This document shows positions 1 through 64,000 of a DNA stretch of 64,000 nucleotides, piece by piece; position 1 is the stretch's first letter, and every line of letters begins with the position of its first letter. A program made the translations under genes and the position numbers. Source of the stretch: Antedon mediterranea (lineage: Eukaryota; Animalia; Echinodermata); assembly GCF_964355755.1 (NCBI RefSeq), contig NC_092680.1, positions 6,696,001 to 6,760,000 on the forward strand. The letters run 5' to 3'. The notes under the pieces are model-generated. The model worked only from the letters and a program-made list of their open reading frames with translations. It had not been told where the DNA came from and did not search any database.

Positions 1-1056
1 GCATTTCTTTATTTCAACTAATTGTAGGTGTAAGTTTGTTTGAAACAGATACATTAACACAAATATGAACATCATTACAATTAACAAATGTCAACATTTA
101 ATATTGTAAATGTTTATTTGGCAACCAAGGATAGGGAAAAGAAATTGAGGCAAAACCAAAATTAGATGGTGATATGATCTGAAGACAAAATGAAAACAAT
201 TGATTGAGAATTGCAAAAGAGAGTAAGTAAATGGAGGCTTTGGAGGAGGGATATCTCCTGAAGAAGCTTTTATTGTATAAACAAATAAATTCAATTTCAT
301 AAACTCTATCCTATTCTATAAATTCTAAACAAGCCATGTAGGGTGACTAACTTAAAAAAATATCTTTACAGCAATAAGTGATTGAAATTAGCTTCCATGT
401 TCATTGCAAATATGTGAGGCATTTTCAACCGTATTCAATTATGAATAGAAATTTAAGTTCAAACTAATGTAGTATAAATAAGTATAAAAGATTGAAATAT
501 GAATATAATTATTTCAATTCAAGAAAGCAATGTATAGGCGTTAAGGCAATTAAAGCTGTGCATACAGATACAAATGTGTTGAATTTTGTGATTCAAGATT
601 AAACAAAACATTCAAAACGGAACTGTAATAATCTTGCTTAATTATCAAAAGGAACTAGGGATTAGATGTGAATTGTCAGTAAATAAATAGGTCCCTGGAA
701 ATTACCCCTTAGAAACTGTCAATTTATGCAGAATTATGTACATAATAACGTACACAATAAAATACTCCAAGCAATTATAATAAATACACGCCATCATGTT
801 GGCATTCAATATTTTGACACTAACTATGTCATCATCATTGTCCATTAATTAATTGTAATAATGGATAAAAGGAAAATAAATGTTTTGAGTGTAATAACTT
901 GACCGTCAACAACCAAAAACATTAAATATTGTCCTACACACTGTATAAACAATTTACAGAATATGTAATGACACCAAAAACAAAATTTGTTTTCTTATCT
1001 TTATTTTGTTATTTCAGTGTGTAAAAGCATATCAACCAGTAGCATAAAAACATCTA

Positions 1057-1898
1057 CCGTATATTTCGGTGTATAAGTCGCACCTGTCTATAAGACGCAC
1101 CCCCTAACTGAGAGTAAAATATAGGTATTTTTTATATCGTCGATGTATAAGACGCACCTTATATTTCCATCAAAACAATTTTTTTTTAAATTGTAATCAA
1201 TATTATTGTAATAATATATTTTGTTATATCTACAACGGCGTCCTTTATTTATGTTTTTTCTTACCTAGGCTCGGCCTCGCCCAGCCTCAACAAGTTCTTT
1301 CTAACTTGTTATTCAAGAGTTTCGCACCCGCAACATCGAGTGCATGACCGTGTGTGTAACACGTACGTACGTGTGGGCTAGCCTCGCTCGATCATTTCGA
1401 GAGGGCGCACGTTTTCACGGACAATCGTATTCGATTAGTATCTATGTTTCCGAGAAGTGTGTACGCTAGGTCCATGCTATAATTACCTGGAGAATATACT
1501 AGTCGAATACCGTACACCATGTGGCCGCCAAGAAGGGCTTGCGCTGGGAGTACGGTGATCGTGCGTATAACTATAAATAAATACTAGCCTAGGCTATTCC
1601 AATCGTAAACGTTTACAAATGAAATTTTATAGGAGCGCCTACAACAGCTCCATAATGAACAAATCTTTTCATCATATTTAGTATAACATCATCTAAAATG
1701 CCTTGAAAACTAGGCAGAAGCAGGTTGCCGTTGTGTTAGTATAATGTAGCTAGTTTAGCCTACTCAGGCCTAGCAAACGAGGTGACGATATGTACAATCT
1801 GTGTGGTGAGGCATTTATGTTCGGTGTATAAGACGCACCCTTAATTTAGAGGTCAAATTTTCGTGTCAAAAGTGCGACTTATACACCGAAATATACGG
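1057..1898. mobile_element. Non-autonomous Tc1/mariner (Tc2/pogo-like) element, 842 bp
   Basis: Perfect 27-bp TIR CCGTATATTTCGGTGTATAAGTCGCAC; TA on both flanks; subterminal TATAAGACGCACC repeats. Confidence 0.9.
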
Positions 1899-2167
1899 TA
1901 AAACACAGCTATAAATGATTTTGGTATGAGCTGCTTTTAACATTTGAAGCTAGAGTGTTTCCCTTAGTGTATTAATGGTGAATACGACCGCTATACATTT
2001 AATATGAGGATAACACAACATACAATTCAATACAACAATTTAGGGAAAGTTTTGTGAGCAGGAACAAATAGAGGGCACTATACCATTTCCTGTTACCTAA
2101 AGTCTCTAGTCTAGTTTAAGTTATAATAGTGTTCTTTACGACCGAGTGTTTTAATTTTTCTTCAAGT

Positions 2168-2950
2168 ATTCAATTCAATTCAACATTTATTTCGACCAAA
2201 ATCAAACAATAACATATGTACCTAACACAAATAAAAGGTATGAAACATGCATGTTTTAACTAAATATTACTATTAGTATTAAGCAAATTGCCATCTAGAA
2301 CCTAAACCTAACATGGCCAATTCAGTAAAATATAATTCTACAGCTTCAAAATATCAGCATGTTTAATCAACATTGATAGTTTTTGAATAGGAATAATGAA
2401 ATCTATGTGCTCATGTCTGAGTAAGACATTAATTCCAAGGCTTATAATGTTTTCTCATCAGCATGAGGTTCATAAATGTTTGAAGGTTTGCATGGTGAAA
2501 TCAAATGTTGATATAATGTTTGCGGTTCACCACATAGTTCTGAAAAGAACTCGAGTTTCTCGACGTTTCGATCGATATACTTTGATCTCGCCCTTCCGAG
2601 TGAGAATGCAGAAAGTCCAGTAAACTGAGAATATAAGTGATATTGGGTGGGACCGGTGTGAAAGCTAAAACAATAGCAAGGTTCACAGTGGGAAGGATTG
2701 AAACTAGCTATAGAAGAGCAGTGTTTCTCATGAACGATGGTTATAAATGTTTTCACATTTGTCACTGTATTGTGTGAGATAATTTTCAGTAAAATCAAAA
2801 CAGTGCAATTCTATGATAGTCACCAGATAGACTTTCTTGATCAGATTGTACCTCTATGAATGGATGACAGAAAAAGTCTTTGATCAAGCAGAATTACGCC
2901 TACAATTTTGATTTTATAATCAATTGAGAAAATATCTCATAGCTTTTTAA
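2168..2950 (-). mobile_element. Degenerate LINE 3' fragment with (TTGAA)n tail
   Basis: Minus strand AAATAAATG(TTGAA)3 at ~2168-2192; upstream broken coding-like frames. Confidence 0.35.
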
Positions 2951-5900
2951 CCATGGTTTGACTAAATTGATCATAAAATGACCAATAACATGATTAATAT
3001 AATATGTTATATCTATTTTCATTTACAACTATTAACTCATAATATTAATGTGGTTTGTTTCAATAAGTTTGATAGTTAAATTACATAATAAAATTAAAAT
3101 CCGTCTACCTAAACATTTTCAAATAAAAATTGTTATACTACATGAATGTTTAAATCCTCTAACTGAATTGTTACAAAATCATTCTACATTTGAAAATTTC
3201 CCAGAAGGTTTGGATTCTGTCTGCAGAAAATCATAATCAATAGTTATTTAGTACAGGTGTAAATACAACAAAATATGCAGATAGGATCTAGAACCATTTG
3301 ACAGGGTTTCATTGGAAAAGAAAAACCACATGCAATGTCTCACCACAAATAGTTACTCACAGCATGGAATTAACTATATAAATAGTTCCACCATGCTGAA
3401 GATGTGTACAGTCGGACTAGAAAATCTTCCCATAATGCAGTCTAACATCAGTGACTATCCAATTTAATGTAAACACACCCACCTTATTATCAATTCTTGC
3501 CCACCAGAGCTAACCACACCTACTTAATAAATATTAGTCATGTGATAACTCTAAACCAATAGTAATTGATATCTTTGAGTAGGTAAATAATTCACATCTT
3601 GTGGTGTAACTGGATCCTTGTCAAACAAAAGGTTTTATTTTTTTGCAAGAAACTTGTAATCACAGGTTTAAGAGCATAAATCAAGGCTGAATCAAGAGAA
3701 CAATTTTATTGGTGGGTCTAAAAATCTAGAATGATAAACAGCTGTATGGCCACGTCTGCCAGATTTAGCAATTAATTCAGGAAGACTATTAAAAACTCAA
3801 TAATAGGAAAAGAAATGAACACTGCCCAAGGGAAGCTGAAGAAATTAAACCAGTAAACATTACTACATCTTTCTGTAGCTTGATTTTTTTCAGGAAAGAA
3901 AGTGAATATGCACTCTAGGGAAAAGGAAAATTTAAGAATAATAAAAGGATTGTTGAGGCTTCACTTATCTGGGGACAAAGTGAAGTAAATGTAATTCAAG
4001 TGTTCACAATATATAAATTCTCATTTAATCCTGCGATTTTTTAAAAGAAACAGGCCCACAGACATCTTTTTTTTACTAAAAATATTTGTACACAAAATTT
4101 TGTGTTGCTTTCATCTACCCATGTAAAGCAGAATTACTTACATCAAAGAAAACATTAACATATGTTGTGCTATAAATATTGATAAATCTACCATTCACTA
4201 TCTATCATTGACATCACTCAATTCAAGTACTATGAACTACAAGTACGAAATGGGGACACTTTTAGGACCCAAAAAAGTGTCACTGAATCATGAGGTTGGC
4301 GGTAATATTAAAATATTGCTCCTTGGTTATTTCACACTAAGAAGTGTCCCTTAATAGGGATGTCCAAAAGTATGGGCAGTATTGTATTCCACGTAAATGA
4401 AATTCACACATTGGTAATACATAAAAAACTATTTAAATTTTCCATGTTTGCATGGTTCCTCAAAATAATAGCCCAAAAATTGATTAGTAGTTGGTTAATT
4501 CTTGACAGTTGAAATAGATTTGAATATTAACATAAACTTTCAGCATATTAATGGTCAAATAATGTCATGATATATTTGCTTAAATAAACATAACCAATAT
4601 TGGCATTTCAATCTTGATTACATACAATTTGGCATCTTAATGAATATTGTTGTGTTTTATTATGGTGAGAGTCATAAGGACATCTACGATGAGTGGAGTG
4701 AGGCTTCCCATTGCTATAAAACAGCAAAGATATGTCACTAGCAATTAATGTACTGAACAATTATGAGATATTGAATGTCCTTATTTAGCCTAGATATTTC
4801 AAAAGGGGACACTACATCAAGTATTCAGTGTACAGTTTGATGACAAAATGTTGAAGTAGAACCTCTTAAATATCATAAATCAAAAAACATTGTTGTTAGC
4901 TTTATTGCTATAAAAAAATTTAAAGTTTATCAGCTTGATGAATAAGACAGGCCAGTTCTGGGAATAAATCCAGATATTTGGTTCAGGTGGTTTTGTCCAA
5001 AAAAAAATCTAATATGGTTGAGAGACTACACCACCTCACTCCTGCCATGTTTGGTGCAGAGATAAAGACATTTTGATAGAATATAAAGGGAGCTTGGATT
5101 TTCAGAAATTGTGATAAAATATTTTCTGGGTAGTAAATAGTAGTAAAAAGTTTTTAAAATGAATTAGTTAAATTTATTTTAAATTATCATGCAATTAAAC
5201 TTTCATCAACTCAATCAAAGTTTGGTAAAAGAATGGATAATGAAAGTATTGATTTTAAACATTCTTTACAAAACCCCTATTACAATTTACAAAATGTCCC
5301 TTTAGTGGATGTTTTCCATAGTGTGTAGTGCCTGGGGAAATGTCCCTTTAATAACAGGTTGTCACTCTACTGGATATGTAAAATATTACAATGTTTTATT
5401 TTTAAAATATTATCTATAATAATTATATATTTTAAACTTATAATATTAATTTCATATAGTTATTATATAAATACTCACGCATAAAATTTAATCAAATATT
5501 CCAAAAAATAATATAGCATTCCTTCTAAATTGTTCCTACAGAACAGAAAAATATTCTGTTCAGTATATATTATATAATAAGCAAAATTATCTGGTAAATT
5601 TTCTTAATATTTAATGCTAAGATTAGAACTAGTGCGAAAGAATATTATTAAAACAGTGGCACAGCATAATGTTTAATAGTAATCTTTAATAACATGAAGT
5701 AGGACACAAGTCGAGCATATAGATTACGCTTCACTTGATCAATCAAGCAAAAAATTAGACGATGCATTAGTTTTGATATTTTATCCACTTGACAAGGTTC
5801 TTAAACTGTGTCTACCTAAATATAATAAAGAGTTAAACAAGGTGGCATATACACCCACTGAATATTAATATAAAACTTGTCAAATCCACTTTTCATAACA

Positions 5901-7443
5901 CGTTCTGCTTATTGCAAGAGCCCAGTTAATTTGAAACTTGGATCAATTTTCCAATGATTACTGGGAGGTCAACTACCTATACCGTTCCATATGTGGACAC
6001 GTAACTGTAATTTTTGCTTGATTATCTGCTCCAACGCTGATCCAATTTCCTTTAAAAAAAACTTTCTTAAGTTTTCAACACAAATTACACTCAAATGAGT
6101 AAAGGAAATGTTGCGAGTAATTTAATTGGGGAAGCAAAAACTAGCTATTGCTATAATTCTAAGCGCTATTCTGTATTATTCTTACTGAAAGAAAGAGCAA
6201 AATAAAGGCACCTAATATCTGAGGGTTCGTTAACAAAACCTGAAGTTCCGGGGATGTCCTTGGATAACTAGGTAATCATTTAACACATTTCTCGCTGTCC
6301 GTCTCGATTTTATTTATAGAGCTTCAAAGTGACCCAGCAACTTTGCAGGGAACACACCAGTCCTTTTAACACAAAATGGTTTTATAAGAATATGGATGAA
6401 ACTTTAGCTGTTTAAAACAACCTCAAGAACAAAAACCTCAAACAAAACAGAAAACAACATTTATCTTTTATGACACGAAAGGAAGGGTTTCAAGAGTGTC
6501 ATGAACAATATAAGTTGATCTAATGCTTATTACTGATTTTACAAAATAACATGAAAACTTGATTAAGAAAAAGATGGACAGGAAACTATGAACAATCGAG
6601 ACAAAAGAGCTTAATGTGTCAGTGACTAAAAATAAATTTGATCAATTTTTTTCTAGGAAAGGTTTGTAAGTTTAGTGAACTATAATGAGAGGGGATATAA
6701 TTACTCCACTTGTCCAAAAGTGAGGCCCATTTACACTTATTCAACTTTAGCTGGCCCCGAGGGCCGCCCGGGGTGGCACTGTACTTGAGCTGGTATTGTT
6801 TTGAACCTCATTCACACTTTCAACAAATAGGAGCCTCAGGCTGATATTATTCTGTTTACACTTTGTTCTCATAGAGCGTATAATGATTTGATTTGCTCTT
6901 TACAGTATACACTTGTCCCACTATTATACAGCAGATACAGTAGCATTCATGATATATAAATAACAATTTTTATCTAGGTTCCTACAACAGGATCTGAACT
7001 CCTTTTCTTGTGTTTTGCTTGTTTTTCTTCTCCCAAGTTATCCTTTTGGATTTGCGTTACTTTGCAGTCACAGTTTAAGAACTTCAAACAAAATGAGCTT
7101 CTAATGTTCCTTATATTGTGCATGAGCGACTGAAATTGTAGGCATTAAACACACTTAAACTAGGATATAATCGGCTTTGACAAAGAAAGCTAAAGTGCAC
7201 ATTGACCATCTTAATTCTTACTTAGCTTTTAAAATGTTAACCTATAGGTAGGCTACATAGAGAGAGAGAGAATTTTTCTTTGGTGTTAAATTTACCACAC
7301 CAATGAAAAATTCACAAAAATTATCATTAGAAACCAGATGAATTTATCAGACGAGTTAATTCATTATAAAAGGCATTAGTGGTCGTGATGTGCATGCATC
7401 CCTAAATAAAAAGCGGTTGTCTAACCATGGAGGTAACTAACCT

Positions 7444-7493
7444 ATCAGAGCATGGAGTAATAATTATTACTAATTATTACTCTATGATCAGAG
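7444..7493. other. P-type excision footprint (16+4+16 nt palindrome, TSD ATCAGAG)
   Basis: ATCAGAG-CATGGAGTAATAATTA-TTAC-TAATTATTACTCTATG-ATCAGAG. Confidence 0.7.
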
Positions 7494-8041
7494 TTAACAT
7501 TTGATGTACCTCGGAAACCTATCAGATTCTGGCAAGAAATGGTCAAGCACCTACAGTATACCACAAATATTACTCAACTTAAGCTAGTGCATATAACGAA
7601 GCTAAAGACATGGGAATGTGACTTTTGAAAAAACAAGATTAAAAACATTTGGATGGCTCAATTTGGTAGTAGGAGGCACTATGTCCAACAAACGAAACAA
7701 GATGATGAGCATGGAGTCTATTGTAAATCTATACTGTAACTTGGAAAAAAAAACTGGCCAGCAACTAAAACTGGGTTGTAAGGGCAATGTACAGGATGCA
7801 TTATGAGCTTTGCATATAATTTGGATGATCTGTTCATGTATTAATAAATTGGGAAGGATGTATTAGATCCTGCCAACTTTTATTTTCCATCTTAAGTAAA
7901 GACATAGAGGTTCTTTTAATTCAAACACTTTGACACATAATAAGGCTCCAATAGGTTTATTATGAAAACAATTGTATTAATATTGTTTGAGAAGTAAAGT
8001 TATCAACCAAGATTAATACCAATATTCAAACTGATGACTAA

Positions 8042-8170
8042 AGCTCGGTCTACACTATCAAACTAATTTGTGATGTGCCCAAATATGGTAGTGATATGAC
8101 ACCATCATGTCCATTATGGGCACACCACATTTTTTTTTGTCACATAAGGTTTAATAGTGTAGACAAGGCA
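8042..8170. mobile_element. Harbinger/Tourist-like MITE family A, copy
   Basis: TAA then AGCTCGGTCTACACTATCAAAC ... TAGTGTAGACA; internal GCCCAAATATGG motif. Confidence 0.7.
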
Positions 8171-11100
8171 AAAGGGTTGACTTACCATAAAACATTGAAT
8201 CATATCAACAAAGGATGTTGTATTTACTGTTTAATTATCATTTTCAATCAAAAATTACTAATTAAGTAATTAAAGTGACATGTGATTTATGATGTGATAA
8301 ATTAATAATTAACTATTTCCTGTTTAAATTTACACATTTTAAAAACTTCAATAACAATTAAAATCACAAAATAAATGGATATTATAACTATTATTTAAAA
8401 AAAGGTATTAATAATAATTACTTTTTATATTAACACCAAGTTTTTACAAAGATTATAAATTATCTTTTTAAAGGATGCTCACTTTTTAATTCACTTTACA
8501 TATTAGTAGAATAATGATTAGAAAACACATATTGTATTTTTCTCCCTCTAACTTATTTAGTCAATGCTAAATCTTAATTATATTTAATTGGTTTGTTTTT
8601 TGTTTTGTTACTTGGCAAAATAGAATTTTGCTAAGTATTACTTGCTTTGTTTGTTAGCACGATAGCGTCCAGAATTATCAAATTATCGCCCTGAATGTTT
8701 GGGTGTATATACTTTAAGAACATGCTTATTGATTTTCAGGAAAATTGATATATTGGTCACATCACAAAAACTTATTATATTCAAATCTGACTTGCATCTT
8801 CCATATGCAAAATTAAATAGCACGCTCTCTGTATTCTTTTAACATGGACCGAAATATCAAGTAGCGAGACGACTCTCTCCAAATATAGTTTTCTCTGAAA
8901 TATATTTTGCCAAGTACTTCACTCAGTTTCTGAGTATTTTTATTTTTTTGTATTTTAAAAACAATTATCGTGTTTTATTCACGGTATCTGTTATTAATTA
9001 GTACAGTATTATGAATCTCATCTCATCAAAACAATCAATTCAATAAATAGGCCTATTAGGCCTATAGCAAGTACTGTACATTCATTTTTTTTCAGTCATT
9101 TCAGTTCTAATTGAATAATCTTAAAGATCTTATAGAAAGTCTTACTCTATTTAAATTCTAAAATTGCAGTTCAAAAAAAAATCAAGTTTATTGATAATCC
9201 TAAACAATGGGGATTCTTAAGTCAAAGCTTTACCAAAAATCACAAAACTTGCATAAAAATTGTATTCTTACAGTCACTCCCAAGTAAACTTTACACAGTA
9301 CAAGCAATGGGCCTAGTGTTTCACTCAACGTCTTTCTATCTGTTCTATGTTTGAGAGAACTGAGCTAGAAATACTCAGTATCTGTGGAGCCAAAACTAAG
9401 TTTATATTTAGCAAATGACTAGCAGATTTTGGACTGCCACACAAATGCTGATTATTCTTAAACAAATTTGTCATTTACCAAAACTTTAGCATTTCCTGCT
9501 ACACAGACGTTCAGTAGCAAAATGCATGTTGAAGAACCGCGGCAGATTTTTTTAAACTTCTGAATTCTTTGATTCTACATTAAAACAAACAATTAAAGAT
9601 GTTTATGATCTTTATCCAAGTACATTATTTATAACTTCAACAAGACAAATTAGGAATAGAGATAAAAAAAGAAAAGAAAAGATATCTGAATTTTCTCCTT
9701 GTAAAAACAAATTACCGGTGACCAACTTTAATAGTTAAAATATTGGAGTGTGTGCTGAAATCGGATGTATTAAAGTTAAACTGCCAATCATAAAACTACT
9801 AACAAACTACCGTGGGGAGTTCAAGTACATACTCTACGCAGTCTAAAGCATATTTTCCTCCTGTATGAATTGGTATCTTTAATTGGCCCCAACATAACAT
9901 GACATTTCTCTTTCATCACAAGTTAAAAATCACAGTTATAATTACCAAGAAGTATAACTATAGTGGACCTTTTGTGGTAGTTGTCAGGTAGTTTCCTTTC
10001 AAATGACATAGTATCAATCAGTAAGGGCAACACCATGGTGCTGCTGGGCTGTGAAACATTACCAGAGTACAGGGAAACTAATAAGATAAAGAGTATGTAT
10101 AAAGGCTTAAAAACTACCCTACTACAGTAAACTGTTTTTAATTTGAATTTAAATTGAATCAATAATTTCTATTTCAGTTTTGGCAATCAGCATAAAAACT
10201 TGCTATGACAAAAAAGTTGGCCCTCAGATTTTGGCAGCTGGGCCGAGCAACTAGAGGCAGCGATATCTAGGTTGGTTTTAGGTTTCATATACTGTACAGT
10301 ATATTACGTATTATGGGGCTATTGCAAGACAAACCCAGACCTCTGGTGCCTACAGTTTACAGGTTTAATGTTCTCTGTACTATTGTTGAGAAGGTTTTGG
10401 CAAATTGATTTTGAATAGGGACACAGTGTATTGAGCAGACTGTTGAATGGAATCATTCAATATCACTTTAAAGATTGAATGGGTCAAATGCAATTTTGTA
10501 TGATCAACTATTATAGCAAGGATGTATTTAATGCAGTATTTAATGTCCTATATACTATACCTATTGCAACTTGTAAGTTACTTGAATTGCTGGTGTTTTA
10601 AGTGTTTTTTACTTTATGAAAGACGCGATGTAGATTGATCATGCTTGTGTTAAGATTTAAACTTTGTCATAGGATCTGGTTAAGGTTGTTGAAAATCCAC
10701 TTAGGATCGATATGATGGAACATGATGCAAATTAGTCAATACAAGACATAATAAGTCAACCTTTGACCTCATTATGCAAATTAATATATAAATGCATTAC
10801 TGCATCACAGGAAAAACAAGTTTTTATTCAGGATATAAATACTTAATTTGACAAGGTTATCAATTAGCGAAATGAAATAAGTATTTAATGAGTTTTCCAT
10901 TATTATTTTGATGTAGGCCTACTCTAGTCTTAATAGTTTTCTCTTTTTATATGACTTTGCTTGCTTGCTTCAGAATCACCAGTCTTGTTAACAGAAAGTG
11001 ACTTCTAAACACAAGTATGGTTTTTGTCAATAGTATGTTATAATTCATTGAATCGGAAAGGTCAAGGTCTTGAGGTAGATTTGAAAGTGCTGATAATGTA

Positions 11101-11811
11101 ATTACATTTCAGCTCTAACATTCTGTTTTTAAATATCTTAATTTTCATGTCATGTTTCGGTTGAAATACATGCGAAGTGAAATAAACGGTACTCGATCAG
11201 GGAACTTGAATCCGGATGTGCTGCTTATGACATTAAATTTGCATGAACAAAATGAAAGGAATGATTATGAACAAAAAAAAAGCAAACATGTTTTCGCAAA
11301 CATAACAAACAACAAAAGTGCGGAAATAGTATGTTAATTGAAAAAAGTACCAATAATTGCTATCTAAAATAACTATGATGTCATTACTGTAGTAGGCATA
11401 ATTAGCTACTTTTTATTTACTTGTAAGCTTTTGATCTTGATGAAATTAGTGAGTCTAACAATATTAAAATCTAACCTTCAATTTTATGACGAGTTACAAA
11501 TATGATTGAAGTGTTTGTATCATATTATGTGAGGTCACATTCTGATTTTGCATAACAACAAACATTCATTTATTGATTTTTAAGCAATGCTGGTTCTAAT
11601 ATAGCAATGCACACTGATGCAGATCCTTGGATGGGGTGGGTGTTTGGTCATCTGCAAAACCACAATTTTGTATAAAAGCAATCCTGTTTTATTTAGGTTT
11701 TTTTTCTGACCTCCCACCAATACTCAAAACAAATCCCCAAGCACTTTCACAATCTCTATCATCACCAATAAATCTTTTCATTCCATACCACTATTAATTT
11801 TTCCATATTTA

Positions 11812-11849
11812 CTGCAACCATGGTGGTATTTTTACCTCCATACTGCAAC
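11812..11849. other. P-type excision footprint (TSD CTGCAAC)
   Basis: CTGCAAC-CATGGTGGTATTTTTACCTCCATA-CTGCAAC; arms match the TIR of the 28249 element. Confidence 0.7.
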
Positions 11850-13065
11850 AAACGAATACTAATAGACAATAGTAATGGGTTTGTATTGGGATGAATCACT
11901 GCATTATTAAACAATTTTATGCCAGATACACTGATGTTTCGTTTGAGTCATACAGAAAAACAACACATTATAATTTTAATATTTGATTTTAAGAATTGCA
12001 GTTAATAATTTGTTGATGATTCAGGCTTAAGAAGAGCATTAACTGCTCAATTGATTGTTTTGCAGGGGAAATACGGAGGTTAATTTTCTTGTTTTAAATT
12101 GCCATCAAGGTTTTTCCAATTATTCAGTTATTATCGTAATACTGCTTTGATAATTTTTTTGTTAAAAAGGCTCTGACTGTTTTGTGTTATACAGTAATCG
12201 CTTTGATTCAGGGGTGGATCTAGCATTTTTTATATAAGACAATAACAACAAACAATAGCCTGTGGACTGGTTTGTGTATTTTTAATTTTGTTCAACTGAA
12301 ATATAGGAGGGAGGGTGGGGGTTGACTGATCCACCTCTCAAAATCTGTCTCTGTGATTGATATTTTGTAAGGGAAGTGTAAAATGACCAAACCATTTTGA
12401 GTTAACACCTTGCCTAAGATGCAAGAATATACACGACTTTTAATCATTTAACAGTAATAGCAGCCCTCCCATGGGAAAAATGATTACCGGTGTACACTTG
12501 CTTATTTATCCTTTCTAATAAAAAGAAGACTATATCTAAGCACCATGGGACTTTTGATACAAAATCACATTTCAAATAATATAATTATTATGAACATTTT
12601 GCCATAATTTTAGAACATCAATATTTTTTTGGATAATACAACATGTGTTTTTAACTAAATATCAAATTAGAATGGGTCAATAGTAATACTCGGGAGGGAA
12701 GTTTTATGACATCCAAATTTGTATGTCACTCCAGTGAGAATAATTAGTCTGGTCAGATTAAACAATCTAGCGTTAGTTATCAAACTTGTTATGAAATAAT
12801 CCAGCATTCAAAGTGTGAAGCTAATCAAGCGGTGAATGGATTGCGGTCGAGGCAATGACATGATCAAAAACGTGTAATGGTTCGCAGGACTTTACTGTCA
12901 CAGACAGATCGTAGCCAACCAGTATCAACAGGAAGGTATAGTGGCAGAAGAATGGACAGAACGACAACAAAATTAGCTTCCTTTGAATTAATTGTGAAGG
13001 ATCTTACGTGCCTGTATATGGGTTCAATGATTTACTCAACGTTTCAAGAGTATGCTAGTTAAGCG

Positions 13066-13320
13066 ACCGAAGTTAAGCGACGTTGGGCCTGGTTAGAGCT
13101 TGGATGGGAGACCATCTGGGAATAACGGGTGCTGTATACGGAGCTGGGGTCCCGTTAGGCATTTGAAATCAGCACTGCTGACTCTTATGGCAGCCTCTGC
13201 ATCTAGTATCTGCCTCAGACCTCTGGTCAAGGTGGGTACTGGACGAGAGAAGCCCTTGATCAATGTTAGGACCAATCAAGGTGCTTTAAACAGTCCTGGC
13301 TTTGTTTGTATCAAACCTGT
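13066..13320 (+). mobile_element. 5S rRNA-derived SINE (SINE3-type), copy 1
   Basis: GAAGTTAAGC..GGGCCTGGTTAG..CTTGGATGGGAGACC..CTGGGAATA.CGGGTGCTGTA is the 3' half of 5S rRNA, followed by a non-5S body shared with 27338-27605. Confidence 0.8.
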
Positions 13321-13518
13321 TAGTGGCGGTAATTATCGCTGTTGGTTTTGATTAAATAAAATAAAAAATTAACTTTACTTAAAGTTGTTATTTAATTTCA
13401 TTTACAGTATTTAATTTAGAAAGATCTATTTATTTAGTTTGAAGCATTGGGTTAATAGAAGGATACACAACTGCAACAATAGTAAACCAGATGCTCATAT
13501 ATTGATACAGTACAAATA

Positions 13519-13729
13519 AAATAGAACCCCTATTTAGTGGACACTTCACATGAAACAAACAAGAAGAAATATATGTTTTAACGCTACGACTAACCCCTAT
13601 TAAGGCGACACTTTCTTGTGAATCTGAATTGGATGATGACAAAATAACTACGACCAACCCCTGCTAGAGGACACCCTTAATAGGGAATGCTTTGTTGGGT
13701 CCCTTTAATTATTAGGGGTCCTATAGTAC
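13519..13729. mobile_element. Degenerate Tigger/pogo-like MITE (related fragments near 4240-4380 and 5270-5370)
   Basis: TAGAACCCCT ... AGGGGTCCTA ends with repeated CCCCTATT..GGACAC motifs. Confidence 0.45.
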
Positions 13730-14664
13730 TATAGATTTACAGTTAATGAATTAAATTGAATTTGTTAGATCTCTGTAATTTCTTTGTTATTGTATATCAA
13801 ATGTAGATCAACTAACCAAATTTCACTTGTACCTTGTTGTTAAAATGACAATAAATTCTATCGTATCATATTGAAATTATTTAACTTTAAATAATCTCCA
13901 TAGTGCACTAAAATAGTTGTTAATATAGTTTATTATGTATGTCTTGAAATTATGGCCTACAGTGATTATATTTTGAACAGACCTCATCCGCATAATAAAT
14001 AAAATATCAGTAACATTCTAGTATTTATATTATCCTATAAATACATTTTATGGGATTTAAATTTACTATTTTTATCATTTGTTCATAATGTCATTAATAT
14101 AATATTATTCGTCTCAAATTGTTTTTGAAAATTGGGGTCAAGTGTTCTTATAAAATGTATTCTTACATTTTTATAAAAAAAGTATATTTTGTCGCCAAAT
14201 TGATAATATAACCAGATGACTAACAGTTTATCAAATAAAATCTGAGACAATGTCAATTTTATCATTTTGATTGACTGACATGTCTCATTTTAAAAATACA
14301 TTTGGAGACATCTTTGTGAACAATAGATTTCTATGTGATGTACAATAATATACTGATATCAAGATCTTATTGACTCTTTTAGCTTTTTAGAGTGTTTATT
14401 ATAAGAAGACATTTTATATGGTCAAAAATGTATTTTTTTTTATTATTGTTGGTTTAATTTCCTTCCAATTAGGGTGGGGCTGAGGTTGATTCACTCACTT
14501 CCCATCAAAAATTTTTTTTATCTGTGTTTACGATATCTGACCACATAGATAGACATATATTTCTTCCATTTTCAAACATCAAATTCTGTACACCCTCGTT
14601 ATGGGGTATGTTCAGACTCACTGTATTTTAAGTAGCATTTTATATGCGGCGTACACATTTTTGT

Positions 14665-14709
14665 GTCTGAACATTGAGTAAAGAATAATTCTTTACTCCA
14701 TGGTCTGAA
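14665..14709. other. P-type excision footprint (15+1+15, TSD GTCTGAA)
   Basis: GTCTGAA-CATTGAGTAAAGAAT-A-ATTCTTTACTCCATG-GTCTGAA. Confidence 0.7.
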
Positions 14710-16103
14710 ATAGACTGCTGATTAGTGTTAGACATCTAAAGCTAGCAGCACAAAGCATATAATGATGCTAAATCTGTGATTTTACCCTTCAGTTGAACGC
14801 CACCAATAAAAAGACATGACTACGAATATGAATATTAGACCAACAGCATACCTGTACCCTAGGCTTATGACCGAGCATTAGCTAAACATCAAATATATTA
14901 TAGGTTTTCAATTTTACAAGAACAGTACACTTTGCGTTGGCGATATGATTTTTGTAAATTAAATACATTAATCAGATAATTTTCAGTTATGTTTGAAATC
15001 ACTGCAAGTACCTTTGTCCTGGTAACTATATGCACATACAGTTTTATAGTTTCAAATGACCCCTAATAATAATGGAATAGTCCAATGAATATTGATCATT
15101 AAATTATCAAAGGAGCCCAATCATATGTGTGATGTAAATTAAATTTACACACCTATCATCAACATCACACAGATATACACATTCCCATAGACAGACACCT
15201 GCAGGCAAACCTGACCAAACATAGCCTAGCCTTCACAGAAAATAGCAACTGTCAAGATATATAAGCCCCTGCGGAGAACACAGCATTCCACAGCCTAGCA
15301 TGAATATAATTTGTCTTCAGGAGTGTTTATGTTATTATTACTAGTCTTTTGCAGTTGTTGATGGGGCTGTGGTGACTTTGGCTAGCAAGGCATTCTGTAT
15401 GCAGGGGGGCTTGGCTTCACTCCAGTTGCGCAGTTGACAGACAGAAAACTGAGCAGTTGATATTCATCTCTCCAGGGAGAAGTTATCTGGCCTCATTAAA
15501 ATAACAGACACTATAGTGATAAAAAACACAACAGCTAGGCAAGATCAAATGACTCAGGCGTTAGGCTATAATCAAAACATGGAACATGAACCAGCACGAT
15601 CTTATATATATGAAAAGGAAACTCTTAATATAATTCTCTCGGGTATACAGCCTATCCTTTACAATCTGAGGCAGGGTGGAAACAATTTACTGATGTTTTA
15701 ATAGCCATGAGGAATGATCTAGCAATTTTGTTGCCAATGAACTGAATTTAGTATTTTCGATATCTATGTTTTGCTCTTTCTTCCCACCAGGATCATTATT
15801 GAAGGAAGGCGACATGCTGTTTAATATTCCGTTCTTTTCAAGTAGATTTATTGACATTTGGTGAACAGTAACAGTTTCGTTATTAGACAGAAAAAAATAT
15901 TAAAAAATAAACTACAGTATCATCTAATATGTAGTACTAATAACAAGGTGTGTCTTTAATTCCAAACAATATGTTTATAAAAAACTACAATTGAATTCAA
16001 ATTATTTATTTATTCTTATCTTATCGTTACAAAAAAGATCTGTTTTGGTTTTTATAAAACAAAATTGTATATAAACACCCCAAAAATACAGAGAACATTT
16101 GTA

Positions 16104-16340
16104 ATAAGATAAGATAAGATAAGATAAATCTTTATTGTCATGAACACAACAAGGCGAACATGAAATTGGTTTTCCTTGATGCTTAAAAACACATACAATA
16201 TATAAAACATTAAAAATATCAATACAATACATTAAAACTATATACAGTAGTAAACAAGTAAACAAACTATCTTTGGAATGTTGTGTTGGAAACATGAATA
16301 GAGTTGTGGACTTGTATTGTATCGTTATTAAACGCCTTGT
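16104..16340 (-). mobile_element. LINE 3' end with (TCTTA)n tail
   Basis: Minus strand GACAATAAAGATT followed by (TATCT)n, preceded by a T-rich UTR-like sequence. Confidence 0.5.
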
Positions 16341-17313
16341 TAAATTCATGCCAATAAACCTCTCAAGAAACTTCCATTTCCAAGAAAACGCAATTTCTGA
16401 ATATAATATTTATAATAAATGTAATACATTACAAGTAGTGAAATATTTAATATGAATATGATAAAATTATGTTCAGTTCATAATACAGTAAATATAGATT
16501 TCGTATTTCCTCAGAATCGTATCGCGGAAAAAGTAAAGTCTAGGCTTTTGATTATAGTTCTGATGATAATTATTTCTTATGACTTTAAACTTATAATTTT
16601 AAGACCATTTATATCATTATTAAATGACTTTTTATGTTCATGCTCACCTGCAATTTTGCTGGTATTGTACATTAGAAACAAAAATAATGCATGATATAGG
16701 AAATGAAATACATAACAATAAAGGGGAAAAAATATAACATATTATGAGGGCTATTCAGTCTGTAGCATGCTATTTTTATTCTATACTGTACACATTACCT
16801 GATGTTCAAGAGGTCTCACACTCACTACTAAGTGTAAACAATTTGTAAATGCAAGATATTATGACAGACTATAGTGCTAAATTCCTAGATTATATGACAT
16901 ACTCAACTGACCAAAAAAAATAAACAAATGGTTAATTCTAAGCAAAGTTCATGGAAAATAGAATTTGCAGAAACCAGGCTTTAAAAACAAATTATTAAAT
17001 CTCTACTTTTACTAATTAAATTTCTCATTTTGGATTTTTTGTATGATATTGATATAGCTGTCAACTGATTTTTTTTGACAAGGTCTAAAAAAATGTAAGA
17101 TCCTATTTTTTCTCAATTTAAAAAAAAAAAAAAATATGCATAAAAGAAAATAAATTTCGAGGATCCAACAAAATGGTGTAGCTAGGTATTTTTTACATAA
17201 TTAGATGTAAGAATCACCATGCATATAATTGTGCAAAAGTGAAGCATAAATGGATTCTGGAGGCAGGAAAGAACAAACAAATATTATTGTGCAATATCAT
17301 CGAACAAAACTCT

Positions 17314-17738
17314 TGGTCTGTTTCTGCTGCATAGTGTTGAATAAACCGATTATTTAAAAAATGTAATTTTCATATTGATTACATTTCTTCTCAATTTTTG
17401 CTCCAAAATAACCATTTAAATCAGTGGCTGGTCGTTAGAATTACCCAAAATGCAATTGGTCCTTGCGGTTTATTTAAACGTTACTGCAGTGAAGTTGACT
17501 CAAAGTTAACAGCTGTCAATAAAATAACCGTTATTTCGTGTTGCAGCTATAAATTGCTCAACAATAACCGGTTAAATTCTGTTCTAAAACCGAATTGAAT
17601 GGGTGTTTATAACCTGTTATTTTGCACTGTCCTTTAAACGGTTACCACAAAATTGTCCCGTTTCTGCTCTCAAGAAAATGGAATTAATTTATTGACACCG
17701 TTTTTAACCAGTTATTTTTATGAAGCAGAAACAGGCCC
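17314..17738. mobile_element. Harbinger-like family C relative
   Basis: GGTCTGTTTCTGCT ... AGCAGAAACAGGCCC; AATAACCG motifs. Confidence 0.7.
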
Positions 17739-19943
17739 TGTAAAAACTGTGTACACTGAAGATAATGATGATTATTACAGTAATTTATAAATAAATTTTG
17801 TTATCATTCTCAAACAATAGACTATGTTGTTCACTCTAGAGGGGGTACTGCACTTTAAAAAATGAATCGGGGATATTACTAACTTTGAGTCAAAACACTA
17901 AGAAAGTCTCAAGACAAAGGGAACCAATTAAGCTGTATATAATCTGTAAGGAAATGATAGGCAATTGGACGCGGTCTGTTCACTTCCTGTGATTTCCAGG
18001 AGTGGTTCAGAGATTGTTTCAACAATTTCCACCATCTCTCTTGTGTATAGTTGAGAAGGCATAACAAGACCTAATCAAGATACGTCTAATAGCAGTACCT
18101 GGAAGTCGTTGGCCAACCTGTACTTCCTTTATCTCTTTCATAAGTGCCTGCTGTTGCAGTGGTGCATAAACAACAGGAATAAAGCTGTTACTGATACTAT
18201 TATAAACAATGAATAAGCACTATATAATTGACGAACAATTGTGTTTGTCATTCAGTTAATGTCTACGAAACTGAAATCAGAAAAACCTCCCAACAATGGA
18301 ACAAACTATTTCACAATAGGGAAATGTCTAAAGAAAGTTATGTTCCATTTTATAGATAGGTTATTTCCTACAACCTACACAATTATTTTCCACATCTACA
18401 TTATAACACTAAACCCAAATCCTTTATATGTTTCATACTCTTTTTCTATCTAAGAAATGATATTATATTTGTCCAGTTCCTTTAGACTGCAAACAACACA
18501 GCAACACAATCACAAGAAATAGTATAACAATTTACAGAACATTACCCAATATGGAGCATGCTCAGTAACCAAACAAAGTATGTTGGCTAAATCATAAATC
18601 AAATCATACAGACATTGAGTGTAACTTTTGGGCTCTGCTTGTTCAGATGCCTTTTTACATTTATCAATTGTTGGATGACAAAGAAGTATCTCAAGATATA
18701 AATTTTGGATGTCTATTGTAAAAAATCTTTGTTTAAAAGTTTGCATGGCGAATAAACACTACTAAAGTTAGGTTTACATCATGTTTTTCCAAAAGGAATA
18801 AAGTATGTTTGAGAATCTAAAGCCTGTTTAGCTCTCGCCTAAATCCGCACCTGGAAGGTATATTTACTGTTTTCTGTGTGAACAGAATCCAAGCAAAAGG
18901 CGAAAAATTTGCATATTTTAAAAAACAGAAGAGGATTCAACTTTGATCTTTGTTTTAACATTTTAGTGCGGTCCCCTTTAATACAGATTAGGCTTAGTTA
19001 GCACTGATGGTACAAGTATTAAATATTATCAGAATTTGAATAGTTCAAGAGATAGTATTTAGACCCTTTCACTTTTTTTAAGCCATCATTTGTTGTACAT
19101 GTGAATTAGCGGCACTGCGGCTCTGTGCAAAAGTTAGTGAATAATTTGACAAAACAGAGCAGACGTGTTTACCTAGATGATCTGCAGTTTAAAAGTTGAT
19201 GTAGAATACATTGTCAGGTCAATAGGGAACTAAAAGCAAAGAATATAATATCTGTTTATGATGGTATATTTATTCTTCTCAAGTAAATAAGATAAACTTG
19301 GTTACCTATCTAAAATATTTACATAAAGAGAAGACTAGTACAATAGACAATTGCCACTTCGCAAACAAAGTGACAAATTATGTTGGAATTAGAGGCCAAG
19401 CTGATAGCCAACAAGAGCTATGTCAATATATAGAATTATTAACATAAAAACAGAAATCAATTATGTAAATAAAGATTTGAATTGTCCTATAATGTGTCAT
19501 TCAACATATTGAAGGTTAAATAGGAAAACCACAGGTTGGTTCATTATTTTTCTTATAAAAAATGAAATGGAAAATTGCATAATTTGGTATCAATCAAGCA
19601 AGTTCTGATATAAAGAATTCAATGGTATGGTATACCATGAGTATTTACAGTAGTTAGCTCTGTGGGTGTAGTAATGTTTAATGCTGAGAATGTTTGAAAG
19701 TCACAAATTTATATATAGAGCCAGGCTGCAATGCGCTGCTAAAATGTGCCTGCATGTCCACTGACACTGGTTCGAATCCAGTCCAGTGATTTACGTATCA
19801 ACCAAACTGGAATACAATAACACACTCATAATCAGTTTACCACTAGGCCATTATATACATTCATGAAGTACCCCTAATATCACTAATAGTAATAGTTTTA
19901 ATTTTCATAATTTCGGTTGTCAGTAGGGCACTAAGATTACTAA

Positions 19944-20715
19944 GGGTCTGTTTCTGCTGGAAAAATAATCGATATCACAAACCACAGAATTGACCGCGTT
20001 GCAACTGAAAATTTTCTCCGACATTAATCGAATATAGTAAACGCATTTTAAAAATCACGCCATCCATACCCACAATGCAGTTCAAGTTATGAAAGACCAA
20101 TGAGAGTTGGTAGTTTGTTTACATCCTATCGCTGTCTAAAACTCTCACATGCAGGATTAAAAACTGAACTCTTACGAAAAGCTATATTATTTGTAAAATA
20201 AACATCTAGGCCTACTACCGTACCACATACAACATAATAATGATGTTATATTAATAAGGGCACGTCGGCAAGAAAAGTTTGTTTCGCCGTTGGTTCTACT
20301 CTAGCTAGGCTAGGCCCTAGAGTAGAACTGGACTGGTGGGATGTAATGGTGTACTCTGTATAATTTTCCCCCACAAAATAATAACAATCAAATGTTATCT
20401 CATCGGTCCTCATCGTTTTTTTGCTGATCGTTGTCAATCGCGCAAATAAATAGTATGCTTTGTGAATGAGGGTTGCCATACTCTAGAGGTCAAAGTGTGG
20501 TCAATAATCGCTATTTGTGTTGCAGCTTAAAACTGATCCGCAATAATTGGTTAAACAAGAAATAATCGGTTAAAACATGCAATGGATTGAGTGTTTTTAA
20601 TCGGTTATTTTTTAATCGGTTATTTCATTTTTCACCATTTCTGCTGCCCAAAAATAATCAATTAAAAAAATAATTGGTTAATAACTGATTATTCCTGCTC
20701 AGCAGAAACAGGCCC
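19944..20715. mobile_element. Harbinger-like non-autonomous element family C
   Basis: TIR GGGTCTGTTTCTGCT / AGCAGAAACAGGCCC; subterminal AATAATCGGTT motifs. Confidence 0.75.
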
Positions 20716-21309
20716 TGGGTTTAAGCTCAGTCACTTATATTATACAGGCAGATAGTAGTTTTGTTTAATTAAACAAAAACAAATATTTACCCTATATTTG
20801 ATAAATGCACTTTTACATTTATGCTCCTTACCAACTGTTACTGTCACCTGGTAACAGGGTGAACTTTTATTGCATAATCACAGTGTCATCAACATAATAT
20901 GACATAGATAGAAGCAATATTTACTATACATTCCATTTCATAATCAGAATATGCACACAAAGATTTCTGGGGCAGTGATAACAGGATGTGGCCTATCTAT
21001 AAAGCCCCAATTCAAATGTGTTAAAAACACTAACATGCTAACTACCAGGTACCGAAATCATGAACCACTTAAGATCTCTCAGCAACAGACAGACAACTCT
21101 AAATTGGAGATATTTGTGTACCTGATTAACATAAGAAAAAGAAATGAAAAAAATGTGTTTGATTAATCTCTGAGCACTTGTTACCCTGATCATAATTGGG
21201 GGCAGTGTCTACTGTAATCTAAATATGTTTGCAATAGACTTATTATTAATTAATATGACTGTTGTAATATATTTTTAAGACTGACTACAATTAAAATTCA
21301 TGTTTTTAT

Positions 21310-21590
21310 AGCCTGTTTTACTGAATATGTCTAGACTGAGTACTAATAGACTCATTGCTTTTGTGCCTAGTGTTATTTCCAAATAGTATAGCCTTATAGA
21401 CTCATTTGTTACTTCTAAATACGTATAGACCGAGTGCTAAGTGCACTATTTATTCCCAATAGTATTGCCTGTAGTGCTAGACTAACTGCTTTATATATAG
21501 TGTTACTTCTATTTTAATGTATAGACTGTGTGTTCTATGTGCCTAATTGACTGCTTTTATGCCTATGTTACTCTAAATATGCCTATATTG
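21310..21590. repeat. Degenerate tandem repeat
   Basis: Recurring TATAGAC(T/C)G, TGCTTTT and TGTTA(C/T)TTC..AAAT motifs. Confidence 0.5.
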
Positions 21591-22149
21591 GTTATGTAAT
21601 AACTTATGTAATATTTTAAATATATATTTAACATTTGACTACTTCTCATCAATTTGGACCAGTTAGGTAATCTGCCAAATGCAACATTCATGTACAGTAT
21701 GCCCTTTTATTAGTTTTAATCAGTGGTGACTAAGTTGTATATTTATATACAAGGAAAATTATATAATAAAAATGAATAAAAAATCATTTATTTAAACCAA
21801 ATTACTGTATGCCTAACTAGTGCAGTTCAGATTAAATAGGCAAAGGTTAAGCATTTGATAAATTGATGTTTATTTTAGTATGGTATATTTGATGTCTTTG
21901 AGTAAATAAGATAAAGTTGTTTGCCTATCTAAATATTAGCACAGAAAAGACAATATATTATCACTTTGTAAACAATATGTGTTGGTGACATTAAAAAAAA
22001 TGTAACAATATTAATATAAAAAAGTGTAAAGTCAAGTTAATTAACATTACGTCCTGTTTTTGCTGCGAAAAAATAACTGGATTTTACCATATGAATGAAT
22101 TAATTTAGTACCAACTTGAGACCAGTCAAAAATAAATGAGGGAGTGAGA

Positions 22150-23110
22150 AAGAAGGGAATGGGGAAATGGAAGAAAGGAGGAGGGAGGGAAATGGAGGGG
22201 GAAAAGGAAAAGGGAGGGAGAAAAGGAAAAGGGAGGGAAAGGGGAGGAAGGGAAAGAGAGGGGGGAAAGGAAAAGGGAGGGAGAAAAGGAAAAGGGAGGG
22301 AGAAAAGGAAAAGGGAGGGAGAAAAGGAAAAGGGAGGGAAAGGGGAGGGAGGGAAAGAGAGGGGGAAAAGGAAAAGGGAGGGAGAAAAGGAAAAGGGAGG
22401 GAGAAAAGGAAAAGGGAGGGAGAAAAGGAAAAGGGAGGGAAAGGGGAGGGAGGGAAAGAGAGGGAGAAAAGGAAAAGGGAGGGAGAAAAGGAAAAGGGAG
22501 GGAGAAAAGGAAAAGGGAGGGAAAGGGGAGGGAGGGAAAGAGAGGGGGAAAAGGAAAAGGGAGGGAGAAAAGGAAAAGGGAGAGAAAGGGGAGGGAGGGA
22601 AAGAGAGGGGGAAAAGGAAAAGGGAGGGAGAAAAGGAAAAGGGAGGGAAAGCGGAGGGAGGGAAAGGGAGGGAGAAAAGGAAAAGGGAGGGAGAAAAGGA
22701 AAAGGGAGGGAGAAAAGGAAAAGGGAGGGAAAGGGGAGGGAGGGAAAGGGAGAAGGGAGGGAATAGAGGGAAAGGAACTAAGGGAAGGAAAAGAGAGGGA
22801 ATGGAGGGAAAGGGGATGGAGGGAAAAAGAGGGGGAAAAGGAAAAGGGAGGGAAAGGGGAGGGAGGGAAAGGGAGAAGGGAGGGAATAGAGGGAAAGGAA
22901 CTAAGGGAAGGAAAAGAGAGGGAATGGAGGGAAAGGGGATGGAGGGAAAAAGAGGGGGAAAAGGAAAAGGGAGGGAAAGGGGAGGGAGGGAAAGGGAGAA
23001 GGGAGGGAATGGAGGGAAAGGGACTAAGGGAAGGAAAAGAGAGGGAATGGAGGGAAAGGGAGGGGATGGAAAGGAAGAAGGGAGGGAAAGAATACTAGAT
23101 GGAGAGGAAG
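22150..23110. repeat. ~950-bp polypurine/polypyrimidine compound minisatellite
   Basis: Almost only A/G; units GGGAGGGAGAAAAGGAAAA and GGGAAAGGGGAGGGAGGGAAAG, with a ~120-bp higher-order repeat in the right part. Confidence 0.97.
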
Positions 23111-24270
23111 GAGTAAAAAGTGGAAGAGGTGTTATGGCTTTCAATGGGATGGATTTAAAAATACAGTAGACACAGTAGTCATTTTCATGAATAAACTACT
23201 AAGTGTTGTACTTTTAAAAGAGGAAGGCATATGGCATAAAGACTGTGTTGACAACAGATAACTGACAGACTATGCTTCAGATCAGATTACAGTTTTCTAT
23301 AACCCCAATCTCGTTTCCGTTTCGTACATATATCAACTGAGAGTCATTCTAGTCCTATTCAACAACGTGAAACAATGATAGAAAGTACAAAGTCCAAATG
23401 TCAGACGTGAAGATTTGAATTACAAAAATATTGTCATTGTTATCCACGTAATCCATCAGGGTTTGTTGCTATTAACATGGAGGAATTACTCCTCCTATAA
23501 AACAACAACTTTTCATAATGTTTATGGTTACTGATTTACTGAATTAGTCTAAACGACCCAATTTGCTGATGGGCTATATTAACTTCAATCTCTTCACACT
23601 GATAACTAATGATATAATATGTTATCGCCATACAATTACATCTTATCAACATGGCTGTTCAATCTCTTATACAAATATTAAGCTTATCATCAGCAGAATG
23701 CATCTGAAATTATAATTTTGGTCTAACATGTGATATTTACATTGTAAATAACCTGAGTGACTGTATACACAGTAGGCAAACAATTAATCACTATACAAAT
23801 ACCGGTTTGGAACTACAAAATAAATGACATTTTCAGTAGTGTACAGAGTAAACTGTTGATATAGATTAGAACAAACATGTTGAAATCTAATGATATTTAT
23901 TGGTAAACACTGTACCATCATAACTAAGCTAACAATGTTATTATACTAGCCTCTATTTTCTGATATATTACTGTTTGTTTGTTGATGATCGTTTACATTT
24001 TAATCTATTATATCATGCATTTGTTTGTATAGAGAGGATTTTTATGGCCTTATTCACTTTTGTACTGCTCACAGACAAATAGGTGTATACTTTATTCTCG
24101 TTGTTTGTCATAAAAGCCTACCAGATGTTGTTAATTGTTTAGTATATGATGGATCTCATGGTTTAGTATGACCAACATAATAATGGTGTTTTGGTTTTGT
24201 ATTTTTCACATTTTAACTTTTTCATCAATTATACGGGGATGTGTATTGAACAGTGAGATTCGCTACATAA

Positions 24271-24401
24271 ACCTTGTCTACACTTTCAAACTAGTTTGAC
24301 AGAAAAACGTAGTATGCCCAAATATGGTCGTTATCATATCCATATATGGGTACATCATATTTTGTTTTCACATAGAGATCAATAGGAGTGTAGACAGAGC
24401 G
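24271..24401. mobile_element. MITE family A, copy
   Basis: TGTCTACACTTTCAAACTAGTTTGAC ... GTGTAGACAGAGC; TAA flanks. Confidence 0.7.
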
Positions 24402-25404
24402 TAAGAATAAATCAATTATTAATCAAGTTATGTTTAGGCAGATTGATCATGCAATGCTTGTGCTACGAACAGAATAGGACAGTTTCAATATGCGACTACT
24501 CAGTGTGACCACGGAGCAGCATGTATTGTGTGTCGTCACATAAACCTACAATCTTCCAAAGTGTGTCGAGAAATTGAGTAAAGAGAATGATGCTCGAATG
24601 TCACTGCATGTGCACAATGAAACTTAACATTTAAAAAGAAAATTGTCTGCAATTTAGCAGGTCTACCTCCTTACTATTACATAAAAGCTATATATGTACT
24701 TAATATTATTATCTTTGGTATCCTATAATCCAGGTTAACTTGTTTGTTTAATAATACCTATTTTGTAATAACCAAACAATCGCAGCAAAAACATCGACCT
24801 TTTAACTTGTTATGAATCAAGATAAACATCAATATCATTTTTGAAAACACAGTTAATATCTGAATAAATATTTTACCAGGGTTCGGTAGTTGAGTATGTT
24901 TATGTATCAACAGATAAAGTTTTGTAAGCTTACATGTTTACTGAAAGTACATAGGTTATTAAAAAGTGGGGTGAACCTGTGCAATTATTCGGCGATAGTT
25001 TCTGAACCACTCGCCAAATGTTGTGGTTTTCAATCACAATGCTAAAACCAACTTTACTAAGTGTAATTTTTTATAATAAAATTGTCCCATGATGATGAAG
25101 GCATAATTATGATTGGAAAATAATAAATTTTCGTAACATGTTAACTCAAATTCAAATACCATAATTTCTGGAAAACAAGACATACTGTCTTAAGCCAGCC
25201 CAGTGGTGTCTGGTATTGTGAGATTTAATATCAATACAGCAATGAAACTAAAGCCTGGACATTTTCAAAAACAATTCCTACCTACCTTTCAATCTTTCTG
25301 TTCTGATTCTACCAGTTAAGGTATGTTTCAAACAATAGTTCCTCTCAAATTATAATAATGCTGAAAATTAGAAATAAATAAAATTGCTTCATTCCTTCAC
25401 TTAC

Positions 25405-25584
25405 CATCTTCTTCTGTGCTTGAATTCTGTCCATGGAGTCACCTGTTACTTGCCCGACTTCTCCACTTGCACTTTGTGATGGAGCTAGGAATACCATGTT
25501 CTTGCTGTCATACGTGAACGTGAAACCGCGCACCTTGCTGAGGGAGTGTCCAAATTGACGAAGACATGCAACACGAATCAGTAC
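25405..25584 (-). CDS. SMG5: SMG5 exon 14 (VLIRVACLRQFGHSLSKV...QAQKKM), last exon identifiable in the window
   Basis: Matches SMG5 VVRICCIRSFGHFIA...QAQFRM; cag|...|gtaag; 180 nt, phase 0. Confidence 0.92.
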
Positions 25585-25630
25585 CTGCATATTAAGTAAT
25601 ATTAATAATTGGATGGGGGAAGTTGGATAA

Positions 25631-25727
25631 AGCTCTGTCTACATTATCAAACTAGTTTGACAAAAAAGTGTGATGTGCCTAAAGATAGTAGTGATGACAT
25701 TTTCTGTTTGATAGTGTAGACAGAGCT
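25631..25727. mobile_element. MITE family A, internally deleted copy (SMG5 intron 13)
   Basis: AGCTCTGTCTACATTATCAAAC ... GTTTGATAGTGTAGACAGAGCT. Confidence 0.75.
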
Positions 25728-25937
25728 GAAGTGAATGATAAGACTCACCTTGCAAACATAACAAATATGTTTCCACCTCACAATTCCCACTTTTTATTTA
25801 ATTTATTTATATTGTGTAGGATTATCTTTTTTTGTTGTATCCTAGTTAACTGTTGTCCTCAATCTCTTTGTTAACCGAGACAGGTATAAAAAGTTTGCAA
25901 TTGTGAGATGGAAAACATATTTTGATTCCATTTTTAC

Positions 25938-26116
25938 CTCCTCATGGCATGAGAGACAGAGCTGGTGACAGAGGTCAAACTTCATCCACTTCTGAACGTC
26001 TCTTAGTGGTGGAATCTTCCAGACCATGATGTCTTCTGTGATTGGCAGTTCCTGATGCCATTGCACATTCTGGTTAGCTTCATTGATGATTGTTTCAACA
26101 GGTGCCCTGCAGGTAT
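25938..26116 (-). CDS. SMG5: SMG5 exon 13 (...LPITEDIMVWKIPPLRDVQKWMKFD...HEE)
   Basis: Matches SMG5 LPEDMALRNLPPLR..RFNFD; tag|...|gtaaa; 179 nt; follows an 11.5-kb intron. Confidence 0.9.
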
Positions 26117-27337
26117 CTATAATAGTAAAACAGATTATGTTATGTTATGTTTTTGATAAATGCTTAAAAAGAAATATCCATGATCTGTAGGTAGTATACG
26201 GCATGAGAGCTCCCAACGGCCAAATTCCGAGCGCAAAATGTTTACATGGCTTTGTTTGAAAACTTTCCTATTCTAATAGAACCGACAATATAAGGGAAAA
26301 GAATGACTCTAAGAAAAAAAATGTGAAACAATAGTAACAAAAAGTATTTCTGTTACTCAACAACCCTGTATGACATGACATGATTTAGCTATACAAAACT
26401 GTCCAAATTTATCAAGTTAAATTTAATTAAATTAACATTTTTCCTTACAGTTTTCGTACTCATATATTTCACTTATAAAATAATACAGTTGACATTTTTC
26501 AGACATCAAAACAACGCCAAAATGTGACACAATCTTCTCAGACAGTAATAAAATGTCCTTAGAGAACAGTGGTATATTGGCCAAGCGCTGCTGCCCCACT
26601 ATTTTTGATTGACTGCCCAACTGAGCGACAGGGCTGGCATATAAAAGTCAACCTGGGGCAGCAGGACATGAGAGGATGTTTTTAAGCTTGTTGTTTACCT
26701 AGATATTCTTATCCACCTTCCACACTGATGTTACTGCAACATTCAAAAGGAAGGTTAAATGTTAAAGAGAAACCAAATTTATAAGTTTGATAACAGATAC
26801 ATTTTTCAAATAATTGTTTTCTTTTTCAGAAAAATTTACCCCTTATAATAGGCCTATGCCTTTACAGTTAATTCAATTTAGCCCTATCATTGGGTATATT
26901 AATACTCCATGCTAAAATTAATTTTGATATGCTTTTAATTAACCTTACAAAATAGTTATCAGTGTATAATGACGAATATATTCAAAACGGAAATTAACTG
27001 ATACATTTGAGTTTGAAAATATATTTGTCAATCAGCATGTGTAACCACAAGACTTGTAAATGTCAATTTATTCATGATATATTGATATTTTAAAGCATTT
27101 CTGCAGTTTATAACATTTGCATGTTGTATTGAAATAACACAAGATGTAGGTGAGGCTTTACATTTAAGATCGGTTCAACAAATGTTAAATAAAGCCACAT
27201 CATATTGTTAACTGTTATTTGTTCAAAAAATAAATCTACTGTATTTATATGTACAAATAAATCTCTCAATGGGTATCAATCTTCTCAAAATAAATGCATG
27301 TTTATCAAATAAAGATTTTCAATATTTTATTACTTCT

Positions 27338-27605
27338 ATCGGTTCATGTCACATCACCAAAGTTAAGCAACGTTGGGCCCAGTTAGAGTTTCAATGGGAG
27401 ACCATCTGGGAATGTTGGGTGCTATATATATAGAGCTGGGGTCCTATTAGGCATTTGAAATTTGACTCTTATGGCAGCCCATGCATCTAGAATCTGCCTC
27501 AGAATTGGCTCATGCCTCTCCTCTGGTTAAGGTGGGCACTGGAGATAAAAGCCCTTGATTAATCAACCCAGGTGCTTTAAACAGTCCTGGCTTAGTTTCA
27601 TCCAT
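27338..27605 (+). mobile_element. 5S rRNA-derived SINE, copy 2 (more diverged)
   Basis: Same 5S-like head and same body (GAGCTGGGGTCC..TTAGGCATTTGAAAT..GGTGCTTTAAACAGTCCTGGCTT) as copy 1. Confidence 0.78.
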
Positions 27606-28209
27606 CATTTCAAATGAATGTTAGACTACAGTAATTGACATTGTCGTTCGCTACAGACGTCGGCCAAAATACTATACTATTGAACACTGTGAAATAAATA
27701 TCCTCCATTCAGTTTTGTCTAAAGCTCCTCATTTGAAATTCAGAACCTGAAACTAGCACCTTTTTTTTTTTGACCTAATGTTATATAAACTTTGCAATGC
27801 CAGAAGGCTTGATTTACGACTTAAATGTATTTCATTGAAACCTAACTAAATGTGATGATAGATGATACAGTCCTCAGTACATAAATTAACATAGCATACA
27901 AATAATGAATGTTTGTGAATTGAATAGGGACTATATTTTATGGGTTTAATAGATCATTCAGGCTTCCAATGAATTTAAACATTCTGCCTATTCAATGAAT
28001 ACAAAACATTCATTATTATTCGAAAGTAAACTTTTATTCAATTAATCTGCAAGTTGAATCACATGTTCAATACTAGGTAAGAGGCTATATCGTTTTAAAA
28101 AAAAAGCAGGCTTGGATTTTGATTGTGGAGTACATATAGGCAGCACACTATAGGCTGATTTTAAAAGAAAAAAAGTCACCAGCCTTGTGTTGCAGACAAT
28201 TCCCATGCA

Positions 28210-28248
28210 GTAAAACCATGGAGGTATTTTATACCTCCATGGTAAAAC
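28210..28248. other. P-type excision footprint abutting the P element (TSD GTAAAAC)
   Basis: GTAAAAC-CATGGAGGTATTTTATACCTCCATG-GTAAAAC. Confidence 0.8.
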
Positions 28249-29057
28249 CATGGAGGTATAAAAAAGAAGGAGATTCAACTAGCTAATAGAGATTAAAATG
28301 CTGTGTGCTATATGAACTATGACTGACTTCCTCGGACGCTGATTGGCTCGCTTAGATGAGTTCAAAAAAGCCGCCTTCCGCTCTGCCACGCGGGACGTCG
28401 CCTTTCATCGTTGTCAGTGCAGCCGGTCGTTCATCGCTTGTTACAAGGCCCCTTAGCATTTAAGTCGCCCTGAACATGTATTTTAAACACTTTTTTGGTT
28501 GTATTAGCTTCTAGAGAGGGCTTGTGGGGTCAGAGTTTAACATATCCGAAACCATATTGAATTTAGAAAGCCATTACATTTTATTAGAAGAAAATCGAGT
28601 AATATTTACCAAAATAACCGTAAGTTTAAGTTTTTATGGTTTTTATATTATATATCGATAACACGATAACCTCGGAAAATGATTTTTTTTAGTAAATATT
28701 ATTTAATAATTTAGGTTTCAAACCGTGAAAATCCCGACCGTGTACACGCGTGTATATTTTCTCTACATGCATTGCAACATAGGGCTTTTTTCTCTCGGCG
28801 AGTCGCTTGTTGGTTCATCAAGTGTGACGTAATCAACGGGTTAGGAAGATTATGCTGGGGCTAGGCCTAGAGTATCCTTGTTTGATATTATGATTCGTGA
28901 ACCTATTCAACAATGTTATTAATATAAATTATAGTTATAGGCTAATTTATATTATAATTAATACAATGGTGAACCTAATTAATGGTTGTATTGTTAAAAA
29001 CTATATTAAAGCAAATGTTAATACAGTACAATTAATGTTTATTGTGTTCCTCTACAG

Positions 29058-29368
29058 TTAACTCTTTTGTAAAACTTACAAAAGGAATTGCTTGCTACTG
29101 ATGGTGTGGACTATGTGTTGAGTGAAAAACTAAACCAAGATCCTCTTGAGGAATACTTTAGCAAACAGAGAGGATGTGGAGGAAGAAATGAAAACCCAAC
29201 AGTTCATCAATTCCAACATAATGCATTGACACTCTACAAGTTGCAGGAGCCAGAAGTGTAACTGGTTCAATCCACTCCAACACCAGGAAGTCGCGTTTTA
29301 GCATAGACAGTACCCCATTCCCAAAAAGAACGAAAACCATAAATAATATTAATAAAGTACAAATATAA
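29058..29368 (+). pseudogene. Last exon of a P-element/THAP9-like transposase, frameshifted
   Basis: After the ctacag acceptor: YVLSEKLNQDPLEEYFSKQRGCGGRNENPT, the P/THAP9 QDxLExxF..R..GG.N.NP motif around the last catalytic Glu. Two frameshifts; upstream exons absent. Confidence 0.85.
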
Positions 29369-29456
29369 TAATAATTTCATGAACACCTTTTATGTATTTA
29401 CTGAACTGTATAGAAAATATTTATATTGTGAATAAATTGGAAATTCTTTCTTTAAG

Positions 29457-31093
29457 TTAGTCATTATTTTTAAGTTTCTTTCTTAAGGGTTTTTCACCCT
29501 TCTTTCCGACTGATGCATCTTTCTTTTTTCTTTCCATCATATATACGGTGGTAAAAGCCTTGCATCTGATGTCTATATAACATCCAATAACTTTGTTAAA
29601 TAAAGTAGACACTACTACCTCATTAACATTATCCCCAATCAACCGTTCCCATGCTAATTTAATGACAGGCGAATCAAGGGCTGAAGTAAGTTTGTCCTTT
29701 AAATTTAAACCACAAAGTTCTGTAATTTTTGTGGAGGACAAAATGGGTTTTACCTCGCATTCCAGCCACCTAAAAAATAAAAATGAATCATTATTTATTT
29801 GAAATAGGCCTCCTCTGTTAATTTTTGTAATCCAGTCTTTACTATAATCTAAAAATGACATTTTATCATTGTTGTCTTCAATTTCTAATTTCCTTAATAC
29901 ATCAATAGATAAATTAACTAGATTGTTATTTGGAAATCTTCTCTAAAAGCGTAATAATTTATGCGGAATATAGCCAGCCATGTATCTTAATGTTTGTTGC
30001 TCTTCCTTGGTTACCTCTACCTGTGGCGGTTCATTTGCAGCAGCATTCTCATACGGCCCAATTTGCCTTAACAACAACTCTTCTACAATTGCCTCGCTTG
30101 CCATTTGGAATAAAAAATTTGCAGCAATATCACAGTCAACTAAACCTAAAAATTGATTTGAGTTTTCATTTATGCGAAAAGTTTGAAAGTTTCTACACGC
30201 TGCGTCTAACCCTTCTGATGCAGTTCTTTTAGTGTTCGCTACAGTTGCTGTCTCCCATAAAGTATTGACAAGTTTGTTTGCAACATCCTGAATATCTTTT
30301 GACCGCAACTCGACCACTGCATTGTTTATTGCTGTTGCCATCTTTGGATTTAACTGCAGCATAGGGTCTTCCAAGAACTTTGTTAAATGAGTGATTAACA
30401 ATTTCCAAAGAATCAGCTAATGCATTTTCAAGTAGATATTGGCTCTTCCATTTTATCGGCTTCTTTTTTGCAGCTGTGAATTATTTTAAAATAAATCATA
30501 AATTAAAATGTCTTTCCCATAAAATTAAAAAGTTAAATTCAATCTGACCATCCCTAATATTTTAATTTCCTGTGCAAAATACAATGTAGTGGGCGACGTA
30601 GGGCTGAAATATCTATTCCCTGTATTTCGGTAATTTTAAATTTAATTATTTGGAAAATGTGTCAACAGCAAAATCCATGCATGAATTATAAAATGTACAG
30701 TAGTAGTAAATAGCTTTATTTTCTATTAGAGTAATTAATTAGTTAGGCCTATATATACCATCTATGCTCATTAATACCATGGAGGTATACCTCCATGTTA
30801 ATACTCACCTTTTTCCGGTTTATTGTTAGTAGTTGATTCGCTGGGCCTACTAGCGTTCGTATAATTGCTTGGCCCACTTCGCACTTCCACGTTTCTTCGG
30901 CGGCTAGGCCTGAACTCGCGCAATTCGTATGGAACCATCTGACTTCGCAATCTTTACCGTTGCAGGCTATTGTCTCTTCCGTCGATGGACAGTTACATAT
31001 ACAGATATTTTTCACTTTTTCGGTGCCTACTTCGGTATTTATTTCTTCAAATTCTGCTAATAATTCTTTTGTTAACAACTCATCAAACTCCAT
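29457..31093 (-). pseudogene. Second, convergent gene in the P element: PHD finger plus P-transposase C-terminal-like domain
   Basis: Exon 31093-30809 (donor gtgagt) encodes CIC..IACNGKDCEVRWFHTNC..WKCEVG, an ING-type PHD with the last Cys changed to Gly. ORFs 30401-29943 and 29861-29457 are in one frame split by a single TAG and contain EEQQTLRYMAGYIPHKL and WITKINRGGLF. Confidence 0.7.
30771..30804. other. P-type excision footprint inside the P element (TSD TTAATAC)
   Basis: TTAATAC-CATGGAGGTATACCTCCATG-TTAATAC. Confidence 0.8.
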
Positions 31094-33430
31094 CACATCA
31101 ATTTTTGTAGAATAAAAGAATACAGTGTTGCTTTTTTGCACTGCCGGCCGCGCGCGCTAGCTACTCGACTCACACACAACGCTCATGTGCTCGAGGTCAA
31201 GCGGTTTGCTTCCGGTTTTACAATTAATTATACGACCTTTTCGTGACATATTGACCTTGTACGCCACGCAGTGCTTATGTGCGATACCGTTTATAATTAC
31301 TCCCTTATCTGTTAAACATTCGGCGGCTGCAATGAATACATCAAAGGAGACAAGCTAGTTGAATCTCCTTCTTTTTTATACCTCCATGGTAAAACTAATA
31401 CTGAATGGCATTATGTGATTCAAAAATCAGTAGTGATTGCAATATCTGCAGTAAAGGAAAAAATGTTTAACATTAAATGAGAAAAACATTCAAAAACCAA
31501 CAGAGGGCAGTACACATCATTTTAAGTTAGGAAATGGACTTGGGAGAAAATTTAAGCACATTCTCAAGAAGATGCTTGGTGCCGTCTTTTGTTCCGATGC
31601 CTTTGATTGAATGTTCATTGCCATTCACGGAATGTAGAGTTTAATATGCTGCTTTATTTTTGTCTTCTTTGTACAAATATGACATACCACCAGTTGTATA
31701 TTTTAATAAATTTTTAAACACCACAGACAGCAAACAGAAATTGTTTCTCTGTCACGAAACGCATCAGAATTTGCACCTTTTATTGACATAGACAGGAAAA
31801 TGAACAGATGATGTTTGAGAATATTATAACAGGTGAGGTGGTGTAAGCTGTGTAGACAACTGTTGGCAATCTACGTAAACATTAAGTTGGTTACACCCAG
31901 TTTACTATAAAACCAAATCAACTGAAGGAATTATGAAATAATCAAAGCTGGTTTGTCAACTTGTAACAGTCACCTTGATATTGAAAAAAAAAACTGTTTT
32001 TTTTTTTTGGTAAGAAAACAATTTCTTTTCAATAACATTTCCAAAGTAGGGTATTCTAAACAAACACCATTTCTGAAATTCTGTTTTTCTTTTCTATCTA
32101 GATATTAGCAGCATAAAAAGTGATGGTAAACTACTTTAAAAATAGATTAAAAAACGATTTTTGCTGATTTTATGGGGGGGGGGGGGGGGGGAAGCCCTAT
32201 ATCTGCTGAGTAGCAAAACATCATTTTTAAATGGAATACATTCACACAAACAAACAGGAGGGGTGGGTATGTTATTGACTGACATTGAAATAGTAGTACT
32301 ATAGAATTCCACATCCAATTAAAACAAAAATCCTCTTTATGAACTACTACTGCTAGGTACCAACTGCAAGCACAATGTATTTTAAACCAGAACCACCAAC
32401 AGTCACGTAGAAAGCTTAAAAGCCCAATGCAGTCAGCTATGAGGTATCAATCCTGCCACAAATCAATTTATATTGGAATGTCTTTTAAGACATTTATGAG
32501 AAATCAGTTTCCTGCTTTCTCAAACATAATTCATACATTTGACGAATACATTTTCTACATTTCCATTGGATTTCTTACAAAAGACATTTCAGAATGTCTT
32601 TCTGAATGTTATAAATCAAGTGCTATTTTTACAACATAGGTGTAAACAAACCTATTATTTATTCAGAATAGCAATTTTGTTATTATACTTAAGAAGTAGT
32701 GCTGTTTTACTTTAAGAGTAAAATGATGTACGTTACTGTACCTGAACATACCATAAAAGCCCCTAGGGGTGCAATATCAAGCAGAATGTCTCAGTTACAT
32801 TTTTCTCTCTTGCATATATTTCCAATTTCAAATCAAATTTAGGTTTAAAGAATTTTACAAGGCAGACATTTAGGCTTTAAGTCACATTTGATAGGCATAA
32901 TAATTGACTCACATTCATAAGATGTCATCATTGAAAATTGTATCAGAGTGGGCTTAAAAATTTCCCAGGATATCTCCGGATAATACAGCAATTAATCATT
33001 CCTTTATAACTAGTTTTTAATGACTGTTAGTCTAGATTTTGCAGCTTTTGAAGTCGAAATTGACCCGGCAAATTAAAGGGTACAAATCATTTCTTAGTGA
33101 GTGAACATTATATAAAAGAAAGAGTTTTATGAGAATTCTATGCAAATCATGCAACTTTCGCGCACAAATTCAAATTGTTATCTGGTTCCGTTCAGTTTTT
33201 GTGCAACTGTTGATTAGATTTGAGGATATTCTGGTTCTTTTGTCCCGCTAGCATGTTCCGTGGTTATCCACATTCTTCCAATTAAAAGACAGTGACTTAA
33301 TTAATCAATTTTTGAACCTGGAAAATGTCCTCCGGCACTACAATTCAATTACGTACAAACCTGAAGCACTCTAGATTGATTGGCCCAGAGGAGCTAACTA
33401 AATAGAAGTTCATTTAAATCAAATATGTTA

Positions 33431-33595
33431 AGATTTTGCCTTATGAAACTATCAAACTTTATATGAAAAAAAATGTGATGTGCCCATATATGGAAACGAC
33501 GATGTCATATCACTACCATATTTGGACACATCACTACCATATTTGAGCACATCACACTTTTTTGGTAAAACTAATTTGATAGTGTAGACAGAATT
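33431..33595. mobile_element. MITE family A, copy with degenerate left end
   Basis: ACTATCAAACTTT ... two CACTACCATATTTG repeats ... TTTGATAGTGTAGACAGA. Confidence 0.7.
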
Positions 33596-35413
33596 TTAAA
33601 TCAAAGCCAATTCAAGAGCATGAAATGCAGAGGAGCATAAATTATGAATAGAATTCATAGTTGATGATACTTTCACACAGGATGTACTGCCTAGCCTAGA
33701 AACATTATTGATGGCCAAATAATTGTGTTAAGAAAGTATGACTTTAAGTTTGTTGACAAGCCACTTTTATTAAGTACACACAAATAATACATTAGTCTTT
33801 CATGAGGTGCTTATTATAATAATATTAAAAAATTAATGTACAGTATTGATGATCATAAACAGATTCTTATTACGTCATTATGGTCAACCACAATACACCA
33901 CCTACCATGAGAGAGAGCATTGATTAGCATATTAATAATTAATAAATTAATGTACACGGTACCAGTAGCTGTACATCCTATCTGAAGGATGAAAGAATGT
34001 GAGAAGAAGTATTTGCCTATGATACAAGCAATATGACAAAGACAGATCTCAAACTGATAATACCATCATATCACTGATATACCATACCATTACACAATAT
34101 CGCTCTCTAAAATTAGTATTTTAAGATACAACTTTAGTAGGTATGAAAGGAGAGTGAACACAATTAACCATAATTTCTATGAAAACATCGTTTTAAATTT
34201 CACAGAACATAAGAAACTTGAGCTCAAACTATTTTCTATCTATTACTTGCTTGCCACAAAGTTGGCACAAAAACTTGTTGTCGATTTTAATGAACTGAAC
34301 AAAACCGAAATCAGCTTCGAACACAAATGTTTACAGTTAATACCGCAGGCTTAGGCTGAGCTTACTATGGGGACAACAGAGGTTACAAGGAATCCACAAA
34401 TTAAAACAGCCTGGTTTGATCCTACCACAGTCAGCCTGAGGAAATTGTGATTTATATTTAGTCATTAGAACCCGTATTGTTTCCTTGAGACAAAAGAAGG
34501 TCAAGCGAGGTCAGATGAACTAGTTGAAACATGACAGGTTGTTATACGATGTGATTTATGGAAATTATACAGTGACCAAAATAATTAGATTAATTCTAGA
34601 CTTCCTTTAGATGTCTCATCTAAATTATGATGGAAGTTGAGGATAGCTGACAATAACCTCAAACGTACATACTCCAATTAATTGACCCTTTTAGCCATGT
34701 ACTAATACTATTCTCAAAAATGTGTTTAAAATTGTTTATAAAGTACTTTACATTACACTATTTTGAAATAATACTCCTGAAATATTAAATGTTGGTCTTA
34801 TACTTGATTGACAAATACAAAAATGATGGAATAATCTTTTCAGGCATCTTCAGTGAGGTCTTACAGAATTAACATCGATGTAACACAGTGGTATCTGCTG
34901 AATGCGCATATAAGTCTAACTAACGTGTGAAAGCATTTTAAATAGGTTAGAGATATTCAGAAGATATACATCAATTGTTACATTTTGTTACATTTGTGTT
35001 GTACGTGTGAATTGAGTTTATATGCAAGAGTACTACGAGCATAATATTTAGTATAAAAATGTCTTTAAATACATGTCATTGATCTGGAATTTATACTAAT
35101 TAATGTAACTATATAAACAGAATAAGTCACTAAAAAAGGGTGTTTAGACAAAACATCATGTGTTGATGCGTGGATCGGCAAGAAAAAATAGAAAACTATT
35201 ATTGATATTAGGACATGTATTTAACTTCTACTGTCTACCCTTTGTTCTTCTATGTATTTATATGCAATCACTGAGGTTGTTAAACTTTTAGAGATAATGA
35301 ACATGATGTACAATCTAATACCAATCTATACACATACTAATTCTACTAGTAAATAACAACCATATTCCATCTAAAATAACTGCAGATACACCTTATAACT
35401 TATACATAATGTA

Positions 35414-37208
35414 CAGTACTGACTACAAATCATGTACCATAACCCGCGTTTGTCGCGCGTGTAAAATATGTGTAATTGCCGCGTGCCTGTATTTACCGTG
35501 TGGACCATGACGTCATCACTTTGTAGCTTTTTACTGGTAAAATATGGAACTCCCGGTACGACGCCCGCGACAACACACACGTGGGTATCTGTTTGTTTCT
35601 ATTGTTTAGGCCTACCATCATATGTAATCTGAACCCGCCCGTTACTGTATGCAACAAAGTTTATTTTTTCTCTATTGTTAGGCAAACAATAAATAAGAAA
35701 GTTTATAGAATTCATGTAAATTGTTTTTCATCGGGGTTTTGTTTAGAGTTCACGTCGTATCATTTTATATAATGTGAGGCTTACAGAGAAGTGTACAACA
35801 GGGAGGCTAGAATAGAGAGCTACTAATACTATACCGTATACCTACTAAGCCCCCGACAACAAAAAAACATATTTAGCGATCTTTAATAGGTCAATAAATA
35901 GCCTAATAATAGTAATATTAAAAAATGATGTTTCCTTGTATTTTCCTAACCGTAAGCCAAATATTTAAATTAAAATACAGAGCTAGTGTTTATTTTAGGC
36001 CAAGAAGTACAGTATGTATTCGCTCAAATAACTGTGACTGTGAATGGGTTTTCCGCCGCTCGGTGTAGAAAGTTAAATGATTACGTTCTTCTAACACGTT
36101 TATTAAATGTCTTTTAGTATATTTCTATCTAACATGTCTGCATTGTATACTTGCTTTATGAATTCTCTGCTTATGTAACGACTTAATAAGTTGCTCAATT
36201 GACGTTTATAAAGCCGATATTTGTCTGACATCAGCCCATGTTTATAATGAAAACAAAACAAGGTTCCGAAAATGGTACAGTCCAAAATGGGGTGTGCAAT
36301 TAAATAATATCAACGTAAACATGCGCACGGTATCAGGGCTGTAATTATAAGAGAACTGATTTCCCCTGGACGGGAAATGGTAAAAACTTGTATTTATTCG
36401 ACCTCGCTTCTCTCTCGCTCTGGCTGTGTGCGGAGGATCGCTCCAACGTGGTTTCGTGGAGCGATTAATGGTCCAGTCCGTAACAGGGGTGTACATTGTT
36501 TACCGCGCTAAATACATGCATGTCAATACTGGCGTTGTAATACTATATAAATGTTTTCCTCCCCGACTGGGAATGGTAAAATCTTTATGTTATTATTTGG
36601 CCTAGCAACTGTGTGTACCTGTGTGAACTCCATGGATGAACTCTACAACGTGGTGTGTACAGAAAGTACGTCATTCGGCCACCAGTGACGATCGTGTTTT
36701 GAAAGATATTGTTGGGTCTTTTCTACCTTGTTTTTTTAATGAGTTTTCTCAAATACTTAATAAATATGACTTAAAAATATATATAAACAAACCCTGAAAG
36801 CAAACTAGGCCTAGAATAGTAGTACTGTACTCCCGGTAGTAGGCCTACTAACTAGGCCTAGTATTTTCAATCACAGACATAGCTTAATTGCATCATGGAG
36901 GTTTTTACCTTCATTATTGCAGTATGATAAATAAATCGATTTTTTATTTCAAATAGGCCTATATTTTGTTATATAAAATGCTGTTATCCTGTACTGTAAT
37001 TCCAGTTATTGTCTGTTTGATAATAATAATATATATGAACAAAACATCAACAAATTATAAATACAGTTCGCTGCAGTTGAATTACTCAATGCAGTAATGC
37101 ATGAGTGAATATGGACAGTATTGTTAGTACCTAATTACACGCGAGTCACGCGTTTTTCACACCCGTGTAAAATGTGTGGGCTTGGTATATGATATGTAGT
37201 CAGTACTG
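35414..37208. mobile_element. Non-autonomous Tc1/mariner-type element, 1.8 kb
   Basis: 26-bp TIR CAGTACTGACTACA(A/T)ATCAT(G/A)TACCA with 2 mismatches; TA flanks; no transposase ORF. Confidence 0.8.
36887..36922. other. Degenerate P-type footprint (TSD ATTGCA(T/G))
   Basis: ATTGCAT-CATGGAGGTTTTTACCTTCATT-ATTGCAG. Confidence 0.5.
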
Positions 37209-37598
37209 TATGCAAATGACATTGTCTATTTTCTCTATGCATCAACAAACACCTGACATTGGTACACCTGTGATACAGGCTGATTCTATTACATGGCTGC
37301 CTGACCTCAATCGCCTATCAATAAACCACTTAAGATCTAAAGATAACAATATGTAAATCATACAAAAACAGTTGTCTTTTTTATCTGGTTTTCATGCATC
37401 ATCACCTATTACTTAACAAGAGAATCAATAATGATGAACGCATTTCAAGATAACAATCTATGATGCCTGTTGTCACATGTCCTGTCTTAGGATAAATAAT
37501 TATCATATGTTTGTCACTAGCTTTATCCACCCTAACCAATCATCTATCACTCTATAATTACAAATATTGGAAAGAAAAGGTAAGATAAATCGACATAC

Positions 37599-37674
37599 CT
37601 GGTTCACAGATTTGTTTCTCTCGAGGAAGCTGGTTAAGAAGAAGTGCCAAGCGAGCCCACAATGTATGTGAACT
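37599..37674 (-). CDS. SMG5: SMG5 exon 12 (SSHTLWARLALLLNQLPREKQICEP)
   Basis: Matches SMG5 SSQSLWNRLSVLLNLLP; tag|...|gtatg; 76 nt. Confidence 0.93.
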
Positions 37675-38167
37675 CTAATTTGTTAAAGAAAAAATAAAAA
37701 AATTACTTTAATCATGGTCTCAAAATCTTTTAAAATAGTGGAAAGAGGACAAGAAATAAGAAACAATGTATTTTTTTTTTTTACCATATTTATTGAGGGA
37801 CCCTCAGAGGTTCACAAGACCAACATATGCACAAGATGCTCTACATAAACAAAGTCTTATTACACGTCTTTGGGAGTGGATTTGTAATTTTGTCCTTAGA
37901 AAAAATCCTGACATGTGACGGGACTTGAGTGGTAGCCAAGCATCATAACCACCAAGCCACAACTCCACTCTTTAGGGTAATATTTCAAATATGATGTTAT
38001 GTTAGTTTATGATGGCGATGGTTGCATGTAGCGTGTAGGACACTACAGTAAATAAAGATCATGATCATCAAAAAGGATGATTATGCATCAGTAGTGGTCC
38101 TCATACATTATATTATATCTATATATAAATTTTACCAATAACATGAAAAACAATAAATATGTATTAC

Positions 38168-38289
38168 CTGAGCAGTTGTGGTAATAATATCTGAATGTCC
38201 TCTCAGCCAATCACAAAACAGCTTTACTATTGGTAACAACTCCTCATTTGCTAATACAGATATCAATTTCTGGACAGAATCTTCTTTAT
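38168..38289 (-). CDS. SMG5: SMG5 exon 11 (KEDSVQKLISVLANEELLPIVKLFCDWLRGHSDIITTTAQ)
   Basis: Matches SMG5 EGLLPAVKVFLDWLR...CAQ; tag|...|gtaat; 122 nt. Confidence 0.93.
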
Positions 38290-38569
38290 CTAACAGTAAA
38301 AACACACATTCATTCGAACGGTGAGAAATTTCATGATTTGTACTAACTACTTTTGCTACTACTACTTAAAGAGCCCTGAGAGTGGATTTGTTGAAAAAAA
38401 GAAACACAAATTTCATAACTAACTACTAATAACTACTGCACATGTGGTACTGTGGCTAGAGGTTTCAGTGTAAAACATTTGAGAAATGACCTAAACAAGT
38501 TCATACCACCTAAAAGATGCTATTCTCAAATTTTTTTTAAATGCACCATATATTTTAGTTTAAACAGAC

Positions 38570-39196
38570 CTTCATTCAGAGGTTTCTCTTTAGGATCATC
38601 TTCCTTGACATCAACTGGTTCACTTTTACCTTCGACTTCTGACCTGTCATTCTCATAAGCTTCAAAGGATGGAGCAAGACGGATGTTGCGTTTTAAGAAG
38701 CTAGTGCTTGGATTCTGAGAGAAAAGCTGTGATGACAGATCTTTAAGGTTCTGTGCAATAGTGGCAGGACTCCCTCTAGCACCTGCAGGCATCTGCTCCA
38801 CAGTAATCTGAGAGGTCATCTTCACATCAGGGCTCTTATTTTCCTTTGATTTAGATATCTCAAAATCTTGACTGTCCATCAGAAAATCACTATCAGAACC
38901 AGATGAAAATGGAGCGCCCTCACTTGCCACATCGCCATCCGAAGTACTGAAATCTGATTGACTGCTGATACTGAGCTCTCCCTCGCTGAGATCAAATTGG
39001 TCACTAGATGGCTTGCTTGATTGCATGGATCGTGCACGGCGTCTGCGTAAGGACTTACTCACTTGTTTTTTGCCATCTCTAGGAATGGCTTTAGTTGGGC
39101 TACCGTCTTGGCTTTGTGATGGAGTTAATGTATTGGTTGGGCTTGCAGGCCCAGACTTCACAATTTCATCATCCTCGTCATCCTCATCAGTTGCAT
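38570..39196 (-). CDS. SMG5: SMG5 exon 10, Ser/acidic linker (LRRRR...DLSEG...IAQNLKDLSSQLF...IRLAPSF)
   Basis: Motifs match SMG5 LRRRR, DLSEG, IASNLQAMSTQMF and RLAPTF; cag acceptor; donor AAG|gtctgt gives 627 nt with phase preserved. Confidence 0.9.
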
Positions 39197-39620
39197 CTGA
39201 AAATATTAACTTCATAATTGAATCAAATTACTTACATTCATTAATTAATTTAGCAAATCACATCATTCCAATTTTCCAATTCCAATGAATTGATTCAATG
39301 TCAAAGCTCAAAATTGAGTAATAAAAATAAACATACAATAAATTAACATTTATTTTTGTTAGTTTCATCCCATATGCATATCAAGAAAATTCAATGATTT
39401 AAAAAATTTATCAAATTAATTTTAATACTATAAATAATTATTCAAATTAAACAGGTTACTACCAAATAGATACATTAGAAGTCACTAACGATAAAACAAA
39501 ATAAGCTTAAGTCTAGGTTTATTTCTTACTTGAATTCATTCATTTTAATTCATAATTTTAACAAAAGTGAATTTCCACCAAGCCTATGTAATTTTTTACT
39601 AATTACAAACAAATAGTTAC

Positions 39621-39770
39621 CTGAAATGTGTACATTACTGTCATAAGCACTAGGTGAACTAGGATGTTGTACATCATACAGCGCCCCCTGGATTCTCATA
39701 TTCACGTGATTTAAAAGATGTGAGAAAAGTGCTAACGTAAATGCAATGGCAGCAGACACATGCTTTGAGC
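39621..39770 (-). CDS. SMG5: SMG5 exon 9 (SKHVSAAIAFTLALFSHLLNHVNMRIQ...)
   Basis: Near-identical to SMG5 SAAIAFTLALFSHLVNHVNIRLQ; tag|...|gtaac; 150 nt. Confidence 0.96.
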
Positions 39771-40169
39771 CTAGATTTTGAAAAATGGACACATTAATGA
39801 GATATACTAATTACATACATATCAAATTAATATTAAATTAATATTAAATTAAGGTCGTATTAGGCTACGACCTCCAAGAGCAAATCTTTGTAGAACTAGA
39901 AAATCCTTCGTTGTAAATAGCATTCATATTTTTAATTCTAATGTAAGACGTTAATGCAATTTTTAAATAGTTTTACATTTTTAACTTTTTATCTTGTATT
40001 TTTAATCTGTTATAATACTGCACGTTTTAAAGTGTTGCAATATTGTTGTTTTAATCTACCAAGCAAAGTGAATTTCCATTTTTATGGACAAATAAAATTT
40101 CTTGAATCTTGAATTTGTTTTTACTATCAAAAATTCTAAAAACTGGACTTTTCAGAAAACCATAGACTT

Positions 40170-40600
40170 TGAGTCAGTGTTTACTGTATCATTATATTGA
40201 TGTTTGTGAAAAAGAAGGCATTTTGTTCCTAGAGATACTTTAGTTACACTTTATAACTAATTTATATTTCCTATTTTAACATATGGAATTGAGGTTTGGG
40301 GTGTGTCATATTTAAAACGTATTTTTTAATAATACTGTTTAATTATTATTTACGGTTTCAGTTTATCACATTATTTTTATTATTTGCCATTTACAGTTTT
40401 CGTGACTTAAAGCTTTGAATTAATCTTCTTTTTCTTCACATTACATTAAATGAATTATTCAACATATGGCATATTTCATAATTATACTATTTCTTTTGCA
40501 AGCTGGTGTTAAGCTGTGATTTGTTTCTTTGAACTAAATCTTATCACCTTTTGTCAATGATGATTGTTTATGTTGGTTTTGTTGGCAATAAAGTAAAGTA
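40170..40600 (+). mobile_element. Old LINE (L2/CR1-like) 3' fragment
   Basis: Degenerate TLVTLY..PILTYGIEVWG peptide; ends in AATAAAGTAAAGTA. Confidence 0.45.
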
Positions 40601-40729
40601 CTATATTCATATCATCATTCTTCTTTTCTATTATTTAGGCAAGTTGCTAAAGATAACCATAAGTGAATGCATTCACTATCCATCTCAATGGTGGCAATCC
40701 TATTCACAAGACAAACATATAAACAAGTT

Positions 40730-40805
40730 TTTGGGAGTGGACATCTGGCAGGATTTGAACTCAGGACCGGGATAGGTATCCAAGCATCCTAACCACTAAG
40801 CTAAA
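40730..40805 (-). mobile_element. tRNA-derived SINE head (related degenerate copy ~37880-37962)
   Basis: Minus strand TAGCTTAGTGGTTAGG (A box) ... GAGTTCAAATCC (B box); no intact cloverleaf. Confidence 0.55.
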
Positions 40806-40818
40806 CTCCTTATGTTAC

Positions 40819-41096
40819 CTGCTTTCTGAAGTTTGTAAATTGTCATCAGCGCCATCATGACTACCTTGAAAACAACATCTGCTGATACATGCTGCTCTCT
40901 GATGTCATCAAGATTCTTCAGCACAACTGGTGCAAGATGGACCTTATGGTTGGGTGGATAGTACATGCACAGATTAAAGTCATGAAGCACAGCCTGGCAA
41001 AGATTAGACAATTCTGCACTTGTGGGGTTTGACTCAGGCTGCAGGAGGTCTTGAAGACGTAGGAATTTTATCAAGAGATGCTTGATATCTTTAGGT
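40819..41096 (-). CDS. SMG5: SMG5 exon 8 (PKDIKHLLIKFLRLQDLLQP...LCQAVLHDFNLCMYY...LQKAG)
   Basis: Matches SMG5 KDIKRLLVNF / LCQSVLEDFNLCLFY; cag|...|gtaac; overlaps track ORF 40796..41074. Confidence 0.95.
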
Positions 41097-41405
41097 CTGA
41101 AAAACAGTAATTTATTAAATAGTTAAAAAACCAATAGATGCACTGTGTTTAAATAACATAGTATAAAACCGACTCCAAATAACGAGAGGCAAGCCATGAT
41201 TCAACGTTTTGATCTTTATTTGATCATCATTCCTTTCATTCATTAAATATTTCGGTAATCTTTATTTTAGACAATATATATTGACTTAAGTGTAATACTT
41301 ACTTACTTAATAGTGTGTATTTCATTTAAGTACGATTGGTGAATATGATTCATAGATCAAAACAAGAAGTGTCATTTATACTTGTCACAAAGAGACAATG
41401 TTTAC

Positions 41406-41531
41406 CTTTGGATGTCTGGTGGCAAGTCACGATTATTTATCTCTGGAAGATCTCTAAACTTCTTTCGATTTCTTTGAAATATTTTGGCAAGATTATCACT
41501 AGCGCCTTCGAATGGTATATCAGCCAGCATG
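41406..41531 (-). CDS. SMG5: SMG5 exon 7 (CMLADIPFEGASDNLAKIFQRNRKKF...)
   Basis: Matches SMG5 SFEGAYGNLKRL; tag|...|gtaaac; 126 nt. Confidence 0.93.
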
Positions 41532-41648
41532 CTATATAACATAAAAAATTTTTTTATAAAATACTGTTTCCAAAAATAATCTGATTTCTAATAATTATAA
41601 GTAAACGAAAGAGGGTAGAGATACATAAATAATTACTATTTTACCTAA

Positions 41649-41807
41649 AGCTCTGTCTACACTATCAAACTAGTTTGACAAAAAAGTGTGATGTGCCCAA
41701 ATATGGTAGTGATATGCCCAAATATGGTAGTTTTATGACATCCTCTTGTCCATATATGGGCACATCACATTGTTTGTCACATAAAGTTTGATAGTGTAGA
41801 CAGAGTT
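41649..41807. mobile_element. MITE family A, near-complete copy
   Basis: TIR AGCTCTGTCTACACTATCAAACT / AGTTTGATAGTGTAGACAGAG; internal ~20-bp repeats GTGAT(G/A)TGCCCAAATATGGTA. Confidence 0.85.
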
Positions 41808-41896
41808 TACTTTTCACTGATAGTAAACATGTTGTTGTGTACACAGTGTACACTATACAGTTTATTGTACAAATAATGCATGTCAGAGTGCGTTAA

Positions 41897-42073
41897 GCGT
41901 GGTTCCCACTAGCGACGCAACGAAAGGACGTAACGCAACGCAAGTGAATTGACCAATCACAAGCGATGGCTTATTCGCTTGTGATTGCTAACTGTCTATA
42001 ACTTCGCTTGTCATTGGTTAAAACGCTTGCGTTGCGTTTACGTCCTTGTGTTACGTTCTAGTGGGAACCAAGC
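41897..42073. mobile_element. Palindromic MITE family B (degenerate relative at ~49327-49443)
   Basis: TTAA-GCGTGGTTCCCACTAG ... CTAGTGGGAACCAAGC-TTAA; arms rich in ACGCA/TGCGT. Confidence 0.8.
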
Positions 42074-42559
42074 TTAAGTGGAGACATTGTGAATACCCAA
42101 GAGTGAGCCGCATCTCCACTAACATACAAATTTAGACTAGTGTGTACTGTTATTTGTTTTATAACATGGGTCTATGAACTATTTTGACTTACTATTTTGG
42201 GTGAATACACCTAGGCCTACCGTGGCAAACACCACTCTACTTGGCGACCAATTCCTAGCAAAACAGTCATGTACCAGAATCGACAAGATATACAAGTGGT
42301 GTGTGTTTGTTTTCTTTTTTTAAATGGGGCCGCAGGACAGACAACCTGGAAGACGATTGGTTCTACTCATAAATCGTGCAGCGCTAGCGCGATTGGTATT
42401 CTGCCCTACGATTTACATGCAGAGTACTTTTTTGCTGCACACTTTTTGCACTCCAGTGCATGATAGTAAATCAATAAAGAGCACACACATATCAGTGCGT
42501 TTTATTGACTACATTCTTGAACCCATGTTATAATACTTTATTAGTTTATTACTGCTTAC

Positions 42560-42728
42560 CATCTAATATAGTGATATGTTGCATCAACACTCTGATGCCT
42601 GATACCAGCAAGGGTTCCAAGTTGATTGTGAGGCATTCCCACATCTGGATTATAAAGCAAGGCCTGGTGATAATAACGTTGAGCCAAGACTTGGCTGCGG
42701 TAACCATCAAAATCCTGATGGTAACGGG
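42560..42728 (-). CDS. SMG5: SMG5 exon 6 (ARYHQDFDG...AQRYYHQALLYNPDVGMPHNQLGTLAG...YHYIR)
   Basis: EST1-family GMPxNQLGTLA motif; tag|...|gtaag; 169 nt. Confidence 0.95.
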
Positions 42729-42915
42729 CTATAAGTAAATGTTAAAAATGGAAAAAATATATAGATTTATCCAATGAAAAAAGTATGTAAAATACAAACT
42801 TTTTGTAATTTTTATAATATATTTTTTTGTGGAAAAACGACTAATCCTATTTCGTTTTAATCACTATATTTCATTTGGGATAATTTGCAAGTTTACTATC
42901 AAGACACAAACTTAC

Positions 42916-43008
42916 CCAAGTCTCCAAGATAAATAAGGCATCGATGACATGCTTTCTCAGCCCATTGTTTTGCCTTTTCACTTGGTTTCTCAGTGGCTTC
43001 TGCTTTAT
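42916..43008 (-). CDS. SMG5: SMG5 exon 5 (...KQWAEKACHRCLIYLGDL)
   Basis: EST1/14-3-3-like motif ACHRCLxYLGDL; tag|...|gtaag; 93 nt. Confidence 0.95.
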
Positions 43009-43206
43009 CTAGATAAAAAATAAAACTTTTAAAAATGACATAATACAAATGCACACACAATTATTGGTTTAATCTATGTTAATAAACCTAGAAATGTACT
43101 TTAATTTTTATTGTTTTTATAAAAATAAACATCTGATTATGAAATTTATGGAACATAACCTAAAGATTAGTATATTCAAGTATTAACGATTATAACATAA
43201 ACATAC

Positions 43207-43369
43207 CTTTTTCAGAGATCATTTCTGATATATCAATAAGATCCACAATGCCTTTTAGATTCAAGTTAAACTCCTTCTGAAGCCTGAGCAATAAATGATG
43301 ATAGAAGCCAATAGCCGAAATGAGATGTGTACGATAGGCACACTCCAATGAAGATCCTCGTCTAACATG
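43207..43369 (-). CDS. SMG5: SMG5 exon 4 (HVRRGSSLECAYRTHLISAIGFYHHLLLRLQKEF...)
   Basis: Matches SMG5 LECAYRTHLVAGIGFYQHLLL; aaag|...|gtatgt; 163 nt. Confidence 0.95.
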
Positions 43370-43429
43370 CTTTGAAATATAAAAAAATTATTCTTTAATA
43401 TTGCTTACAAATCACAAAATCAGCGCTAA

Positions 43430-43595
43430 AGCTCTGTCTACACCATCAAACTTTATTTGACAAGAAATTGTAATGTGCCCATTTTATATATGGACATGAT
43501 GATGTCATATCACTACCATATTTGGGCATATCACTACCATATTTGGCCACATTACACTTTTGCTGTCAAACTAGTTTGATATTGCAGGCAGAGCT
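43430..43595. mobile_element. MITE family A, copy with TAA TSD
   Basis: TAA-AGCTCTG ... CAGAGCT-TAA; a TAA duplication is typical of PIF/Harbinger. Confidence 0.85.
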
Positions 43596-43844
43596 TAAGA
43601 CTGTTAAGAGAACAGAGATGACTGCTTTGTGCTGGAAAAGGCTATCATAATAGCAACTTTATACCAATAACACACCACACGACTACAGTCATTCTACATG
43701 TTTGTGTGTGTGCAGAATGACAGCTGCATAGTCTAGGAATGGTTTAAATCCTTTTCCTTTATTGCAATGCACCCTGAAAGTCTGTCAAAACTGCTTTTAA
43801 ACAATAAGTACAGTAATTTGGTATTTCCTTGTTTTGTACTTTTT

Positions 43845-45785
43845 ATTTTTATCTTTTATTTATTCAAATTCTCACAAAAATGTACAAACAAAGCAAGAAA
43901 AAGACAAAACATATAAAAAGAACAGAGTACATTCAGTGAAGGATGGGACCAACAGGTGGTAAACACCTCTAGGACGGTCCAATCCCAAATTGCACAATGA
44001 GTAAAAAAGTTAAAAACATTATAATAAATATTTTAATATAATAGTAATATATAAATTTGTATAATTTAGGATAAAACTAAGTTGGTCGACATTTACAGCA
44101 GCGACAACAGGACACCCATGTGCACATATTGCCAGTTTCATACGTATTGGTAAATAAGTCGTTGAAATATTTCTTAGCCCCTAGCTTAAACCTGTAAGAC
44201 GTAGGTGCTTTTCTAGTATCTTGGTCTAACTGATTCCACATGGGAACAATGCGTTGGAAATACATCAATTTATGTGATTCAGTATGACCAATTCTAACAG
44301 TAAGATTGAAGTCATCTACAGATGATCTTGTTGCACGACCATTATTGTCTCCGGAAAATGTAATGAAATCTTTGATATTAAGATCATTCATGTTAAGCAA
44401 GCATTGATGGAAGAAGTTAACATCCATATATTCTCTTTTATATGAAAGGGGCAGTAAATTGAGCAATGTTAAACGTTCTTTGTAATCTTGATCGGGGTAA
44501 TTCAAAATGTATTTGGTAGCTTTACGCTGTACACTTTCCAAACGTTGCATGTTACATTTGGATGTGCCACTCCACAATGAGCTAGCATACTCAAGGTCGG
44601 TTCTAATCATGGAGGTGAATAGTGTTATAGTAATACTGATAGGGGAATTGTAACCCATAGCCCGTTTAATCATACCAAGTTTGCAATTACATTTAGAGAC
44701 AACTTTGGTGACGTGCTCATTCCATTTCAGATGATTAGATATTTCGATCCCCAGATCATTGATTCAATCAGATCTAGCGAGAGAAATACCATTCATCCTG
44801 TAGTCATATATTACAGGGTTTCGTTTTCTAGTAATAGATATAATTTGACATTTAGATGGATTAAAACATAGATCCCATGTTTTGCTCCATTTGTACAACG
44901 AATTGATATCTTCTTGTAAAAGATTACAATCGGTCACTTGATTAATAGATTTCAAGCCTTTAGCATCGTCTGCAAAAAGAGCAATTGTTGCATTCTTGGT
45001 AGACGTGGGCAAGTCGTTTATGTATAATAAGAAGAGTAGGGGACCTAGGATTGAACCTTGTGGCACCCCTGAAATCACAGGTAGCCAATCGGAAAAACGA
45101 TCCTTCGATAACAACCCTTTGCGTTCTGTTGGAAAGATAGGCCGTAAACCAATGATGGCGATTACCACTAATACCGTATGATTTTAATTTGTGCAGAAGT
45201 AAATGGTGGGACACACTGTCAAACGCTTTAGAAAAATCTAGATATACGAGGTCGACCTGACCAGCACTTACTTACTGTGTGAAAAATGGTTAGTAATTGT
45301 GAAACAGTAGAACGGCCCTTAATGAATCCGTGTTGTAGGTTATACAAATAATTCTTTAAGTGCGGAAAAATAGCGTTGTAAATTAATCTTTCGAAAACTT
45401 TGTTTGAGATACATAGTAAGGATATGGGTCTGTAATTAGAGGCTTTGTGTTTGTCGCCCTTTTTAAATACGGGAACCACGTTAGCTTTAAGCCAAATATC
45501 AGGCAGTTGTCCAGTTGACATTGACATTTTGAAAATGTGACACAGTGGTGGACTGAGTTGTTTAGCGCACTCTTTAAGGACCCGTGGTGAGATCTCGTCA
45601 AGACCGACAGCCTTAGAAGTATCCAAGCTCGAAAGAATTTCACAAACATCAGTTTTATTAATAATAATGTTACTTAGATCAGGCATATTTTCTTTTGTGT
45701 TGCTGGCTTTGGGTAGAACATTGTAAATCTTTGGTGTACTGAACACCGAATAAAAATAGTCGTTAAATACTTGACAAACATTGTA
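43845..45785 (-). mobile_element. 5'-truncated CR1-clade LINE (RT and 3' UTR), frameshifted, in SMG5 intron 3
   Basis: RT motifs PVFKKGD, NYRPISLL, QHGF, YLDFSKAFD, GVPQGSILGPLLF and LFADD across three frames; C-terminal WVSCCRCCKC; (AATAAA)-like tail near 43850. Confidence 0.92.
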
Positions 45786-45815
45786 AAAAATAATCATTAT
45801 TAGTTGAAATTATAC

Positions 45816-45939
45816 CTTCCTATTTTTCTTGATTACATTGATAACATCATAGTACACTTTCCACCATAAAAACTCTTCTGCTTTTCTTCCAAATGATTCA
45901 GGTTGAAGAAACATCAATCTCTCAGACAAATCTTTCAAC
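45816..45939 (-). CDS. SMG5: SMG5 exon 3 (LKDLSERLMFLQPESFGRKAEEFLWWKVYYDVINVIKKNRK)
   Basis: Strong match to SMG5 LMFLHPVDYGRKAEELLWRKVYYEVI; ag/gt boundaries; 124 nt. Confidence 0.95.
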
Positions 45940-46195
45940 CTTATATCAATATAAAACAAATATAAATTAAACCATGCTTATGTTAGAGAGTGCATCCTTT
46001 ATCATTCATATTGGTATCAATAATTTTATGCAAATTATTTAGCCAGCACAATATAATAATTAGTTGAACATGTAGCAGTGATATATATAATATGTCAAGC
46101 CTTTATAGTTTTAATAACGTTGTGTAAAATAACTAAAGTATAATACATTCCCTGAAGATAATTGCAATCAAGTTAAAAAAAATCCAATACTATAC

Positions 46196-46294
46196 CTCAT
46201 ACGTAACTCAATTGTATCTCGGTCAAACACTGCCCTGTATGCCTGCTTTATCTTTGTTATATTGCTTAACTTCTTAATTATGTCTTGAGCTCCC
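46196..46294 (-). CDS. SMG5: SMG5 exon 2 (GAQDIIKKLSNITKIKQAYRAVFDRDTIELRM-R)
   Basis: ag|...|gtata, 99 nt, phase 2-2. AYRAVF..ELR resembles SMG5 AYQEVFKPENISLR. Confidence 0.85.
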
Positions 46295-46983
46295 CTAATT
46301 CAGTAATAAACAAATTAAAAAAACAGAATTAATCATTGAAGTACTGATCATTATGGAGGTATTTGTACTGATCATTATGGAGGTATTTATACCTCCATTT
46401 ATTACGAACAACCAAAATAACTCAGATAGGCCTATACCCATGCAAGTTGTGTTGTAAATAACATTAGGCCTAGGCCTATATTTTTTTCATATTTGTGTCA
46501 TCTCGATTTTTTGTCTAGGCCCTAGGAGGCCTTACCTAGACAAAGATACGGTACTGTATCCTAACTTCCGTTTGCTAAAAGTATGGTAAAATTGCATTAC
46601 GTCATAATCAGCCAATGGGGTGCTGGTATGTGTATGTGTCATCGTCTAGGACTTTGATCAACCGCTTAACATTTTCTTTATGCTTCATTTATCGCTATTA
46701 TCGCCGTCTGTGACAAAACTAAATGTAGCCTACGTCTGTTATTATTGAAAAGCCAAAACATGTTGATTTATTAAATTATATGAGTTTGTGTAGGGAAAGC
46801 GGTGCCAGGCTGGGGCCAGCTACTGTCTAAATCATAGTATTTTAACATTGAATTACAATTCCTTTACTTCTAATTTGGTTATCAACAATATCAGATTATA
46901 ATACTACTACTGTATGTTGTATAATGAAATAATATTTGTGATTAAGTGCATGTTTTAAATCAACCACATGAACTTGATCTATA

Positions 46984-47320
46984 CGGTGGCCCACAACTGT
47001 CACGCACACTATAACACAGAATCACACAATTAAAGAAGGAATTACACAATTAAAGAAGGAATCACAAAATTAAAGAAGAAATCGCACAATTAAAGAAGAA
47101 ATCGCATATAAACAAAAGAAAGCATGAAAATATAAAACGAAATGCACAAATAAAAAAGACACGCGCAAATAAAGAAGAGCTAAGCACAATTAAAGACGTC
47201 CGCAACAAATTCGAAAGCTCCTCGCACAATTAAAGAAGTGCGCAACAAATTTGAAAGCTCCTCGCACAATTAAAGAAGTCCGCAACAAATTCGACAGTAC
47301 CTCGCACAATTAAAGTACAG
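46984..47320 (+). repeat. Tandem array (CACAATTAAAGAAG, ~20/40-bp period) starting TA|CGGTGGCCC; probable DNA transposon subterminus
   Basis: Repeated CACAATTAAAGA motif; the other end was not found. Confidence 0.6.
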
Positions 47321-47328
47321 TAGTCAGT

Positions 47329-47640
47329 ATGGAACGCCATCGCTGCCTCCGGCAGCAAATTTTAATTCTATTCGGCTCGTTTACTATTACGTTCGGCTCT
47401 TTTAGCATTCAGCGCATTTCTATTCGGCCCATTTACCATTACGTTCGGCTCTTTCTGCATTCGGCGCATTTCTATTCGGCCCATTTACCATTATGTTTGG
47501 CTCTTTCAGCATTCGGCTCTTTTTTATTCGGCCCATTTACCACTACGTTCGGCTCTTTCAGCATTCGGCTCTTTTTTTTTCGGCCCATTACCATTACGTT
47601 CGGCTCTTCCTTATACGATGACGTTACACACGTACCAGCA
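47329..47640 (+). repeat. Tandem array of TTCGGCTC/TTCGGCCCATTTACCATTACG (~54-bp unit); probable transposon subterminus
   Basis: About four higher-order units seen directly; explains spurious ORFs 47329..47652 and 47472..47663. Confidence 0.7.
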
Positions 47641-47764
47641 CCCCCATTCTGATCATGACGCAATGCAATTTTACCGTACCTTTATTTAGCAAAGGGTTGG
47701 ATACGGGGGACGGTACCGTATCTTTAGCCATGGCGATATATTATAATGTATAAACATTTATAAT

Positions 47765-48050
47765 TTCTACTACTGTAGGCCAGGAGGACTAGGATCAAAC
47801 ATCTGCTCTGCGTGATCTCCTGGCCCATCTATGCTAGGCTAGGCCTACCTAGTACCCTAGGCTAGTAGTAGGCTTGTTGGTCCCCTGGATAATACTAATA
47901 GCCTGGCCTTAGTAGTAGTAGTAGTACTAGGCCTAGGCTAGTAGTGTAGTAGTAGTAAGTGGCCTAGGGCTAGGCCTACCTAGGCTAGGCCTAGTTGCCT
48001 AGCTAGGCCTAGCTAGCTAGCCTGGCCCAGGGCCTGCTAGAGGCCTTATA
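47765..48050. repeat. TAGGCCTA/CTAG/TAG low-complexity cluster at the start of SMG5 intron 1
   Basis: Dense overlapping TAGGCCTA, GCTAGC and (TAG)n motifs. Confidence 0.8.
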
Positions 48051-48058
48051 TAACCTAC

Positions 48059-48132
48059 CGACAAATACGTTTTGTCTGCTGTAGCTTCTCAATATCTGGT
48101 TTAGAAACGTTTCTTTTTTCTTTTTCTTCCAT
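48059..48132 (-). CDS. SMG5: SMG5 coding exon 1 (MEEKEKRNVSKPDIEKLQQTKRIC-R)
   Basis: ATG at 48132; donor CG|gtaggt, phase 2. The TKRICR end aligns with vertebrate SMG5 HTKRLYR and splices in frame to exon 2. Confidence 0.8.
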
Positions 48133-49671
48133 TTTTTCACTGACAACTGAAAGTGGGATAATCACACACTTCTTTTTTTCGCAGCAGCGAGAAAAACAAG
48201 AAAAGAGGTCAGTCCAAATGTAACGGCGCCCTCTACAATACTAAAAAGTCCAAACTTTTTTAATTGAACAATGATATAAAAAACTAAAGGGTGCAGCAAA
48301 ATGTCACGAAAAATACATCGCAATAAACAACAAATATAAAGTTAAACAACTCAAAATAAAATACGACGTGTTGGTATTATATAGTTTGTATATAATTTGT
48401 AATGTTCTATCAATTTCCGAAAATAATATCTACACATGATGGTTACGTGTATATAACAAACAAGTACATTTAGGCATATCATATCCTATCCATTTTTACA
48501 GCGCCTTTCTCATACAACGGTTTATTTTATAAGAATGTTATTATTAATTTGTTCTTTCATGAAATCGTTACTTTCTGTTGTCGTCCATCCTACTGACCCA
48601 CATTTTAATGTGAGTTCTTGTTGGAGGTCTTTTTGTTTGTTTTGGAGCTCGGTTTTTGTAGCATTTTAATGGCCTTGGAGATGGTGGCTTCTCGAATGAT
48701 ATTTTTGGATCCATCTTATCACACACGGTCTTCTTCTTCCACTTAAACATGTCGGCCTAACAAAGCCTAAACCTTCAAAAGTAAACATTTTAACAATTAT
48801 ATATGTATTTATGTATTAATTTACAATACAAGCTCAACAACACAATAAAACAATGATATAACTGGTTTTATCGACAGTAGTGTATATCACCATGGCCTGG
48901 GCGCGTGCGTGCTTAGCGAAGTTTTAGAGGACTACCATGCCTGTTATTCATAAGTACCTTATCACTGTTTTTAGAGTAATGTGTCGAGCAACTAGCTACT
49001 AATTGAAGACGATTTTTTTTCTCAAAGTGGATAAACGTCGTGTGTGGTATGGCCTACAAACTCTTCTTTAACTAAATAACGCGGCGCACTAGTTACCTAG
49101 CAATGCTTGGTAACAACGCTACTAAGAACGCAATGTGCAACGCGACACTCATCTTGGTCAGTCAAATTAGATTGGATAACAGAGGGTTTTGTACTAAAAT
49201 TTAATATAATTATATTGTCTTTTATTCATATATGTTAATAGCCTATATTATTTATATATTATTACGAGAACATTTATATTAAGTTGTAAACGATTATTAT
49301 TGATCTGTTTATCAACAGTTGCTATGTTAAGCTTCCCAAACAAAAGGAACGCAAGAATGTACGCGCAGCACAAATTGTCATTTGTGATTAGCCAAATGAC
49401 TTGCGTTGCATGGCGTCCTTGCGTTGTGCCCTAGGAAACTAAGATGTATCCATCAACAATACGTTGCGTAGATATTCTACTCATTCTATACTACTCACCG
49501 TGCGTTATAGAAACTTCGTAAGAACGAACTCCTCAACATTGGAACCATCGTTCGAAACATGCATTTGGTAAATTATTATTTTTAAAAAGATGTTACATCA
49601 TAATTTCAACAAGGTAATATGAAATATAATGTAGCGGCGCTGGCTATAGAATATCTTTGGTAATAATTAAT
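48133..49671. promoter_or_regulatory. Head-to-head intergenic region, probable bidirectional promoter
   Basis: 1.5 kb between divergent start codons with locally more CpG (GGCGCC, CGCGTGCG, CGCGGCGC). Inferred from geometry only. Confidence 0.45.
48572..48750 (-). CDS. Candidate upstream/alternative first coding exon of SMG5 (basic, Pro-rich, 59 aa)
   Basis: ATG-initiated open frame ending AA|gtaacg (phase 2), in frame with SMG5 exon 2 or with an ag at 48141-48140. No homology recognised. Confidence 0.3.
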
Positions 49672-49853
49672 ATGGCACATTCTTATAAAAACCAACAACC
49701 ACCTCAGCAAGAAGAAAATATTGCTAACGAAGACAAATCGAACGAAACAGAACTTGACAGGGTAATTACAAGAGAAGTGCTTAAGCCTAGACCTAGTTCT
49801 AATGGACAAAAACAAGTATCTAGGCCTAGTGAAGCATGTGAACACACAACAAG
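49672..49853 (+). CDS. Exon 1 of uncharacterised gene divergent from SMG5 (MAHSYKNQQPPQQEE...)
   Basis: ATG at 49672; donor AG|gttag, phase 2, joining in frame to the acceptor ttttag|A at 50102. Confidence 0.6.
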
Positions 49854-50101
49854 GTTAGCTTTATACTGTGGTTGGCCTAAATGTAATTTTTGACCGTTCA
49901 CATCATTGTTAATGTTGAGAGAATGTTCTAGATACCTACATGCTAATTAAGAAAACTCAGCCTAGGCTAGGCCTTACCTGCATGCTAAAAAGTTTAAAAA
50001 GATGCACAAAAATATAAATATTGATAGGCCTATAGGCCTAGGCTTACGCCTAAATTAATAATATATTATATTCAATCGTATCGTTGTTTTCTCGATTTTA
50101 G

Positions 50102-52460
50102 AGGTTGTACAGAAGAAACGAGCTCTTTCGAATTTGAAAAACTTTGGCCTAGGCCTAGACCTAACCCTAGATCTTTGTATGAAATTGCTCATCAGTCTCC
50201 AGAATACAGTTTTCCTGATAACGTAATCTATGATGACGCCATGTTCTCATCAGATCTTGAAGACAACAGTTTATCGCTACGCAGTTCTTCACAAGCGACG
50301 CCTGTAGATGACTTACCGACCGAGCAAAAGGAAGATAATTACATTTGTATAGAAGACAACGTCAATCAGAGGATAGCGTCTAATGGTTTTAAAGAAACGA
50401 AAGCAGACTCGGATATAATGATTAATATGGCCGAAAATGAGGGCAATATTCAGATAGTAGGCTTGTGTGGCACCAGTAATAATAGGTCATATAGGCCTAG
50501 TGATCATTGTACTACTGTACTTAACGATGATGAACTGACCATTGTCGAGGAGACGAACATCGAGAATCTGGCAAGTGATGAGAAACAACGCACAACACCG
50601 TTAAACTTCACAAACTACCTGCTTTCAGGCGTACAAGACTACTTAGTACCAATTGCTGCACATTGTCGACCCTACAAGCACTCGTCGTCTGATGATAATG
50701 TTCTCACGGTGAACAATCATGTAACCTCTCATAATAGCATTGTCAGAGAATCATCATCAATAAGTCAAAAGAAGAAACGAAGAGACAAATATAAGGATGC
50801 AAACACTGTTAGATTAGAACCTATCGAAGAACGTGGGAAAGATAGGAGTCCTCCGCCGGCATCTTCCCTCCCGCCAGTTCCAGTCAGGTGGCTTGAAGAT
50901 ATAACAATGTCTTTAGCAGGTATGCTAGATACTTGCAAACAAGTTGTTTCTAAAAGTATCGATTCAGATTCTACTACGCCGACTCCACCGCTACCTGCAG
51001 AAATTATGGCTGTTGACGAATCCTGGTATTTCGGTGGTGGGCCCACTTTAGCCGATAGTCTGCTGAATGACGAAACCTTGCCGAAATTAGAAACTCTGAC
51101 TTCGGCCTTTATACCCGTTTGCGGAACCGTACCTTGTGATCAAGATGATGTGTTTCGTATCGAAGACACCAAACAGGTAACTTCGGAAGAATATACACGA
51201 GAACGTATCGGTCAAAGTAACGTAGATCCAACACTATTTTCTGCACCTACGAACCTGACGCACATAGATACCAATGATATCTTAAATATTTATCCTAGTT
51301 TTGGACACACTCATCCCACAGACACAGAAAGCGATGATATGTTAAAGGAAGATTTCTCCAAATACAACCGCAAGAATGCACAGACTACTGAACAGAAATT
51401 TGAAAATGTCGACGACCAATGGTTTGAACATTCAGCAACTAGGAATGTAGAGGAATTCTACAATATGATATACTCTGATGATCGACATTGGGATGAGATA
51501 ATCCCCTGCAATACCAATAGAAGCGCTGTTGAAGAAGTTGAATCGGAAGACGATGTTACATTAATCGATGTTTACCAAAGACCAATCAACAGAACGTCAG
51601 CTGTAACAGAAAGTGCTGCTGATGACTCTGGAGAAATAAATAAGGAGAATAATGTTGAAGAAACTTACGACGTCAACAATCTCCACATCGGAGTTTTTGC
51701 TTCAGAAAAAAAGTTCGATAACTTGCCCGAAAGCGATCACATTTTATTTGGTAATGGAAATTTTATATTAGAATCAGAAACATCTTCTCTTGACTATCAA
51801 CCTCTTCCTCTGGTCGCCTCGTCGCGTGTCATAGACTGTGAAACAGGTGAAATGAAGTCAAAATTGAATGTTCAACAGACATCTGCAGACGACGTACCTG
51901 CAGCATATTCAAATCATGTTAAGAATAGCGAAAAACCTGTGTTAAAAAGACATCATCTTAACGTTAGAAGTGACACCGTATTGACACATGTGACAACAAA
52001 ATGTGACATGTCAGGGAATGAAGATGTGCAGTGTAAATCATACCTATCGCGAAAAGTTTCGTTACAGGAACCGTGTTCACAATACAGCATAAACTCATTG
52101 GCTGATGACTCCATTGAGGATATTCTGATGGTGGAAAAAAGATGCATTGGCGGTGGTGGGAACATGGAGGTAAAGAAAAGAATTTACAGTAGCGTTTCAG
52201 AAGATAAACAAGTCAATCATACGACCGAAGAACAGATACGACTACTAGACGATGCTCTGCAGGATATTTCTCTCATTAACGAAGAAAATGTTGAGTGTTT
52301 ACAAGTTGAAAGGGATGGGTGCAACACAACGATTTCTAGGTCTAATCAAGATGAAATCCAGGACGACATTCAAGAAGAGGGATTGGTGCATACTGGCACT
52401 GCTTTCGCCGGGAGATACACTAACCAGGTGGATGATAAGGTTTCATCGCATATGAAATGA
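50102..52460 (+). CDS. Large exon 2 of uncharacterised acidic, probably disordered protein (~846 aa with exon 1)
   Basis: 2.36-kb stop-free frame in AT-rich DNA; pyrimidine-rich acceptor; D/E/S/T/N-rich; AATAAA at 52497-52502 after the TGA. No domain recognised. Confidence 0.75.
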
Positions 52461-53022
52461 AACAGTCAACTTATAAAAAGAAAGAAGCTTTTCATGAATA
52501 AATAAGTTACCCATTTCTGCTGCTGAGAATATTGCAATGTCACAGAATCTAATATGACGACAATGTTTAAGATATTTTGTAACAATACTTGTATTATAGT
52601 ACTAAGAGCTGAATCCACTTTTACTAAAGTGGGCATACAGTAATTACATAGAGATATTTTGGATCTAGATGCTAATCAAAAATAAATATAGTATTTTAAA
52701 TTGAGACAATATTGGACGTTATGTAATCAGGGACAAGCTGGGAGTGAAGATGCAGACAAAAAGGTCAACTTGTTTAGGCCTAGATTTATATTTTTCAAAG
52801 TTTTATCAGCGAGGCATGCAATTCATGCATTATTCATGCAGTCATCATGACGGTAATTCAACAGAACAAAGGCGAGCCCAATTGCAGTACGGTATCGACT
52901 GAGATAACCGATCATCTTCTCGTTTAGCATAATATAGCTAGATTAATACTATACTTTCATTCAATCAAAATGACGTTCATGATTGCATATTATACAATAT
53001 AATGCATATTTATGACGTAACG

Positions 53023-53412
53023 ATTTGAGGCTAATTTGTTCATTTTTATGTGTTTGAACGTCTTGCAAGAAAATATGTGTTAAAAAGTTAAAATTTGTTT
53101 TAACTGCTAATTGGCTGAAATGAACCAAACTCCAATTTGAGGCTAATTTGTGCCATTTTTTATGTGACAGAAGGGGGCTGGAACCTGCCGCGGGTTGTAA
53201 AAGACATACGTTGTCAAGAGGTATCCCCTATCTATAATAGAAAACAATTACTGTGATAGTGATTATGTATGCATCATGAAAAATCCTATATCCTAAAAAT
53301 TGAGTAATTTGTGTTTTTTATGTGACAGAAGGCGGCAACCTGCTGCGGGTGGCAAAATACATACGGTAAAAAAAAAAAAGAGGTATTCCCTATAATAGAG
53401 AGCGATTACTGT
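53023..53412 (+). repeat. Short direct duplications
   Basis: ATTTGAGGCTAATTTGT at 53023 and 53135; TATGTGACAGAAGG..AACCTGC.GCGGGT..ACATACG..GAGGTAT at ~53160 and ~53320. Confidence 0.7.
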
Positions 53413-53930
53413 ATTGACGGTAATGGTAAAGATAGCTTTTATTTTTAAAATAGTTAAGTTAAATATTATTTCCTAAATTAACTTAACCCTCGAAATATCT
53501 CTCTTTTAAAATAAAAGAAAATATTAATTTTTATATTTAAAAAAAAGATTAGAAAGCAAGCTGGCACTCAAGAGTACTCAAATAGAACATTACCCGTTAA
53601 GCCACAAAGTACATGACAAAAACAAATGACAATATATGTATACGTGCTTCATAATGCGTAATTCATCAGACTGAGCGTCGTGAATAAAGGTTGAGATAGT
53701 TGCAGATCTCTCTGCAAGCGGTCGAGATGTAAAAAGGCGTCGAACACCTTGGATGCCGAACCAAACGATGCTGACGTCCCCTGCGCAACTAGTGGCGCCG
53801 CCACTGATTTACTACTACACCTTTGGTGCCGGGGCGCGATTTTTTTTTTCGTACATAAGTTGGGGACCCCCTCATGAAACGTCACAAAATAAACATGAAT
53901 AATTCATCAGTTAAATTTTCTTGTTCCGTG

Positions 53931-55885
53931 CGTATCCGGATATTCACCCCCTGGACATTTACCACCCGGAAAACTACCCCCCGGACAACCACCACCTGGA
54001 CCACTACCCCCTTAGGACAACTACCCCTTTAGGACAACTACCCCCCGGACAAATACCCCCCGGACAACTACCCCCTTAGGACAACTACCCCCTTAGGACA
54101 ACTACCCCCCGGACAACTACCCCCCGGACAATTACCCCCTAGGAACAATTACCCCCCGGACATTTACCCCCCGGACAATTACCCCCCGGACAATTACCCC
54201 CCGGACAACTACCTCTGACACAATACTCCCCGTAGGACAACTACTTCCTGGACAATACTCCGAGGGAAAATAATCTTTTAGGACAACTACCTCCGTAGGA
54301 CAACTAACCCCTGGACAACTACCCCCCGGACAATTACCCCCTAGGAACAATTACCCCCGGACAATTACCCCCTAGGAACAATTACGCCCTGACAACCCCC
54401 TCCCCCCCCCCCCACCCGGGTAATTACCCCGCGGACAACTACCTCTGACACAATACCGGGTAGGACAACTACCTCCTGGACCTGGACAATACTCCGAGGG
54501 CAAATAATATTTTAGGACAACTACCTCCGTAGGACAACTAACCCCTGGACAACTACCACCCAGAAAACTATCCCTTTAGAACAACTACCCCCCGGACGGA
54601 CAACTACCACCCAGACCATTCAACAACCTGACTCTGCAACAGTGTATAATAGGAATTAATAACTATATTTTAATTCGTTACTTTGACGAATTACTATTCA
54701 TTATTGTAAACAAAAGTAAAAGATTGAACATAAATATAGCCTGGTTTAAACTGAAGATTGTCACACATGATCATAGGATAGTCGAACGTATTATATAGTA
54801 CTCCCTGTATTTACTGTAAAGACTGGGTTCGCTAATAATAATAATAATGTTTGCGTCAGGACAATGCTTCGATAACCACTGGTTTTAAAAGAATTAATTT
54901 TTGTCTCAAATTTGTCATATATGTATTTTTGTACACTTGAAGAATAATATCACTTTTGATATTTGACCTCAATGTTCACTCACCGAATAAACGGCGATCT
55001 TTAAATAAATTCCCCTCAAATAAACGGTGATCATGTCACTCCCATGAAACATCATATGGAATTAATAATCGGCGTCTATTTCCATTAGATTATACCCCCT
55101 CCCATTGAATAAACAACTTTCTTCCAATAAATGTCCACCTAAAAACCACCTAAACAATAAACAGCCCAGGCCGTTTTGTCAATAAATACGGTACTTTAAA
55201 TCTAGCACATCTAGGGTCTAGCGTGCTGTTAAACAGAATAATCGGTTAAAAACGGGTGTTTCGAAACTAGAGACCCGAGACCAGAGACCCGAGACCCAAT
55301 ACGAAAAGGGAGACCTAAATATACGAAAAGAGAGACCCACGTACGAAAAGGGAGACCCTACTATACGAAAAGAGAGACCCTAATATACGAAAAGGGAGAC
55401 CTAAATATACGAAAAGGGAGACCCAAATTATACGAAAAGGGAGACCCCACTATACGAAAAGAGAGACCACACTATACGAAAAGGGAGACCCTAATATACG
55501 AAAAGGGAGACCCAAATATAGGTCTCCCTTTTCGTATTGGGTCTCGGGTCTCTAGTTTCGAAACACCCGTTAAAAACATATGATTTCATTTTTACAGAAA
55601 CCGTTTGTCTACTTTTGGATTGGGGGGGGGGGGGTAGTTGACCGGGGGGTAGTTGACCGGGGGGTAGTTATCCTAAGGGGGTAGTTATCCTAAGGGGGTA
55701 GTTGTCCGGGGGGTAGTTGTCCGGGGGGTTGTTATCCGGGGGGTTGTTATCCTAAGGGGGTAGTTGTCCTAAGGGGGTAGTTGTCCGGGGGGTAGTTGTC
55801 CGGGGGGTAGTTGTCCTAAGGGGGTAGTTGTCCGGGTGGTAAATATCCGGGGGGTAACTGTCTAGGGGGTAGGTGTCCTAGAACC
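53931..55885. mobile_element. Non-autonomous DNA element with GC-rich minisatellite inverted arms and 8-bp TSD
   Basis: Left arm (GGACAACTACCCCC)n at 53931-54615; right arm is the reverse-complement array at 55620-55885; TSD GTTCCGTG at 53923-30 and 55886-93; the empty site is visible in the mirrored arm near 63900. Confidence 0.85.
55254..55568. mobile_element. MULE-like MITE with internal ~24-bp tandem repeat, nested in the previous element
   Basis: TIR GGGTGTTTCGAAACTAGAGACCCGAGACC; 9-bp TSD GTTAAAAAC (55245-53, 55569-77); unit TATACGAAAAG(G/A)GAGACCC. Confidence 0.88.
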
Positions 55886-56155
55886 GTTCCGTGTGCACCC
55901 AAGCGTATAGCAACAAGAAGTGATTACACAAGTGCGGTACGATTCTAGGCCTATCTCCGCTGTTGAAGAATAGCGGCGTTTTGTGTGGATTGTCGAAATA
56001 ATCGGCCTTTAGTTTATGGTGTTTTTAATATAATTTATTACTAAAGAATTACGTGTTAAAATTATAGTTTCTATTAATACTATTAGGCCTAATTATTAGT
56101 CTCTAAACCCATGTCTATTCTAGTAGTAGCTGTGTGTGACGTGTGTGTGCGTTAG

Positions 56156-56192
56156 GTATGACCAAAGATAGTTACACTATCTTTGGTATGAC
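56156..56192. other. P-type footprint of a different family (TSD GTATGAC)
   Basis: GTATGAC-CAAAGATAGT-TAC-ACTATCTTTG-GTATGAC. Confidence 0.65.
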
Positions 56193-56571
56193 ACAATCCG
56201 AGTAATAAGTCAGCAAAATTAAACAATAAACATTACACAAAATTACATTTTTTATTCTCGTGGGTCAAATCTTCCCATCTCATGTGTTCATATACGCGCA
56301 TTTTTAAAGTTCCTTTGAGTACATTGCATATTGTTTGATAATTGATAGCAGAATTAAAAAAATACAGTACACAAATTATACACATTCTTTATTCTTGTGG
56401 GTCTAAGCTTTTAGTCTGGGAGCCCAGAAGGTTTTAATTAGCAATTTGAGTACAAAAGGTTTGAGGTGTGGAGTGTGTAGATATGGTCTATGGGACCCAG
56501 AAATGGCAATTCTTAAGTGACGGGTCCTGTTCAATTTTAGGGGGGAACCACCCAAATGACCCCTAAAATTG

Positions 56572-57279
56572 AATTTAATTAGCATATCGAGTACATCGAT
56601 CAAACCAATCCTAAAATGTTCTCCTAACTATCAGGAATCAAGATCCATAATTCTTAAGTGACCATTCCTGTGCTAAATTAACTTAAGAACGCACTTAATT
56701 AGTGCTGATTAGACATTTAATTAGCATTTTGAGTACATCAACGAAATTCACATGACATATACTTATGAACATACTGATTAAGGATTCATCATTCTTAAGT
56801 TTGAAATCCGGGGCCAAATCCACTTAAGAATGGGTCAAAGGTTAAAATAATTAAAATTCAAATTTAATTAGCATATCGAGTACATCGACCAAACCAATTC
56901 TAAAATGTTCTCTGACCTATCAGGAACCAAGATCCATAATTCTTAAGTGACCATTCCTGTGCTAAATTAACTTAAGAACGCACTTAATTAGTGCTAATTA
57001 GACATTTAATTAGCATTTTGAGTACATCAACGAAATTCACATGGCATATACTTATGAACATTCTGATTAAGGATTCATCATTCTTAAGTTTGAAATCCGG
57101 GGCCAAATCCACTTAAGAATGGGTCAAAGGTTAAAATAATTAAAATTCAAATTTAATTAGCATATCGAGTACATCGACCAAACCAATTCTAAAATGTTCT
57201 CTGATCTATCAGGAACCAAGATCCATAGTTCTTAAGTGACCATTCCTGTGCTAAATTAACTTAAGAACGCACTTAATTA
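56572..57279 (+). repeat. 289-bp tandem repeat (~2.4 copies) within the Academ left TIR, mirrored at ~62480-63270
   Basis: AATTTAATTAGCATATCGAGTACATCGA recurs at 56572, 56861 and 57150; many CTTAAG palindromes per unit. Confidence 0.9.
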
Positions 57280-57469
57280 CACTTGACTGGATTGTTTGAA
57301 TACGGTTTCTTTATTTGGTATATCACAAAATCCACTTAAGAATATTTCTCTAAATGAATATTTCACTAAATGTCAAAATGTAAAAAAATCTATCATAAAA
57401 GTCTACATAAACTTCAGATAAAATCCACAACAACAGTTTTTTTCTTCTAGTGTCGATATTGTAATAACA

Positions 57470-60400
57470 TTACTGTTGATCATCTTCATTCTCTGATGCA
57501 GATTCATCGTCTGATGATACAGTCATATCATCCTCCTCGTCATCATCATCTGAATCTGAATCTATGTCTTTATTCTCTGGAATTAATGAATCTGGAAGCT
57601 GAGCCCCTTCATGCCAAATAGGTTGATAAAGACCACTTTGAAAGTCCCAGCCATTTGAAATAATTGGATGTTGTTGGATTGTTGTCTGGTCAGCATCTGC
57701 CCACATTTTAGCAATGAAAGATACACGTTTAATATGGCAATTAAGTTCAGCTTCGCATGGTGGAATGACACTTGCATTAATGCCTTTCAGTTTCTCAAGT
57801 GGATTCTTTGACGTTGCACTTGGACTATAGCCTCGTTCAAATATGCTGTACCGGAATTCATTCAGTGTGCCTTTATATGAGTTTTTGGCACCATATACTT
57901 GAGCGGTAAACGTTTGAAGAGTAGTTTGTGCATCTCCACTTAATGAACCTTCACATGTAATTTCATTGAATGCTTTTTGGGCTTCAATATTCTTCAACAG
58001 TTTAGCAAATGGTTGCACTTTGCCTTTCCGTACAAATGAAGAGGTATAATCACACCCAGTAAAAGCATGAAATGCTGGTAGTGATAAACATAACTGCAAA
58101 CCAAGTATCTGATGTATACTCGACAAACAGATGTATCTACGACTATTTTTAGCAGATATACCAACATCCATCCACAATTTAGAGGCAAACTTATTGCAAT
58201 GATACAACATTATAACTGCTATGTCGGTGTCCGATGCTCGTATGACTATATCTCCTCTCAGACCAATACTTTCAATAAACTTAGCATGCAGACATATTTT
58301 GGTATCTGCTTCTTCATGGTTGCTTCTGAGGGCTGCAACATCTTCTCGAGTAACTACACCATCAAAAACTCGAAAAAGGTAGCACTCTCCAGGTACATCA
58401 AGAAACACCTTTTTATCCCGGAATATGTCAGCATAAGTCTGGTCCTGCCATTCTTTTGCGAGAAATTGAGGCAATTGAGATTTAAATGATCTGGATTTCA
58501 AGGCATCATTGATATGTTTTGGTCTAACTTGTTCTGGTCCTGTTATTAGATACTCTCTTTCTTCAACTCCTCTTCTACCTCTCTCAAAATCTTTCAGTGA
58601 TGGTTGTGGATAATCATCAAAGAGCAGGTGGACTTCCTTGGTTTGTGTGTTTGCTGATAAAGCCTGAATCAACACACTTCTGGCTAGTCCTCCATAGTTT
58701 GGTGGAATGTATGGTGGTAACGTATGTAATAAGAATTGGCCATCTATTATGTAGGCACATGGATATTGAGGATTAATATTCCCATCTTTCACTTTTGACT
58801 CAAGTACACCAAGCAGTGAACTTTTTGGTGTTTTGGTCATAGTTCCATCTGCATTACAAAGAGAAAGCGGAACAGGCGTCAAGGGGTAGCTAAATATATA
58901 TGGCAGGTCAAGGTTGCGTTTGGTCGCTAACAACACTAGTCGACCCATTAGATCTCTGCTACACTTGAGCTCTGCTATGCGTTTATCTTTTGTGCTCTTG
59001 TTGCTGGCACAATCATATGCAAATGTCTTTATTGGCGTCTTCTTGATTCTTTGCTCAAATCTGCTAGGATCTTTGACACAAGACTGTACAAACTCCTGAT
59101 GTCTAGACTGTCCGCATTGAGGTATGTTCAGTAAGCTTTCCTTTACCACAGTACTGACGGCTTTGCCTGTGTTGATATTAAATAGTTTAGTAGATGTGTC
59201 TATCACTCTATCAAAAGGATTATGTGTATCCTCTATGTGTTTTATTACAGCAGTTAGATCCCGGTTGTCACGATGTATTCGTGCAGGTTTAATCTCTGAA
59301 GCAATGTCGTCTTTTGAAAGCAGTCCTGCCATTTCATGAACAATGCTAACAAATGACGCACGGGTGGATCTTGTAATCATCCATCGTAGACGAGCACCAT
59401 AGTTGTTAGTTGCAGATGTTATTCCACTAAGTCTAGAAGCAGCATCGGCATTTACTGTTTGCTCAAGTGTCAGATCTACTGGTATTCGACTAAAAGCATT
59501 GTCTGTACGCCGGATACTGAATGCACCTTTCTCTAATATACTCCGGAGTCCAGGATGCGAGTTATCAATATTGGCGAGATCGAGTTGGAATTTTGTTAAC
59601 CATCGTGCATAGTTGATGTGATTTGTGGCAAAAAACAGACCAATAATGGGAGTAAGAGAGTAGATGTAAAGACTGATGTTATTGGTTCGGATTGACCTCT
59701 CTAGGTTATGATAGCTACGGATATAGTCAATGTACATAAGCCAAAATTGAGCAGTGAATCCATGTGCTCCCGAACGTGTCAAATCTGCAAACTGTTTGTA
59801 TGCTGTACATGCATGACTAAATGTAGCGGAGTTGATGGCTTCTTCATGACTTGGTTCATTGGTTAATTCCGTTAGCTGTTCTCTGTTGCTATAGTCTTTC
59901 ATGAATTCCCGAAAATGTAGAATTTCAAAAGCAAGAGCCAATATGGGGTGTAAACGTTTACATCTATTGAAATGTTTTCCACTTAGAAAACCGTTAAGTG
60001 ACCCGGGAGCAAGCACATCAGTATTGGTAAGCATATCAGGACCTCCTGAATTAGAAAGAAGCTTTCCAACAGCTTTAAAAAAGGCCATTTCCACATGGAA
60101 AGCACCTAACATAATAAATATGTCATCAAACCTTGGTTTTTCTGTTGCTTGTATTTGCATAGCTGGCTTTGCTGCATTTAAATCGTAAGTCACGATTCCG
60201 AATTTCTGCTCACATTCATTAGTGCATCTTTGGGTTATCAAGAGTGTCTCTTGTATGACATCTAACCTAGTGATTGGTTGTTGCAAATTTGGCATATATA
60301 GAACTGCCTGTTTTGGCAAATTGTCTGAATATGATGCAGCATTGTAACCGACCCACATAGGAATGTAATTCTCTTTCAAGGCATGTTTTAACACCCAAAG

Positions 60401-62122
60401 GAAGTCCATATTCCATGCCACTGCGCTGACATCAGGGAGACTAGAAATATCTGTAACATTGTAGTTAAATTCGGTCATTTTTGGTTTCTTACGATATGGC
60501 TCTAGAGCAGACATCTGTGGCGCTAGTGATCGCTTTCTACCTTTCTGTTGTTTGTTAGTTACACAGGAATGGCCTTCTGTGACATTTGTTTCATTAGTTT
60601 CTTGCTCGTCTGATATATTTTGGTATAGTATTCCCATTGTGTCATGAAGTGTGTTGGCACCCGAAAGTGTCTGAGTCATTTCATCAAAATTATCAAATGC
60701 AAGTCCCATTGGTATGTGTTTAACGGTTCCAATGGGGCATGCCAGCATCCTCTCTTGTATTTTCTCAGCCGTATTTGTTTCAAGTTCTTCAAGGCAGTTG
60801 TAATTTAGGCTATGTCCAAACCTATTTAGAACCTGTACTAACTTTTTGCTACCTGTAACAGTCTTTACAGCCATACCCAATGCCACTTGCTTTGCTGGTT
60901 TCACTTTACCTCTTTTGACAATGAAAAGTGCATCATCACAAGATGATTTAACACGTCGCTTCACCTGCTCAGAACACTTAGTTTGTTCTGCTCCACTGTA
61001 CAATGCAGTGAAAAATGTGGATAACAACTTGGGGGGAAAAGCATCCCCTTCCTTTAAATCATCCAGGGTAGGATTTTCAGGAAGGTCTTTCTTTTGAATG
61101 CCAAATATGTTTTTACGAAGTAGAAAAGCTGCCTTGGTAACAATGTGTTCATCATCCGATGCATAGTCATATGCAACACGTACAGATTTATCGGCAGTGT
61201 CAGAATTGTAAATAATAATTCCCAGTTTCTTTGTTTCTGTGTGGAAACGTAGTTTCTTACCAAATTTGTTTATCAAATTACGCATAAGACTCTGTGCACT
61301 ATTTATGGGTGTTGTTTCAGAAAGTGTACACATATCAGTATATCTGGCATACACTGATGTCAAAAGCTCAGGTCTTTTGTTGCAGATGATTGCTTTTTCT
61401 ACATAGTTATGGATATTTTGTATCATGGTTAGTTTGGATGACTCATTTGAATCCAATTCGCTCTGACTTGAAACCCTTTTGGCCGACATCAAATATGCAC
61501 TTTTACAAGAGTGGTGATATTTTGCTTCTTTGGCTACTAAGTCAATACCACTTATTTTGGATAACAGTTTGGAATCATTTAAAGCAGAAGCTGCCTCATG
61601 GATGCTCTGACCAGCTTCAATTGTCTCACAACTACCAGCTACTTCATACTGACCTTTCTTGCGTTTTCTTGCATTCCCACAAAATATACATTGAGGAGGG
61701 AAAATACCAGATGTTGATGACAGCGACCTATCGCTTTCGGGTGTAGCTGAACGTAAATGTGGACTCTCAGCAGTGCTTCCTAACTTGTGTGTATGTGGTG
61801 CCTTATCCGTGGATGCAGTTTCTGACGGTATAGCAGTAAAATTCTTGTAACACATCACATGATAACCTTCATTTTCGTCAGGAGATGACGGTAATTTTTG
61901 CACAATGTTGTGATATACAGATTCCACAAAATTACACTTTTTACGTCTACTTTCTGCTGCCAGTAAAACCGCTTTCCAATGTTTATCACTGAATGAGAGG
62001 ATATTTCCCCACTTTGACTTTTGCTTGGGCTTTTCAATGTGGAGAATGCAAACGTTGGACGATTTCATCTGAGTTTCAGCACTACTTTCAAGAGTCTGAT
62101 CTGGGTCCGTAAAGCTTTCCAT
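57470..62122 (-). CDS. Academ transposase fused to an XPG/FEN1-like nuclease domain, 1550 aa, uninterrupted
   Basis: N-terminal CIFC..EAKYHHSC; core motifs AFDNFD, VTYD, LGAFH and DLTLEQTVN; C-terminal XPG-type motifs IIDG, HEEAD, SDTD and FTGCDY.SF..KGK; acidic tail. Confidence 0.9.
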   Translation of the reverse strand: MESFTDPDQTLESSAETQMKSSNVCILHIEKPKQKSKWGNILSFSDKHWKAVLLAAESRRKKCNFVESVYHNIVQKLPSSPDENEGYHVMCYKNFTAIPSETASTDKAPHTHKLGSTAESPHLRSATPESDRSLSSTSGIFPPQCIFCGNARKRKKGQYEVAGSCETIEAGQSIHEAASALNDSKLLSKISGIDLVAKEAKYHHSCKSAYLMSAKRVSSQSELDSNESSKLTMIQNIHNYVEKAIICNKRPELLTSVYARYTDMCTLSETTPINSAQSLMRNLINKFGKKLRFHTETKKLGIIIYNSDTADKSVRVAYDYASDDEHIVTKAAFLLRKNIFGIQKKDLPENPTLDDLKEGDAFPPKLLSTFFTALYSGAEQTKCSEQVKRRVKSSCDDALFIVKRGKVKPAKQVALGMAVKTVTGSKKLVQVLNRFGHSLNYNCLEELETNTAEKIQERMLACPIGTVKHIPMGLAFDNFDEMTQTLSGANTLHDTMGILYQNISDEQETNETNVTEGHSCVTNKQQKGRKRSLAPQMSALEPYRKKPKMTEFNYNVTDISSLPDVSAVAWNMDFLWVLKHALKENYIPMWVGYNAASYSDNLPKQAVLYMPNLQQPITRLDVIQETLLITQRCTNECEQKFGIVTYDLNAAKPAMQIQATEKPRFDDIFIMLGAFHVEMAFFKAVGKLLSNSGGPDMLTNTDVLAPGSLNGFLSGKHFNRCKRLHPILALAFEILHFREFMKDYSNREQLTELTNEPSHEEAINSATFSHACTAYKQFADLTRSGAHGFTAQFWLMYIDYIRSYHNLERSIRTNNISLYIYSLTPIIGLFFATNHINYARWLTKFQLDLANIDNSHPGLRSILEKGAFSIRRTDNAFSRIPVDLTLEQTVNADAASRLSGITSATNNYGARLRWMITRSTRASFVSIVHEMAGLLSKDDIASEIKPARIHRDNRDLTAVIKHIEDTHNPFDRVIDTSTKLFNINTGKAVSTVVKESLLNIPQCGQSRHQEFVQSCVKDPSRFEQRIKKTPIKTFAYDCASNKSTKDKRIAELKCSRDLMGRLVLLATKRNLDLPYIFSYPLTPVPLSLCNADGTMTKTPKSSLLGVLESKVKDGNINPQYPCAYIIDGQFLLHTLPPYIPPNYGGLARSVLIQALSANTQTKEVHLLFDDYPQPSLKDFERGRRGVEEREYLITGPEQVRPKHINDALKSRSFKSQLPQFLAKEWQDQTYADIFRDKKVFLDVPGECYLFRVFDGVVTREDVAALRSNHEEADTKICLHAKFIESIGLRGDIVIRASDTDIAVIMLYHCNKFASKLWMDVGISAKNSRRYICLSSIHQILGLQLCLSLPAFHAFTGCDYTSSFVRKGKVQPFAKLLKNIEAQKAFNEITCEGSLSGDAQTTLQTFTAQVYGAKNSYKGTLNEFRYSIFERGYSPSATSKNPLEKLKGINASVIPPCEAELNCHIKRVSFIAKMWADADQTTIQQHPIISNGWDFQSGLYQPIWHEGAQLPDSLIPENKDIDSDSDDDDEEDDMTVSSDDESASENEDDQQ

Positions 62123-64000
62123 TACAATTTGATGTCTTCACGCACAACATAAACATATAGCAATTATAATACTGAGAAAAGATGATCCTGTTGTGTTAAC
62201 TCTACTAATCTATACTATAGAGTAAAATTAGCAAATGGTAATGTTGGTTCAATGATTTTGAAATAATGGAATAGCACATGGGGATGGAATTCCTGCTGGA
62301 CACCCAAGCCTAGATAGATGTATCCATGGAGACAAATTCCTGTATCTGATATATTCCAGAGACATTCACTTAAACAATAAGATAAAATATGATGATGCAA
62401 AGGACCTGTCCTAATTCCAGACAGCCCACAAATCACATTTGGTTTTGGATCTGAATATATCAGAGAATACTCTATTTGATATTTTACCCATTCTTAAGTG
62501 AACTAATGTTCTTTGAGTATGTTCATAATTTCTCAAAATGTTAATTAAATGTCTAATTAGCACTAATTAAGTGCATTCTTAAGTTAATTTAGCACAGGAA
62601 TGGTCACTTAAGAATTATGGATCTTGGTTTCTGATAGGTCAGAGAACATTTTAGAATTGGTGTGGTCGATATTCTAATTAAATTTGAATTTTAATTATTT
62701 TAACCTTTGACCCATTCTTAAGTGGATTTGGCCCCGGATTTCAAACTTAAGAATGATGAATCCTTAATCAGTATGTTCATAAGTATATGTCATGTGAATT
62801 TCGTTGATGTACTCAAAATGCTAATTAAATGTCTAATTAGCACTAATTAAGTGCGTTCTTAAGTTAATTTAGCACAGGAATGGTCACATAAGAATTATGG
62901 ATCTTGGTTCCTGATAGGTCAGAGAACATTTTAGAATTGGTTTGGTCGATGTACTCGATATGCTAATTAAATTTGAATTTTAATTATTTTAACCTTTGAC
63001 CCATTCTTAAGTGGATTTGGCCCCGGATTTCAAACTTAAGAATGATGAATCCTTAATCAGTATGTTCATAAGTATATGTCATGTGAATTTCGTTGATGTA
63101 CTCAAAATGCTAATTAAATGTCTAATTACTGTAGCACTAATTAAGTGCGTTCTTAAGTTAATTTAGCACAGGAATGGTCACTTAAGAATTATGGATCTTG
63201 ATTCCTGATAGTTAGGAGAACATTTTAGGATTGGTTTGATCGATGTACTCGATATGCTAATTAAATTCAATTTTAGGGGTCATTTGGGTGGTTCCCCCCT
63301 AAAATTGAACAGGACCCGTCACTTAAGAATTGCCATTTCTGGGTCACATAGACCATATCTACACACTCCACACCTCAAACCTTTTGTACTCAAATTGCTA
63401 ATTAAAACCTTCTGGGCTCCCAGACTATTTCTTTGGGCTATGTCCAAGAACGCTTGGGTGCACACGGAACAACAACTGCGATACGATTCTTTCTACAATA
63501 ATAGGCCTAGGATTCTAGGTCAATTCACGTGATTGCCTTCGCGCACTCTTCTTCACACACACGTCCACTATGCAAAATGTGTCGAGGCTAATCGACAGCT
63601 AGGCAAAACATTAAACTAAGTAGTAATTGGACATAGCCCAAAGACACAAGTCACACACACCCACACAGCTACTACTAGAATATACAGGGGTTTAGAGACT
63701 AGTAATTAGGCCTAATAGTATCAATAGAAACTATAATTTTAACACGTAATTCTTTAGTAATAAACTATATTAAAAACACCATAAACTAAAGGCTGATTAT
63801 TTCGACAATCCACACAAAACTCCGCTATTCTATTATGAAATCAGCGGAGATAGGCCTAGAATCGTACCGCACTTCTTGTTGCTATACGCTTGGGTGCACA
63901 CGGAACAAGAAAATTTAACTGATGAATTATTCATGTTTATTCTGTGACGTTTCATGATGGGGTCCCCAACTTATGTACGAAAAAAAAAATCGCTGCCGGG

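What the first reader, a model, noticed from the sequence alone, without database searches (positions are those of the whole stretch)
28249..31388. Two-gene P element with an apparently split transposase: catalytic core on +, PHD finger plus C-terminal-like domain on -
Seen: inside perfect 36-bp TIRs, the plus-strand transposase exon stops about 75 codons after the QDPLEEYF catalytic motif. The convergent minus-strand gene carries an ING-like PHD finger followed by EEQQTLRYMAGYIPHKL...WITKINRGGLF. Established: in Drosophila P transposase and THAP9, a YxAGY...GGL domain follows the RNase H core in the same polypeptide, and PHD fingers of this type read histone H3 tails. Inference: this lineage may supply the transposase C-terminal domain as a separate subunit fused to a chromatin reader, loosely analogous to RAG1/RAG2-PHD in convergent RAG-like transposons. 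That would couple insertion to chromatin state. This copy is decayed (one in-frame TAG, frameshifts, last PHD Cys to Gly). I cannot tell whether this architecture is already in Repbase.
Basis: partly seen in the sequence, partly recalled or inferred. Interest (0 to 1): 0.85.

Follow-up and report, generated by a model that had tools for sequence, protein, structure and literature searches.

The report
Split P transposase with RAG-like layout
This is a broken copy of a P-type jumping gene whose cutting enzyme lacks its usual tail domain; a second, facing gene encodes that tail fused to a histone-reader-type finger and likely supplies it as a separate subunit, a layout that parallels the two-protein RAG recombinase.

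Summary
Perfect 36-bp TIRs and a 7-bp TSD bound a non-autonomous element that keeps only the last transposase exon plus a convergent, damaged second gene.

Antedon mediterranea encodes near-identical intact proteins: an 869-aa transposase ending 74 aa after QDPLE, and a 443-aa PHD protein. Their models match Drosophila P transposase 128-569 (Z 37.7) and its C-terminal domain 617-734 (Z 12.0, rmsd 2.3 A), so the split falls in the fly enzyme's disordered linker.

None of 120 related transposases carries the domain. In 24 of 80 metagenome loci it lies on the opposite strand, never the same one, and the two genes co-diverge (Mantel rho 0.71).

The PHD is a minority accessory (9 of 149) and its methyl-lysine cage is degenerate in Antedon, so chromatin targeting is untested. 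Complex prediction gave weak support only.

This scan noted split P elements before on other DNA (four notes), with no note of the PHD/RAG1-zinc form. Ten literature searches found no description; Repbase could not be checked.

The parts
28242..28248 (.). left 7-bp target-site duplication (GTAAAAC), shared with the abutting footprint
   Evidence: exact match to 31389-31395 at 7 bp only; empty site with one copy in organism B, joint 28209->31389
28249..28284 (+). left terminal inverted repeat, 36 bp, starts CATG
28285..28619 (+). probable 5' untranslated first exon of the transposase gene (start not mapped)
   Evidence: GT donor at 28620; joint 28619->29058 in run X3 only; no match to P0005 protein
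28620..29057 (+). chimeric intron containing the internal deletion junction (about 28974-28980) that removed most of the transposase gene
   Evidence: GT..AG ends; contigs diverge behind 28974 and before 28980 (table 7)
29058..29368 (+). last transposase exon: RNase H C-terminal part with QDPLEEYF (third catalytic residue, E800 of P0005) and the conserved ~70-aa tail; frameshifts near 29080 and 29232
   Evidence: PF21789; 91-98% identical to P0005 776-869; indels vs other copies
29457..30473 (-). partner gene exon 2: helical domain (P0002 ~110-245) plus homolog of the P transposase C-terminal domain (P0002 255-421) and basic tail; frameshift near 30372, TAG at 29943-29945, 1-nt loss near 29458
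   Evidence: 96% identical to P0002 128-441; fold match to 6p5a_B; TAC instead of TAG in X3 and X6
30474..30808 (-). partner gene intron (GT..AG on minus strand)
   Evidence: joint 30473->30809 in X3; coincides with the junction in the P0002 model
30778..30797 (.). 20-nt end-to-end footprint of the same termini inside the intron, 7-bp TSD TTAATAC
30809..31093 (-). partner gene coding exon 1: acidic N-terminus and ING-type PHD finger (about 31003-30878), last Cys removed by a 25-nt deletion
   Evidence: 96% identical to P0002 1-72 and 81-104; ING PHD matches
31353..31388 (-). right terminal inverted repeat, 36 bp
31389..31395 (.). right 7-bp target-site duplication
28217..28241 (.). 25-nt end-to-end footprint abutting the element, flanked by the same 7-bp TSD

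Best explanation
This is an internally deleted, non-autonomous copy of a two-gene P-superfamily transposon whose transposase ends without the C-terminal domain, and whose convergent second gene encodes that domain fused to a PHD finger and likely supplies it in trans as a second subunit of the transpososome. Shown: ends and TSD; the two proteins; the split at the linker of the fly enzyme; opposite-strand linkage across many lineages; co-divergence and purifying selection; a RAG1 N-terminal-type zinc domain in place of THAP in this subclade. Inferred: the catalytic subunit (DDE and GTP-binding residues conserved) cuts with P-type long staggered ends, and the partner docks between RNase H and GTP-binding domains to contact transposon-end and target DNA as the fly domain does. 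Speculative: the partner's variable N-terminal module (PHD here, C2H2 in other branches) biases target choice or chromatin loading.
For: Fold: P0002 255-421 vs 6p5a_B 617-734, Z 12.0, rmsd 2.3, 118 of 118 aligned, rank 1 of 48,161 chains, next Z 6.8. A profile also aligns YIAGY and HGGL of 6p5a_B (E 0.038). P0005 324-858 vs 6p5a_A 128-569, Z 37.7, rmsd 4.1.

Absence in cis: 0 of 120 transposases hit the domain profile (best E 0.12); 110 of 115 with the motif end 60-95 aa after it. 0 of 149 partner relatives (133-535 aa) have a P transposase Pfam domain.

Linkage: 24 of 80 loci have the domain on the minus strand, 0 of 80 on the plus strand; 15 of 18 loci with at least 1.5 kb downstream have it. 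In 51 of 51 loci with a complete tail an in-frame stop follows within 40 codons. Both genes lie inside TIRs in L030 and L075.

Co-divergence: Mantel rho 0.71, p 1e-4, 18 non-redundant pairs; pN well below pS in 9 of 9 informative pairs.

Chemistry: all 8 GTP-site residues listed in PMC7776569 align to identical residues in P0005. Footprints keep 12-17 and 16-19 nt of the ends, near the 17-nt stagger of P.

Binding: complex prediction passed weakly, score 0.58 vs best control 0.29, runs agree in at least 56% of contacts, partner pLDDT only 42-45. At 0.60 or under, 5 of 78 solved pairs and all 4 passing mismatches lie, and a like structure (6P5A) is solved, so the pass may come from memory.
Against: No biochemical or genetic test of binding or requirement. 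Three of 18 loci with at least 1.5 kb downstream lack a domain hit (L009, L041, L052); L041 keeps only the partner's N-terminal exon inside intact TIRs. L003 has the partner upstream and divergent. The A. mediterranea, Acanthaster and Diadema pairs are linked only by neighbouring accessions or equal contig lengths, not by DNA that I read. No TSD was found at the ends of L030 or L075. The sequence-level match to the fly domain is weak and the Z of 12 is for a helical domain. PHD in only 9 of 149 relatives, with a degenerate cage (Ile/Thr/Trp) in Antedon. About 1,000 weaker hits and 134 were not listed and could include fused forms.
Confidence: 0.72

Rival explanations
1. The partner descends from the C-terminal domain but now acts as a regulator or optional accessory (repressor, nuclear or chromatin loader); the truncated transposase is self-sufficient.
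For: The partner has a large extra helical domain (110-245) with no clear fold match (best Z 6.5) and swappable PHD/C2H2 modules. The non-autonomous copy keeps the partner and drops the transposase. Second proteins of other superfamilies can be accessory (recalled).
Against: The exact complementarity at the linker (569/617), the conserved YxAGY, W, RGGL and basic end, and the fly domain's many DNA contacts (PMC7776569) fit a structural role; co-divergence.
Confidence: 0.2
2. The two genes give one fused protein by trans-splicing between opposite-strand transcripts, so the enzyme is conventional.
For: Opposite-strand trans-splicing is known in insects (mod(mdg4), recalled). The stop codons are only 88 nt apart and one X3 contig covers both last exons.
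Against: The catalytic Glu and the stop lie in one exon; an in-frame stop follows the tail in 51 of 51 loci; the partner has its own start, N-terminal modules and a cis splice joint.
Confidence: 0.04
3. The minus-strand gene is an unrelated captured or nested gene and the resemblance to the P C-terminal domain is a chance helical arrangement.
For: The profile E-value to 6p5a_B is only 0.038; Z under about 13 can be common for helical folds (note).
Against: Rank 1 of 48,161 with full coverage and motif identity; rank 1 also by Foldseek; always antisense to a P transposase that lacks the domain; congruent trees.
Confidence: 0.04

Closest known systems
Drosophila melanogaster P element and transposase (PDB 6P5A/6PE2; PMC7776569, passages read)
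   Same: CA..TG TIRs; HTH, split RNase H with GTP-binding insertion, GTP-site residues; C-terminal domain fold; internally deleted copies; short end-to-end footprints
   Different: One 6-domain polypeptide with THAP and an 8-bp TSD, versus two convergent genes split at linker 570-616, a RAG1-type N-terminal zinc domain, a 7-bp TSD, and a partner with an extra helical domain and PHD
Vertebrate THAP9 and zebrafish Pdre (PMC10983969, passages read)
   Same: P-type DDE and GTP-binding core; Pdre has TIRs and deleted copies
   Different: Described as a single protein with THAP and C-terminal domain in cis, 8-bp TSD
RAG1/RAG2 and RAG-like (TransibSU, ProtoRAG) transposons; Chapaev (PMC4411706, PMC8355894, PMC8374863, passages read)
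   Same: Two-protein element; homologous N-terminal zinc (Chapa-type) domain on the catalytic subunit (E 4.5e-7 to PDB 21wb_A); PHD finger on the second protein; facing genes (RAG orientation recalled)
   Different: Catalytic core is P-type, not Transib-type (Z 37.7 vs 14 or less); the partner is a piece of the transposase itself, not a kelch propeller; its PHD is ING-type; TSD 7 bp vs 5 bp. Analogy plus one shared domain, not membership
N-RAG-TP of Aplysia (known to me only through passages in PMC8355894 and PMC8374863)
   Same: A marine invertebrate transposon carrying a RAG1 N-terminal-like sequence
ING-family PHD fingers (PDB 1x4i, 2g6q, 3c6w)
   Same: C4HC3 spacing, fold (rmsd about 2.1 A) and the cage Trp
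   Different: Cage Tyr and Met are Ile and Thr in P0002; H3K4me3 binding cannot be assumed

Membership tests
P superfamily | TIRs beginning CA and ending TG | tested here: met
   36-bp perfect TIR starting CATG; CATG/CATAG ends in L030, L041, L075. The CA..TG rule for the superfamily is recalled; Pdre2 ends fit it
P superfamily | 7-8 bp target-site duplication (8 bp in Drosophila and zebrafish; 7 bp allowed, recalled) | tested here: met
   exact 7-bp TSD at 4 of 5 sites in the window; empty site in organism B
P superfamily | Split RNase H DDE core with GTP-binding insertion domain | tested here: met
   in the full-length relative P0005: PF21787/21788/21789 above cut-off, Z 37.7 to 6p5a_A, GTP-site residues identical; the window keeps only the last exon
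Canonical P / THAP9 architecture | [quoted passage not shown] | tested here: not met
   P0005 has no THAP hit; its N-terminus hits zf-AD below cut-off. Subclade relatives hit RAG1_imp_bd above cut-off (P0006; 4 of 21). THAP occurs in other split-clade members (8 of 120 by PF05485)
Canonical P / THAP9 architecture | C-terminal domain in the same polypeptide as the catalytic core | tested here: not met
   0 of 120 proteins, 0 of 80 loci
P superfamily | GTP requirement and 17-nt staggered cleavage | not testable with these tools
   only indirect: conserved residues and footprints retaining 12-19 nt of each end
RAG-like / Transib / Chapaev | Transib-type catalytic core | tested here: not met
   core matches P at Z 37.7, Transib at 14.0 and RAG1 at 12.2 or less
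RAG-like / Transib / Chapaev | Chapa / RAG1 N-terminal zinc domain | tested here: met
   profile of six locus N-termini hits RAG1 N-terminal chain 21wb_A, E 4.5e-7, with CRxC and HP..C..C aligned; P0005 shares the motif
RAG-like / Transib / Chapaev | RAG2-like kelch propeller partner; 5-bp TSD | tested here: not met
   partner model is helical beyond the PHD and matches the P C-terminal domain; TSD is 7 bp
ING-type H3K4me3-reading PHD | C4HC3 zinc ligands | tested here: met
   complete in P0002; last Cys deleted in the window copy
ING-type H3K4me3-reading PHD | Tyr/Met/Trp methyl-lysine cage (PMC4225485 passage) | tested here: not met
   Ile/Thr/Trp in P0002; full aromatic/Met/Trp in 3 of 10 (P0014, P0018, L063), Met/Trp in 2 more; positions read from the ING3 alignment

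The most novel reading that the evidence does not exclude
A branch of P elements independently arrived at the RAG1/RAG2 design. Its catalytic subunit carries the RAG1 N-terminal zinc domain instead of THAP. An obligatory second subunit, cut from the transposase's own target-DNA-contacting domain and encoded by a facing gene, carries a PHD finger that reads histone H3 tails and steers insertion, and C2H2 fingers in sister branches are swappable targeting heads on the same subunit. This branch may also share the RAG1 N-terminal domain with the Transib/Chapaev lineage by exchange in marine invertebrates.
Probability: 0.3. Interest if true: 0.9.

Novelty: new variant of a known kind. Interest (0 to 1): 0.74.

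Why it matters
The P papers I read (passages) describe single-polypeptide enzymes. A natural split at the one disordered linker makes the role of the C-terminal domain directly testable by leaving one protein out. It offers a two-component switch and a free N-terminus on the target-contacting subunit for retargeting a P-type vector. It also explains a large family of uncharacterised 200-535 aa proteins (up to 1,152 clusters hit) in echinoderms, hemichordates, amphioxus, molluscs and cnidarians as transposon subunits. Finding the RAG1 N-terminal zinc domain on a P-type core contradicts the 2015 statement that it occurs in no other known elements (PMC4411706) and bears on where the RAG1 N-terminus came from. 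The pairing with a PHD-bearing partner gives an independent case for testing whether transposons recruit histone readers to choose targets.

Tried and rejected
No genome assembly is held, so copies could not be collected or a family consensus made. The partner alignment had no stretch conserved enough for a locus scan; loci were fetched with the transposase alignment instead, so they are chosen by the transposase, not by the partner. Viral contigs: 0 of 325 candidate stretches encoded a relative. ESM Atlas gave no usable hit for either partner domain; this shows nothing. Pfam has no family for the partner's helical or C-terminal-like domains. No listed run is on record as RNA. TIR/TSD searches in L063, L079, L020, L010, L015 and L026 gave only chance-level repeats; L058 has an imperfect 36-nt pair without TSD. 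dS was saturated in most pairs, so no dN/dS ratio is claimed. No fused P transposase sequence was in hand, so the trees are unrooted and the direction (fission or fusion) is undecided. The Kojima review was not held; Repbase and Dfam cannot be searched. Rejected: Cys-to-Gly substitution in the PHD (it is a deletion); catalytic core present in this copy; PHD as a defining part of split P elements; the short plus-strand ORFs in 28285-28619 as a transposase start (no match to P0005).
Full report
WHAT IS IN THE WINDOW. The element runs 28249-31388 between perfect 36-bp inverted repeats that begin CATG. It is flanked by an exact 7-bp duplication; 6, 8 and 9 bp do not fit. A contig of organism B joins 28209 to 31389 with 7 shared letters, which is the empty site. 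The plus strand holds one recognisable coding exon, 29058-29368, with the RNase H C-terminal motif (PF21789). The minus strand holds a two-exon gene, 31093-30809 and 30473-29457. No assembly is held. The closest named proteins are from the feather star Antedon mediterranea at 91-98% identity, so the host is probably an Antedon or close crinoid (inference).

INTACT RELATIVES. P0002 (443 aa) and P0003 (445 aa) match the minus gene and have a complete PHD. P0005 (869 aa) matches the plus exon and is recorded under two accessions, XP_071945700.1 and XP_071952173.1, each next in number to a partner accession, XP_071945706.1 and XP_071952175.1; P0005 and P0003 share the same longest contig length. 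That suggests two full two-gene copies, but I could not read their DNA. Against these proteins the window copy keeps only transposase residues 776-869. Contigs leave the window sequence behind 28974 and before 28980, marking an internal deletion and showing that longer copies exist. The partner has a 25-nt deletion that removes the last PHD Cys and shifts the frame, a frameshift near 30372 and a TAG at 29943; X3 and X6 read TAC there.

THE SPLIT. AlphaFold models were built from alignments of 142 partners (mean pLDDT 84) and 111 transposases (87.5). The partner's residues 255-421 match chain B of the Drosophila strand-transfer complex, residues 617-734, at Z 12.0 and rmsd 2.3 A over all 118 residues. 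This is the only Z of 8 or more among 48,161 chains; the next is 6.8. Foldseek also ranks it first, at E 0.15, and a sequence profile aligns its YIAGY and HGGL motifs at E 0.038. The transposase's 324-858 match chain A, 128-569, at Z 37.7. [quoted passage not shown] The break therefore falls where a cut would cost least.

IT IS A LINEAGE, NOT AN ACCIDENT. Of 254 transposase hits the best 120 were listed (lengths 477-1521, which would admit fused forms). None hits the domain profile. Of these 120, 115 have the QDxxE motif; 110 of the 115 end 60-95 residues later (range 33-132) and none has YxAGY in the tail. Of 1,152 partner hits the best 150 were listed; the 149 besides the query are 133-535 aa and none has a P transposase Pfam domain. 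Named ones come from crinoids, a sea star, sea urchins, a hemichordate, amphioxus, a mussel and an anemone (10 proteins looked up). Among 80 metagenome loci fetched by the transposase (best 80 of 349 confirmed, partial scan), 24 carry the domain, all on the opposite strand: 23 downstream and convergent, 1 (L003) upstream and divergent; 0 carry it on the same strand. Many contigs are too short to tell. With at least 1.5 kb downstream the count is 15 of 18; of the three misses, L041 retains the partner's first exon inside its TIRs. L030 and L075 have both genes inside CAT-starting TIRs, though without matching TSDs. For 23 pairs (20 loci plus 3 pairs assigned by accession or contig length; L003, L011, L032 and L048 left out) pairwise distances correlate at rho 0.70, and at 0.71 for 18 non-redundant pairs (p 1e-4); the two trees share their well-supported groups. 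This shows long co-inheritance, not binding. Synonymous differences far exceed non-synonymous ones in 9 of 10 pairs, the tenth being near-identical (saturated, qualitative only).

THE RAG-LIKE SUBCLADE. P0005 has no THAP domain. It and 24 other transposases of the 120 start with a CRxC...HP..C..C zinc motif (profile built from 22 of them). Five score above the cut-off of RAG1_imp_bd (P0006; 4 of 21). A profile of six such N-termini from loci hits the RAG1 N-terminal chain 21wb_A at E 4.5e-7; the whole-protein fold searches did not list that chain. PMC4411706 (passages) calls this the Chapa domain and states that it is not encoded by other known elements. All four pairs with a PHD partner (Antedon, Acanthaster, Diadema, L063) have this N-terminus and group together in both trees (support 0.996 and 0.926); being one clade, they count as one event. 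L063 shows the full layout in DNA: zinc-domain transposase, convergent partner, upstream PHD exon. THAP-type members such as L075 and L064 have partners with C2H2-like motifs instead.

THE PHD. It is ING-type by sequence and fold. It is found in 9 of 149 partner relatives and C2H2 motifs in 10; both are lower bounds because many models may lack exon 1. Using the cage residues named in PMC4225485 (passage) and the ING3 alignment, 3 of 10 PHDs keep aromatic/Met/Trp, 2 keep Met/Trp, and the Antedon protein has Ile/Thr/Trp. Histone reading is therefore plausible for some members and doubtful for this one.

ACTIVITY TRACES. The window has four 20-25 nt end-to-end footprints, three with exact 7-bp duplications, and none arose in 30 shuffles. 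Other contigs show joints that keep 12-17 nt of the left end and 16-19 nt of the right. These fit repair after a roughly 17-nt staggered cut as in Drosophila (inference). All eight GTP-site residues listed there have identical counterparts in P0005; D444, D548 and E800 align with fly D230, D303 and E531 (their catalytic role is recalled). Run X3, whose RNA status is only a guess, alone shows both GT..AG joints, 28619->29058 and 30473->30809, the second matching the P0002 model; the shorter sides are only 30 and 28 letters. This suggests that both genes of the deleted subfamily are transcribed and spliced; it does not prove it.

BINDING. The complex prediction for transposase 335-869 with partner 108-443 gave weak support: 0.58 against a best control of 0.29, runs agreeing in at least 56% of contacts, partner pLDDT 42-45, alignments not used. 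At that level 5 of 78 solved pairs and all 4 passing mismatches lie, and the fly structure may be remembered. It barely moves my odds.

NOVELTY. Ten full-text searches (for architecture and background; 79 for cage residues) returned listings with no title or abstract start describing a two-gene P element. I read passages only of PMC7776569, PMC10983969, PMC4411706, PMC8355894, PMC8374863 and PMC4225485; no supplements were opened. Repbase Reports, Dfam and most subscription papers are outside the library, and a second protein may be annotated there. This scan's notes hold four earlier reports of split P elements in other genomes, seen after my reading was formed; searches for the PHD or RAG1-zinc form returned nothing. 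Verdict: a real new variant of the P superfamily. Architecture about 0.95, obligatory subunit about 0.72, histone-guided targeting about 0.3.

Noticed in passing
window 11819-11842 and 46376-46399: Two more end-to-end footprints of the same termini (the first with an exact 7-bp TSD CTGCAAC, the second decayed): four in 64 kb points to heavy past activity of this family in the genome.
   Followed up: partly
window 28210-28248: The element sits directly beside a footprint and shares its TSD (three copies of GTAAAAC), as if it re-inserted at a previous site; another footprint lies inside the element's own intron.
   Followed up: partly
window 29368-29457: Only 88 nt separate the two stop codons and one X3 contig spans both last exons, so the transcripts may overlap antisense at their 3' ends (possible small-RNA control).
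   Followed up: no
window 57470-62137 (-): An uninterrupted 1555-aa ORF that looks like a large DNA-transposon protein with a C-terminal nuclease-like motif (resemblance recalled, not tested).
   Followed up: no
window 44077-45809 (-): Fragments of a LINE-like reverse transcriptase broken by stops (resemblance recalled).
   Followed up: no
window 22047-23195: About 1.1 kb purine-rich simple repeat with strong GC and AT skew, open in several frames.
   Followed up: no
L003:4371-8620: Partner gene lies upstream and divergent from the transposase, the only such case in 24 loci.
   Followed up: partly
L041:338-5657 and L075:503-4408: Related THAP-type elements with CATAG TIRs; L041 lost the partner's C-terminal part, L075 lost the transposase tail: independent internal deletions.
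   Followed up: partly
P0002 residues 110-245; P0005 residues 105-260: A conserved helical domain in the partner with no clear fold match (best Z 6.5), and a confidently modelled alpha/beta and Cys-rich region in the transposase that was not searched alone.
   Followed up: no
P0016; P0175: A. mediterranea has a second, distant PHD-partner family (about 35% identical). The Diadema transposase model has about 450 extra N-terminal residues with a B-box-like hit, possibly a gene-model fusion.
   Followed up: no
window 29607-29613 (run X6, record 21): The organism B copy has about 470 extra bases inserted in the partner's C-terminal domain.
   Followed up: no
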